A DNA stretch of 64,000 nt from Dimorphilus gyrociliatus (taxonomy: Eukaryota > Animalia > Annelida), in NCBI GenBank assembly GCA_904063045.1, contig CAJFCJ010000007.1, positions 4,099,404-4,163,403 on the forward strand, in the 5' to 3' direction. Under the pieces are notes generated by a model that saw only the letters and a list, made by a program, of their open reading frames with translations, did not search any database and was not told the DNA's origin. Position 1 is the first letter of the stretch. Each line of letters starts with the position of its first letter. Positions 1-64,000 of the stretch are shown one piece after another. The translations under genes were made by a program, and so were the position numbers.

Positions 1-508
1 GTGCTTGCATTCGAACTTTAACAACATCAGTGGGTTGGGCTACTGATACTGCTAAACCACCAGTAGTAATGCCAGCCAATATTCTTAAGCCAACGTTTTG
101 ACTGCTGATATAATCCCCTTTTGTCAAAATATCGATGTAGAATGATTTTACAGAATCGTAAAGGCCTATACGGATGGAAGCAAAAGCCATTTGTCTATGT
201 AGACCAGGAACTAAACCTTTATAAAGGGCCCTAACGCCTTCTTCTTTACTCATTGTTAGCATAGTTCCAAAAAGTCCTCTGTACTTCAATTGATTTTTTA
301 ACAGTGTAGCGCCTTCTCCTTGAATCTTTAATAATAAATTGAAAAATTATTAGTCACAACGGATTTCTTAGTAATGCTACTGACTTACTTGTAATCTAAC
401 TTTTGCAGTATCCAGAGGAATAGTAGTTGCTTCGGCAACACATGCTGCAGCACCTGCACAAAAGAATTTTGTTGGAATTGGAGTTGTGGTATCTACTTTT
501 GGTCCCAT
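1..508 (-). CDS. UCP2: Mitochondrial uncoupling protein, UCP1/2/3 type (SLC25 carrier); 3' part runs off the window start
   Basis: Manual translation, not in the ORF track. Exon 508-389: [44 protein letters not shown] intron 388-326. Exon 325-1: IQGEG...[49 protein letters not shown]...[13 protein letters not shown]. Two carrier signatures PxDxxKxR. A strong donor CAAG|GTGAGT at about 856 suggests a non-coding 5' exon. Confidence 0.9.
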
Positions 509-923
509 TGTGCGACTATTTTAAGGGGATTAAAGATGGAAAAGAAAGTGTTGGCGAGAGATGTTCTCTTTGGAAGCTGCGGCTTATAAGCATCAGCTAC
601 TCGTTTTTATAGTAAAAAACTATGATCTGACTGGTTAAAAGTCGTACGATAATCTATTTCAAGGCTGAACGAAGTCTGTTAAATGTACGATCTAATCTAG
701 TACATTTTAATAGTTATAACTGATTACGCAGAAGTGCCAAATGACGAAATAAGCGTGGATGTTATACTCAAATGAATACGCTAATAGGTTTAATTTCAGT
801 ATCGTTCAAGGAAAGATATATATATTTATATATTTAGATAAAAATAGATTACTCACCTTGGTAACATTTGGAAAAAAAAATTAAATACGACTCTTCTTAG
901 TGTCTTAAAAATAGCGCTCGAAC

Positions 924-942
924 ACTCGTGGGCGGCACGAGT
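924..942. promoter_or_regulatory. Inverted CACGAG pair flanking a GC box, upstream of the putative UCP 5' exon
   Basis: ACTCGTG-GGCGG-CACGAGT: 7-bp perfect inverted repeat; GGGCGG at 930-935. Confidence 0.35.
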
Positions 943-1144
943 TGATAACGTAATATTGCATATAGGCTTTACAAAATAAAGGAGTAAAATATCCCTTTGA
1001 ATTCCTTACAAAGCCATTAATTAATTTAGAGAGTAAACACGACAAATTCTAGCTGTATGAATTCTTAAAGAGGTATAAAATATAACAAATATGCTATGAC
1101 TAAAGCCTACAATAACTTAATTTACAAGGAGAGTTTACACTAAC

Positions 1145-3763
1145 CTGAGTATAATTAGAGACGAGAACTATTTTTTCCTTGCCTTTGGATTCTTCATACA
1201 CGTTAGCTAATAATTGACTTAAAACTTTCAACTTTCCGCTATATTCTGGATTGGATTTTGACAGATCAATGTCCTTCGGGAAGGCGCTCTGTAAAACTTT
1301 CTGAGCATTGACAATCTATGAAAAGATTTAGATTAGATTTCTCGGAAATTAGTGAAATAAAATATTAACAAGACTTTTATCTCCTTCTTCGAGCTCATTT
1401 TCATCGTCTATAATATCGTCCCGATACAGTAAACTGGGGTGATTACACAATTTTTTCAGCGCGGAAATAAGCATAAGATGTTGGGCTGAATCAGAAGTAT
1501 GTATACATTCATTTACTACACCGGATGATAATAGTTTTTCATAAAGTTTCATTTGTAGTTCTACTGGTCTGCAAAATATAACGATCTCCACTTTTGGTGG
1601 GAGATATTGCCGGTTCACTTCTGAAGTACGTCTCAGAAGAAATAGTGACGTTATACGGCCCAACTCAATCGCTCTTTTCTCTCCCAGAGCTCTTTGCTCC
1701 TTATCAGCACTGGGCATTCTTGATTTAACGATCGGTTCTTCATACAATCTTCGAAATGATGCACTATTACCTAAAAAAACAATCTAGTCTATTATCAGTT
1801 GTAGATAAAGGTTCTAAGAGTTATATTACCCAATAATCCAGGGTTGCAAAAATCGGCTATTGAAAAAAGTTCCTGTAAGTCATTCTGAACTGGTGTTCCA
1901 GACAAAACAATTCTTCTTGTACATGGAATGCTGGATATACACTGGAAATTTTTATATCAGGAAATTATATGATTGATCTTTTTGAAAAACTACGAACACT
2001 TGTGGTTTTAATAGTTGAATGTTTTAACCGATGTCCCTCATCACAAACAATTAAATCGAAGTTTACTTCTTTTACATTGTCAATATATCTTACTAATGAT
2101 TCATAAGAAATTATCAATACTGGGAGAAGTAGGTTCTTCTTGAACTCCTTAAAAGTTTCATTAAAAATAAATTAAAAGATAAAAATACATTTTATCCTGA
2201 GTTGACACTAACATCAGGTTTACTATCAATTCCTGCCGCAAAAACTCTCAGTCTTTCAGTTCCAAGCCATTTACGAAATTCCTTTTCCCAGTTCTATAAT
2301 TATAAAGGAACATAAATGTTATAATAAAATGTTATTAAAACATATATAAACTATACTTTAATAAGACTGCTAGGTGTTACAATCAAGATCTTCTTCAGAA
2401 TAGGTTTTCCAAATGGTCCCTGCTTAAGAAGAGTCCTGAAATAATAAAGTTCATGATAAGTATACACATAATTCAATTTGAATATGTAATAAGAACCATA
2501 TTGTGGTTATGCATTGAATGGTTTTTCCTAGACCCATCTCATCTCTGCAATATAATCTTTTATTATCGAAAAAATTCGTAAATGCAGCGCAAAACATACG
2601 CAAGAATGACCCCACTTCCTCCAGATAATTCTTGATAGCCCATAATGCATTTGTATATAAAAGATACACCTTCCCTTTGATGAGGTCTTAAATGACGAGA
2701 AAGGTGAGGATCTACAACAACTGATACAGTATCTAGATCCTATAAATAAAACGAAAAAGTTATATAATAATATATCAGTATGAAACGATACATGCTTTGT
2801 TTGGATGTTCTGGCATAACTAAAGCATCTGGAGTGGTAGGATCGAATCTTGGCTCCTTTAAGACCTATGTAAAGAGTTTATTTCTCACGAATATAAACAA
2901 TCTTAAATATTTTCTGTAAATGTACCTTTTTGATTGGCGAATGGGCCTGAGAATTTTTCAAAGGATTGACAAACGGCTTTCGACTCGATGTGGAAGTTTT
3001 TGAAACTATAAATGATACAAAATATTAACAAAGATATGTTTTACATGTATATATACACCTGCAAGAACAGTTTGTGGAGCAGAACCAAAACACTTTCCTG
3101 ACTCAAAATCTTCAGCTTTTATAGTGCCCATAACTTCTATCTGTTTCCCTCCAACCCCTAATGTCTCACCTTCTTTCAGCGAATTCAAATCACTGGCTTT
3201 GTAGCCACTACTTTTTCCAATACTATAAATCAGAAAGTGTACAAGCAAACTTGAAAAAATGAATCTTAGAATCAGATACCTTTTACCATCCATATCCAAG
3301 AGATTAACTGATCTCCCTTCAATTATCAGAACCGCTGTGAAAAAATAGTTTGAAAAATTCAACTTTGAAGTTTTCATAAGCTTACCATCTCCTTCCCATT
3401 GTTTATGCTTCTTCTTTGAAAATTTACACCACACAACGTTAAAATATTTGGAATTCTCTACGAATAAATGCATAATATGTAATATGTTATTTAATGATTG
3501 GCTGTGAACAATATAATCATAAGGATGAGATTATTACTATCAAACTCCTTTTTAGGTTCTTCCGTTGAATTATTCGAAGGTTTCTCAGATTCGTTCTTTT
3601 CTATCGGTTGATTTTCTTGATTTAACGACGATGGATTCGAAGACACCTTGTTTACCACAGGGAAATAAACAATTTGCCTTTATAAAATAGGTGATAATAC
3701 CTTTGAAACCTTCGACAAAGGAGGATTGAAATGTCTTCGACTTGGAGCGGATGATCGTTTCAT
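1145..3763 (-). CDS. RAD54B: RAD54B-like SNF2 DNA translocase; C-terminal helicase lobe not found in the window
   Basis: Starts [15 protein letters not shown]; [20 protein letters not shown]; LRPHQREGV; motif [12 protein letters not shown]; motif [10 protein letters not shown]; motif [15 protein letters not shown]; [12 protein letters not shown]; last visible exon ends [10 protein letters not shown]|GTTAGT. Introns traced are GT-AG. Confidence 0.9.
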
Positions 3764-4935
3764 TCTGCACGAATAAAATGAATCCAGCAGACTTTGAATA
3801 AAAGCTAAGCTATTCAAGCATAAGAGATATAATTAGTTTCGATCACATAACAAAATAATAATTATATTAAAATATTTATTTTAACTTGAAAAACGTACAC
3901 TCAATGAATAATATATAGCTGAAAAAGATATAATAACTTTCAATGGTTATTTTTCTGCCGCGACTAAATGGACACTGTAACTTTTACAAAACCAATTCTA
4001 ATTTTGTTAAGTTAAGCGAAGTAGTTTCATATTATGTTAAAAAGTTGTCAGCTGTAATCACGTATACCCATCGATTAATTACCAAGTAAAATTTAAAAAA
4101 GATGAAGCAATCAAATAGAATTTCGAGGACTTTACTGCAAAAACACAATAAAAAGTGATGAAATTTGTAGTCATAAAGATAAACTTTTAAAGTCTTATTT
4201 TTCTTATTCATTAAAAGTTTGATATTAATCTAAGATATAAAAGAGATTAATAAAGTAATTTTCTCCCAAGAAATAAACTATAATACTTTAAGTAAAACGA
4301 TTTCACCGAATACATAAATTAATTTAAAATTAGCTGCCTATCCGCACTGAATATAGATAGGCTAAGCGATAAAAGGTATTGAATAGTTTGTGGAAAATAT
4401 TTTATATTTATATTAATAGAATCTAACATTTAGTTTAAATAGCATTTGAAAAATTATTCTTTTTTATCAAAATTGTAAAAATATTATTTTTAATTAGTTG
4501 AAAACTTCTTAATTAGCACGAATACTTAATGTCTTAAAAAGATTTCATAACTTGATAAACATACTATGAAATGCTGTGAAATATACTTCACTTTGTTTCC
4601 ATTTTTTGTCACATTTAGATGGAAGTTATAAAAAACTAGAACGTTTGAATAAAAAATATAATTAAGGTTACTATAAAAATAATTAATGCTCCACTTTTAT
4701 TTAGCGAATCACCATTCTTGAAAGTTTATGCCTATATCTATAATTAACTTTCTAATCTTTGCAAAGTTGTAAAGAGCCTAATAATCATTTAGTCAGTTTA
4801 TAATCACATTTTTATTGTTTTTCTTATATTTAATTATTTTTAGTTGTATTTTTTTTTCCAGGAAATTCATTACCATTACGCAAAGACTTTTTGTTAGTGA
4901 ACCACGTGGTTTATTTTTCAATTTATTTCGCAGAA

Positions 4936-7900
4936 ATGGCAAAGGCAGGGTTGAAAGATAAGCTAACAGCAGGCTCTCTTTATGGTGGAGTTATTTCACA
5001 TATAAATAGTCTTTCCTCATTTTTTGTACAAGTAAGGTTTTTGCATAGCATGTGTTGTATCCGTATATTGTAAAATTGTAAAATGGCGCCATTAAAAAAA
5101 ATATATAGTATATTATGTTTGACTTTTAGCTTTAAGTAAGCTTTTAATGTGATTTTCCAAGTGAGCAACTAATATTCTTGAAGGTTTAAATAACAAATAA
5201 TTTTGTCGTTGGAAATAATCAATTGACCCAAGACCATTTAATAATTTCTAAATCCTTCAGATTAGTCCGTTCGAGGAATTCGAACGACAGCAATTAGAGA
5301 TTCAAGCTTATGCTACGGAGGCCAGATTAGATTATCAATTTAAGCCAAGGAAAGGGCAACTAATTTTATGTTACTATGAAGATTGTTGGCATAGAGGACT
5401 TGTTGAAGGTTAGATCAATCACTACGCTTTGTTAATTAACTCTTTTGAACTTGTATCCACATTCAGAATTGATGGATAGTTACTTCAGGATTTACTTTGT
5501 TGACTTTGGAAATACTTCGCTTTTAAGTTTTCAAGATATACTTGAATTACCACAAAAATTTACAGAGCTTTCTTTTAAAGCTTTTCATTGTTCTTTGCCA
5601 CTAAAGGGCAAGTTAAGAAAGGATAGTTTAGAAGTTATTGAAGAGTTTTTTCTACTAACCGAAGATAAAGACCTAGATATTCAAGTGAAAGACATTCAGA
5701 ACAACTGTCACATTGTTGACTTGTTGCACAATGACGTCTCCGTTTGTCAAGAATTATCAAAGACTTTCGGTTTACAGTTTTTCAACAACTCCTGGTCAGA
5801 AAAAGTTCGCTTTAAACAGGATGCGAAGCATATATTCAATATTCAAAAGTTAAGAGAAGAGAGAGGAGAACTTCCTATCGAGGATCCCGTTGTCTGGTAC
5901 TGTGGACATAATAGAAAAGTTGTTTTAACAGCTTACAATGATCAAGACTTGTGGTGCATTGAGGAAAAAGATCTAGGTCCAAAACAAAAGTTATGTAAGA
6001 AAATAGCCACTTACTATTCCCAGATAAGACCTGAAAATGTTTCAATTCAAGAAGGTGCAGTTTACGCTGTATGCGCAGACGAAACATGGTTTCGAGCAAT
6101 CGTTCTGAACATAACTACTGGTATGGATGTTGTTGTTCAATCAATTGACTCAGGAGAAGTATACAATGTTCCTAAGACGAAATTTAAAATTCTTGAAGAA
6201 CGATTTAAATCTCGGGCTCGCTTTGCTAGAATAGTTCGTTTATACAATCGAGGTGTTATACAAAATAGTAATATAGTTGACCATATACTCAAGAAACTTA
6301 TTTCGACGGAAACTCGGTTGTATCTTAGAGTAATGGACTGTAAAGAGCGTGTTCCATACGTTGTCTTAACTGTTAAAGGTTTAGACATTGTGGAAGATAT
6401 TCTTGCTGCTCCTCAGGCTGTATCTCCGCTTTCATATCTTATCAAGAAGTTTAAAGATGTGGCAATTGATTGCTCTCTTCCATCTGAACTTGAAGAAAGT
6501 ATTATTGTACATGTATCACACGTTGAGAGCGTGCACGAGTTTTATATTCAACCAGCTGCTTGGGAAGAGGAACTTTCAGAAATGACATACCGCTTAAATG
6601 ATATATATCCGCAACAATACAAATTCTTGAACTTGGTTCACGCTGAAGCAGGAATGTTTTGTATTGTGAAATTTTCTGAAGATAAATGCTATTATAGAGC
6701 AAAAGTTATTAGTGGAGGGCCTAAAAAAGCGACAATTCAGTTTATTGACTTTGGCAACTATGATGAAGTTTCTGTTTCTGATTTATTTGTGCTAGTTGAC
6801 GGTTTAACATCACGATCACTTTGTATAAAGTGCGCCCTCAATGATGTTAACGAGAAAAGCTCAACTGAAAAATTCATTAATTTGACAAAAAATAAAGCGT
6901 TAAGCTGTAAATATTATCAGGGCTCTGATTGTTTAATCGTAGATTTATGGGATCAACAAATATGCATTAATAAAGAGCTATCTTCTGATTATTTACTAAG
7001 TGATGAAGAAATTACCTCTATACAAGTTCAACCATGCTCATATTTAATAGATTGTAGTATGGAAAAGGAAGAGATGACAATGCTTCACGTTGACAGTCCT
7101 GAAGTATTTTTTGTACTACCTAAACATAGAGAAGAGCCCAGAAAAAATTTGCAGCAAGAGTTAAATGAGATGTATAAAGGTTATGTGACAAACCTTCCTA
7201 ATCCTAGTAGTGGAAAGTTTTGCGTAGCAAGAGTTTATGATGACGATTTGGAGGGTACGTGGTTTCGTGGCAAAATTTTGGAAGTGAGAGATGATAAATC
7301 AAGAGTACGTTTGCTCGACGAAGGCAAAGTTTATATTTGTTATAACAAAAATATTAAGATACTAATTCCGTCGTTAGCAACAAAACCATCATGCGCCCTA
7401 GAGTGCCGTCTAACAATTGGAAGAAAGTTTAATCAGTCTTCAACACCTGAAGAAAAGAAAGAGTTAATGAACTTATATCCCCCAAGAAATGATAAAGTTT
7501 ATGTAGTGTGTAAAAACATGGCGAATGATCAAATTAGAGTTGATTTGTATGATAAAAATAATGAAAAGATCGTAATCGCAAGCTCTACTAAATTAAGTCC
7601 AAGCGATATAATAGAAGACATCAATATCGAATCGACCTGCAAATTAAATGACAGCGAAAAGTCTTCAACTATCAAAACACTATCAGACGAAGACGACGAA
7701 CCGAAAAGAGAGATAAGCGCTTACACTAAAAAAAAAATGGAATCTTTTCAGGGTAAAGAAAATTTTTCTAGTAAATTCTATATCTATTTTAACTTTCCTT
7801 TTTCTTCATAATAGAATATATGGAAAATTATAGAAAAAGCATGGAACAAGAAGAAGAAAATTTAATACAAGGTCCAATACCGGAACATGACCCAATAATA

Positions 7901-9990
7901 GGAGAAGTTGATGCATTGGTTTGTTCTGTCGAGAGCCCTACCGAATTTTGGATTCATATAAAAGATGAGACACCTAAATTAAGTGAAATAGTTGAAAAAA
8001 TAAATAGCTCCATAGAAGATTATGAAGAAGTGGAAGAACCGGACGTCAACGCGTACTGTTTAGCTAAATCCGGAGAATTAAACGAATGGCACAGAGGAAG
8101 GATCATAGATGAATATACAGACGTTGTGGATATCTTTTTTGTTGATTATGGAATCTTAGAGGTTGTCACCAAAAACAACTTAAGAAAAATACCCTCTGAT
8201 ATAACAAAAACACCTTGTTTTGCTATTCCTGCAACACTATTTTCCATAAGAGAACCTATAAACGGTTGGTCAGAAACGCAAATTGAGGATTTTGAAAAGA
8301 AAACATATAAAAAATCAGTAATATGTAAAGTAATAACTGCAACTTTGCCTTTGGAAGTAATTCTCGCTGTTGATAACAACGTAATTAATATAGATTATGT
8401 AAGAGCTGGACGAGCCGAAGAGGCAGCCATTTTTGATGAAACAAGATATGAAGGTAGAATAAGTCATTCCACTAAATTCGGAGATATATATATACAACTT
8501 TTGGAAGATGATGATGATCTGATGAAAGTATCAAGATTATTGAAAAATGCTGATAACTTTCCGATTCCTGAAAAAATAATTAAAGATAGTATGGTAGCTG
8601 TTAAGATGGCTGGTGAATGGTATAGGGCTAAAATTAAAAAAACTGGCTCAACAAATTATGCCTACTTAGTTGATTATGGCCAAACTCTAATTATAGAAAA
8701 GTCTAATATCCGATTGGTTGATCAAGATATCTCAAAAATTGATCCACTAGTTATTCGATTTGAAAGTTATCTTCCTAGTATACCAAGGGAAGTATATGAT
8801 AAATTGATGGAAATTGATAGAGTCGAAGTACTTTTAGAATCACCAAGGACAATTTTTGTTAAAAATGTTGAATTATCAGAATATCTAAAACATAACGATA
8901 ATGGTAATTCAAAATAACGATAAATTTAAACATTTTTATATTTCACATTAAATATTTCTTACAGAAGAAACAGTGACTGACATACAAGATTCGGAAAGTG
9001 ATGGAACAATCGAGAATATTTCAGCTAGACCAAGCAGTGACAGTAAGTTTTTCCAATTATATTAGCTATTATTTTTCAAATAAAAAAGAATTATTTCAGC
9101 AGATAAAGAAACCAAAGAAGATGATAATGAACCTTTTGGTAATACAGAACTACTCCTAACTAATCGTAAAAATATGATGCATAATAATAAAAAATATTTC
9201 AGAATCATCAGAAAACGACAAAGTTGTTGACCAAAGAGATGAATGTAAGACTGACTCGGAAATTGATAAATCTTCACACATTTCTAATTCAACTACACAT
9301 CACGTGTTCAAATCTACAAAATTGCAAAATACCGCAATCGAAGCAGCAAGCAACTTAAAAGTTTTCAACAGTTTATGTTCAAAACGTGGCGCAGAAATAA
9401 CTGTCGAAATAGTTTCTGCTTTTATGCCATTCTATTTCTTAGCAAGATTAATGGAAATTCCTCCTGAGATAGAAAATTTGGATGGATCAATCTTAAATAA
9501 TAAGAATGTAAGTGTGAATACACCGTGCATAGCAAAAACTTCCAAAGGTGTTTGGATTCGGGTGAAGCTACTAAAATGTCGACCAACGCGATACCAAGCG
9601 TATGCTATAGACTATGGTTACGTTTTTGAAGTTAATCCAGGTGATGTTAGGTCTATTGAGAAGGAGAAATATGTAACAATTCCAGCCCAGTCATTTGTAT
9701 GCAAATTAGCTGATTGTGGCAATAATATCATCGTACATAAGCATTTAAACATTTTGAAGCAGTGTATAGTAAAATTAAAAGTAGAAGAGTGGATGAATGA
9801 CGAACCCGCTGAAGTTATTATATATGTCAAAGTAAAAAATTCTTTTCGAAGTATAAATGCAGTTCTTATCCAAGGTCAAAACATAGAATTATTGTCACAT
9901 TCAGAAACGGATTATGCTGAATTTGACTTTGAATCTAGTATCGTATCATCTGACGGTTACGACAACTGTTTATCCGATTCTTCATTTTAA
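4936..9990 (+). CDS. Multi-Tudor-domain protein (7 extended Tudor domains, about 1500 aa; Tudor/TDRD6/TDRD15-like)
   Basis: Exons approximately 4936-5031, 5261-5408, 5467-7752, 7815-8903, two small exons, and 9203-9990. Repeated W/Y-x-R-A/G ... D-F/Y-G motifs (FVDFGN, SIDSGE, FIDFGN, LLDEGK, FVDYGI, LVDYGQ, AIDYGY) with preceding VSHVESVHEFYIQ-type strands. Confidence 0.85.
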
Positions 9991-10478
9991 AGACTTGAAT
10001 TGTGTTTTTAGAATAAATATCATAAATATACTGAAATTTCCTTCCTGAAGTGATTACAATATTGTTCCTTCCGGAGAAACTAAACAATTTTATTATCTTG
10101 TATCGTAGTAAAGTTCAACGGTTTGTTCGAAGACATGAAGATTATAGGTATCAATTGTTAAACAACTAATCAACTCTTCTTTAAGAAAACTAACAGATTT
10201 AACAAGTAATTTTAATATACATTGTTCAAGGAAAAAGATAGTTGAAAACAGAACTCCATTCTAAAGTTATACTATTCTTATACTACAGGATATGGAATTG
10301 AATCAGTAACGGAATTTTCTAAGTATTTTGGCTCGTAATAAATTGTGTTTAAGAAACAACGAAATAAGGATTAATTAAATATGTATACCAGATAATTTAG
10401 TAAAAAAATGTAATGCTGTTTGAACACTACTATGTAAATAAAGAAAGTACCAAAGCAATAAATTCTCAATAAAAACAG

Positions 10479-13400
10479 TCATTTAAGGCGATTAGGTCTT
10501 TTCGAACTTCTAGCATTGACATCTTTCGACAAAAGCAATGCCTTTTCTCTAATCTCATTCAATTTTGTTTCAACATTACCCAACAGAGGACGTTTCGATG
10601 AATTTCCATGCCAACAACTCTTCATCAATTCCCAACAATCCTCGTCAAACTGTGGCAACCTTTCTGGTCTTGTACCATGCTTTACCGCTCTCCAAAGTGT
10701 ATCTTTAGTTGAGCATTGATCATAAGAGAAGGGTAATTTCACACTTCCAGAACACAAATACCAAAAGAGTATTCCAAATGCATACACATCAACCGTATTA
10801 TCATATTGACCATTAAAAAGTTCTGGAGCCATATGAATAGGTGTTCCGACTATGCTTCCACTCATCATTGCCTCCGGTTTACAGAAGCCTAAGTCTGTTA
10901 ACTTTCCTCTATTTAATTTGTCGAGCTATCAAAAATAATCGGTTTAGGTATATTTATGTGATCCGTAAAACTATAAATCTTACTAAAACATTCTTTAATT
11001 TGATATCTCTATGAACAAGACCCCTACTGTGCAGATACCGTATTCCCTGAACAACATCTATAGCAACTCTCAATCGATTCAACCAATCTAAACCAGTTTT
11101 TATAGCAGCATGCAAATCCCTCTCATATTTGGGCATAATTAAAAGTACGGCTGGTGAACTGCCATTTCCATAATTATAGTCAATAACGGAGCCTTTAAGG
11201 CCAACAACACGATCGTGCTCGGGAATTGACCTAATAAGTATAATTTTGTAAATAAAAAGCAAAAATGTTTTTTTTTTGATTTAGAGAATTACTTTGTATA
11301 ATAAAATTCGAGTGCTAAATCGTTCCAATGCCTGTCATCAGGTGGTACAACTGATTTAACTGCACAGGGAGACGTACCAGCCCAATTTTCGCACGCATAG
11401 ACAACTCCATACTGACCTCTACCAATTTCTTTTGTATAATTAGGCATACCGTACACGATAAAATCTTTCATTGACACGCTTTCTAAAGCTAATCTAGCAA
11501 CCTTTGGAGCAAAAACTTTTCTAACTTTAACTCGTCTATCTTCAGTTTTAATTAATCTTCCGGAATGTTTAAATTCCAATTGTCTTAAAGCAGCAGAGAA
11601 GGTATGATGTGAGTTCTTAAGTCTCGATTGAATTTGATTGCATATAGTTTTAGCTAATCTATTTTCATTTAAACTACTTAACATATCAGAGGCAACTTTT
11701 CTCTTCCATTCTTTAGTCACTGTAGGTGGACTTTTCCAGGGCATAGATTGAATTAACTGTATACACATATATAGATATTTATATATAATAAATATATTAT
11801 TAAATGAATTCTTAGTTCCTTAATAAAATTAATAGAAGCTTTGAGATACAAAAAAGTATGTACCAAAAATAGAAAAATTGTTGAATGCTCATTTAAAAAG
11901 AAAATAGAGAACATACTTAATAAATAAATATACAGTATATGAATATATATATATAAATTTATATATATATATATATATATATAGTACAGTATATATATAT
12001 TTATTTATTTATTCAATATTTATTTTCAGTTTTTCGTTTTTCTCTTTGAGTGCAAGATAACAATTTGAATATTAGTCGTTCTTTAATAGAAAAGGTACGT
12101 GATTTTGTAAATTTGATAGATATAAGAATAGAAAAGCCAATATTAGTGTAGAGGTAAAAGAAAACAAGCTCTATTTTCACTTTATTCATTCCTTTTAGAA
12201 TAAAATTGAAATACTTTGAATATATTGATATTAAATTAATTAAATAAATTTTAAAAATACCAAAAAATAAACTCTAGTTTTTTTTTAATTACGTTTTATA
12301 ATTATTTGTGTACCTGAAAATGCTGTGAAATAAAATAAGATAGATATTCCTTATATAAGACAGAGTAAAATATTTAATAAACATTTAGACATCATCTGAC
12401 ATACTCACTTGTTTCATCTTCTCCAATAAAACTCGAAGGAAGGATGAACCAGGTTTAACAGTTATGTCAACTTGATATGCGGCGGTTAAAATCTCTGATA
12501 AGGCGGTTGTTGTTCTAGATGATTCAATATTCTCTTTATTAGCCTCTTCTAAACATTGAAGAGTTCTTTGCAAAACTCCTGTTTTAATTAGAGTTTTATA
12601 CAATTTCATTTATGAACAAATTCTTTTACCTGTATAACTATTTCTTAAAATATTAATTGAATCTAATAATTTTCCTGATATGGCTGCATTTAAATTTCCG
12701 AGCACAAGTTCTTCTATTTGACCTGTACATTGTTTTAAATCTCTTGCAGATGTAATTTCGCCTCCTTCGGGTAGATCTATGCCCATAAATTCATACATCT
12801 CAGCCCTCTCTAACAGCGAATCTCTTAGCATGTCTAAAGTATCGCAGATTATCGCCTTAATATCATCCTGATTCCTTACGGTAATGGAATACAGATTCTT
12901 ATAAAGATTGTCCTCCTGAGATTTAACATATTCCAGTCGTTTTGGTGTTACCATTACATCTCTGGCCATATCAAAGGCCGTATCAATAATTGCCTGTAAG
13001 CATCTGTTATGAACAACATTTAAAAGGGTCGTTGCCTTTAGAACGTGCGATGTCAGAATTCTTTTAGAAAATTTACTTATATTCGTCTTAAAGCTATCAA
13101 AGTTTTCGCAAAGTTCTGATTCTAATTGTGTGTAATCGTTCTTCCCGTTACTATTAGGTACAGCAGTTAGAAATCCTAATTCCAACAGTTGGTGGAATAC
13201 ACACTTCGAGTCTTCCTCTAGTACAGGCAGTTCTTCCATTTCGGGTAGCGAAAATGGACTAAATTTAAACATTCCACCAGTTTTTTTAGAACTAGCCAAA
13301 GAACATATGGTTGACCTTGTCGACGTCGTATCTAATTCTGTTTTATTGGAAGAGGCATCAGAGGAAGAACTAGATGGATTCAAATCAGCGTCATTGATTA

Positions 13401-13683
13401 CTGGAAGTTTAGGAACCCGAACAAAAAAGATATGAGTTTCAGGAGACAATTTACGAAATTGTTCCAATTCTTCCAAATCCTGAAATTGTACGCTATTGTA
13501 AACTTCATGTAATATGATATTATCTGATGCACGAGGTAATAATACGTACAAGGTTTTGTCTATATTTAAGACATTAAAGTGATTACACTTTTAGGCTAGC
13601 CAATTTTTATCAAAATATCATATGTGGAGCTTTGATAGCAATCTATTATATATAAATCAGGCCTATAAGTTATAAATATTCTA

Positions 13684-13714
<31 letters not shown>

Positions 13715-14812
13715 TATATGTATTCTGCTACAATTTTGGATTGACTTTTTACAATCTATAAAATATACTATTATGGTTTCAAGGAAACTTTGCGCAATCT
13801 TCTGCTGAAATTTCAATACTGAATTACAATGTCTTAAGTTATTAATATCAGTTATTTGTATAGATATTCTCCATTAAATATATATAACCTCTACTAAATA
13901 TATTGTACACCATTCTTTTACTTTGAAATCATAGCCCTATAAATAGAAGTTCAATTGTTCTGAGAATGTTTTTTGATGGCAATTATTCAAGTGTAACATT
14001 TTAGGCTTGTTTAAAGTATTAAAACAAAGGAAAGAGTTATTTGCATTTTGTAACTCTTGTTTAATTAATGGTTCATACCTTTAATGATAAGAATGATTCG
14101 GAAAATGCGTAAACTGCGATTGGGACGCATTTGGAAGCACATTTTTCCAGATGTTCGCTAACTGTTCCATACCCTGTTTGTGAAACGGTTAAAACTGCTC
14201 CATTTTTTAGCAGGGTGTGGTTCAGTTGAACTTCAAGTAAAGACAGTAAAGAGCATTCATCATCCTCTTCATCTTTTTCATGACTTATTAGTAAATCTTG
14301 AATTGGCAAAGTTTGCCAAGGTTGATCATAAGCTGTCAAGTGATTAGCTAGCTCTAAGCTTGTTCCAGCAAGACCTAATCCTATACCTGAGTCTTTAGAA
14401 TATGTTATCTCAACCATACGCCATTTTCTATCATTCTCAAGACATATAGAATCTATGGGGAATAGAGTTTGTTCAAGGATGCGATTAGCAATAACAGCTT
14501 TTGAATAAAAGCTCTGTCCAAAGAGAATAATTCCAGGAGGGTTAGTTATAAATTTTTCAATTTCTAGTTCTTCGCAGACGCTGAATTGAGCGTGTAGAGA
14601 TTGATCTGAAACAATAAATGATGAAAGAACCGACCGAAAAACACGACATGAAGTTACAATTTTAATAAAAAATCTATTGTAAACTTACTAGAGTCCTCAC
14701 TTTCATAGCTGTTAATTTCTTTAAAACACTTGCGTGTATCACCTAATATCTCTCGTATCCTTTTTGTGTCATGAACAAAAGTTGCCAATATTTCAGAAAA
14801 ATTAGACACCAT
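10479..14812 (-). CDS. DSTYK: Dual serine/threonine and tyrosine protein kinase
   Basis: Starts [12 protein letters not shown]; [17 protein letters not shown]; [12 protein letters not shown]; [22 protein letters not shown]; [10 protein letters not shown]; [28 protein letters not shown]; RPERLP. Confidence 0.93.
11943..12000. repeat. Interrupted (AT)n microsatellite in a DSTYK intron
   Basis: Runs of ATATAT in intron 12408-11757. Confidence 0.85.
13685..13710. repeat. (AT)n microsatellite in a DSTYK intron
   Basis: About 13 perfect AT units in intron 14078-13480. Confidence 0.85.
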
Positions 14813-15147
14813 TGTTGTTTATTATAGAGGGCGCTATCTGCTTCTAGTCAGTTGACTTGATGCGAATCTTGTCTGTTACAAAATAACATTTAAGAATTAG
14901 ATATAAGGAATAAGGAGTAGTATTTATTCTTTTGAAAATCGTAATTAAAGTTTAAAATATCAATTTATGAATAATTATTAAAAGTAGTACAAGTCTTTGG
15001 AACAAATTGACAGTAAAAACAACAATAGAGCAATGTCAGTTTCAGGAATATATGCAAATTTCCACTAAAAGAAGATTAAATTAACTGTAGAATACTGTTA
15101 ACATCCAATTACAAACTACCCTCCACCCGCGTTTTTTCTACAATAAA

Positions 15148-15178
15148 CAAGATGGCCGCAGAGCATACGTTAACCAAT
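15148..15178 (+). promoter_or_regulatory. YY1-like motif and CCAAT box in the DSTYK/STUB1 divergent promoter
   Basis: CAAGATGGCCGC at 15148-15159; CCAAT at 15174-15178. Confidence 0.45.
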
Positions 15179-15468
15179 CACCAACTTTTAGAGTCCTTTC
15201 GCTTAATTCGTTAATATATATAGTATAATTGTGTGATAATTCAGATCTCTATATACCTAAATATCGACAATTAAACAATTTAAATGTCTAAGTAAAATAC
15301 TCATATGCTTGATAAAGTATTTTAGAATTAAATATTGCGCCTGTTAAGGATAATGCTTGTAAATCATTGGAATCAGTTTTTTAATACTACCGTTTCCGGT
15401 CTAATGCTACCCATCTAAAAATTTTAGAAAATTTCTCGAAATGTCTCAAATTATTAAATAAACAACAA

Positions 15469-16642
15469 ATGAAAATGATGGATTTTAAGGAGGAAGGAAA
15501 TCGTTTTTTCCAAGCAAGGAAATTCAATGATGCCGTCCAATGTTATACTAAAGCTATAGTAAGATTTATAAACATTAATTACACAAAGTCTGAGCATTTA
15601 GTGTTCTCTAATGAAAAAACATTATATCAACAGTAACAAATTTGTATTCATTTTTAGATAAAAAATCCTTCGATGCCAACCTATTTTACAAATAGGGCAC
15701 TATGCTATCTAAAATTGAAGAACTGGGAAAAGACATGCCTTGATTGCAAAAGTGCTCTAGAACTGGATGGAAACCTTGTTAAAGGGCACTTTTTCCAAGG
15801 CCAGGCTTTACTAGAGATGAAATTATACGATGAAGCTATAGCCTGCTTAACCAGAGGTGTATAATATTTATCTTTTTGTATAATTTGTTATTATTATTAT
15901 TATTATTAGCTCAAGCTCTTGCTAAGGAACAAAAATTGAATTTCGGTGATGATATAACTGCAGCTATAAGATTAGCTAGAAAAAGAAAATTCCATTCTTT
16001 AGAAGATAAAAGAATTCAGCAGGAAATTGAACTCCAAACATATCTCAACTCTCTTATTGCGAAAGAATGCCAAAAGTAGATTTTATTAAGTTATTTATAT
16101 TTTGCCATTTAATATTTCTTTATCTTTTTAGAAATATTTTAGACATAAACTCAGCAAATTTAAATGAACAAGATAAACAAGAGCATCGAAATAATATAGA
16201 AGAAACTACCGTAATTATAACAAATACGCTGTTTTTTTTATTATAAATAATTCAATAGCTATTTGCTGTGTTTCGAATAGCGACTTAGACTAGAAAAAAT
16301 TAATGAGCTCTTTGCACAAGTAGACGATCGAAGGAGGGTAATATATTAAACTCACTTAATTTAGAAATCACTAATATACTACTATATCCTTTTTTATAGA
16401 GAAGAGAAGTTCCAGATTATTTATGTGGAAAAATTAGCTTTGAAGTCATGAGAGATCCAGTGATAACTCCAAGTGGTGTAACTTATGATAGAAAAGACAT
16501 TGAGGAACATTTGCAGAGAGTGGGCCATTTTGATCCAGTTACCAGAACTGATTTGACTCAGGAACAACTCATTCCTAATTTGGCCTTAAAAGAAGTTATT
16601 GATGGATTTTTAGAAGAAAATCCATGGGCTGAAGACTTTTAG
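15469..16642 (+). CDS. STUB1: E3 ubiquitin ligase CHIP (TPR + U-box)
   Basis: [24 protein letters not shown]; [12 protein letters not shown]; [16 protein letters not shown]; U-box [46 protein letters not shown]; six exons with consistent phases. Confidence 0.96.
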
Positions 16643-17010
16643 GTAGTAGATTAACACTACCTTATTTTTCTTAAACCTCTGTAAAAATTTTGGCTTTAAT
16701 TTCATCTGCCTACTAAATACAGAGAAAAACTGCCTTTAATTTGCAAACTGATGATTTTTCCTAGTTTAAAAATTTATCTTAGACATATTTTTTCAAATAT
16801 TTTCTATCATCAATTCCAACAAATTAATTTTTAACCAAAACAATAAAAAAGCGGGAAAACACAAAAAAAGCATTCTTTTTTAAATTCAAAAAAATTTACA
16901 GTATATTTCTTTGTATCAACAACTGTTTATGAAATACTTGTATAATTGAACAAACAAAAGTTTGATATAAATATATTTGTTAGAAAAACTGAGAAAAAAA
17001 CAATGTTTTA

Positions 17011-18816
17011 TTATGTCACGGAATTGTAATTTACAGAACTGCCGGGTGTATCATTACCTATTGCATCAGTAGTATTTTTTACAGGTTTCCATTCAAAATT
17101 ATTTTCTAATCTATACCGTCTTTCGTCAACTATTGCATCGATTATATTTTTGTTTGTGAGAATTACGGTCTGTGAAAAGTGACTTTCAAGCCGAAGCACA
17201 TGGCTAGACTGATTTGGCCAGTTTTTCTTTTCTATTGCAGTATAAACATCCTTATGACTAATTAAATCTGCTGTGCCAATGGATGGTGAAATTTTCTTAG
17301 TTCCATCTCCTGACAAATACGAATATTGTAGCACACCCTTAAATTCCTTATTTACCCCCAAACAGAACACGTGATATCTCCCACTTGTTAATTGGAGATT
17401 TAACGAGACAAAAGTATCTTTTACCAGATCAGATGAATATATTTTATTTGAGCAGTTATTTTCACCTAAATTTTTTTTCACTATGATCCACATGTCAGAT
17501 AATTCTTTACCCCTTTAATTATTTTTATCAATTAATAAGCGAAATAGTTGATTTAATTACCTACCTATGATGTTGATGAAATAGGGTAATAGTTAAATCA
17601 AGTTTTTCTTGCAAATTGAACTCATGAACATCTTTGCCAACGTTATAATCATATCGTTCATCCTTAAACTGATAATTTAGATTACAGATAGTTACCGACT
17701 CCATGTTTCTGTATCGAAGAATGGCTGAGTAGTTTTTAGAGAATATATGAAATATTATAATTATTACATATGAAATTCATCTAACGTGACTTCTATCTCG
17801 CCGTGTTCGTCGAAAATATCATCAACAGTTTTTTTTCCATGTGGATTTCTAAGTCTAATTTTTTTTTCACCTGATAATTCTTCAGGCACTATAGATGTCA
17901 CAGAGTAGACATGACCACCTTCATAATGGGAGGATGTAACCTCATTTTTCGTTGATCCTACTATAGCAGATCTACATAAAAGATAAACTATTTAATTAGA
18001 AAATTAGAACTTAATTATTCTAATATTTTACATTTCAATGTTATCCTTAAGTAATTGCCAGAGTTCTTGGATGGGAACTAAGTTTTGGAAGGGTATACAA
18101 GTTTTAAATAGTAATTTTAATATTAATAAATTAGCAATATCGTATTTCACTTACGGCCTGTGTAGCTCTTGCTTGGACGTCCCAATAATATGAAAAAGGC
18201 TTCCTCAGCTCTTCCTGTAGCCAAATGAGCATATGAATCAAAACATTTCGCTAAAGCTTTCTCCAAAAAAGATACGTATAGTTGACAGTGTTGACATTTA
18301 CTAAATACGATCATTCCACGCTTATTCACATAAAGTTTATTGTCGACTGAAACTATTTTCCATAGACCTTGAATAAAGAGTTTAAATTTATACAGTCCCG
18401 TCCTTTGTAGGGTCTGGGTCATAATAGTATTTTTGAGTAACAGCCAAGTTCCCTTTGCCGCAATTGATGATAGTGAGGCAATGAACCAACAATTAGATAA
18501 ATCTCCTTGTATCGCTAAATACATTTCTTTAGGACTATTACGAAATAGTACCCATCTCAGCTTATAAAAATACTGTCGTTGTCGGTCATCATAGTCATCA
18601 TTCATAATTGGCACAAACTCATCAATGTGTGGAAACATGTTCTTGAGATCTTCAAAATTTTTAATAAAAGTTTCATTAGAGTCTTGGACCTGATTCTGTT
18701 GCATTTCTTCTAAATCGTCTTCTATTTCGGTTGCTTTCACTATTCTTTCGAGCAGAATTATAGAATTTAATAATACTTGTGCTTGTTTAAAAAACTTGTA
18801 CTTACTTGTTTGGCAT
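17011..18816 (-). CDS. Atypical (non-EF-hand) calpain: CysPc plus a C-terminal beta domain; SOL/CAPN15-like
   Basis: Five introns traced by hand, starting MPNK|IVKATE. Catalytic Cys QGDLSNCWFIASL; LEKALAK; His GGHVYSV; Asn IRLRNPHG. Confidence 0.8.
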
Positions 18817-20185
18817 ATTTTAATCTATAATTTTTTATATTCCCTATTGGAAAAACTGTCTCTTAAATACATTAAAAGACTCTAAAAGTTGAATTTTAGA
18901 GTATGTTAAATGTTAAGGAAGGTAATTTCTCCAAAACGAGAAGAACGAAAGTAAAAATAACTGAACCAGTCTATTTTTTCATACGACTACCTATTTGCCT
19001 GGTAGGAAATATGAAATCTATTTTTTATAACAAAGTATTAAAATAATCTTTTTACTATTATACAAATTAGACTGGTGCTCAAAATTAGGTCAAATTTAAC
19101 ATCTTAGAGACGAGTATAATGAAAAATTACGATAGTCTTTTTGACAGGTTCTTATTCCCATTCAAGTGGAAGTCGTTCAAGAGCGTCATCTATCTGTTCT
19201 TCTCGTATAGAATGAACAAATACTTTTGTAACGCAATAAAGTTGTTCAGTTACCTTTGAAAGATCGTGTAATGAGGATATTCGATGGAGCTCGAAATAGA
19301 AATTGCATTCTGTATTATAATTACATGAAATAATATCTTAAAAGGTAGGTTTTATCGCAAAGTAATCTTTGGAATCCATGTAGAAGAGAATAATTAATGA
19401 AATTGTCTCTGTTTTAAACGGCAAATAACTTCAATTAATAAATTTATTTCAAATGATGCTTTTCCAAAAAGAATAAGCGTTTATAAACGTTTATAGGCTT
19501 GAATATATCTGATTCAAGCGATTAAGATATTCTTTGTCTCTATTATCGAGTTTCGTATTATATGTTGCTGAAATGTCTGAATTACTTAACATATTCTTTA
19601 ATTAATATTCTGCAAAAAACTATATTTTTATAGAAGAATTTATGAACAAATAGGATGGTTATCTAAGTTTTAAGATTTATATAATTTACTTGTAAAAGAG
19701 CATTCTTTGAATAAAACAAGTTTGCAAGAAGTATAAATGAAATTCGCCAGCAGTTCAATCTCCTGTAAATAGCTGCTATTCACAGCAAGAAACTTACTTA
19801 AATTTTTCTTTCATTGCACAATATCACCGTTCGATAAAAGAACTGTTTGCTTTGGCAATGAAACAAATCTTGTCTACTTTATTAAAAACTTGAACTTGAT
19901 AACTTTTTCAATGTAAAAAATACCTATTTAGTTCCTAAATGTTTAATGACTTATGAAAATGTATCATATTCGTTAAAAAATGAATAATATAAATCTTTTC
20001 TTTAAAGAAATTAATCCAGTGCGTGTGACCAAGATTAGTTAATACTTCTTCCCGTCTTTGATTTCTAAAATTGATCTAATTCGTTTTACGACTTGTTTAC
20101 AATACAGGTGCCCTTAATCTCTGCTCGTGTTTCCAGCTTGATCGATCTCGTTCAAAATGTCGAAGCATATTAGATACAACTGACA

Positions 20186-22215
20186 ATGGAAGATACAATT
20201 CTAAATGAAGCTGTCAGATATAGTGACTTAGACGACGTTTTATCGGCTCTAAATCAGGGATGTGATCCAAATAAAATTGGAATGTATCAGTGGAGTAGTT
20301 TACACGAAGCATGCTCAAATGGAAATTTAGATATTGTTAACTGTTTGTTGGAATACAATGGTAAGTTATTTGAGACCACCAGCTCTGCATATTAATCCGT
20401 CAACTATTTTTATATCAACAATTTTATGTTTTCGATGATTAAGTCATTTTTCTATTCTAAGTAGGAAAATATGCTCATTTTACATTTATTTAAAGGAGAT
20501 CCTTGCATACCGGACAAATTGAAGCAAAATACGTCATATCACTATGCAGCAAAAGAGGATCATCCCGATATTTTACAGGCATTGTTAAAGAAAAGTTCCC
20601 TGTGGAACATAAAAAATGGAGAAGGTAAAACACCAGCAGACATAGCGTCAGAATCGTGTAAAGCTGTACTAAAAAATTACGGTAAGCCTATCGATTTAAT
20701 ATTAACTTATATTTCATTCAAAACTGGCTACTATTTTTAGATTGCCAATTAAAAGAGGACAGCCACGATGATGACGGGGACAGTGCATTCAATTCGATAT
20801 CGGAGGAAAGTGAGCATAGGAATTCGTTAACACTCAATAGAATTGTTGAATATCCCAAAGAATTACGTAAGCATACTTCTTTTTTGACTTTATCCTTTCA
20901 CGTACACAGTAGTGAATACTTTTTCTCAATGGTCTGCCATTTAATCTTCTTTTACGCAGTATTAGTTATGCTTCTATTTACAGTAATTTTAATGAATAGA
21001 AAAAAAAATACAGTAAATGTAACAAAGATGAATTCTGTAGAAACTCTTTATTAGCACAGCCTTGCTTTTTGGTTGGATTATAGGACTAAAACAAATAGTT
21101 TTTGTGGTTTATTAGAAATTATTCATTGAAAGGGAATCTACAATTAATATTTGTTGTTTGAATGGTATATAAAGCTTTTTAAAGGATTATCTGTTCCACA
21201 ATAGTTAACCATATTTGTTTTATAACGTGTTAGATCACTTTTTAAAATATTCAATTGCTTTTGTATTTTTTACAGCTATGGGTCTTTTAGATATGTCCTT
21301 TGAATACAATAGTAAGACAAAAATGTTCAAAGTTCGTGTATGGAAATTAACCGATATTATTCTGCCTCCAGGTAACTATTTAACTGAAGTAAACTAAATA
21401 GGCTTGCCTCTGTTGCTAATGTTTAATGTAGCCTATTTTTCTACTATTCAATAGCTGACGTTTCAACTATATATACGATTTACGTGAAAAGCTACCTCAT
21501 CCCCGATCTAAAAAAGCTATATAAAAGACGAACTGAAGAAGTACGGGTTCGTACTACTAATGACGAGTCTACTCATCAACCCAATTCTCTTAAACCAAGT
21601 ACATTTGATTTTACGAAAGCTCTAGAATATAAAAATATAACAGAAGATACCATTCAAACCAAAAAAATACAGATTGATGCGTGTGTCTGTCAAAGGATGT
21701 CAAGGAAAGGATATCCTATTGGTAGTTTGACATTAGACTTGAAAACAGCTGTAAAAAACTTGATTCGAAACAAATACCTTCTCAAAGCAGCACCCTGCTC
21801 ATCTGTGCCAAGCTCAATGCGAGTTTACAGCAGTATTCCAAATTTAAGAAGTCCGTCCTTCAACTCACTTGTCGATAGTGACGAGAGAGCCTCAAGTGAG
21901 AGTAATTTAAGAGTGATCACGGTAACTAGGTCTTGTAGTTCGGGGTCATCAATAGAAATACCCATACCTGAGGGAGAGCCTACCGAAAGGGAAACTTTGT
22001 CTTCTATAAAAGTGATAAGAACTGGTCAAAAAAGGGAAACATCAGTTAGCTTTTGTGATGACAACGTCGACGAATCCCCAAAAATTACTGTTGAAACTTG
22101 TGAGAAAGATGATAAAAATGTTCGCATATCTATAAGCGATACTGAAGATCTACCTCCAGAGGTAGTTGTTACGAAAGCAGATATTCATGTTCCTTTCATT
22201 AGCATTAACCATTAG
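20186..22215 (+). CDS. Ankyrin-repeat plus C2-domain protein of unknown function
   Basis: ANK repeats (SSLHEACSNGNLDIVNCLLEY; TSYHYAAKEDHPDILQALL; GKTPADIA), an acidic linker, then a C2-like region (GLLDMSFEYNSKTKMFKVRVWKL...YVKSYLIPD...KRRT) and a Ser-rich tail; five phase-consistent exons. Confidence 0.75.
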
Positions 22216-22767
22216 ACTTCTAACTAATTAGTTATTGTAAACCTTTGGTGCAAGAATTCAATTGTCTTCCAATTCTATGATCTAATTGTCTTGTACAAAC
22301 TGGTACTATTAAAGATCTTTGTACAATAAAAATAATTAATCAATTAATATCAATTGGTAAAATTACTTCTAATAGTTATTAATGAACAACTTTGTGTTTT
22401 AGTGAGGTTTTTCTGTCTGATGCTTTAATCTTTTAACCCAACATGCTTTCATTAATTTCTTGGGTAAAATGTTTTCAGTTAATTACATCCATCTGAGATC
22501 TAAAATTAGGATTTTTTTCTACAATAAAAACAGCAAGCAATAAAAAATCAAATAGTTAAATATTTACTCTGCAAAAAAACTATAATCGTCAATCAGTCTT
22601 GCAAGGAGGGAAGGGGGGAATATACTAAGCCTATATTTACAAATCACACTCTAGATCAATGAAATACAGTTGTCTTTTTCATTTTCGCATCTTTTGGTAT
22701 GTAAACTTTTTTAAAAGCCCGCTTTAAACTTTATAACAAACGACAATCCTTTTTTATAGTAGGCTAA

Positions 22768-22832
22768 TGCGCATGCTCACTGAAAAAACAAATTGACTGT
22801 TAAGGATATACAAATTGAATGATAGATGGCGC
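22768..22832 (+). promoter_or_regulatory. NRF1-like and CTCF/YY1-like motifs upstream of PAXIP1
   Basis: TGCGCATGC at 22768-22776; TAGATGGCGC ending at 22832. Confidence 0.4.
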
Positions 22833-23167
22833 AAAAGTGCAGAATCGTAAACATAGTGGTCTCATATATTTAACTTGAAAAGAAAAACTCATTCTTAGAA
22901 TACTATTAAAATAAGGTTAAAAAGTTATTTCTGAAGATGAAATAAATTTTAAATATAAAACTCGACTTTTCGTATAAATCACAGAATGTTGTTTTACCGG
23001 TTTTCTCCCGGCTAAATGTGTCATGACTGGTTACCAATTCCCCACAGAACGTTTGATCTAAAATTTATATTATCTTCCAGGCCACCAGATTTCGAGTATC
23101 CGAAACGCGCTGCTGAAGGCAGTCAAGAGTCGATCCTATATGATTAGCTGCCGGTATTAGAGTGAAT

Positions 23168-25879
23168 ATGGCTGAAATAAGCAGCATTATAACTTTAGAG
23201 GAAATTAATCAAATGATAGGCACTGCACCCGAGGGATTATTTAAGGATATAGAGTACTGTTTTCTAGGAGATACAAGGGTAGGTTATTAACTCAATTCTA
23301 ATATTTCAGACGATCTGTCTATTATTTCCTGAGTCTAATGTCTTGTATGAATTTTAGGAGGTGGAGAAACTCTTGAAAGATGGAGGTGCAAGAGAGGCTA
23401 TGTACAAAACAAATTCAGTAACTCATTTCATTTGCGATGATGCCGATCAAGTAGAGTACGAAGAAGCCCGCGATTTATTCAAAGGTAGGTGCAATATTTT
23501 GCAAGTGATTGCTAAAAAATGTTAGTTTAATTTGACTTTAACAATTATGTTTTACTTGATCTGTTAAATAAACAATAAAAGAACTTTTATACGCAGGAGT
23601 AATCGTCCAGTCCTTGTGGGTTATTGCTTGCTATAGGAAGAAACGCCTTGTCAGTATAAAAGGATTCGAACCTGATCTAAGAAGGATTTTATCTGGAACA
23701 TGTATAGGAAGTTGGGGTCTTGCATCATCGGACGAGGAAAAAATCTCTTTTCTAGCCCAAATTTTAGGGGCAGATATAAATGGTAAAGACGACTCAAAGC
23801 TGACCCATATTATTACATCTGAAACGAGTTTTGACAAATTATTTAATAAATCAATGGAATTGGAAAGAATTGGAGAAATTTCATTAGTCACATCGAAATG
23901 GTTAACAATGTGCTGTCAAAAAAAAACAAAGGTGCCTGCTGATGCATTTCATCCAATTTTAGTTGAGGATCTAAAAGAAATAAAAAAAGAAATTCCGATA
24001 TCTAAAAAGAGAAAAATTGAAGAAGTAGAACTAAATGAGGAAAAGGATGAAATAAGGATAAGAAGTTTATCAGGAAAAGTTAGAAAAACAGGTGAAAGTC
24101 GTTATTCGGATGATCAGCCAAAAAGGTAAGACCTTCTTTGTTATATACTTATTATTACGGTCTTTAAATTTTTTCGATTGCTTTAGATTATATGGACGGG
24201 ATGAGGAACAGCAAAAACGTATGTATTTGTTTATAATAAAAAACATTCCTTTACTATATGTTTATTTATAACAGGAATTCCCGCCAAAACTTGTTTAATT
24301 GGGATAATTTTCTACCTCAGTCCAAGTCTTGTTGAACATAGAGATAATAAAGAATTAATGAAGTCGTGGATTTCTGTACGTATAGTTTATAATTTATAAA
24401 TAGATTTTTAATCATTTTACTTTACAGTGTATACAGAATTATGGCGGAATTGTCTCAAACACTCTTACCTCAGAAGTGAATCATATTGTTACTAAAAGCC
24501 AATATGATAAGGAATATAAATATGCCTTCGATAATGGCATTAGATGTACAACTTTTCATTGGGTCAACGACGTACTTGATAAAGGAAAAATTGAGCCACC
24601 GTGGCTTATGGCCCACGTTCCCGATTGTATTAATCCTAATAAACAACCTCTAGCCAATGCTACTGTGTGCCATAGTGGTTTTAATAACGAATCAATAAGA
24701 CAACACGTAAGGGATATGCTAGAAGCGTGTGGTGGATTTTGGACTAGTAGCTTTGGTCAAGGTCATAATGTTCTTGTGGCTAATAGTCCCAACACTGAAA
24801 AATTTAAAATGGCACATAATTGGAAAATTGCAGTTAGAAATTATAAATGGTTATGCGATTTATATATGTCAAAGTTAAAGAAAGAAGCAGCCTTCGTAAA
24901 CAAAGTAGAATATACTAGTGTTAATGGTAAAATAGAATTTGATCCACATTCACTACAAGTTTATATGAGTATGTATATTATCTTCAAAGTATATTTATAA
25001 GTATATACAAATTAATTATCAATAGAATCTTGGACTATCCCGTTGAAAATTGACGAAAGTATTCTACACACAATACCCAGTATTTTGGAGAAACATTGTC
25101 AACGATTAACTTTAGATGAAATTAAGAATGATTCTTCTAATCCTAAAGTTTTAGAAATTTCCGATTACTTAACATTCCCTAAAGATAGATATGAAAATAT
25201 TATAAAACGTGCTAAATTCTACTTAGAAACTAGAAAGGAAGACGAAATGAAATATAGTTCAGCTAGCGTACCAATGGTAGCTATTACTGGGTATAAAAGA
25301 CATGAAAAGTTATTACTCGCTAGAATGGTTTCTCTTCTAGGAGGTAAAGTTGTTGAAGGAGATGATATTGAAAAGGTTTCTCATGTTGTATCTGAAGGTT
25401 TAATTATTACTCCGAATTTTCTTACTACATTTTGTTATACGAAGTACATAGTTAATTGTTCATGGTTATTAGAATCTTATTTAAAGCAAAAGTTCTTAGA
25501 TGAAAAGGAATATGAACTAAAGGATTCACCTGTTGAAAAGGAAGCGAATATATGCATTCAAACTTCTCTTAGCAAGAGAGGCTGCCCGCTCAAAGATTAT
25601 TTTATTTACTTTTGTAAATCTGTACAAACAGAGGGACGATGGCTATTCGTTTTAGCTAAGCAAATGGGAGCGACTGTTTTGGCAAGAATGCCAAAGATAT
25701 CCCAACTTCGGGAGAAGAATTATATAGTTGTTGGAGAAACGAGAGACAGAGTGGAATGTTGTAATCTATTCAAAAAAAATATTCCAATTTATCATGTAAC
25801 TGTTTTAAGTTTAATACTTTTGAAACAAACTGTTTTATTCATCCCCGATTGGCAAATTGTCAATGCAGCCGAAGGTTAA
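23168..25879 (+). CDS. PAXIP1: PAX-interacting protein 1 (PTIP), multi-BRCT
   Basis: APEGLFKDIEYCFLG; EEARDLF; LWVIAC...FEP; LYGRDEEQQKRIPAKTCLIGIIFYL; TTFHWVNDVLDKGKIEPPWLMAH; NATVCHSGF; C-terminal tandem BRCT (FLDEKEYELKD); seven exons. Confidence 0.82.
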
Positions 25880-26458
25880 GAATATGTTATAAAAATAATT
25901 GATGTAAATATAGGTGAAAAGAAGAGATGGTGAAGAAGGAGAAAGAAGAAGGTGCTTTATCATCTGTCTTTATTAAAGATAGTCGGAATTAACTGTGTTC
26001 AGTTCAATATGGAACCATACTTTTTTTATAAAATAATAAAGGAAAAACAAAAGTTCAATCAAGTAAAAAACTTCATTTGCTTTTTATATTAACATATTTA
26101 TATATACTAATATATATATCTATGAATATCGGGAATTTCATGCTAAGGAGTATTGTCAGTACTTTCTCATCATACTCCTCTTTATATAACTATTGTTGAA
26201 AAAATATAAATAAATTCATTAAAAAACTTTTCCGTGTTTTTCTTTTCCTTCTTTCTTTCCCTCGTTATTACGATATCTATTTTTTTTATATTTTGTATTT
26301 GCAGAATACAAGTATGAAAGAACTAATACAGACTTGATTACCTCTTACAAAGAATACGAAACCTTGTTAACTAAAAATGCAATATATACTAATAAATAAT
26401 TCTAAATATCTTTATCTTGGTTCTTTTTAATAAAAAGTATAAAAAAATTATATCCTGA

Positions 26459-28384
26459 TTAGAGAGCAGCCGTAGATGTACCATGACCTGTGGATGATGG
26501 GGCTATGAAGGTTGTTAATGCAGATTGAAGAAGTGAAGCTTTTTGAGAATGTTCCATTCGCATTCTGTCTAATTCTTCCTCTCTGAGACGCAATTTATGG
26601 TTTATTCTATCAACCTCTGCAGAGTGGCTTTCGTTATCAATCATTCTTTTTGAATTTGTTTCCTTTAGTTGTCTTTCTAGCGTAGTAACGCGTTCTTTCA
26701 AAGTATTTTGTTCGGACCTTTCAGCTTGAACTTCCACAGAGATTCTTTCCAACTCGTCAATTTTCCTTTGCATTTGCTGTTTGGCTCTTTCTAACCTCGA
26801 AATTTCTAGTCTAGATTCTGACAGCTCGTTATTCGCCTGAGACAGTTGACTTTGAATTTCATCTTTTGAGGCTAGAGACGCTCTAGCTTTTTCTTCAGCA
26901 ACTGAAACTCTTGCCTCTTGCGACGATCTTTCCCTTGTTCGTACGTCGGCGATCATTTGTTCCATAGCGGTTTTTTCAGATGCAGCTGTAGCTCTAGCCC
27001 TACGAAGTTCTTCCTCGAGATCCATTCGTTCTCTTTCGACCCTTTGAACCCTTTCATCTGCTTCTCTCTTGGCTCTGTCGTTTTCCTCCCTTAACTGTTG
27101 TCTAGCCTTTGCCCTTTCAGCTGTTATCTTTTCTTCCGACGTTCCGATAGCGAGTTTAAGATCTGCTTTAGTTTTAGCTAGTTGCTCTTTGAGTTCACAT
27201 ACATTATTTCTCTCATGCTCCAGCTGCCGCCTCAAATGTTCAGTTTGTCCTTCCGAAGATAGTAACTTTTCTGTGACTTCTGTAAGCTCTTTCTCCAATT
27301 TGGCTATGGCTTTTAAGCTTTTGTCTCTCTCAGTTTTCAGTTGATGCTGATTTGCCGATACAATTGCTGATCTCTCCTCCCGGGAAGCCTCCAAAAGAGC
27401 TTGTAGTTCTTCCACTTTACTTGAACTTAAAATGTTTTCCGACTCAGCTATTGTCAATTTAGAAGCTAGAGCTTCAAAGTGAGAATGACGCTCATGGAGT
27501 GCATCTTGTAAGGCTATAATTCTATCTCTAGATGCTATATCAGCAAGTCTTGAAGCTTCCTCCTGCTTCTCTAGCAGAGTCAGTGCACTAGAAACTTTCT
27601 GCTGCTTTTCTTTTTCGGTAAAGGCCAACTGCTTAGTCAAAAGTCTTGTTCTCTCCTCCGATTGTCGTTTGAGGCTACTGTTATCGCAATTTGAACCAAT
27701 AGCAGCCTCTATTGACTTAATAATATCTGAAGGAGAGTTATTTCCTGCAATTTCCAATCTATTGATTATTTTGTTAGACGATAAAGCATCCAGGATCGAC
27801 TTAGCTCCTATAAGTCCACAATTATTCCATCTCAGATCTAGCTCTCTCAAACTTCTATTTCTCTTCAAAGCGGATGAAATATGTTTTGCACCATCCATGG
27901 AAATTTGATTATTTCTCAGGTCTAACACCTTAACACTAGTATTCTCTGCTAATCCATCACACAAATCTCCAAACGCATCATCCAGCATTCCCAAAGAATT
28001 CCACTCTAAGACTACATTGGTTAAACGTTTATTATATCTAAGTAAATGGCAAAAAGCTCTTGCTGCCGTTCCTCTTAGCTGATTTCCCTTCATTTCCAAT
28101 TTAGTACATTTAAGATGTTTCGTTAAACCTCTCAATAAATGTTCAGCGCATTCGTCACTTAGCATGCAGTCGTTTAAGTACAACTCTCCAATAACATCGT
28201 CACCCTCTAGAGCTTTTCCTAAAGCTACACAACTGGCAAAGGACAGCGATAAAGTACTGAGATTGAGCAAAACTCCGGAAGATTTTGTTACAACATGTTT
28301 AAAAGCTCTAATAATACTATCTTGAGGTTCATGCTTTTGTTCTCCACAGCATTGTATATATATCCTTCTAAATTCCTCTAGCAT
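26459..28384 (-). CDS. LRRC45: Leucine-rich repeat-containing protein 45 (LRR plus coiled coil), intronless
   Basis: 641-aa single ORF; MLEEFRRIYIQCC; RI-like LRRs (LDLRNNQISMDGA; LDLRWNNCGLIGA); long coiled coil; C-terminal KASLLQSALTTF. Confidence 0.88.
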   Translation of the reverse strand: MLEEFRRIYIQCCGEQKHEPQDSIIRAFKHVVTKSSGVLLNLSTLSLSFASCVALGKALEGDDVIGELYLNDCMLSDECAEHLLRGLTKHLKCTKLEMKGNQLRGTAARAFCHLLRYNKRLTNVVLEWNSLGMLDDAFGDLCDGLAENTSVKVLDLRNNQISMDGAKHISSALKRNRSLRELDLRWNNCGLIGAKSILDALSSNKIINRLEIAGNNSPSDIIKSIEAAIGSNCDNSSLKRQSEERTRLLTKQLAFTEKEKQQKVSSALTLLEKQEEASRLADIASRDRIIALQDALHERHSHFEALASKLTIAESENILSSSKVEELQALLEASREERSAIVSANQHQLKTERDKSLKAIAKLEKELTEVTEKLLSSEGQTEHLRRQLEHERNNVCELKEQLAKTKADLKLAIGTSEEKITAERAKARQQLREENDRAKREADERVQRVERERMDLEEELRRARATAASEKTAMEQMIADVRTRERSSQEARVSVAEEKARASLASKDEIQSQLSQANNELSESRLEISRLERAKQQMQRKIDELERISVEVQAERSEQNTLKERVTTLERQLKETNSKRMIDNESHSAEVDRINHKLRLREEELDRMRMEHSQKASLLQSALTTFIAPSSTGHGTSTAAL

Positions 28385-29027
28385 ACTTTATCATGTAAAA
28401 AATATTCGTCTAAAACACCTTTCTCTATCGATTTCTACCGAAGAAACCTGTTTAAACTTGTTGCTAAGAAACACGAAAAACACTCAGCTATAAACCAGTT
28501 TCCCCAAGAGATGCTAAAATCGAATTCTTTTAAAAGTTTTATCTTGTTAAAGAAAAGCCTACTCTTTGATTAATAATCTTTAACTATCATAAAAAGTAAT
28601 TAATTAGCTAAATTAGTTATAAGTTCAATCTAGCCGATATATTCAATTAATTTCGATTTAAAAATATACAGAAGAAAAAAAACATTTCCTTTCTCTTTTT
28701 AATTGATTGTTATTATTAGTTTTAAAGGTGAATAAATTAATTAGTTTAAAAGAATATTATACAGTAAAAATTGTACTGAAAAGATAAAATAGATAAATAT
28801 AAAAATACAAATCAAACGACAAAAAACACTGAGCAAAAAGTTAACTATTTATATTTATTTTTTTAAAATAAAACGTTAATGATAAATGAAATAAATAAGT
28901 TTTAATTGAAATAATAATCATATTTCCAGGAATATAAGGATGAGTGAAAGAGATAACGAAAAAGGCAAAATAATCTGTGTATAAGTTGTTTTGACTGCGG
29001 TTGGGAGGTTTAGAGGAAAAGAAAGCA

Positions 29028-29029
<2 letters not shown>

Positions 29030-29069
<40 letters not shown>
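29030..29069. repeat. (GA)n microsatellite upstream of the thrombospondin ATG
   Basis: About 19 GA units with one interruption. Confidence 0.9.
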
Positions 29070-29071
<2 letters not shown>

Positions 29072-29144
29072 GAAATTCTTCAATCTACATACACATGCAG
29101 CAGCTCAGCAGCTGTTTAATAATATTCATATTTCTAACTTGGTT

Positions 29145-32100
29145 ATGAAGACTTTTCTTTTCTTTTTAGCTACCCTAATTGGAGTTAGCCGTGGTAAGTT
29201 TATGAGCTATTGTAATTAATTATCTTGTTAATAATCATTGTTTTATTTTCGTTTCAAAAAAGAAGAAAATGGAATTTTTATATCTATTAAATCTGTTCAC
29301 CATACACCAACTTTAATCAAGTTCGAGAAGAATTCAGCAATTCAACATAAATATTCATCAAGTGAGTATTCAGAAGTTCTTTCTTAATTGACTTTGAATT
29401 AATTGATTTGTCTTAATTTTTATAATTCAAATAATTTATTCATACTTATCCTCTAAATGATTAGAAAGTTTTTAAACTATATTGAAGTAAATTTCTATAT
29501 AGTTATCTTACACGAACATGGAAGAAGGGATACTCAATTAACTCGTATTGTATCCGGGAATTATCTTATTAACTTTGATACGCGGATAAATGGATCAAGA
29601 TCAATTTGCGTTTATCGCATTATCAAGGATTGCATTGTTATTGACAAACAGATAGTAAATTTGAAGTGGTGCCGTCGATTAAACTCTTCAAGTATTACGG
29701 TTAGTAGCCATTTTGAAATCCTAACTGCAAATCCTTTACGGTACTTTTTTCGCGACAACACTCTTTTAAAGATAAGTTAAGCAACTAATTAATATAAAGT
29801 AATAAATAATTGGCTTTATTAGATACGACCATACGTTTTATTAAAATAAAGTAACATCTGTTTGTAAGATCTTGGCACATGTTTCAACAGTTTCATATAT
29901 TGAAAGAAAGCACCCACCCAACAAGAGTACATCTAAGATTAATCAAAGCTTCTCTTTCATGTCTTTAAGACTCATGGAACAAAAAAAGCCTATTTTAGGG
30001 CTTTTCCTATCATTTTTCTTATCATATTATTATTTTGTTTGTTATATAAATAGAAGGTTATTAGAATTTTTCAAGAATGGCGGGAAAAAAGTATGTTTAC
30101 GTTCTTTTTTAGAACATCGGCCAAGGAATAGAACTCTATACAAATATTGACGAAAAAGAAGTTTTGATAAAAGAAGGTTGTCCTACTACTATTAGAGGTG
30201 CAGAGAGAATGATCAATGATGATTATGCTGCATTTTCTGCTGGTACGTTATTCTAATAAGATTTTATTTGAGTACTTGCTAATTTCATTCATAAAACAGC
30301 CGGAGATCTAACTGATAAGCTGGTCGGAGCTTTGAAAGAATTAAGAAATGATATTAAAATACACCAAACTGAAACAAAAAATCTTAGATTGTTCCTGTCC
30401 AAATGTGACCTTTGTCGGGACGTTAGCGTCTGCAATTCTATCAAACCTTGCTATCCGGGCGTTATTTGTAACGACCATGAAAATGGAACTTATTCTTGCG
30501 GCAAATGCCCTACAAATTATAGAGGTGATGGTAAATTTTGCGAAAAGATACCCGCTTGTGCGTCTAAGCCGTGCTTCACTGGAGTGGCTTGTCAAGATAC
30601 CAATGATGGAGGTTACTTTTGTGGAAGATGTCCTGAGGGCTATGACGGAGATGGTAGAATTTGCAGAGAGATAAATGGCTGCGATAATAACCCGTGCTTT
30701 AGGGGCGTTAGGTGCGAAAATTTGGGTAGAGGAATGTATAAATGTGAATCTTGTCCAAACGGCTTCAATGGAAATGGTGTTGTTTGTTTGAAGTTACCTG
30801 CTAGACCTTGTCGTCGGCGACCATGTTATGAAGGTGTCATATGTGAAGATTTGGATGGAGACAATTTTAGGTCAAATGCTTTTTCCACTTATGTAGAGAT
30901 CTAATAGTGGCTATATTATTAACAGATGCGGTAGATGTCCAGAAGGATTTGAAGGAGATGGTATTCGTTGTCAAAGACTCTCATCGTGTTCCCATAATCC
31001 ATGTTTTAAGGGCGTTGAATGTTTTGATATGGGACAAGAGAATTTTAGGTGTGGTCCTTGCCCGTCAGGATATACTGGAAACGGTGTCGAATGCGCAAAG
31101 TATGTCCCATTTACATATTTTTTTTAGTTAAGCTAGAATCTTCTCAGGTTAAGACCATGCGATAATTATCCTTGCTTTGGAAAATGCTACGACAAGAGTG
31201 ATGGGAGCTATCACTGCGAACCTTGTCCTGAAGGTTATTTTGGAGATGGACGAACTTGTCAAAGAAGTTCACCATGTCTTAGTAATCCGTGCTACCGCGA
31301 TGTTCGATGTTTCGAGCTTGTTAATGGCAAATTCATTTGTGATAAATGTCCTCAAGGCTTCACTGGTAACGGTATTGGATCAGATGGTTGCAAGAAAATA
31401 ATAACATGCAGAGATCGACCATGTTATCCGGATTCTATATGTTCAGATATTGACGATCAGAGAGGATACTTTAAGTGTGGCCCTTGCCCCTCTGGTTTCA
31501 CTGGTGATGGATATGGAGAAAATGGTTGTAAAAGAATCACTTGTCAGGATCAGTATTGTCATCCAAGTGTGGAATGTTATGATGATGGTAAAACACTTAC
31601 ATGTGGATCTTGTCGCTCTGGATTTACTGGTAATGGTATCGGAATAAATGGATGTAGAAGGATAACCTGTGGAGACAAACCCTGCTTTGTAAACGTGCGA
31701 TGTGAAGATACGCCGGAAGGCTATAAATGTGGTCCCTGTCCAGGTAATCTAGTTGGAGATGGAGAAGTTTGCAGAATAAGAAGATGTTCTGATTCACCTA
31801 GACCATGTTATCCTGGAGTTGATTGCAGTGACATGGCATACGGCCCTAAGTGTGGTGATTGTCTAAGGGGATTCTGGGGAGATGGAATGGATTGTCGACG
31901 AATAACTTGTGATGATTATCCGCCACAGAGACCTCCTTGCGATATTCGAGCTGAATGTTTTGATACGGACAAAGGGCCAACATGTGGATCATGTCCCCCT
32001 GGTTTGGTGGGGGATGGGAAAATTTGCCGATTGCGTAAATGTTCTGATCCTCCACAGCCATGTTTTAGAGGTGTAGAGTGCTATGACACGATATTTGGTC

Positions 32101-34617
32101 CTAGATGTAGAGATTGTCCGACAGGATATTGGGGTAACGGTTTTGATTGTCAGAGAATAACATGTGAAAATTTTCCAAGTCATCGTCCACCATGTGACTA
32201 TCTAGTCACATGTACTAATTCTCCCAGCGGTCCCATCTGTGGGCCTTGTCCTGATAGGTTTTCTGGTGATCCAACAATAAGATGCCTTCCGGTTCGATGC
32301 GATTCCCAACGTTGCCCACCAGGAATGAGATGTATCGATTCACCCAGTGGATATGACTGTCAAAAGTGTCCAGATCGATTTAAGGGAGATGGCAAAAGAT
32401 GTTGGCCAATTAGATGCTCTGAAAAACCTTGTGCAACAGGAGTTGAATGTAAAGATTCTGATGAAGGGTACATTTGTAGAAAATGTCCAGAAGGTATGAA
32501 AGGAGATGGAGTTATTTGCGAAGATGTCAACGAATGTATTGAGGAAAATCCATGCGATAGATTGACTAGATGTATTGATTTACAGCCTGGCTATAGATGT
32601 TCTGCTTGTCCAGTTGGTTATGAAGGGTCAGCAGTTACAGGTAGAGGTCCTGGTAAGGTTTCTTATTTTGCTCATAAACAATAAAAGTTTAAGATTTTAT
32701 TAAATCTAAACAGCCGACGCTAAATTCAAGAAACAAGTTTGCCACGATATAGATGAGTGTGTCAAATATAATGGAGGCTGTACACCAAATTCTCGCTGCA
32801 TAAATACAATTGGATCATACAGATGTGGTGAATGTAATTTTGGCTATGAAGGTAACCAGGTGATTGGTTGTTCGAGAATACGTGGACTCTGTCCTGATAA
32901 CAAGATTATTTGTCCTGAAAATGCCGAATGCATCCTTGATTTCAATGCAAGGTCTTATAAATGTAAGTGCAAACCCGGCTTTGCAGGAAATGGAACCTTT
33001 TGTAGCTTTGACAAGGATGCCGACGGCTATCCTGATGAATCCCTACTTTGTACGGACAGTCACTGTAAGAAAGACAACTGTCCTTCTGTTCCGAATAGTG
33101 GACAGGAAGATCTTAATGGTAATGGAGTTGGGGATGCTTGTGAAAACGATTCAGATAATGATGGGATTCCTAATTCAGAGGACAATTGCCCTTATATTAA
33201 AAATAGAGACCAGGCCGACATTGATAAGGATGCCGTCGGTGATATCTGCGACAACTGCAGATTCAAAGCTAATAGAAATCAACACGATATTGATAGTGAT
33301 GGCCTAGGAGATGTATGTGATGATGATATTGACGGTGACGGTCTATTAAATGAGGATGATAATTGTCCATATGTTTCTAATTACGATCAGAGGGATGTCG
33401 ATAGAGATAATGTCGGCGATGTTTGTGACAATTGTATTAATGTTCCAAATCCTGATCAAATTGACATTAACAAAAATCGAATAGGAGATGCCTGTGAAGG
33501 AACAACAGACAGAGATGAAGACGGTATTCCAGATAAGAATGATAACTGTCCAGATGATTCGAATACAGATCAATTAGATAGTGATGATGATGGATTAGGA
33601 GATGCTTGTGATCAGGATGATGATAACGATGGTATTTTGGATGCAGCTGACAATTGTCGATTGGTGTTTAATCCCGATCAAATGGATTTGAATAGAGATG
33701 GAATAGGTGATGCATGCAACAAAGATTGCGATGGAGATAACCGACCCGATTACTTGGATGTCTGTTATAGAAATAAGGAAATATTTGACACTGATTTTAG
33801 AAACTATACCCAAATTATGCTTGATCCAACTGGTTGGATAATTTTTTAATATTTCTGTTGTCAATTTTTATTTCCAATTTTGCCTTTAGGTGACTCGCAG
33901 GAAGATCCAGATTGGGATGTTCGGGATAAAGGAGCAGAAGTCGTTCAGCATATCAATAGCGATCCAGGATTATTCGTGGGCTATCATAGATTTACAGGAG
34001 TGGATTTCGATGGCACGTTCTACGTCGATTCAAAGGTTGACAATGATTATGCTGGATTTGTTTTTGGATATACAAATAGTAGTCATTTCTATGCAGTTAT
34101 GTGGAAAAGAGGCAGACAAACTTACTGGGAGACCAGTCCTTTCAGAGCAGTTGCCGATCCTGGGGTTCACATTAAAGTAGTTCGTTCTTCGACTGGACCT
34201 GGTCCAATGATGAGAAATTCTTTGTGGCATAGTATGAGCGTCCCTGGGCAGACTACTAACTTATGGAAGGATCCAAACCAAGTTTCTTGGAAGATGAGAA
34301 GTTCTTATAGATGGAAATTACAGCATAGACCAGATTTTGGTTTTATTAGAGTACGGATATTTGAGGGAAGTGAAAAGATAATCGATTCTGGCAATTTAAG
34401 GGATACAACATTTTCGGGAGGCAGTCTAGGTTTATTAGTATTTTCTCAGGAGAAGGTCGTCTTCTCTCAACTTAGTTACAGATGCATCGGTAAATATTTG
34501 AAAATCCTTAAATATTATTAATTAAAAATAATTTTATAAATTACAGATGATCTTCCTCAAGATGTCGACACAGATCATTTTCCCAGGCTTCGGGAAGCGT
34601 CTACCAAATGGTGCTAA
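29145..34617 (+). CDS. Thrombospondin, group B (pentameric) type, with an expanded EGF region
   Basis: Signal peptide [17 protein letters not shown]; divergent N-terminal domain; coiled coil ending SKCDLC; 19 EGF-like modules; type 3 repeats ([23 protein letters not shown]...); C-terminal lectin-like domain ([35 protein letters not shown]); stop at 34615-34617. Confidence 0.93.
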
Positions 34618-35012
34618 ATATATAATGTATATGTATTTTTTTCGCTTAATAAGTGTGTTAAAATCGACCCTGCGACCTTTCTCTTTTTGCTTTGAAATAT
34701 TAAGGTGTTATTTAGGTAGAGGTTAACTGCAATGGTGAAATTTTACTTTTATACTTAGAAAACTAACTAAAAATAATAAATATATTGCGCAATATTGGGA
34801 TTGAAATATTTTTGACAACGTAAATATTGTTATTTATATTAGAAAAGTAATAAACATCGGAACAAAAGATTTACATATATACCATATCTATATACACTTG
34901 TAGCATACGTCATTATAAGGTGAATATAGTTGTGGATCTTCCGAGAATGCTTTGAGAATGCAACTTTTCAAAGCTACAACGATCTTTTTGCAACCAATAG
35001 ACCGATAACTTC

Positions 35013-38000
35013 CTATATTCGACATTGCCATAAGAGGAGACATACATCGTCTTGTCTGATTTTACTCTTTTTTACCAAATTTTCTTGGCCTATATGACGA
35101 TGGCCCTGACCACCAGAAGCAACTATGAGACTTTTATTTACCATTTGAATTTGATTTCTCTCTGAGCTTGTAGGAATTTTTGGAGATGTAGGGCTCGTAG
35201 GACTCTTTGGAGAAGTAGGGCTGGTTGAACTTGAAGGATTTCGATTTAAGCCTTTTTCAAGACTCAGTCTGAGATCATTAATTTTCTTTCCCTGCCCTCC
35301 CCTAACCTTTTTTATGAGATTTTCGTGCTTTTTGAAACGTCTACTAAGTTTTCTACCAAATCTGAGTCCCTGAGCCTCCCTGGGCATAGTATTTTTTAGA
35401 ACACTTGAAGCAGTTTGAATATAATTATCATGGCACAAATGCCCATATATCAACTCTACACTGTCCAAGTCTGTCAGCGAATTCCATCTTGGTTTATCTT
35501 CGTCGAAACAATCGTCATCGTCGTCATCTTTGAGAGATGAAAGTGAATCAGATCTTACTTTCAGATTGTCACCCTCTCCTTCTTCCCCTTCCCCTCCCTC
35601 TTCCCCTTCCTCTCCCTCTTTTTCTTCTCTGTCTATTTCTAAGGACTTTAATTTTTTAGGAGATCTCTCTAAAGCTTCAACAAAAATTGATGGAATTCTA
35701 TCCCCTTCTTCAATCCTTATACTCGAACAGGATACGGTTATTAAAAACTCAATAGGACTATTTTGGCAATGTAGTGAAACATTTGGTCGTCCATGTATCT
35801 GTGGAACTCCTTGCAATCTAGGAAGTGGAAGAGTGAGAACGTAGCCAACGCTAGTTCCAATCCATAGAACACCTTTCGCGGCTGACAGTGAGGTTATATG
35901 TATAGCAGAGATAGGATCTTTTTTATCTAACCAAAGTAAAATATAAACATGTTCAAGCTATGTTAAATTGAAATCGTGAGTATATTTCGAACCTTTAGCA
36001 ACAGTTTGTATGGCAGATGCAACATTAATATCTTGTAAATATTCAAAGGTTTCTCTATGATATAATTTTATAACGGCACTATTTTCATAAGACACCAGGA
36101 TACCAGCCCCTGCATTGACCACACATTTAATTGACTCTTCACAATCTTTTAATTTGTTTTCGGAAGCCAAATCGAAATCAGCCTAAGAGAAAACAACATT
36201 TATTTAATTAATTTCGTCAACATGACAATTATTGAGCCAATATAGAAATTACCCTATGAATTTTATATTGAAAAGAGTCATTCACTAATTTTGCCGTTAC
36301 AGATAATCTAGATAACAATTTCCCACTACAACACCAAAGATAAGAATTGCAGAGATGAAGATCATTAACAGCGCTATCCCCCAATTTTAGTAGACTCATA
36401 TTTTTATTATTCCATACACCATCTATAAAATATTTTTTGTATTATCTGCATAGTAATCAAAAAAAGCTAAATTACCGATATTCCTGTGAAGAATTCCGAT
36501 ATTACCATCTACCATGCCAATAAACATTGTAGAATTGAAGAATTTTAAGCATATGGGCGTATTTGGAATAGAGAATTTGTAATAGGAATCTTTCCTTTCC
36601 AAATCATTTACTTTTAATACAATTACACTGAAAAAGAATTAAAAAATATATTATTCAAATTGACAATTGTTTCATAGGTTTTTAATTTAGTTAAATTTTA
36701 CGTTTTATCAACCAAACCCATCCAGACACTATCTTCACTTAAAATGGTCTCATCTTCATCTAAATCTTCATTTAATTTCTTGTCTCCGTAACCAGTAACG
36801 CTCTCCGCACACAGAATTGCAGCCTCTGACGCCTATTTAGGTTTTGCTTATATTTTTTTATGATTTTAATATTTTGGAAAAAATCGTTTACTTGAAATGC
36901 TTCAACTATGTGAGGTGGTGTTGTATGAAAAGATATTATTGTAACGTGGCCAGGATCTGTATCCTTTTCGGATCTACTACAAACCCATAAATGTTCATGA
37001 CCTAATTTTGGGTCATTTCTAGAAGGTAGAATAACAGAAACTGAACAAGTTAACTGAAAAATAGGTGAAATAAGTTTATAGATATAATTAAATAACTAAA
37101 ACTAACCCGAGTATTTAGTATTGATATATCACATAACAAGGGCTTAATAAACAAAGGTAATTTAAACACAAATTGTTGTTCATTTTCGGGCACCACCCAT
37201 CCAGGTTTATTACGTGGATCTAATTATGTTATCAGAATATATGCAAATACGAATTAATGTTAATTAGTAATATAATACCTAAAGATAATTTTGCACTTTG
37301 CAAATCCAACAGCCAGCCTTGTTTAGTTTCATCTGATTCTACTTGAATAGTATAAATTTCACCCTTGCCACCGGTTCTAATTATTTAATTATTTAAATAA
37401 TTGCTATTTAAATAATACAAGTTTTGTGATAAATTACTTACTTTGTAGATGCGCAAAATTGTAGAATGCATTTATTTACATCATTTTTCAACTGAATTGA
37501 AGTTTGCAGACTTTTCGTTATATTTCTCATTAATTCTTTACTTAATCCTTCATGATCTAATCGCAATTGACTGACAAGGTTTGTTATTTCTTCTATTAAG
37601 GGGAGATCGTGGAGGAGATTATCAAGATCTTTGCTATAAGTTGTATAGCCATCTTCCTTAGATGAAACAAGCGATAATCTTCCATGAGCTGCTTTCAGTT
37701 TATAGGCAATTGGAACACTGGCTTCTATAACATCAATTTCGTGAATTGGTAAAATCCATTTGTATTTATATTTTTCAACTACACTCCCATTATCCCCTTG
37801 TCTATTAAAAATATAAGTATCATTTATTAAAAGTTGACGCCTAGATAATTATCATGCTCACTTTGTAGCAACGCTAACGCATAATAATTGATCATTCATG
37901 AGGAATATTCTTCTTGGTTTCTTCTGATATTCTCCATTCTCTCCGTATTCCTATAGGTGATATAGAAATAAATATAATTGTGATGGGGTATTAGTAATTC

Positions 38001-40527
38001 GATTTTAAAGAAACTTACTATTATATATACGTCATCCTGCCTAATAAAATATCTTTCGCCATTATCTACTTTAGGAAAGTTTGTTGGTTTTCCATCGCAT
38101 CTCCAGAGTACGGATTTTATCTGTAAAATGTGATTATAAAGTAGCATAATCTCTAAAAAAGTTAGTTATAACGAACTAAGTATCTATTTTCACTTTCGCG
38201 TTTGGTTTCATTAAGTTTATGTGTTAAATTCTCAAGATCCGAAAGTGCTCTTTGTAATGAAATTCTATCCTGATGATCACTAGGAGTACTCTTTAATAAG
38301 TCTTGCAACAAAAGTATAAATTGAGGAAATCTTTGTATAGGTTTTATTAATAAACCAGTTAAGGCTAGTCGATCTGGAGAAGATGCTTGTTTTTGCTATA
38401 TACAAACAAACAAAAATATAATATATGATATACTTTAAAAAACCAACAAACAAACAAATAATTAATATACCTGTAAGAATTCAGCAAATATTGGTTTTCT
38501 TGCTATCAGTTTCTTTGTTGTCTCACATGCCGTCGTATAGTTATTAACAAATTTACTATAAATTTCAAATACCAATGCTTTGTTAAACTGTTTTTCAACA
38601 AAACAAGAATGAAAAAAATTTTAGCAATATATTTAAATAACTACTTACAGCACCGGTAAATACGTCTCCAATTCTTTCGTCTATATCCCAAGATTGTGTA
38701 GCATTACTAAGTTCAATTTGAAACATTTCATGAATTCTATGAATTTGTGGAATGCACAAGAATATACTATCAATCTCTGATTCAGTCAATATAGGCGGTT
38801 TTGCATTGGCTAAGGATTGTTGATAGTCCTACAAAAAAAATTATTAATCCTTTTTATACTAATATATTTTTATATCTAATGAGAAGTTAGTGCTCCTATT
38901 CCTCGTAATAAGATCTATTTAATTGACAACGATGTGGGAGACATACAAGAAAGGATTGAAACCTCTTTTATTTATTTGTTTTCACGGAAGAGTAACCTTG
39001 GAAAAAAGACTCTTCACTTTAAAGCAGAAGAAATAAAATAAACCATTCTCTTTCTCTATATAATTTAAAAAAGAGAAGACTGACAATATAATTAACTAAC
39101 CACCTGTTGGTTTTACTACTACCATTTTGTTGTTACAATAAAAGAACATAACAAAACCATAGGCCTATTTGAGTTGATGGAAAAAGGAAACTAGGGTATA
39201 GGATCACTACGGCTCATTAGATTTCAGTTATTTGAGACTCTCTTACGAAGACTATCCGTTTTAGTGAATTTGCATAGGAAAGTTCGGTTTCTATAATATT
39301 CGAGACAATATGTCTTCTTTTTATCTATTTTTAGTAAGAAAGAATAAATTAGAAGAATAAATATAATAAAAATATAACATAGAATTAACTATGTTTATTA
39401 AAGATTTTTAAATATACCGTGTGTGTATATAAACTATACACAAGCATATATAAGAAATACTATTAAACTAATGTTATATCCTTTACCTTTATATTGCATA
39501 ATCCTTCCGGTTGTTGAGTTAATTCGGGTGGGGGATGTTTGTTGCAATCAAGTGAAAAGTCAAAAGACAGTAATGAATCCTGATCGTTGTATCTATTATT
39601 ATTTTTACTTGAGGAAGACGTCAAAGAAGATGCTCTTTTAATCTTTGAAACAAACTTTTGAAAGTTTGATTGCTGCATTAAAAGTATAAAGAAAAAAGTT
39701 ATTAATTTATTTAATAGTATATTGATATAAAAGAAAGAGGAAATGAATTTAGTAAAGGAAAATTAAACCTGATATAATTGTTGTAAAAATTGGATATTAT
39801 AGGCCTAGCTGAATATAAAATTGTTACATATATATTTTTGCTTTAAACTAAAAAACCCTATAAATATCAACTCAATAACCTGTCAGTATTTAATATTTTC
39901 AACTAAGATTGAAGTTAACCTTTACCACGCCTAATAAAGATATATATTAATAAATATAACATATAGGCATACTTGTTCAATTTTATACAATTAATGCTTA
40001 ATAGTATAATACATAGACTGTACATAACCAAATACATTAAATTAATTATCTAATAATTTTGGTAATTTAGCTATTAGTTGAGACTGTTTATGTCGAATTT
40101 GATTTTTGTTTACAAGATACTACACAGTACTCATATATACAGTGTACTACATATACCAATATACTAAACATATGTAACTGGAGAAAAGAAGTAAAATGTT
40201 TTTAGTAAATACAAACATTTTTTACATCATTTTTATGAATTTTATTATCTGGATCACTTTCCGTATCTGAGTTACCACTATTTTCGGGGCTAATATCGTT
40301 AGTAGTCTTGTAAGTTTCAACAGGTAATGAATAACGATTTTCACTATCTGTAAGAATGCAACAACAATGAAGAAAACAGGTTAGCTTTTGTTCTGCCAGG
40401 AATAAAACTTTAACAATAAAAGAAAAAAATTACTATGAGAACTTCTTAACGTAGAAGATTTTGATTCATCCGAGGATAGTTCGTCTAAAATATCCTCTAA
40501 ACTGTAAGAACTTGAATCAATATCCAT
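35013..40527 (-). CDS. ARHGEF10: Rho guanine nucleotide exchange factor 10-like (DH-PH plus beta-propeller)
   Basis: [22 protein letters not shown]; [35 protein letters not shown]; [11 protein letters not shown]; [24 protein letters not shown]; VASGGQGHR; C-terminal CLLLWQC. The 5' exons (40527-39600) are less certain. Confidence 0.88.
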
Positions 40528-41517
40528 ATTCTTCGCCCTATTTCCAATTTAATTTTTATTATTGATTTAAAACCTGAATTAAGTGGGCGGTTCTGTTCAA
40601 AATATATCATAAAACGAACCTTACTAATGTTATATAAACTGATAAAATAGAAAAGTTATAAAAGAATGATAATAGCAATTTAGGCAATAAAATTACAGAA
40701 GTTAACTGGTAATCATTACAGGCTGACGATATCTCTTCATTCAGTCCCCTTCTGATAAGAGAGTTTATCCATTATAAATTGTCAGTACTCGGTTGAAAAA
40801 ATATGATAGTAGATTTTTAGTGCAGATAAATCGATCTCTACCGCTAAACAGGCTATAGACCTTACTACCAGTATAGAATAGTATTGAATGATACACACGA
40901 TGAAGTAATTGGATAATGTAGGTCTATTAAATAAACAGTTCAAGCTTATTTTTTGTTTATAACATCATATTTTATTTGCTTTAAAGTTTTTTAACAAACA
41001 AATCAATTTTACTAAAATAATAACATAATTTATTGTATAAATAGATCTTTCATGATAAATCTCTAAAGAAGCTTTTAATATTAATTCCAAGATAATTTAA
41101 TTTCCCTATTTATATAATAGATAACTAAAGATTATATGTCCGTATTATTAAATAATCACAAATAAACACTTAGGAATTTGTTTGCTTTACAAATTAACCG
41201 GATTTATATTGAAGATTTTAATAAATATTTGATAAAAATAAACAAACGTTCTCTTGAATGTTAATAGCGCGCGAGCAGAAAAAAAAAGAACATTCGAATA
41301 TTACGATTTTTTTATGTAAAATGTGTAAAAAAATGTGTCTTTTTAGCCGAAATTGGATATTTCATTAAATGAAATTAACAAGTATATTTATTAAACACAC
41401 AAAAAAAAGTTAAAGTGAAGACAGTTGCACATTTTTTGAATGGAAAAGATCGGAAACAGTAACCAGTTTAGTGGTTGCTAAGAAAGCGATTATCCCGCAA
41501 TTTAAACAACAACGATA

Positions 41518-42499
41518 ATGTCGAAAGAGGCTGTGGAAGATCGTGAATTTGAACGATTACTGTCCGAAATTAATCAAGCGACAGCTGCTCCAACTAAGAA
41601 ACATGATCTGATCTTTAATTCGAAAGGGTACTTCAGTGCTTTGCAAGCTTCGCGGCTTATTTATGCCCAAACTACTCCACCAGATAAAGTTCGGGCTCTA
41701 AAAATTTTAGAACCAGTACGTTTATCCTTTTATTTGCTTGTTCATTTAACTGAATATATATAGTTAGTATTTAAGTTGACACTTATCGATTACAGAGATT
41801 ATGCCGAATGACATGTTCAGAGGCTCGAGACATTATAAACTGCTTCACCATTGGTAATGACAAACTTTCTGCATTGAATGTTGTTAAAAGATATCTAACT
41901 GACTGCGAACGTGTCGAGAGTATTGAATTCATTTTATCTTGCTTCCCTTTTGAGAAAGACAAGTACTGTGCGTTGAGTATCCTAAAAACAGTACGATCGG
42001 ATGTAGCGGACTTAATGGCTGCTGGAGGCCATCAAGGTAATTTTTTTGTTTAGTGATTTAATGGCTAAGCACCCTTATTACATTATCGTCATATTTTTAA
42101 GGTTATGCTGCTCTGGGATCTCTCTTTACACAATCAAGGCCTTTGGAACTTCATACTTATGGAAGCCTCAACGAACAAACCCAACAAATGCCTGGTGGTG
42201 GAAAGCTTCTTTTACCGGCACTTGCCAAGACTGATGTATCACCATCAACCTACAGTGGCCATCCTTCCTACGCTTATAAGCAGGGACGAGACTACGCCGC
42301 CGATCGAGGATATCCAGGTAACCCTTTCTCAGAAGGAAGTTGGTTCAACGAAACTGGAGGAGAATGTCCAGCTAGACCTGCAGTTGAGGGTATTTATCCA
42401 ACCGGAGCTCCACTTAGTGGCCAACATCAAGCAGCCCAAGCCCCAGTAGGTTTCCCTAATGATCAGAGTGCGGAAATGTCCAAAGTTATTTGTCATTGA
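41518..42499 (+). CDS. DUF4476-domain protein (PROSER1 N-terminus-like) with a Gly/Pro/Tyr-rich tail
   Basis: Three exons joined in frame: FERLLSEI...KGYFSALQASRLI...DKVRALKILEP|RLCRMTCSEARDIINCFTIGNDKLSALNVV. This resembles the recalled PROSER1 N-terminal pattern (GYFSSEQV..., NILNCFTFSKDKL). Confidence 0.7.
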
Positions 42500-42780
42500 C
42501 AGACATTGCACTAGGCTAACTGGTAAAAGCACGTATTATAGATCCTTGAATAAATACGAACAGCTATTCCAACTTAAAATGATTTATGAAATACAGATTT
42601 CACATTATTCAATTCTTTTATTACAAAGTAATAATAACATTAACTTTAAAAAAAAAACAATCATTGCGCAATAAAAAAATATAAAAGCCAAGTTTTTTTC
42701 AATAAGAGCTAAAGGTGATGTTACTTTTCGATTGTAATCGATTAAGAAAACGATAAAATTACAAACTTGATACATTTTTC

Positions 42781-43532
42781 TTATGAAATATTATAATTCA
42801 TAACAAATCCTATTAAAACTACACCAAGGGCGGAAATCCATTGGAAGCTGATTTTGTCTCCAGCGTTACACAAGTCCGTACTGCAATAACATTTTCTATA
42901 CGATCCTCCCCCACTTTTATAAGTATGACATTCGTTCGAAAAGTAACTCTGCCGACTAACATCGCAAACTTTGGTAACAATTCTTGAATATCTCGGTGTG
43001 TTTTTATAGTAGCCAATCTTAGCAACGGTTATTAAACTAATACATGTATTGCATCCTTCTCTGATCCTCTTTCCCACTGAAGCACCAGAGCCTTCACGTT
43101 CTTCGCATAAATTTCCATAGCCTGCTTTCCATACGTTGCATTCGTAACATTTGATTGTTTTTCTTTGAGAGACTGCAAAAAATGTTATTTTGGTTAAAAT
43201 TTACTTCATCATCTAAGAAGTATATATCATTCTATTTTGCCAATTGAAAAAAGTTGTGTGAAATTTTCTTACTATTTTTAGTAAGTAAACGTTTTTACTT
43301 TGCTTTAAATATTGAACAAAGTTAAATGTAAAAAATCAATAGAGGACTTTACAGATTTATTTACCAAAACGTGCAATTTAAATCTGTAACCTTTTTATTC
43401 TTTTTAGAGTTTATATAAAGACAGAAATTTTAAATGCAATTTTTATTGAAATCGCTTACCTTGTGCTGATAGTGTAACGTCAAGGATATTCAAGGAAATA
43501 AACAAAGCTGTTATATAATACAGGATGTTCAT
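42781..43532 (-). CDS. Ly6/uPAR three-finger (quiver/sleepless-like) protein, probably GPI-anchored
   Basis: Exon 43532-43460 encodes signal peptide MNILLYITALFISL. Exon 43172-42781 encodes IKCYECN...CYCSTDLCN (10 Cys) and a hydrophobic C-terminus. Confidence 0.82.
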
Positions 43533-43600
43533 CTTAGCCGATTTCTGAATCAAGAGCTAAAAAGCAGGTAAACTTTCAATTAGTCCAGGTAAAGTCATAA

Positions 43601-43745
43601 CCGGAAGTTCGGACATATTGGGATATTTTCGTATTATTTATTTGAAATTTTTAAAAAATTTAGCATTTATAATAATATCGCCTTCTTTTAATTCGGACTG
43701 ATTTTACGAAACTTGTACTTTAAATCTAGGTGGCATCACTTCCGG
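43601..43745. promoter_or_regulatory. Two oppositely oriented ETS sites and a CTCF-like core in the quiver-like/LUC7L divergent promoter
   Basis: CCGGAAGT at 43601-43608; CACTTCCGG at 43737-43745; CTAGGTGGCA inside 43723-43736. Confidence 0.5.
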
Positions 43746-43815
43746 TTCAATCGTTGGTCCGTCGATTTTTTGTATCATTAAACAAGCGTATTGCACTCAT
43801 AGGACTGCGGCAAAC

Positions 43816-45397
43816 ATGTCTGCAGCAGATCAGGTGCGGGCGATGCTCGACGAGCTCATGGGTACTAATCGAGATGGTGAGATTGATTTTATTTCATGAT
43901 TTAAAAATGATCACCTAAAGCGTATAATAAAGAAATATTTTCAGCATCATATAAACTTTATTATGAAAATGATTGTAGGATTTTATGAATATGCAGATGA
44001 CAGTTGTAACCGAAACCGTTTTATTTTTTACCCAGAATAAGTGAAAAAATGAACGCGGAAAATAATAGGGCAGACAGTAAATCTCCGGGCATTCCGTGAG
44101 TTAATAACTTGTATCGATTACGTAATGTTTTATTTTATAACCCTATTTTTTGACAAAAAAAAATGGTTGGGTTGTAAGGTAAAAACATCTTAGGTCAAAA
44201 AATTATAAACATAAAAATAAGAGGGGTTTTGGTGAGTATTAAAAAATTCCCCTAAATCCACTCGCAGCTGCCCAAGATTAGAAATTATCGGTGTTCGTCG
44301 TGCGTATGTGTACATTTTTTCTATATTGTAATAGAGTTTAGAGAAAAGCAAACGAATAGGTCTTTTTGGGACATATCAAAAAGTTTTTCATCATAATCTA
44401 CGCAACAGGTGTAATAAAGAGGGAACAGCAAATTCTTTTTGACGATCCAAGAGTTTGTAAGAGCTTTCTTCTGGGTTGCTGTCCTCACGACATTTTAGCG
44501 AGCACAGTAAGTTTATACGAGAATTATTTTTTAAAAATATTACGTTACGTTTTTAACATTTAAACTGTTATGTTTAGAGAGCTGATTTGGGTGACTGTAG
44601 AAAAATTCATGATTTGGGACTTCGTGCGGATTATGAGCAAGCAGCCAAGAGGAAAGATCACTTTTATGATGTTGAAGCGGCTGAACAACTTCAAGCTTTC
44701 ATCAATGACTGTGACAGGAAAATAGAAGTAGCAAAAAAAAAATTGAAGGAGACGCAGCAAGAACTTGGGGAAGATGCTCTCGCAAAAGGTAATTGAAGTA
44801 ATTAAATATTTAATTTCCTAAGAAATTACCTTTGCAGGGGATGATATTCATGCACTCGGTGAACAAATTGGAACAAAACTCGCTAAAGCTGAAGAGTTGG
44901 GCGCCGAGGGACGAGTAGAGGAATCTCTAGCCCTTATGGAGGAAGTAGAAAATCTGAAAAAGAGGAAAGCTGATTCGGAAGTTGAATATCGCAATGCTAT
45001 ACCGGCCTCTTGTTACCAACAACAAAAACTTCGTGTTTGTGAAGTGTGTGCAGCCTATTTGGGTATTCATGATAATGATAGACGATTAGCTGATCATTTT
45101 GGTGGAAAGTTGCACCTGGGGTTTATTGAGATTCGACAGAAATTAGACGATTTTAGCCAAAATCTAATGGAGCGTAGATTAGAAAAAGAAAAAGCCAGAA
45201 GCAGTCGACGCGATGATCGACGAGATAGGAGGTCACGTAGCAGAAGCCGTGAACAGTATCGAGACAAAAGACGCAGCCGGAGTAGGGACCGACACCGTAG
45301 AAAGCATAGAAGTCGTTCTAAGAGCAGAGACAGAAAGCGCAAGTCAAAGGACAAGCGCAAGCGGTCAAGATCAAGGAGCAGGTCTAATTCTCGCTAA
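43816..45397 (+). CDS. LUC7L: Luc7-like U1 snRNP-associated protein (LUC7L/LUC7L2 type)
   Basis: MSAADQVRAMLDELMGTNRDG; RVCKSFLLGCCPHDIL; KLRVCEVCAAYLGIHDNDRRLADHFGGKLHLGF; RS tail; four constitutive exons. Confidence 0.95.
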
Positions 45398-45788
45398 TTA
45401 GATAAAGAAAAGGGTTATTTTGTAATGGAAAGCTTCTTTTTTTTGAATTTTTATGTTGTGATGTAAAAGTTTCGGAATGAGAAAGAATAAAGTTATTCTG
45501 AAAAATTTACATTATTCTTATTAATGTTTACCCCCTTTTCATTAGAATAGTCAAATATTTCTTTTATAAAATAAACAAGTAATTAGGAATATAACGAAAA
45601 TATATTTCTTTTAAGAGAATTTGTCTATTGACATAGAACGTTTATCTTTCAATATTATACATTTTTCATACTAATTTCATCGATAAATATATTGTATAGT
45701 GTTGCGATGCGATAACATTCGCTTGTTGTTGACCTATAACTGTATGTATATAAAGTAAGTGCGCAAGTTGAGAACTAGGACTCTTATT

Positions 45789-46772
45789 ATGGCAGAACGC
45801 TTGCGTAGAATTCGGACACATCTCTCGGCTAAACCTTGTGCCGTAGGAAGTCTTCAACACCACCAGGATGATAACTTCCAATATACCCTTAGTGGCAAAT
45901 CTGTTTTGACCAAGGAGCAGAGAGAATTCTACGAAAAAAATGGCTATTTAGTGATAAAAAAATTGGTTCCCCCAGAGAAAATTCAAAAATTTGTGGATAG
46001 ATTTGCTGAAATTGTTGAGAATAAAGACGATAAAGTTCCTGGTATGATTATTATGAGAGATGTTGCTGTAGCCAAAAAACTTGATATGGAACCGCATAAG
46101 GCTATAAATAAACTTCAAGACTTTCAAGAAGACCCTGTTTTATTCCAATATTGCTCTCTTCCAGAAATAATAAATTATCTTCCAAGCTTTATTGGAGATA
46201 ATATTATGGCTATGCACACTATGCTTATCAACAAACCACCAGATCCTGGTACCGATACATCTAGACATCCAATGCACCAAGATTTACATTACTTTCCTTT
46301 TCGGCCAGCCGAAAGGATAATATGTTCTTGGACGGCAATGCAAAAAATTAACCGTGAAAATGGATGCTTAGCCGTTATACCCGGATCACACAAAGGCGAA
46401 CTACTTAAGCATACTTATCCCTCTTGGAAGAAAGGTGTGAACAAGATGTATCATGGAGTAGAAGATTATGATCCCAAAATGCCGAGAGATTTCCTCGAAA
46501 TGGAACAAGGCGATACCGTCTTCTTCCATCCCCTTCTAATTCATGGTTCCGGATCCAATAAGACAAACGGATTTAGAAAAGCAATTTCCTGTCATTACGC
46601 CTCAAGTAATTGTGAGTACATTGATGTGGAAGGTACTGTGCAAGAGAACATTGCCAAAGAAGTTTTAGAAATAGCTTCTAGACGGGCAGGTGGACAAATT
46701 TCTGGTATTAAATATCACGATATTTGGAGATTTCGAGCAAGATTGGTTAACGGTGAAAAGGTGAATCTTTGA
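45789..46772 (+). CDS. PHYH: Phytanoyl-CoA dioxygenase, peroxisomal, intronless
   Basis: PTS2 RLRRIRTHL; [11 protein letters not shown]; [14 protein letters not shown] (HxD); [11 protein letters not shown]; [11 protein letters not shown]. Confidence 0.95.
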
Positions 46773-47254
46773 AAGAGAATGGTCATTTTGATTTATTGAA
46801 AAACATGCTCTGTATTTTTTATTCCCTTTCATGATTTCCTTCCTTTCAGTATAATTGGAAAACAGTAATATCGTTAAACTATCCCTTAATTTGATGCATT
46901 GGTTTAATTGATCAAATAAAACTAATGAACTCATTAAGTCGATAATTATCTATATAGTTCAAAGATTAGAGAATCTTGAAAGCATTTTTAAGAAATTCAC
47001 AGATAAATGACCTACACCGCGCGACCTTTCACGTTCTCTATCGGAAATAAATAAAGACAACACATATTTATTGATTATTGTTTATTACAAAGTTCTCTTA
47101 TCTCACCTGCTTGCTCTGTTTACAAACAAGTACAAGCGTCCTTTATTTATTTTTCAAACAATTTTATAGAATTATAGGAATTACAAATGGATTATCTGCT
47201 TGTTAAGAGTCTAATTTATATATTTCATTTTATTGCTATTACTAGACAGTTTAA

Positions 47255-48613
47255 TTAACATGGACTGCCCACCTGAAAGACTTTGAAAACGTTAATTAAA
47301 AGGAAACTACATAAGGCTCCGACAAGAGAACCACCTTGATTAACCACACCACACCATAACAAACATTTCCTACCGTTATTCATTAATAAAGTGGCACAAC
47401 AGACTTTAGCATAGGATAAACATGCAAAGAGTATGACAGATGTTGAAATGATTAGGCATTTCCCAATCCAACCTTCTTTAAATGGTACTTCAGGACTGTA
47501 TGAAGCTATTGTCAGATGATAAATACAACAAAAACAGCCTAATACAGTTATTAAAACAATATAACATGAATTTTTCATACATTTAAACAAGGCAATGAAA
47601 CATACAAGAGGGTTTGCCAACATACCAAGCCTAACGGACAAATTGTAGGCCTGATTTCCGTATGGTAAACAACTATAAGTTTGAATAGACGGAATGATAC
47701 CATTTGTAAAGGCGTTAGAGACATATGTAACAGTTAAAAGTAAGATAACTTTGCCAGTTTCATTTTTATTTGCCCGATTTGATTGAATTTGAGAATCAGA
47801 TTTCCCTAAAGGTCTTGTTTCATTTTTGTTATAATGCTCCATTCTTTTTCGATAATAAAAGTGAAGGATAGAAAAGGCTATACATGAAACAGTTAAAACT
47901 GTCAAAAGAAAGAGCATGAAGGCAGAAACTGAGAATTTTGGGTCTTTATATTTAGGAATCAAAATCCATTGTGTTGAATTGGTTGAATTAACAGTTTGAT
48001 TAAAGCATACTGGCTCAGAACCTGTTCCTTGAATGAGACCAACCATTGAGGGCAGAAATCCACTTAAACCTTCACCAAAGTATAAAGCAGACATATATTG
48101 TGGATGGAAGAAAGCCATATAAGGCAAATAAACTACAGAGCTTGTACAATCAACAACAGCAAGTAACGATGCAAAAATGAAAAGATATAAGGATCGCTCT
48201 TTTCCGTTGATTATGGCAGTTTTGTTCCAAAAAGAATAGAGCATGACGGTAGATATCATGCCTACGACTATTATTATATATATGACGGGCCATTCCTTTA
48301 TTCTTTTAGATGAAACCTTTTCAAGTAATGTATAAATGAGTGGCCCAATATTTGCTATTTGAATTATGATAACTAAGTAAGACGATAGATTCCAAGATTC
48401 TGGTAAACGGTCAACAAAATATGGCAGTTCTACCCATAATCCATTAATATCTATCCAAGAAGAAGCTGCAAAGCAGGTGATAAGAATGTAAATCTTCCAA
48501 TCAACAAAAATTTTCCTATTATTTTTCAAAGGTGGTTTGTTTTGAACGAAAGAGTTTGTTAATTCCTCCATTTGTTTATCAGAGAATATTCCAGAATATT
48601 CATTTTCTGTCAT
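47255..48613 (-). CDS. SLC52A: Riboflavin transporter, SLC52A family; coding region intronless
   Basis: SSWIDINGLWVELP; ESWNLSSYL; VDCTSSVVYLPYM; GEGLSGFLPS; NGIIPSIQTYSCLPYG; multiple TM segments. Probable 5'UTR intron 48853-48618. Confidence 0.92.
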   Translation of the reverse strand: MTENEYSGIFSDKQMEELTNSFVQNKPPLKNNRKIFVDWKIYILITCFAASSWIDINGLWVELPYFVDRLPESWNLSSYLVIIIQIANIGPLIYTLLEKVSSKRIKEWPVIYIIIVVGMISTVMLYSFWNKTAIINGKERSLYLFIFASLLAVVDCTSSVVYLPYMAFFHPQYMSALYFGEGLSGFLPSMVGLIQGTGSEPVCFNQTVNSTNSTQWILIPKYKDPKFSVSAFMLFLLTVLTVSCIAFSILHFYYRKRMEHYNKNETRPLGKSDSQIQSNRANKNETGKVILLLTVTYVSNAFTNGIIPSIQTYSCLPYGNQAYNLSVRLGMLANPLVCFIALFKCMKNSCYIVLITVLGCFCCIYHLTIASYSPEVPFKEGWIGKCLIISTSVILFACLSYAKVCCATLLMNNGRKCLLWCGVVNQGGSLVGALCSFLLINVFKVFQVGSPC

Positions 48614-49431
48614 CGTCTGAAAGCAATTGTTAAATGATTGAAAATAATTTTAAATTAGAAAAGTGAAGGATGAATATGCGGGCGGAAGGGAACACATGGC
48701 TCTATTTGAAAAAAAATTCCCCCAGCAGTTGTTGATAGCGGCATTTCTAATTTCGTAATTATTATAAATATTTTAATATTACATTAAATTGTTAAGACAG
48801 CTGTGAAAATATAGGTACAATAAGATTTTTACAGGTACAAATTTTACACTCACGCCTATTCTTTATACTATCGCGTAATAAGTCACCTTCAATCTAATTT
48901 CATTTTTATCAAAAATGAAAGTTGATTAAATGTGCAAGTCCTCACTTCACTATTTAAGAATAAAAATGCCAAAGCTTTTACTGCCAATAAGGTGAAAACG
49001 TGTCATCAGTTTTGTTACTTGTTCTTGACATGATGAAAATATTATGAATGAAATAGTACAAAATATACCAGTTTTTACTGACACTTTCAGTTGAGAAACT
49101 GGAATAATTGTTAAACTAGAGTAATTTGCGCAGTACTGTTTTTTAAGCAAAAAATTTTAAAATAAAAAAATAATGTTACGAAACTCAATATCGTTTATTA
49201 ACAAAATTTTAAACATTATTACGAAACAATGAGACTTGAATAAAATATACAAAATTTTAGCTTGAATTCTTGAGAATGCAAAGTTCTTCAGATTCTAAAA
49301 CCTGAAAAAACCTGAAAACATATAAACAAATACAATCCTACTCTTAACTATATAACAATTTTTTTCATCTTTTCATATTTTTTTCCTACATTTTTTCATA
49401 TTTTTTTCTTTTTTCTTTTTTTTTTTTCTTT

Positions 49432-50818
49432 TCAATAAGGAGCAAACCAATTATAACGACGAGATCTGTAAGGGTAACTTAAATTTAGCGGTGGCTCAGC
49501 GTTTATAAATTTCATTAATGTAAAGCGGGGAATTTAAAGCGCAGCTGAAAAAGTAATGGGAAATTTAGAGGTTGAAATTCATGTTTAGAAAACTTAAGTA
49601 TGATACAAGAAATTTTCATCAGAATTTATCGTAAATACAAACCGTTCAGGCTATTACTGTGATAAAACACTTATCCGTATGGCGACAAGAGAATTGAAAT
49701 TCGAAACTTTTCATGTCAAACAAACTATCTACTCTGACTTCATGTATACAACTAAAGCCTTACAATTTGATTCAAACATCGAACACGTTCAGTGATGCAG
49801 TCAAGCCATTTTGAAACAATTATCGTGTTTTATCACTGAAAAAAATTATACATCCTTAAGATGTTTCAAACTGACCTGCCTGCTCCTCTAAAAGGACGTC
49901 TTTGGGTGAATCCAAAGAACCCTCTGCCTCTTCCTCTAAACCTCATTCCTCGAGGAGGACGATTAGTTGTACACATTCCTGGTTTGTTCGTTCGCTTTGG
50001 GCCAACCTGTTTTCATGAACATTTTATTATGATAAATGTTGAACACCCAAATATAAGACTTACTTTTATTTGTCTGCCTCTGAATAACGAGTCATCTAGC
50101 GCTTGAGCCGTGTTAACTGCGTCTTTATCACCAAATTCGATGTAAGCAAAACTAAAATGTAAATTTTATTGAAATATATGAATTGTGAACTGTTGATTTC
50201 AGATCTTTTACCCTTTTGGATGGCCGGAAAATTTGTCGCACATTATTGTTACGCGTTGAATAGCCCCGCAACCATGAAAGTGGGCTTCTAGTTCTTCTGC
50301 TGTTGCTGCATAATCCACCTGTATAATTGTTATTTTTAGAATGATTATCTATTTGAGGTGAATTTTCAACGGAGAAATAAAGGCTTTGCTTCGTCGAAAA
50401 TTCTTTGCATTTTCGCTTTAAAAAAGAATGAACTTACATTTCCAACATATATTGATCTAGAGTCTGCCTCTATTTTATCTTCGGTGCTACTAGCTGTTGG
50501 ACTACCGATGCTCTGATTTGTCATGTTCATTTGTTTTTCCACTTCATTTTGCATTTCGGCAAGTTTCTTAGCTTCCTCTTCCATTTCCTTTACCCTAGCC
50601 TTTATAGTTTCCAAATCAGATTCCTCGGTCGTTCCATCTTCTTCATTGCCATCATTCGTTTCATTTTCTTCACCATTTTCTTCCTCGCCGAAGGTGTAAT
50701 CTACATCGTCTTCATTATCCAAGGTTTCGTTTTCATCTAACGTCAAGGACTCCTCTGGAACTTCATCTCCATCGTCATGTTCACCTAGTAAAGCTTCTTC
50801 GTTCTCAATTTCCGACAT
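49432..50818 (-). CDS. PABPN1: Nuclear poly(A)-binding protein 1
   Basis: Acidic N-terminus; [18 protein letters not shown]; RRM ([27 protein letters not shown]...GHPKGFAYIEF); RG-rich tail; terminal exon 49465-49432 encodes [11 protein letters not shown]-stop. Confidence 0.95.
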
Positions 50819-51167
50819 CCTTACAACGCTTCTTTGGAAAATGTCTGCTCTTGCAGTGTAAAATGGAGACAGGAAACTAACGCGACTGGTATATCCGCCG
50901 GATTGGTTAGGATTTCTCTGAATATTTTACTCATCATTCTTGGGTTCGGAATGCTGTGCCACTCTATGCAGGGCATTTCAAAACCATGATAAAAACTTGT
51001 AAACATTGGATTTTTTGTTAGTTAAAAAGATAAAACAGTTAATTTCTGAATGAAACTTCTAAGAATTGTATGTTTTATTTTATGCATCAAATCTTAAGCA
51101 AAGCAAAACTAGCCTAACTGCTGAATTCAATATACTTTGCGAAGCATTTAGCGGTAGCAAATCGTCG

Positions 51168-51191
51168 ACGCATGCGCAATTGACAGGAAGT
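51168..51191. promoter_or_regulatory. NRF1-like plus ETS-like motifs in the PABPN1/SNIP1 divergent promoter
   Basis: ACGCATGCGCA at 51168-51178; CAGGAAGT at about 51184-51191. Confidence 0.5.
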
Positions 51192-51281
51192 ACCATTTAT
51201 CGCCCAGTACTCAATTTTGCACGAAAAACGAGGGAAACGTTTCAGTCGTGACGGCGAATTTTATACAAATAAGAAATTAAA

Positions 51282-52119
51282 ATGTCTTCTAAGAGATCTT
51301 ACAGTAGAGATAGAAGAGATAGGAGAAGTGACGACAGGAGTGCCAAACGACGTGATATTAAGAGACAGCATAGCTCTGATTCAGAGAGTCCAAGAAGAGA
51401 TTCCTATGATAGAAAAAGACAGAGAGATAGATATGATAGAAGGGTGAGTTATTTTTCAGTTTTTACTAATTCTTCTTTCTAAAGTCATTAAACTAACTTA
51501 ACAGGATAGAAGAAACGATCGGCCCAAACACTCACAACACGCAAAGTCTTACTCAGATATGTTCGGTAAAAAAGAAAAAGTTGACGAAAAGAAAGAACCT
51601 GAGAAGCCTAAAGAGAAACCTAATTTTGGTTTATCGGGAAAATTGGCAGCAGAAACTAATACCTATAAAGGTGTAGTAATTAAGTATGCGGAGCCACCTG
51701 AAGCTATGAAGCCGAAGAAGAGATGGAGATTGTATCCTTTTAAAGAAGGAGAAGCCCTAAGCACACTGTATATTCATAGACAATCAGCATATTTAATAGG
51801 TAGAGATCGAAAAATTGCTGATATGCCAGTAGATCATCCTTCATGCTCAAAACAACACGCTGTTATTCAATATAGACTTATGCCGTTTACACGGGAAGAT
51901 GGATCAAAAGGAAAGCGTGTAGTACCTTATATAATTGATTTAGGATCAACGAATGGAACATATGTCAATGGAGAACGTATAGAAGCTCAGCGTTATGTAG
52001 AACTTATTGAAAAAGACCTTCTAAAATTTGGATTTTCATCCAGAGAATACATTCTGTTACATGAAAATAGTGGGAATGCTGGAGGTAGTCCTCGGGAAGA
52101 CAGCCCTAAATCAGCCTAA
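51282..52119 (+). CDS. SNIP1: Smad nuclear-interacting protein 1 (FHA domain; RES complex Pml1 orthologue)
   Basis: RS/RD-rich exon 1; EKPNFGLSGKLAAETN; KYAEPPEAMKPKKRWRLYPFK; DHPSCSKQHAVIQYR; IDLGSTNGTYVN; FGFSSREY. Confidence 0.95.
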
Positions 52120-53126
52120 TCTTGTAATAGAAATAATTGTTGAATTTTTCATAAGACTAAGTCCTTCTCTTTGATAGCATTAGAGCATATATTAAATTTT
52201 CCTATAAGTTTTTTTGTACATACCTTACGAATTACCCTTGTTGTCTAACGTAGTATATATTCTAAAGTTAAATATGAGATGGATTTTCTGTAACGTGTAA
52301 TTGCGCACTTTTTTCTATTATGGTATCAACAATACTGAACTATTTATAACGACAAAAAGAATACTTGAAGAAAATTCACTTAATAATTGTTAACTGTTTA
52401 TTTTTATCTTTTTCTTTTGTATGTTTCAACCAATGAAACATTAGAGTTTTCAATACATGTATATATAAATATATACATAACAAAAACGTCGAAGAAAAAT
52501 ACATTTTATTACTTATGCACCAGTGTAAATCAATATTTAACATTCATTTGTGTTATAAGATCTAATAGATTGTTAATTTATACTTTCCCTTATTTTCTTA
52601 CAAAATGTGTTTAATGTACTGGAGAGTAAAAAGGACTGTTTTTTCTTTAGAGAAAATTTGCAATGACTACTTATTAAGTACATTATCTAAATGAAAATGT
52701 AATTTAAAAAAAAAGACAGTATGACGTATTGTCTCTATACTCGTTTTCAATTTTAGTTACAAAGGATCTATAGGTATACTATATGTAAACAAAGACTACG
52801 AGATTGAAGATTAATTATCTATAATTCTTTAGCTTGCCTATCATTTTCATCTTCTATTTTATTCATAATAATCATATAAAAATAGAATATGGGTGACAAG
52901 TACATACTCTAATAATGTTTTTCTTGAAACATCATCTAAATATACATATCTTGTGCAGTCTATATATATCTAACTATTTATAGATTAATTACATATATGG
53001 ACAGTCTCTTTTTATTTTATTTAAAAAATTAATTATCAAGATCTTATTTAAATTTAAATTATTCTTCATTTTAAAACGAAAATCATAGGTATATCTAACT
53101 CTGAAGGAGATAGTATATTCTAAGAT

Positions 53127-53653
53127 ATGAGTAAAAGAAGAGTATTAATTGCTATCGATGGAAGCGAGGATTCTAGAAGAGCTTTTAATTTTTACCTTGA
53201 TCAAATACATAATGATGGTAATACCGCATTACTAATTCATATATCAGAAACACCCAATTTGCCAGTGTTTACATTTAAAACTGGTCTAAAACTACCTGTT
53301 GAAGAATGGACAAAAATACTAACAGATAAAGTCAGAAAGGCTCAGTCAATAGAGAAAGATTATGAAGCTATTCTGGTCCAAAAGAAGATAAAGTATAAAA
53401 TTCTAAGCGGAGAGACATTCGCATCACCAGGAGAAGGAATTGTTCGTCTTGCGGAGAAAGAAGGCAAGAAATTAATTTAATATGGTTTTCTATACAATGT
53501 TCACAATTTAATATATTATTACTTCCAACAGATGTCAGTTTGATTGTTTTGGGTAGACGTGGATTGGGAAATTGGGCAAAAAAACTTGTGGGTTCAGTGT
53601 CTGAGTTTGTAATGAGAAATTCACCTTGCGATACTCTTATTATACCTCGTTAA
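53127..53653 (+). CDS. Universal stress protein (UspA) domain protein
   Basis: RRVLIAIDGSEDSRRAF; PGEGIVRLAEKE|DVSLIVLGRRGLG...LVGSVSEFVMRNSPCDTLII; one GC-AG intron 53464-53531. Confidence 0.9.
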
Positions 53654-53981
53654 TTGTCAATATATATTACACAATAATGTATTATTGTATAGTAAGTGTA
53701 TTAATTAGAATAATAAAATAAAAATTTTTAAAGTTCTCCTAAATGATTTCGTTAGTTCTTTCCTTTTCGACAGCGAAAAGTTCAATCGCAGATTTCACTT
53801 CGAATAGTTCGTAAGTGTGGATGTGAGCTTTTAGCTCTTATGCTACTTCGATATTCATGTAACAACTGTATCCATCTATTACTGACTAGTTAGTTAAGCA
53901 AATCTACAATTTATTTATAAGTCAGGAAAGGCTTACTATTTGTTTATTTGGTAAAATTAAACAAGTGCATGATATCATTAT

Positions 53982-55047
53982 TTATGTAACAACTGCATCT
54001 TTAGATTCTTTTATTAAATTCTCTGGTACAGTCCATAACTGAAGACTACGATCATAAAAAGAGCAAGAGGCTACTACATTGTAATTTATATCAATACCAT
54101 AAACCATCGATTCGTGATGTTTATAGGAACAAAGAATTTCGGCTAAAAATAAAATGGAATTAAAGGATTAAAACTACTTTATATACTGTAAAAAAATTAA
54201 CATACGTTTTGCTGCATATTTTAATATTTTACAACCACCATGCATTGCTGCAGTAGACAGTATACTTGGAAATTCTTCGTGCCAGTTTAATCGCCATACA
54301 CCTCCACCTACGTTAATCTCATTTAGAATTTTCTTTACCCTTTTATCCCAGAAGTATATAACTTCATTATAACTTCCGAAAGCTACCAAGTTTTCTATTG
54401 ATTTATGTGAAGCTACACTACATATTCCCATATCAAAAGTTTTACTGAAACACTGTGTCATACTCCTTTTATCCCACATTTTAAATTTGCAATCATCTCC
54501 CCCACTATAGAATATATTTGCATCTTTAATGTCTGAATGAATAGTCCATGCTTCGTAATCGCATCCTTTGACTTGTGAGCTTGAAGTAAAGGTTTTCGCA
54601 TCAATTAGGTATAAATAACCTTTTGAATCACTTAAATAGTAGGTCTCTGGTGAGTTGTCAATACTCAAACATAGGCCGTCACTTAATTGTAAGTTTTTTG
54701 AAGTATCATTAATAATGTCAACCATTTCGCATTTTCCTGTGCCAGTTGCCATTATCACACATTTGTCTGAAATCCATTTTAAATCCAATGCACCCTTTTC
54801 AATATTAAATGAATTTTCTATAGAAGGCTCTTCTTTTAAATTATAAATTGTTAATTGACCTGCTTTAGTTTGTGCTTCGGCCTGCAATCAACGCAATGTT
54901 TAAGATTTTGTTTAGTAAGTTTTCAAATTTTATTTTTACATCAAGTTCATAACTCCCAACAGCTAAATAATTCTTATCAGAAGGTTTATATTGCAAACTA
55001 TCGGGGGTAAACTTAGTGTTTAGTACTTTACCCTGATTTATCTCCAT
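53982..55047 (-). CDS. DPH7: Diphthine methyltransferase / WD-repeat protein 85
   Basis: LAVGSYEL; GALDLKW; YEAWT; FYSGGDDCKFKMWD; GSYNEVIYFWD; GGGVWRLNWH; AAMHGG; last exon HESMVYGID...ASCSFYDRSLQLW. Confidence 0.88.
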
Positions 55048-55181
55048 CAGATGCTTAGTCCCTTTTAAAATAGATTACCTTAACAAAACATTCAAAGAAA
55101 ACGTGAACACTAAAGGTCAAGGCCAAATCTCTACACCCCGTTTTTAAATTCGACTTGCGCAAAACATTGACAGCTTTTATA

Positions 55182-55189
55182 GCACGTGC
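55182..55189. promoter_or_regulatory. Canonical E-box just upstream of the NAF1 ATG
   Basis: GCACGTGC in the 148-bp DPH7/NAF1 divergent spacer. Confidence 0.4.
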
Positions 55190-55195
55190 AGTGAA

Positions 55196-56179
55196 ATGGC
55201 AAACAAACCAGAAGGTTTGAAAAATAATGCAAGCGACGAAGCTGAGTTTCTCTTCGATTCTAGCGACTCTTGTTCTCCCGAGGTATCGTCTGATGAAGGA
55301 TTACCACCTATTCCAACCGCTAAACTTCCAAAACCCACAAAAGTAACAGCCAAACCGAATTTGAATTTGGTACCGTACGATGAAAGCGATAGTTCTAGTG
55401 ACGATGAGAGCAATGACGAAAACGAAATCACACATTCTAAACTTGATAAGCTTATGTCAGAAGAACTTGACTCTGATGGGCCTCCAACTACAGCAGGAGA
55501 ATTAACCTTAGCTGATTTACCCGCCATTGAAGAATTACAGATAACTGAAGCACCCGAAAATATGAAAGTTCTTGGAAAAATTTCCTCCATTGTAGATGTT
55601 CTTGTTGTTGTATGCGCTGAGAAAAACTCACCTGCTTTAGATATGGAGACCGTTCTCTTTTTAGATAAAGACCGTCCTCTTGGTAGCATATTTGAAACTT
55701 TTGGGCCGGTAATGCAACCATTTTATCTGATACGATTTAATACAAATGAAGAAGTTATTGAAAAAAATATAAAAGTCAACGATACTATATATTACGCGCC
55801 TAAAGATGAATCTTTTACAAAATATGTCTTTGTCAATGACTTAATGAAACAGAAGGGGTCTGATGCATCTTGGAAAGATAATAATGAACCACCTGTTGAA
55901 GCTCTTGAATTCTCCGATGATGAACAAGAAGCAAAGGCAAAACATGGACACAAAACGGAGTCAAAGTTGAAGAAAAAGACTAAAAAGCGAGAAGTAAAAA
56001 GAAAGGAAAAGCCAATACCGAAAGAAGCTAGTCCAAAAAAACCCTGGTGGGAGAATATAGAGACTCCTAAAGAAGATTCTGGTCCTTTACCAGCTTGCCC
56101 TCCCATTCCTTCAACCTCTCAAACAAGTGAAACAGTTTCTCTACCAGTTATAATTGATGAACGCTTTGTACAGCAGTAA
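55196..56179 (+). CDS. NAF1: H/ACA RNP assembly factor NAF1, intronless
   Basis: Gar1/Naf1 domain: LGKISSIVDVLVVV; LGSIFETFGPVMQPFYLIRF; KGSDASWKDNNEPP; EFSDDEQE. Confidence 0.92.
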   Translation: MANKPEGLKNNASDEAEFLFDSSDSCSPEVSSDEGLPPIPTAKLPKPTKVTAKPNLNLVPYDESDSSSDDESNDENEITHSKLDKLMSEELDSDGPPTTAGELTLADLPAIEELQITEAPENMKVLGKISSIVDVLVVVCAEKNSPALDMETVLFLDKDRPLGSIFETFGPVMQPFYLIRFNTNEEVIEKNIKVNDTIYYAPKDESFTKYVFVNDLMKQKGSDASWKDNNEPPVEALEFSDDEQEAKAKHGHKTESKLKKKTKKREVKRKEKPIPKEASPKKPWWENIETPKEDSGPLPACPPIPSTSQTSETVSLPVIIDERFVQQ

Positions 56180-56191
56180 AATATTTTGTAT

Positions 56192-57706
56192 TTAATAATT
56201 TAGTGATAAGTGGTTAGCCTTTTGCATTATATTAGAAATAGACGAGCGGACAGACTCATCTTCAGAAGTAATACATTCATAAATTGATAATTCAATGTCC
56301 ACTGCTTCTCTAAAAACAACGTTAGACAGCGGCCAGTTTAAAGTCAATAATTCTCTCTCCAATCGGATTTGGTTCGACATAACGTCGACGTCTATATTTA
56401 CTCTTGCTGAGGAATCGTCAGGAAGTGGCTTTAATTTTGAGTGAATAGCATATAATTCGTGTCGTCTATCTGGTACTTCATCGTTAAATACTTCTGTAAC
56501 GGGAGGAGACCTTGTTTTGGAACCAATATCTACATTGGGGCCAAAAGTAAAAGGTTTAAATACAGATAACAAAGGATTCGGTGTGGCTGTAAAGTAATGA
56601 GTACACTCTAGCTGGCCCTGGTCATTTCTTTTCAATACTGATACTTGACTTGCAGTTGTAACTGAAGCTGAAGCACCTATGCGACAAATTCCATATTTTT
56701 TATCTCGTAAAATCTTCATCATTAAAGAAGCATTAAAATTTCCTCCGGCAGAATATGTTTCTAACAACTTTTTTCCACCATTGTATCTTTCTTTGGGCAT
56801 TTCTGCAGGGCTTATTTTCATCGCTTGAAATATAACTTTTTTAAAGTAACACTCTGATAAATGACGGATAGCTAACCTGACGGAGGTGTTAAATTGTAGC
56901 ACTCTGCAAAATTAAATGGGGTATTTGGCTTCCACCAGCCATATTTCAAAGCCTCATCTTTCAAATTTTCGGAGTGTGAGTAAATATCCACTGTTATGGT
57001 TAAGAGATTAGATATATTTCTTGTTCCACTTTTAACTTGAAAAGTTGCCCAATGTTTCCCGCTCGTCTCAAGAATAAAGGCTTCTTTTGGATCGGCAATT
57101 AGAAAACTGTTGAAATAAGTGAGTGATCGTCTAGAAGGGTCTTCAAAGCAAGGACCACCTTGACCATATTTATCCAGAAGGTCAATAATGACTTGTAAAG
57201 CTTGTTCCGCTGTCTTAGATCGTTCCAAACCGAGTCTATCAAATAAGAATACAAACATAGAATCAAAAAAGCAAAGACATAGATATGAAGTATACCGTAC
57301 TAAATCCATACCAAGGAGGCGTTTCTTTAAATCATTTTCAGCATGAAAATGTTTTGTGAATATTGCCTCATTTCCAATACAAACACCAAACTCGTTTGCG
57401 CCCATTTCCGCCCCCCACATCCAAGCAGGTTTGCTTAGAATAACAGAAAAGGTATGAGAGATTTGCTCTATACTTATATATGTGCATGATAGTTTAGCGC
57501 CTTCATCGTGATCTGCAGACGGAACATATATTACTTCTTGAACTTCAGAAGAAGGTCTATCCGAATTCTTGCCAAAAATAACGCATCCATTTTCAGTATT
57601 GGGTGGTAAGGCTACAAACGTGTCACAAGAAAACCTGAAAGAATTTACTTGCATAAAACAAAGTGTTAAATGAGTAATAATATATAACGTACGGAAAATT
57701 GTCCAT
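56192..57706 (-). CDS. SCRN: Secernin (Ntn-hydrolase, peptidase C69 family)
   Basis: MDNFP|FSCDTFVALPP; IFGKNSDRP; SKPAWMWGAEMGANEFGVCIGNEA; LLGMDLVRLGLER; NSFLIAD; TTASQVSVL; SVFKPF; three introns. Paralogue (SCRN1/2/3) not resolvable. Confidence 0.92.
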
Positions 57707-57753
57707 TTTAAAAATCCTATTTTGTTCCTTAATGCTAAGGTCAGATGACTGGA

Positions 57754-57893
57754 ACGCCATCTACTTGATAATTTTAATTAGTTTAAAATTAGATTCCTTC
57801 GAAAAGATCAGATTAAAAATTAACAGAGTGATTTGAGGAATTCATACGTGAAAATTCGGATTATTTTTTTTAACGATCAGCGCCATCTGGAGG
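57754..57893 (-). promoter_or_regulatory. Two co-oriented CTCF-like motifs in the secernin/CDC37 divergent promoter
   Basis: Minus strand CAAGTAGATGGCGT (57767-57754, 12/14) and CCTCCAGATGGCGC (57893-57880, 13/14) against CCASYAGRKGGCRS. Confidence 0.55.
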
Positions 57894-58011
57894 ATATCGA
57901 AACTTCTGGAAATCGCGCTATACTATTAATCTCTGTCTTATTACATTTTACGGCTGAACGTGAAAGTTTGAAATTATTTTGTTAAGTAGGCCACCCCCTT
58001 TAAATTAGAGA

Positions 58012-59403
58012 ATGTCTAGATTAGATTACAGTAAATGGGATCATATTGAGGTAACTTTCTTTTACACATTTCTTTCAAAATAAAGAAAATTTCCTACTTT
58101 AGATCTCTGATGATGAGGATGACACTCATCCAAACATTGATACTCCATCACTGTTTCGATGGAGGCATCAAGCAAGATTGGAGAGAATGGAGCAAGCCGA
58201 GAAAGAAAAACAGAGTCTCCAATCAACTGTGCAAAGGTAGGAAATTTACATTTTACCTGAGTAGCAAAAATAAAACAAAATTGCTATAGCCATCAACAAA
58301 AAATGGCCGAGATTAAGCAAAAGATAAAAGAAGCTGAAGAAAAAAACTTATCTGATGAGTTGGAAAAGCTAAAGACAAGTGAAGCTGAACTGTTAAAACA
58401 AGACCAAGAATTTGCAAAAAAAGAGGAAGAATTGAAAAAGAAAGAAAGACTCACACCCTGGAATGTTGATACAATCTGTCACGATGGGAAGTCAAAAACA
58501 GTAAGAAAGTCGTATTAACCCTTGATTAAAATATAACCTACGTATTCTAGATTATCAATAAAGATATAAAACCGTCTGACGAAGAATTAAGTGACGAGCA
58601 GCGCGCAGATCGCCAAAAAGAACATGAGGCGAAATATAAATCTCACATAAGAAAATTCGGCATGATGAGACGATACGAAGACTCTGAGAAATACCTTAAG
58701 GAAAATATTGATTTAGTTTGCGAAGAAACAGCAAATTACTTAGTGCTATGGTGCATTGATCTTGAATGCCAAGAGGTAGCTTATAATTTAATTAAATTAT
58801 TGTGTAGCAAAGTTTTACTCCTTATAGAAAAAAGAGCTAATGAAACACGTGTCTCATCAAACAATTGTAATGCAATTTATTTTGGAATTGGCGAAACAGT
58901 TAAAGGTTGATCCGAAATCCTGTGTTAACGCCTTTTTCTCCAGGTATAATAAGAATATTTCATTGTGTATTATCTGATAACCTATTCCTTTCAGAATAAG
59001 ACTGGCTGAGAAACAGTATATGGATGCATTTAATGACGAATTAGAATCATTTAGATCACGTGTCAAAGAACGAGCGAGAATTCGAATTGAAGAAGCAATG
59101 AAAGAGGTTGAAGAAGAAGAACGACAAAAGAGACTTGGGCCAGGAGGTCTCGATCCAGTTGAAGTGTTTGAAACCCTTCCAAAAAGCTTACAAGAATGCT
59201 TTGAGCAAAAAGATATACCTCTACTTAAAAAGGTTATATCAGAAATGGATCCCAAAGAAGCTGAAGAGCATATGAAACGTTGTGTTGATTCCGGCTTATG
59301 GGTACCTGGTGGAAACGATGAACCAGATCAAGAAATCGAGCCAGACGGTGAAGCCATAGCCGAGCCAGAAGAAAACGATTATGAAGAGCCAACGAAAGCT
59401 TAA
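58012..59403 (+). CDS. CDC37: Hsp90 co-chaperone Cdc37
   Basis: [13 protein letters not shown]|[25 protein letters not shown]; TPWNVDT; [17 protein letters not shown]; [17 protein letters not shown]; [10 protein letters not shown]. Confidence 0.97.
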
Positions 59404-60264
59404 ATTTTATACAATTCAATATTATCTTTTCCATTTCGATCAGTTAGAAAAACTACTTAACGCCTTAAAGAAAACAAAAGAACCATAAAAATATCGTTTT
59501 GTAAACGTTCAATTTTTATCGTTTTATTATTGAATTAACTTAAAAAAGGTATCAATGTTATTCGTCATTTGCACTAAACATAAATGTGAATTTTTGACAA
59601 AAAAAAAAAAGCTATTAATGTTAAAAAAACTACTTACTTCGTTAATTAAAAAACAGATTGTTTAAAATATGCTATTTTTTAAAATTTAAATACTAAACTG
59701 TATAAATCTTATGTTAATATTAGCAATTCTAAATAGTATACGTATATACATCACGGTTACTTAACGGGATGATAAGGGTGAGAAAATTGTGTATGGCGGA
59801 GGAGGATATTGAGTTTTTTAACTACTTCTATATCATGTATTAAAACCACTGCCATATATAAAAAATAATCAAACAACTGTTTTAAAATGATAGCAAAAAA
59901 TCACATTGTTTGGATAGAAACAAGCACAGTTTCTGCATCACACAAATTTTTTCTGTTTTTTTTAGTTCTCCAAAAAAAACCTATTTCTTTCACTGCAATT
60001 TTCTCTCCGTGAATTTAGGGGAAAAAATATTTAACAAACATAATTTTTGCAAAAACAAGAAAAAACTCAATGTAACAACAGTTAAATATGTATAGGAAAA
60101 TACATCTCGTAACTATTTGAAGCGGAAAAGGTTATAAAACTAAATACATACCTAAAAAATATTTTTCGCCCTCTCTCCACTATGAAATCATTTATATTCA
60201 CAACAAACTTAGTTACAGATGTGATGTTAATGAAATGAAAGAATTTTCAACCTGTGTACCACAT

Positions 60265-63200
60265 CTAATCAGAACTGGAAACTCTTCTACGACGTCGAGG
60301 GGGCCCGTCATGCCTTGACTTTGCATCATTGTCGTATATATCTTTCCGCCTCCTTTGTCTATCATCTTCTTCTCTATCTCGTCTTTTTTGTTCCCTGTCT
60401 TCTTTTTCCTTTTTTCTATTTTCATCTCTTATTCGTGCTCCTTCATCTGATAACGGCAACCAATATATTGATGGGCTTGCTTCTGTTTTGTGGAATAAAT
60501 CGTCAAGTAATTTGGCGGGGGCGTCGGCTGGTTTTTCTACTCTTTCCTCTCTTTGTTGCCTTCTCGGAGAAGATCTTCTTCTTGGCGATCTTGATCTATT
60601 GTGCCCTCTTTCTACTCTTCTTGGTCCCTGTGGTGAAGGTGAATGTCTCAGTTTTCCCCGATCCCATTCCCGAACATGCTCCCTTCTCCCTCGTTCCCTG
60701 TTTTCCTTCTCAAAGCCTCGATCTCTTTCCTTGTTTCTGTCTCTGTCGCGTTCCTCCGCATCTTTTGAAGTCCATCGCTTTGGCGGATTTTCTTCTTCAG
60801 GTTTTTCTGATCTAGATATTTCTTCATCTGCCCTCCCTTTAGCAATGTCCATTGTTTTTGCTATATCAGGCTTATCAGATAATAAATGTCGATATATATC
60901 CTCTTCCGTAGCAAAATCCACAGTCAAAAGTTTTGGATTAGATGACGGCCACCTCGAATTATGTAATGAATCTCGTGTTTCCACGGCTAATTCTTGTGTT
61001 TCATACATTGAATAACAGTGAGTTTTTATATTATCAATCCAAAAGTACTCATCAATAATTGGGCCATGACGACTCAAGATATTTTTTAATTGACTGACAG
61101 TGAAAGGGCGGACCAAATTTCTCACAAGAAGTACACGAGATGTCGGATGTCTTGCGGGTGACGGAGACTTTTCTTTTATAGGCTTAAGTGAGTCATCTAT
61201 ATCTAGTTTTGATGATTGTCTCGTAGTAGAAACAATTCGTTTTTTTGATGCACTCTCAGAGCTTGGTGGAGAAATAGGTTTACGCTTTGTTGTTATTTGT
61301 GGATGGTCTCCATCTTTTTTAAATTCAACAACTCTTGCGTCATTTCTTGATTCCAAAACACCATCAGAAGTGTCTGAACCAACTTCCATGGATATTTCAT
61401 TACTTTCATCAAGGTCAAAGTCATCGGTTCTTTTGACATCCTAAATAAAAATAATCTAGCGTTAGCTATTGATAACTACTATTTCATTTTGTACCTGAAC
61501 AATGGTTCTCGTTATATCATCGATAGAAGTCAATACTTTGTGTTGCTCTCCGTCACTATCTTCAGTAGTGATTTTGCTATGTGAGGGCTGAGGTTTTATG
61601 TGTCCAAACATTTCTTTTATAGAACTAGATGTGATTCTTTTCGGGAGTTCTATAATAGGAAAAAAAAATAGAGAATATAAAATCTTGCCAAAGAATAAAA
61701 TAGTAAAACTGTAAACTATTGGAAAATTTTTTTTACGTTTTCTCTGATTCAGTTCCCTTTCCTCGCGTTTTGTCTTCGTTTGTGAGATATCAATAATTCT
61801 TTCCTGTGAAATAATAGATTGTATAAGCAACAATTCAAGACATTTTCTTAATTTTAGCAAGTACAATACTTTATGACCTATGTCAATCAATTATCGTACT
61901 TACAATTCCTATAGAATCTAAATAGATGACTGTTCGTTAGAGTTCAATCAGTCAGTTATATTTAAAAACATATTTAGCATAACTAAGACGAAAAAACCTT
62001 CGTATTTGCTGCCACATATGTTCTCCCAGTCTCCCATCATTTTACAAGCTTACAATAACATGCCAATTTCCCTACTGTTAAGTTCCGTCAGACACTTAAT
62101 TGAATCGTTGACTTTTTATCAGCTTATTTCATTTCTCTTCATTCATTTAAGATATATTTTAGAACCCCATAGATCTCTTCTATCTTCTTTTTTTCTTTTA
62201 AGAGTTAGGCATTGTTCACATCGATCTAACTTCAAGTTAGCCATAATAACCACTTAATAATATAACTTTTTTCTTTTAAATTTTCAATTAGGGCTTTTCG
62301 TCTTCTCCTTTTTGTTTATGTTTGGGGTTAAAATTTGTTTAAATTTTATCAAAAGTCCATAATCTTCTCAACCAGTGTCTCCATTCGCAAGAAAATTTCT
62401 TATTTTTATTTTCAAGTCGAAACCAAACAAAACCAATACACCATATCATTTTTGCTTAAATTTTTCACATCAATTTACGCATCGTCTTCGATTTCTTCTT
62501 ATTTTTCTCTAAATTCTTCAGGGATGCCAATATCCAATTTCTTTTCACCAAACTAACCATACACATGTAATACTCTGGTATTAATGATCTTTACAACTTC
62601 TACAGTTAGAATTTTGCTGTTGTGCTGAGAATCAGGAAACACTTTATGTCTGACAACTATCCATGTAAGCAGCCAGTTCTATTTACCACTACGACCTTAA
62701 ATCCTAGAGCTAATTGGTTTTGAACACTCACCTGGAATTTTTCCTCGTTTATGTCATCCTGAGGATCTTGTCTTTTGTCTTCCTCACTTTCATTACTAAC
62801 ATTCTATGAAGTAAACAATATGGTATAAAGAGAACTTGAAATATATTTCTTAGAACAAACCCCTTGTCTTTCAGCAGTTGATTCAGATTTTGAGTCACTT
62901 TCTCCCTCTGACGATGAACTCGATGATGTAACATTTTCAGTATTGGATTGTCTACCGCCTTGTAGGTCGCGAACTGCAGGCTCATCAAGTTTAGGCACAA
63001 CTGAATTTTAAAAATGACATAAAAAAACACCCATTGAACATTTGAACACTCACCTTTTCCTTGTTTTGATTTTTCCTGTTCTAATTTTTTCATTTCTCCT
63101 TCCTTCTCCTTAAGTATTCTCTCTTCTTTTTCTTTGCGAATTCTCTCTTCCTCTTTTTCTTTGCGAATTCTCTCTTCCTCTTTTTCTTTGCGAATTCTCT

Positions 63201-64000
63201 CTTCTTCTTTTTCTTTGCGAATCCTCTCTTCTTCTTTTTCTTTGCGAATCCTCTCTTCTTCTTTTTCTTTGCGAATCCTCTCTTCTTCTTCTTCTTTACG
63301 AATCATCTCTTCTTCTTTCTCTTTGCGAATTCTCTCTTCTTTTTCTTTGCGAATTCTCTCTTTTTCTTTCTCTTTGCGAATCCTCTCTTCTTCTTTCTCT
63401 TTTCGCATTTTCTCTTCTTCTTTCTCTTTTCGCATTTTCTCTTCTTCTTTCTCTTTTCGCATTCTCTCTTCTTCTTTCTCTTTTCGCATTTTCTCTTCTT
63501 CTTTCTCTTTTCGCATTCTCTCTTCTTCTTTCTCTTTTCGTATCCTCTCTTCTTCCTTCTCTTTGCGAATTCTCTCCTCCTCCTTCTCTTTGCGAATTTT
63601 CTCCTCCTCCTTCTCTTTGCGAATTCTCTCTTCTTCCTTCTCTTTGCGAATTCTCTCTTCTTCCTTCTCTTTGCGAATTCTCTCTTCTTCCATAAGTAAC
63701 CGATCTTCTTCTTCTTCTTTCAACCTTCGAGCGTCTTCTATCTCTTTTCTAGCTGCTTCCTCTCGCAGCCGTTTTTCTTCTTTCTCTTTTAGTTTCTTAT
63801 CTTTTTTTTTCTCTTTTGCTGATTTCTGTATTTCTTCCTTTTCATTGTCCTGATCACTCTGCTGAATCTCTTCTCTAGACTCCCCCATTGATGTATTTCC
63901 TACTGCTGAGAGAAATATGTCAGTTTATAATCAAAATATATATTTAAAAAGTTACATTTTTCCTCATCTGAAGAAGTTTGTTCAGGCTGAATTTTTCTCT
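60265..64000 (-). CDS. ACIN1: Acinus (apoptotic chromatin condensation inducer 1; ASAP/EJC component); 5' end outside the window
   Basis: ITSSSIKEMFGHIKP; RRM LLVRNLVRPFTVSQLKNIL...WIDNIKTHCY...WPSSNPKLLTVDF; RSB motif KLLDDLFHKTEASPSIYWLPL; upstream charged exons on the same strand joined by phase-consistent GT-AG introns. Confidence 0.88.
63115..63693 (-). repeat. Coding 27-bp tandem repeat, about 21 copies of KEKEEERIR, in ACIN1
   Basis: Unit such as GAAGAGAGAATTCGCAAAGAGAAGGAA; two units are shortened to 24 bp; frame preserved throughout. Confidence 0.95.

What the first reader, a model, noticed from the sequence alone, without database searches (positions are those of the whole stretch)
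44036..44095. Poison cassette exon hidden in LUC7L intron 1
Seen: acceptor TTTTATTTTTTACCCAG|, a 60-nt exon, and donor TCC|GTGAGT. Exon 1 ends in phase 1 (GAT G), so inclusion reads G-AA TAA, an immediate stop. The donor has a poor exonic half and a perfect intronic half. Established: mammalian LUC7L/LUC7L2 auto- and cross-regulate via NMD-coupled exons near the 5' end, and are reported to favour 5' sites strong on the intron side. Inference: a deeply conserved or convergent LUC7 feedback loop in an invertebrate.
Basis: partly seen in the sequence, partly recalled or inferred. Interest (0 to 1): 0.7.

Follow-up and report, generated by a model that had tools for sequence, protein, structure and literature searches.

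The report
Conserved poison exon in annelid LUC7L
The one long intron of the splicing-factor gene LUC7L in the tiny worm Dimorphilus gyrociliatus holds a 60-base stop-carrying mini-exon that is conserved better than the protein code, so the self-limiting switch known from mammalian LUC7L is probably old, although no RNA data could be consulted.

Summary
Window 43816-45397 (+) is the single LUC7L/LUC7L2-type gene of Dimorphilus gyrociliatus (DgyrCDS6681). Its intron 1 is 532 nt, against 71 and 49 nt for the other two introns.

The intron holds a pyrimidine-tract/CAG acceptor, a 60-nt unit (44036-44095) and a TCC|GTGAGT donor. Entered from phase 1, the unit reads TAA at once.

- **Chance:** composition-preserving shuffles of the intron give such a unit in 14 of 3000 trials.
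- **Conservation:** in a related species (Logan contig L001), fourfold-degenerate sites differ at 56-59%. The 244-nt block around the unit has only 5 substitutions, 1 of them in the 60-nt unit, so it is better kept than the coding exons (80-92% identity).
- **Known RNA or coding sequence:** there is no Rfam match, no overall fold signal and no ORF.
- **Other lineages:** intron 1 holds a 59-61-nt unit ending in (C/G)C|GTGAGTT in two scallops, a pearl oyster (scallop profile E=1e-13) and the annelid Paralvinella.
- **Donor type:** the donor scores +3 on the "5'SS Balance" scale, as reported for the human LUC7L PTC exon.

It is most likely a real NMD-coupled poison exon that gives LUC7L negative feedback. 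The scan has noted similar poison exons in other splicing-factor genes of this genome (SRSF10, PRP39, SNRNP48).

The parts
43816..43876 (+). LUC7L exon 1 coding part (MSAADQVRAMLDELMGTNRD + first base of Gly21), ending in phase 1. Donor is ATG|GTGAGA (5'SS Balance 0).
43877..44408 (+). Intron 1, 532 nt, about 8 times the genome's median intron (66 bp). The other introns of the gene are 71 and 49 nt.
43904..44035 (+). Upstream conserved flank of the cassette: 2 substitutions and one 2-nt indel against the relative. It ends in the pyrimidine tract and CAG acceptor (44019-44035).
44036..44095 (+). Candidate poison cassette exon, 60 nt, 67% purine. It has 1 substitution in 60 against the relative. 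In-frame stops are TAA at 44038-44040 and TGA at 44050-44052.
44096..44147 (+). Cassette donor TCC|GTGAGTTAA (right-handed, 5'SS Balance +3) and the conserved downstream flank (2 substitutions against the relative).
44123..44190 (+). Predicted hairpin starting about 30 nt downstream of the cassette donor. The arms are identical in the relative, while the loop differs in sequence and length. The 3' arm contains AAG|GTAAAA.
   Evidence: (z -4.8 in Dimorphilus, -3.6 in the relative)
44222..44360 (+). Second conserved block (95% ungapped identity). It opens with a second right-handed donor-like site, TTG|GTGAGTATT (GT at 44232, Balance +2). Used with the acceptor at 44036, that site would give a 196-nt exon with the same stops.
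44386..44408 (+). Conserved 3' end of intron 1 (22 of 23 identical), holding the acceptor of exon 2. Its pyrimidine tract is weaker than the cassette's.
44409..44506 (+). Exon 2 (start of zinc finger 1). It differs from the relative at 13 of 98 positions.
44578..44788 (+). Exon 3.
44838..45397 (+). Exon 4 (zinc finger 2 and RS tail) including the stop codon.

Best explanation
Window 44036-44095 is a real alternative 'poison' exon inside intron 1 of the only LUC7L/LUC7L2-type gene of Dimorphilus gyrociliatus.

Proposed mechanism:
1. When the exon is spliced in between exon 1 and exon 2, the reading frame meets TAA after one added codon. The message can then encode only 21 residues.
2. Three exon junctions lie downstream of that stop, so the message should be removed by nonsense-mediated decay.
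3. Inclusion depends on a donor with no consensus on the exon side and a full consensus on the intron side (TCC|GTGAGT). In human cells this is the class whose recognition by U1 snRNP is promoted by LUC7L/LUC7L2 and opposed by LUC7L3.
4. More LUC7L protein would therefore give more inclusion and less productive mRNA, which is a negative feedback loop. The LUC7L3-type paralogue is the likely antagonist.
5. The near-invariant flanks, the second GTGAGT site and the hairpin just downstream are taken to be the regulatory context of this choice.

Shown here: the anatomy, the stops, the donor class, the homologous intron position, very strong purifying selection, similar units in molluscs and another annelid, and the presence of UPF1 and UPF2.

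Inferred only: that the exon is used, that NMD follows, and that LUC7L controls inclusion.
For: - Gene model and phase.
- Stops in the cassette.
- It is the only strong acceptor/donor pairing in the intron. Chance level is 14 of 3000 shuffles, and GTGAGT is enriched at P=0.005.
- Against the relative L001, fourfold sites differ at 54 of 97 and 55 of 94. Exons are 80-92% identical and introns 2 and 3 are 54-71% identical without gaps. Block 43904-44147 has 5 substitutions and the cassette has 1 in 60. At 30% divergence the binomial P is 2e-30.
- It is the longest run at or above 93% identity in 13.7 kb of aligned sequence.
- The block is single copy in the genome.
- No substitution touches the tract, the AG, the stops or the donor.
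- The intron is 8 times the median length.
- The intron position and phase match Capitella, Paralvinella, three bivalves and a fish cDNA.
- Similar units of 59-61 nt ending in (C/G)C|GTGAGTT occur in Paralvinella, Mizuhopecten, Pecten and Pinctada. Each carries a stop or a frameshift.
- The bivalve unit is conserved between scallops and pearl oyster at E=1.1e-13, while the rest of the intron does not align.
- The human LUC7L PTC exon has Balance +3 and is promoted by LUC7L/LUC7L2 (PMC11842720).
- UPF1 and UPF2 are present. The genome has exactly one LUC7L-type and one LUC7L3-type gene.
Against:
- The whole 244-nt block is conserved evenly, so conservation does not single out the splice sites or the 60-nt unit from its flanks.
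- Only one relative is available, so substitution patterns are uninformative.
- Nucleotide similarity to the mollusc or Paralvinella units is not significant (31 of 500 and 80 of 300 shuffles reach the observed score; no hit in Dimorphilus).
- Capitella shows no clean unit.
- The unit is 60 nt, a multiple of three, unlike the frameshifting 59, 61 and 71-nt units elsewhere.
- NMD rules and LUC7 specificity are untested in annelids.
Confidence: 0.62

Rival explanations
1. The conserved blocks are a splicing-control module that works without producing a cassette-containing mRNA. The GTGAGT sites and the acceptor would act as decoys that hold U1/U2 on the intron. The result would be retention of intron 1 or nuclear detention of the transcript, which also lowers output.
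For: - Two conserved GTGAGT sites lie in one intron, together with a conserved hairpin.
- In mouse Luc7l, retention of introns 1 and 2 accompanies exon inclusion (PMC11648925).
- A grouper cDNA contig retains the 3' part of intron 1.
Against: - The acceptor is stronger than the one of exon 2, and it pairs with a donor at an ordinary exon length.
- The bivalve and Paralvinella units keep exon-like lengths of 59-61 nt.
- The outcome is still negative regulation, so this rival differs from the main reading only in the RNA species produced.
Confidence: 0.15
2. The block is a transcriptional element (a first-intron enhancer or promoter-proximal element) of LUC7L or a neighbouring gene, and the splice-site look is incidental.
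For: - It lies 90-330 nt downstream of the start codon, close to the promoter.
- The genome paper reports 944 ATAC-seq peaks in unusually long introns.
Against: - The block is 98% identical over 244 nt with almost no indels. The promoter/5'UTR stretch itself is only 82% identical.
- The strand-specific exon anatomy recurs in the same intron in molluscs and Paralvinella.
- That intron is where vertebrates keep their PTC exon.
Confidence: 0.08
3. The intron hosts a small non-coding RNA: a snoRNA in block A or B, or a miRNA-like hairpin at 44123-44190.
For: The hairpin has conserved arms and a diverged loop, with z -4.8 and -3.6. Rfam's weak best matches there are miRNA models.
Against: - No Rfam match comes near a gathering score; the best E-value is 0.49.
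- Blocks A and B fold no better than shuffles, with z -0.5 and -0.7.
- In the relative the stem is only about 18 bp and very AU-rich.
- A small RNA would not explain the 130 conserved bases upstream of the cassette.
Confidence: 0.04
4. It is a chance pseudo-exon: AT-rich introns throw up AG...GT pairs, and stops are frequent.
For: Stops are indeed cheap in sequence of 31% GC. In long introns of other species such a unit arises in 5-12% of shuffles.
Against: - In this 532-nt intron only 14 of 3000 shuffles give such a unit.
- Chance cannot explain 5 substitutions in 244 nt when silent sites differ at 56-59%.
Confidence: 0.03

Closest known systems
Vertebrate LUC7L PTC exon (mouse exon 2, 71 nt) and its homologue LUC7L2 alternative exon 2 (Kenny et al. 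2025, PMC11842720; PMC11648925; conservation beyond mammals in PMC3176834)
   Same: - Same gene subfamily.
- Same intron: after the exon that encodes the N-terminal helix, at phase 1 in the Gly codon of RDG.
- Small size.
- It abolishes the reading frame before both zinc fingers.
- The donor has zero consensus on the exon side and full consensus at +4 to +6 (5'SS Balance +3).
- The host is a U1-associated factor that favours exactly this donor class.
- A LUC7L3-type paralogue is present as a possible antagonist.
   Different: - 60 nt, a multiple of three, so it poisons by internal stops rather than by a frameshift.
- No nucleotide homology has been shown.
- Inclusion, NMD sensitivity and control by LUC7 proteins are untested.
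- There is only one LUC7L-type gene, so the loop would be pure autoregulation rather than cross-regulation between paralogues.
Ultraconserved poison exons of SR-protein and hnRNP genes (Lareau et al. 2007 and Ni et al. 2007, as cited in PMC9808567 and PMC11648925)
   Same: A stop-carrying cassette in a splicing-factor gene, with the exon and roughly 100 nt of each flank conserved more strongly than the coding exons.
   Different: Conservation is measured here against a single relative within one small annelid clade, not across a whole class. The regulator is a U1 snRNP accessory protein acting through the donor type, not an SR protein binding exonic enhancers.
Candidate 59-nt intron-1 exon of bivalve LUC7L (found here: Mizuhopecten L012 2649-2707, Pecten L013 2792-2850, Pinctada L020 4553-4611) and the 61-nt unit of Paralvinella (L006 6268-6328)
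   Same: Same intron, near-identical length, a pyrimidine tract followed by AG, a donor (C/G)C|GTGAGTT with Balance +3, and loss of the reading frame.
   Different: - The acceptor is AAG rather than CAG.
- The bivalve units shift the frame and carry no internal stop.
- Sequence similarity to Dimorphilus is not significant.
- These units are also without RNA evidence here.

Membership tests
NMD-coupled poison cassette exon of a splicing-factor gene | An internal unit bounded by a usable 3' splice site and 5' splice site inside an intron of the host gene | tested here: met
   A tract of 12 pyrimidines in 15 followed by CAG, and GTGAGT 60 nt later. It is the only such pairing in the intron and arises in 14 of 3000 shuffles.
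NMD-coupled poison cassette exon of a splicing-factor gene | Inclusion places a stop codon upstream of at least one exon junction by more than about 50 nt | tested here: met
   TAA at 44038-44040 lies 55 nt before the cassette's own downstream junction, and two further junctions follow.
NMD-coupled poison cassette exon of a splicing-factor gene | The exon and its flanks are conserved more strongly than neutral sequence | tested here: met
   5 substitutions in 244 nt, against 56-59% difference at fourfold sites.
NMD-coupled poison cassette exon of a splicing-factor gene | Inclusion isoform detected in RNA and stabilised when NMD is blocked | not testable with these tools
No cDNA contig of the gene is on record.
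NMD-coupled poison cassette exon of a splicing-factor gene | NMD machinery present in the organism | tested here: met
   UPF1 zinc-binding domain at E=4.7e-72 and Upf2 domain at E=9.8e-15 in the window's own genome.
LUC7L/LUC7L2 autoregulatory exon (vertebrate type) | Host is a LUC7L/LUC7L2-subfamily gene, not LUC7L3 | tested here: met
   Best relatives are named Luc7-like 1 or 2. The second locus of the genome carries LUC7L3-type sequence; assigning that type rests partly on my own recollection of human LUC7L3.
LUC7L/LUC7L2 autoregulatory exon (vertebrate type) | Lies in the first coding intron, before both zinc fingers | tested here: met
   The intron splits the Gly codon of RDG at phase 1 in Dimorphilus, Capitella, Paralvinella, three bivalves and a grouper cDNA contig. 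The mouse poison exon is exon 2.
LUC7L/LUC7L2 autoregulatory exon (vertebrate type) | Right-handed 5' splice site (Balance +3 in human) | tested here: met
   TCC|GTGAGT scores 0 on the exon side and 3 on the intron side, so +3 by the published definition.
LUC7L/LUC7L2 autoregulatory exon (vertebrate type) | Sequence homology with the vertebrate exon | not tested
   No vertebrate PTC-exon sequence could be fetched. Human sequence was not used. Similarity to mollusc and annelid units is not significant.
LUC7L/LUC7L2 autoregulatory exon (vertebrate type) | Inclusion raised by LUC7L/LUC7L2 and lowered by LUC7L3, dependent on the donor class | not testable with these tools
   Needs minigene or knockdown experiments.
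Intron-hosted snoRNA or miRNA | Match to a known RNA family, or a stable conserved fold covering the conserved block | tested here: not met
   Rfam's best E-value is 0.49, far below gathering scores. Blocks fold at z -0.5 and -0.7. Only a short AU-rich hairpin stands out.

The most novel reading that the evidence does not exclude
The LUC7L poison exon is an ancestral bilaterian device. A roughly 60-nt exon in the first coding intron, ending in a (C/G)C|GUGAGUU donor with no exon-side consensus, would have been kept for over half a billion years in annelids, molluscs and vertebrates. It would persist because it lets the LUC7L-type protein read its own abundance through the very class of splice site it promotes. 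On this reading, the right-handed/left-handed splice-site code and its feedback wiring both predate the protostome-deuterostome split.
Probability: 0.35. Interest if true: 0.7.

Novelty: new member of a known kind. Interest (0 to 1): 0.55.

Why it matters
LUC7 proteins were recently shown to split 5' splice sites into two classes and to regulate one another through a poison exon that carries a strongly 'right-handed' donor. That work concerns human cells and plants. In the papers I could search, the exon's conservation is documented only within vertebrates.

A counterpart in an annelid with a very compact genome, plus similar units in bivalves and another annelid, would show that the feedback logic is old rather than a vertebrate refinement. 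That logic is that the factor senses itself through its own preferred donor class.

It would also offer small, tractable test cases. The Dimorphilus intron is 532 nt with a 60-nt exon, which is suitable for minigene dissection of how donor class confers LUC7 dependence.

It further supports the scan's wider pattern that the rare long introns of this genome's RNA-processing genes are kept because they hold regulatory exons.

Tried and rejected
- **RNA evidence.** The annotated protein is on no cDNA contig on record.
- **cDNA contigs from other species.** Contigs fetched through N-terminally truncated products gave a grouper transcript retaining the 3' part of intron 1 and metatranscriptome contigs retaining intron 2. 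None showed a cassette.
- **Vertebrate locus.** Attempts to fetch a fish genomic locus failed, so the vertebrate PTC exon was never seen. No human sequence was fetched or compared.
- **Nucleotide homology.** Dimorphilus intron 1 against Capitella and Paralvinella gave nothing significant. Against the scallop blocks the score was reached by 80 of 300 shuffles, and the cassette-centred score by 31 of 500. A bivalve profile had its best hit on the Paralvinella candidate at only E=0.28 and gave no hit in Dimorphilus.
- **Known RNA families.** None.
- **Structured RNA across the blocks.** None.
- **Coding explanation.** Block A has no ORF of 40 aa or more. The minus-strand ORF in block B is broken by two 1-nt indels in the relative.
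- **Repeat or transposon.** The block is single copy in the genome.
- **More dinophilid relatives.** None in the protein collection. The Logan hits at 68-70% identity are insects.
- **Joined models.** Exons were searched separately by reference, and the database's own protein P0001 was used for the full-length search.

Full report
**What is in the sequence.** The window comes from Dimorphilus gyrociliatus. The gene on the + strand has four coding exons:
- exon 1, 43816-43876
- exon 2, 44409-44506
- exon 3, 44578-44788
- exon 4, 44838-45397

Exons 2, 3 and 4 each match Pfam LUC7. Exon 1 ends GAT G, which is phase 1. Intron 1 is 532 nt, while introns 2 and 3 are 71 and 49 nt. The genome's median intron is 66 bp (bioRxiv 10.1101/2020.05.07.078311).

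Inside intron 1 the acceptor ...TTTTATTTTTTACCCAG ends at 44035. Read in the main frame, the unit starts with TAA and has a TGA four codons later. I read the frames exon by exon and built no joined spliced model. Full-length searches used the database's own protein.

**Is it more than chance?**
- With strict criteria, the intron has a single acceptor-like site (44036) and two GTRAGT sites (44096 and 44232).
- GTGAGT occurs 12 times on the + strand of the 64 kb window. That predicts 0.10 in this intron, and two are present (P=0.005).
- A tract-AG / 55-75 nt / GTGAGT unit appears in 14 of 3000 composition-preserving shuffles of the intron.

The bare observation is therefore unusual, though not compelling alone.

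**Conservation.** A protein search with exon 4 found a 96% identical product on Logan contigs from four runs (SRR23372215, SRR23372216, SRR23372228, SRR23372231). One contig, L001, is 16.5 kb of genomic DNA with the same gene order (QVR-like, LUC7L, PhyH, riboflavin transporter). It belongs to a different species:
- Fourfold-degenerate sites differ at 54 of 97 in LUC7L and 55 of 94 in PhyH.
- The PhyH protein is 83% identical.

Against that background:

| Region | Identity or differences vs L001 |
|---|---|
| Coding exons | 80-92% identical |
| Promoter/5'UTR stretch | 82% identical |
| Introns 2 and 3 | 54-71% identical without gaps, many indels |
| Intron 1, 43904-44147 | 5 substitutions and one 2-nt indel |
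| The 60-nt unit | 1 substitution |
| Second block, 44222-44360 | 95% identical |
| Last 23 nt of the intron | 22 of 23 identical |

Over 13.7 kb of aligned sequence, the block around the unit is the longest run at or above 93% identity. At a conservative 30% neutral divergence, the probability of 5 or fewer changes in 243 sites is 2e-30. None of the changes touches the pyrimidine tract, the AG, the two stops or the donor. The block is single copy in the 77.9-Mb genome.

**What the block is not.**
- Rfam gives nothing near a gathering score (best E=0.49).
- Blocks A and B fold no better than shuffles (z -0.5 and -0.7).
- There is no ORF of 40 aa or more in block A. The minus-strand ORF across block B is broken by two single-base indels in the relative.

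One local structure does stand out. A hairpin at 44123-44190, starting about 30 nt after the donor, has arms identical in both species. Its loop differs in sequence and length (z -4.8 and -3.6). I treat it as part of the regulatory context, but its role is unknown.

**Comparison with the known system.** In human cells LUC7L carries a PTC exon and LUC7L2 a homologous alternative second exon. Both paralogues promote their inclusion and LUC7L3 represses it. The shared donor is 'right-handed' with 5'SS Balance +3, and swapping it for a left-handed donor abolishes regulation (PMC11842720). The mouse exon is 71 nt, is exon 2, shifts the frame and removes both zinc fingers (PMC11648925). The NMD-linked event is reported beyond mammals (PMC3176834).

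By the published definition, the Dimorphilus donors score as follows:

| Site | Sequence | 5'SS Balance |
|---|---|---|
| Cassette donor | TCC\|GTGAGT | +3 |
| Second site | TTG\|GTGAGT | +2 |
| Constitutive exon 1 donor | ATG\|GTGAGA | 0 |

Intron 1 splits the Gly codon of RDG at phase 1 in Dimorphilus, Capitella, Paralvinella, two scallops, Pinctada and a grouper cDNA contig. The candidate therefore sits in the homologous intron.

The genome has exactly two LUC7 loci: this one and a LUC7L3-type gene on contig 17. UPF1 and UPF2 are present.

**Other invertebrates.** Intron 1 is also by far the longest intron in Capitella (2.8 kb) and among the longest in Paralvinella, the scallops and Pinctada (2.6-4.4 kb).
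- *Scallops.* Between Mizuhopecten and Pecten, intron 1 contains blocks of 94% and 93% identity. That equals or exceeds exons 1 and 2, and the other introns show nothing comparable. The first block holds a 59-nt unit bounded by ...TTTTTGAAG and GCC|GTGAGTTGA, with one mismatch between the species. The unit is open but shifts the frame, so exon 2 then reads a TGA at its eighth codon.
- *Pinctada.* A profile of the scallop unit finds Pinctada intron 1 at E=1.1e-13, from the tract through the donor, while the rest of that intron does not align. The Pinctada unit is 59 nt and also shifts the frame. I saw no stop through exons 2 and 3 and did not follow it further.
- *Paralvinella.* The only GTRAGT in 4.3 kb of intron 1 is GCC|GTGAGTTGT. 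It lies 61 nt after ...TGTGTTTTTCAAG, and the unit has an in-frame TGA.
- *Capitella.* There is no clean unit, but four GTGAGT sites cluster in the last 280 nt of the intron.

Such units arise in 5-12% of shuffles of these longer introns. The non-Dimorphilus cases are therefore individually weak, except in bivalves, where conservation supports function.

Nucleotide similarity between Dimorphilus and any of them is not significant. The bivalve profile's best hit in 104 kb of sequence is the Paralvinella candidate, but only at E=0.28. Common descent with Dimorphilus is thus possible but not shown.

Many RNA-supported gene models of molluscs, a bryozoan, lamprey, fish and insects begin at the Met of MDLGEC in exon 3. 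That fits transcripts whose normal start is disabled, but it does not locate the cause.

**Mechanism proposed.**
1. Inclusion of 44036-44095 (or of 44036-44231, if the second donor is used) ends translation after 21 residues.
2. Three junctions then lie downstream of the stop, which should trigger NMD.
3. The donor is of the class that LUC7L-type proteins promote. High LUC7L should therefore raise inclusion and lower its own productive mRNA, and the LUC7L3-type paralogue should act the other way.

The steps shown are the anatomy, the stops, the donor class, the homologous position, the selection, and the presence of the NMD factors and both paralogues. The steps inferred are use of the exon, decay of the isoform, and control by LUC7L.

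**Limits.**
- No cDNA contig of the gene was on record.
- The cDNA contigs reached through truncated products in other species retained introns rather than showing a cassette.
No vertebrate genomic locus was obtained, and no human sequence was fetched or compared.

**Verdict.**

| Reading | Probability |
|---|---|
| Real, strongly conserved poison exon of LUC7L working as negative feedback (best explanation) | 0.62 |
| Decoy or retention variant of the same idea | 0.15 |
| Transcriptional element | 0.08 |
| Small RNA | 0.04 |
| Chance | 0.03 |

This is a new member of a known kind. Its main value is that it pushes the LUC7L feedback exon and its right-handed donor into annelids and, through the bivalve units found here, into molluscs.

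The scan has already reported poison exons of the same general kind in other splicing-factor genes of this genome (SRSF10, PRP39, SNRNP48, an eMIC regulator). This case fits that pattern and is not unique within it.

Noticed in passing
window 49177-49430: A 254-nt stretch is 95-96% identical to the relative's contig (L001 14482-14731). It is the only other run of this length and identity in 13.7 kb of aligned sequence.
   Followed up: no
window 44232-44270: The second conserved donor-like site, TTG|GTGAGTATT, is followed 22 nt later by ACTCGC. That is a near-complement of GTGAGT and pairs with it in the predicted fold of block B. It could mask either GTGAGT site.
   Followed up: no
window 44123-44190: An AU-rich hairpin has arms identical in the relative and a loop that differs in sequence and length. 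Its 3' arm contains a left-handed donor-like AAG|GTAAAA.
   Followed up: partly
L012 2569-2765 and 2966-3200; L013 2711-2908 and 3122-3356; L020 4527-4625: Bivalve LUC7L intron 1 holds blocks conserved as well as the exons. They include a 59-nt frameshifting unit with a GCC or GGC|GTGAGTT donor, shared by scallops and pearl oyster (E=1.1e-13).
   Followed up: partly
L005 5605-5850 (Capitella teleta LUC7L intron 1): All four GTGAGT sites of the 2.8-kb intron sit within its last 280 nt. No clean cassette could be delimited.
   Followed up: no
proteins P0005, P0009, P0045, P0100, P0027, P0003, P0012: LUC7L 'isoform X2' models and transcript-derived products from octopus, a bryozoan, lamprey, fish and marine metatranscriptomes all start at the Met of MDLGEC in exon 3, so they come from transcripts whose canonical start is unusable. 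Dimorphilus has Ala at that position (RADLGDC), so it lacks this downstream start.
   Followed up: partly
G000:C17:367965-368615 (-), locus L007: This is the second and only other LUC7 gene of the genome. It is of LUC7L3 type, with an N-terminus MAAAAAAALLDELMGRQRN and a zinc finger 2 reading CSVCGAFL...HLMGKQHMGY.
   Followed up: partly
window 45789-46772 (+): A single-exon phytanoyl-CoA dioxygenase (PhyH) gene starts 390 nt after the LUC7L stop. The relative keeps the same order, and the protein is 83% identical.
   Followed up: partly
window 43590-43610 and 43735-43750: Two ETS-type CCGGAAGT / ACTTCCGG motifs lie upstream of the LUC7L start codon. The second is conserved in the relative, and the promoter is likely here.
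   Followed up: no

Follow-up and report, generated by a model that had tools for sequence, protein, structure and literature searches.

PABPN1 shapes the choice of poly(A) sites, and its dosage matters, low or aggregated PABPN1 underlying oculopharyngeal muscular dystrophy. According to summaries of Bergeron et al. 2015 (PMC5602073, PMC12385487, PMC5737383), human PABPN1 autoregulates its expression through retention of its own 3'-terminal intron, which it promotes by binding an A-rich region of its 3' UTR; this binding antagonises the splicing driven by SR proteins, and the nuclear exosome destroys the RNA that keeps the intron. The PABPN1 orthologue of the annelid Dimorphilus gyrociliatus, analysed here, is similar to the human circuit: the gene is orthologous, its terminal intron is retained, an A-rich tract of the 3' UTR lies near the stop codon, and the intron-retaining RNA forms a sizeable pool. 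The homologous intron position and an A-tract were also seen in this work in a lamprey and a snake. The annelid locus differs from the human circuit in its intron of 410 bp, set in a genome with a median of 66 bp, and in a tract that starts 1 nt after the stop codon. Binding of PABPN1 to the tract, competition with an SR protein, nuclear retention and exosome decay are demonstrated in human cells only. Within the literature searched, no report of the PABPN1 autoregulatory layout outside mammals was found. The Dimorphilus gene is probably a new, deeply conserved member of this known circuit, and the human-type feedback loop may be ancient. Should the layout work in the annelid, the circuit would date to early bilaterians, and the locus would provide a minimal arrangement, a 410-bp intron and a 73-nt tract, for dissecting how oligo(A) controls an adjacent intron, together with a compact, conserved intronic element as a test target.

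Three further systems are close enough for comparison. PABPN1 also affects the retention of 3'-terminal introns in many human genes (PMC10158996). These PABPN1-sensitive introns resemble the one described here in being terminal, enriched for longer introns and linked to both PABPN1 and polyadenylation; they differ from the autoregulatory case in the direction of the effect, loss of PABPN1 raising retention in that set and PABPN1 promoting it in the autoregulatory case, and either sign could apply in the annelid. Detained introns and the poison-exon autoregulation of SR proteins, ARGLU1 and FUS (PMC5602073) share with this locus the highly conserved intronic sequence in the gene of an RNA-processing factor, and their regulated intermediate is likewise an incompletely spliced, polyadenylated RNA. 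They are unlike it in two respects: no cassette poison exon was seen here, the sole joint of the terminal intron in the RNA contigs being 49465/49876, and the proposed sensor is an A-tract in the 3' UTR rather than intronic sites. PABPC1 autoregulates through an A-rich element in its own 5' UTR. As is proposed for PABPN1, the poly(A)-binding protein there responds to an oligo(A) stretch that the genome encodes within the protein's own transcript; PABPC1, however, is a cytoplasmic protein and the outcome is translational repression by way of the 5' UTR, whereas the Dimorphilus protein is nuclear and the proposed control concerns the 3' UTR and splicing.

Coordinates refer to the window, the whole 64-kb stretch of D. 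gyrociliatus DNA that was analysed, and the PABPN1 features lie on its minus strand. Reverse-complement reading with a scripted frame check gave a gene of five coding exons, separated by introns of 119, 60, 57 and 410 bp that all run from GT to AG, with a spliced coding sequence of 741 nt (246 aa plus stop). The coding part of exon 1 (50438-50818), delimited by the open reading frame and the donor AAT/GTAAGT, encodes an acidic N-terminus, a coiled coil and the start of the RRM. The RRM continues in exon 2 (50212-50318; Pfam RRM_1 positions 8-37, E 7.5e-4) and exon 3 (50064-50151; RRM_1 positions 41-70), the splice joints of both being present in RNA contigs, and exon 4 (49876-50006) encodes the RG-rich C-terminal region. 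Taken exon by exon, the Pfam RRM_1 pieces make up a single RRM preceded by a coiled-coil segment, as is typical of PABPN1. Identity searches, also done exon by exon, retrieved 222 proteins with exon 1, the named ones being polyadenylate-binding protein 2 or PABPN1 of many animals; identity was 100% to DgyrCDS6682 of D. gyrociliatus and 45-69% to the named PABPN1/PABP2 proteins. The spliced model has an RG-rich C-terminus with the ending (W/Y)(F/Y)(S/A)PY, comparable to RRASWFSPY, RRPWFSPY and RRAYYSPY elsewhere.

The arrangement of the 3' end agrees with the original prediction, which had described a 410-bp terminal intron with the donor CAG/GTCAGT, a tiny last coding exon and an A-rich tract of about 73 nt directly after the stop. 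The intron is exactly as stated (49875-49466). It is followed by a last coding exon of 34 nt (49465-49432), which carries the C-terminal PY motif and ends in TGA at 49434-49432, and by the tract (49431-49359), a candidate PABPN1 binding site. RNA contigs from two runs cross the joint between exon 4 and the last exon, and a loose end in a third run also shows it.

The public gene model, P0001 (DgyrCDS6682), is 238 aa long and ends in GAGRSV, compared with the 246 aa of the spliced product. This ending is the exact read-through of the terminal donor (AGG TCA GTT TGA; 49866-49876), indicating that the public annotation used an intron-retaining transcript and lacks the family's conserved C-terminus. 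The five-exon model given here corrects the public one, which stops within the retained intron and leaves out the conserved last coding exon.

Of the 73 nt of the post-stop tract 56 are A (77%), with runs of 3, 12, 6, 7, 6, 7, 4 and 7 A. On both strands of the window, in which A makes up 33.6% of the bases, every other 73-mer is poorer in A, and only one other region reaches at least 65% of a single base over 73 nt; that region, at 63768-63851, is rich in T on the plus strand. Over 50 nt the tract attains 80% A, a value that no block reaches among the 638 examined elsewhere on the sense strand. AT-richness of the sequence does not account for the tract. The remaining 3' UTR seen in RNA extends over 49238-49358, within a 197-nt contig of the run X19 that covers 49238-49392. 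A further 27 letters hang loose at the 49238 end of this contig and correspond to the post-stop tract in inverted orientation, which may be a fold-back or an assembly artefact at a low-complexity tract. An AATAAA lies at 49199-49194, in a segment (49048-49221) with no RNA cover.

RNA evidence was drawn from contigs of four public runs placed on 48700-51300: X1, a marine metatranscriptome; X2, of low depth; X3, from a relative a few per cent diverged; and X19, of identical sequence. The terminal intron, which had been predicted not to be constitutively spliced, is indeed retained in the assemblies of X1, X3 and X19, in unbroken contigs that span 49439 to 49904, 49905 and 50006, respectively, while introns 1-3 have been removed in the same three assemblies. 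The X1 depths are 25.5 for the contig with exons 1-4 spliced, 13.1 for the intron-containing contig and 8.3 for the terminal spliced joint; the corresponding X3 depths are 1195, 526 and 1054. In X19 intron 4 and exon 4 are both contained in a single contig, which starts at 49439 and reaches 17 letters into exon 3, intron 3 being spliced out. The terminal spliced joint is absent among the contigs listed for this run, and the retained form is apparently dominant. The low-depth run X2 has the spliced form only. Contig depths, a crude measure of abundance, put the retained share at ~0.33 in X3 and ~0.6 in X1, values that would be too high if oligo(dT) had captured RNA by, or primed on, the genome-encoded tract, which lies 34 nt beyond the 3' end of the intron.

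Contaminating DNA was considered as the source of the intron cover and rejected. Neither introns 1-3 nor the intergenic DNA at 49048-49221 is covered in any run; genomic DNA therefore does not explain the signal, and retention is both substantial and specific to the terminal intron. The PABPN1 terminal intron probably behaves as a regulated, inefficiently spliced, or 'detained', intron. Its retention ends the reading frame after three intron codons (RSV-stop), with loss of the PY motif. One X1 contig matches the conserved intron block (see below) from 49575 upward and, on its other side, has 255 letters unlike the window; it could come from another strain or species sharing part of the intron element, or be chimeric.

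The terminal donor has a C at +3, which is unusual in U2-type donors. To assess constraint within the genus-level clade, the locus was compared feature by feature with genomic sequence from a relative more distant than that of X3 (contig L001/L003, identified by way of the protein P0002). Exons are 85-89% identical to L001, third codon positions 66% and introns 1-3 only 52-56%. The terminal intron is 77% identical overall, and identity climbs steadily toward the 3' splice site, with 153 of 168 aligned columns identical over the last 164 nt (49466-49629; 91%) and 78 of 82 positions over the last 82 nt (95%). High identity continues in the last coding exon (33/34) and in the first 29 nt of the A-tract (29/29), where the L001 contig ends; the far side of the relative's tract was sought through the neighbouring SLC52 gene, and the only close match was a 1.2-kb contig that stops short of it. 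The 3' part of the intron is more conserved than third codon positions (Fisher p = 2e-9) and than introns 1-3 (p = 9e-17). The 7.6 kb shared with L001 hold about five genes. Of all 80-nt windows in this sequence, 49403-49482, comprising the start of the tract, the last exon and the end of the intron, is the best conserved, and the third-ranked lies wholly within the terminal intron. The weak donor GTCAGT and the stop 9 nt into the intron are both conserved in L001. Comparison of X3 with the window gives a similar picture at closer range, the intron contig differing at 2.4% of positions and the exon pieces at 7.3%. As judged from these alignments, the 3' part of the intron, the last exon and the A-tract are under purifying selection, and the segment 49466-49629 is a candidate splicing-control element.

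The C-terminal exons of annotated PABPN1 genes were mapped onto their genomic loci in other animals. A phase-2 intron 10-12 codons before the stop was present in eight of eight other bilaterian species with a mappable C-terminal exon: the molluscs Gigantopelta and Argopecten, the nemertean Lineus, Priapulus, Limulus, the hemichordate Ptychodera, the lamprey Petromyzon and the snake Thamnophis. In Dimorphilus, Lineus, Limulus and Ptychodera this intron interrupts the codon of the same arginine, the one that precedes S-R-R. Since the position is common to the mapped species, the tiny last exon is an ancestral trait of gene structure and is by itself no evidence of a switch. In the Capitella locus the RRM exons are present, and terminal exons were not recognisable within 8 kb.

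The tract was measured as the maximum A share per 50-nt window within 250 nt of the stop. This maximum is 0.80 at +4 from the stop in Dimorphilus, 0.82 at +9 in Petromyzon, 0.68 at +40 in Thamnophis, 0.70 at +61 in Ptychodera, 0.82 at +78 in Gigantopelta and 0.74 at +92 in Argopecten. The tract thus lies within 100 nt of the stop in all six species (empirical block P <=0.03 for each against its own locus). Over the same 250 nt Lineus (0.42), Priapulus (0.30), Limulus (0.50) and the Onthophagus isoform examined (0.46) have no A-rich tract, so PABPN1 genes can do without one. These four loci (nemertean L006, priapulid L007, horseshoe crab L094 and beetle L013) keep the homologous terminal intron. 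The absence of the tract from three of three sampled ecdysozoans hints at a lineage-specific loss or a different sensor.

The original prediction is accordingly confirmed in part. The layout of a mammalian-type switch is real, but the tiny last exon is no mark of such a switch, being an ancestral position found also in species without the tract. The A-tract expected in relatives and at other invertebrate 3' ends occurs in L001 (its first 29 nt), Gigantopelta, Argopecten and Ptychodera, but not in Lineus, Priapulus, Limulus and Onthophagus. A second set was taken from JGI metatranscriptomes and comprised 42 PABPN1-like transcripts of unknown taxa, all non-redundant and with a product that ends in PY. 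A 40-nt window with at least 70% A occurs in the first 190 nt after the stop in 12 of the 42, compared with no T-rich window in any (p = 2e-4); in the distal segment A-rich windows occur in 3 of 30 transcripts (p = 0.08 against the 12/42 near the stop). Together, the species survey and the metatranscriptome counts indicate that the post-stop tract is recurrent and strand-specific, though not universal.

On balance, by analogy with the human gene, the Dimorphilus terminal intron and tract would appear to form a working counterpart of the human PABPN1 feedback loop. Abundant PABPN1 would bind the genome-encoded A-tract, 0-73 nt downstream of the stop and next to the 3' splice site; the bound protein would hinder removal of the over-long terminal intron with its weak donor; the unspliced RNA would be non-productive, whether because it stays in the nucleus or is destroyed there or because it encodes a defective protein; and the output of PABPN1 would fall. 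We infer from human PABPN1 the binding, the direction of the effect, its dependence on dose and what becomes of the intron-retaining RNA. More tentatively, with the odds slightly against it, the terminal intron and post-stop A-tract can be seen as a device for PABPN1 autoregulation that was present in the ancestral bilaterian and is over 500 million years old. Annelids, molluscs, hemichordates and vertebrates would have kept it, ecdysozoans and nemerteans would have lost or replaced it, and the Dimorphilus version would include a hitherto undescribed, nearly invariant control element of ~160 nt by the 3' splice site.

Alternatively, a spliceosome adapted to ~66-bp introns may simply have difficulty with one of 410 bp that has a +3C donor, the A-tract being an unrelated element of the 3' UTR (for cytoplasmic PABP, stability or translation) or mere low complexity. 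An intron that is slow and neutral should diverge like introns 1-3, whereas the 3' part of this one outranks almost all nearby coding sequence in conservation; the weak donor is itself conserved, and the tract recurs at the same place in several phyla. Passive inefficiency is for these reasons an unlikely account of the locus, even though it fits the ancestral position of the last exon, shared with species that have no A-tract, and a genome in which the median intron is 66 bp and longer introns are generally more retained (PMC7854359). General length-dependent retention of this kind could explain part of the retention passively.

Retention might instead serve to make a second product, the 238-aa protein ending in GAGRSV, which without the PY motif would have an altered nuclear import or function, with no feedback coupled to decay. 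We consider this improbable as a full explanation, because it leaves both the A-tract and the ~160 nt of conserved intron far downstream of the in-intron stop unexplained, and because the truncation cuts off the most conserved C-terminal residues of the family. In its favour, the reading frame of the retained form closes 9 nt into the intron at a stop that L001 shares, the retained RNA is abundant, and the 238-aa form is the annotated product. The retained form has no downstream exon junction, and would be expected to escape EJC-dependent NMD. Feedback and a productive isoform without the PY motif may also exist side by side.

Least probable of all is that the long intron houses some other element (an enhancer, open chromatin or an unannotated small RNA) and is retained as a side effect: 944 ATAC-seq peaks do lie in unusually long introns of this species (PMC7854359), but conservation here rises toward the 3' splice site and continues into the last exon and tract, as for an RNA-processing element, and the intron has neither an Rfam match at E up to 1 nor excess folding stability.

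The Rfam scan covered 48500-51500, and its sole hit was a chance-level mir-239 outside the gene. Relative to shuffles, the intron plus tract gave a folding z of +2.27 and the conserved 3' block one of +0.92; as folding is no more stable than in shuffles, a structured element is not claimed. Within the intron there is a 12-bp perfect inverted repeat, its 5' arm at 49825-49836 in a block identical in L001 and its 3' arm at 49659-49670 likewise in an invariant island; between the two islands lies the stretch of the intron that varies most. The repeat is marginal, 3% of Markov-random introns reaching 12 bp. Pairing of the two arms into a stem that loops out the variable middle is possible, though folding energy lends it no support. 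An imperfect inverted repeat of 31 nt, 74% complementary, pairs 49862-49892, at the junction of exon 4 and the 5' splice site, with the intronic segment 49788-49818, whose core GGCTTGACT is a conserved island in L001; such pairing may mask the terminal donor.

PABPN1 is arranged head-to-head with a gene encoding an FHA domain (51282 onward; Pfam FHA E 1e-18), with ~460 bp between the two start codons (50819-51281). One X3 RNA contig bridges the two genes, which suggests overlapping divergent transcripts or a shared promoter. The downstream neighbour (47255-48613) is an SLC52 riboflavin transporter of 452 aa, apparently intron-less (Pfam E 3e-133). RNA cover in X19 reaches ~49030, placing the 5' end of SLC52 ~200 nt from the PABPN1 3' UTR.
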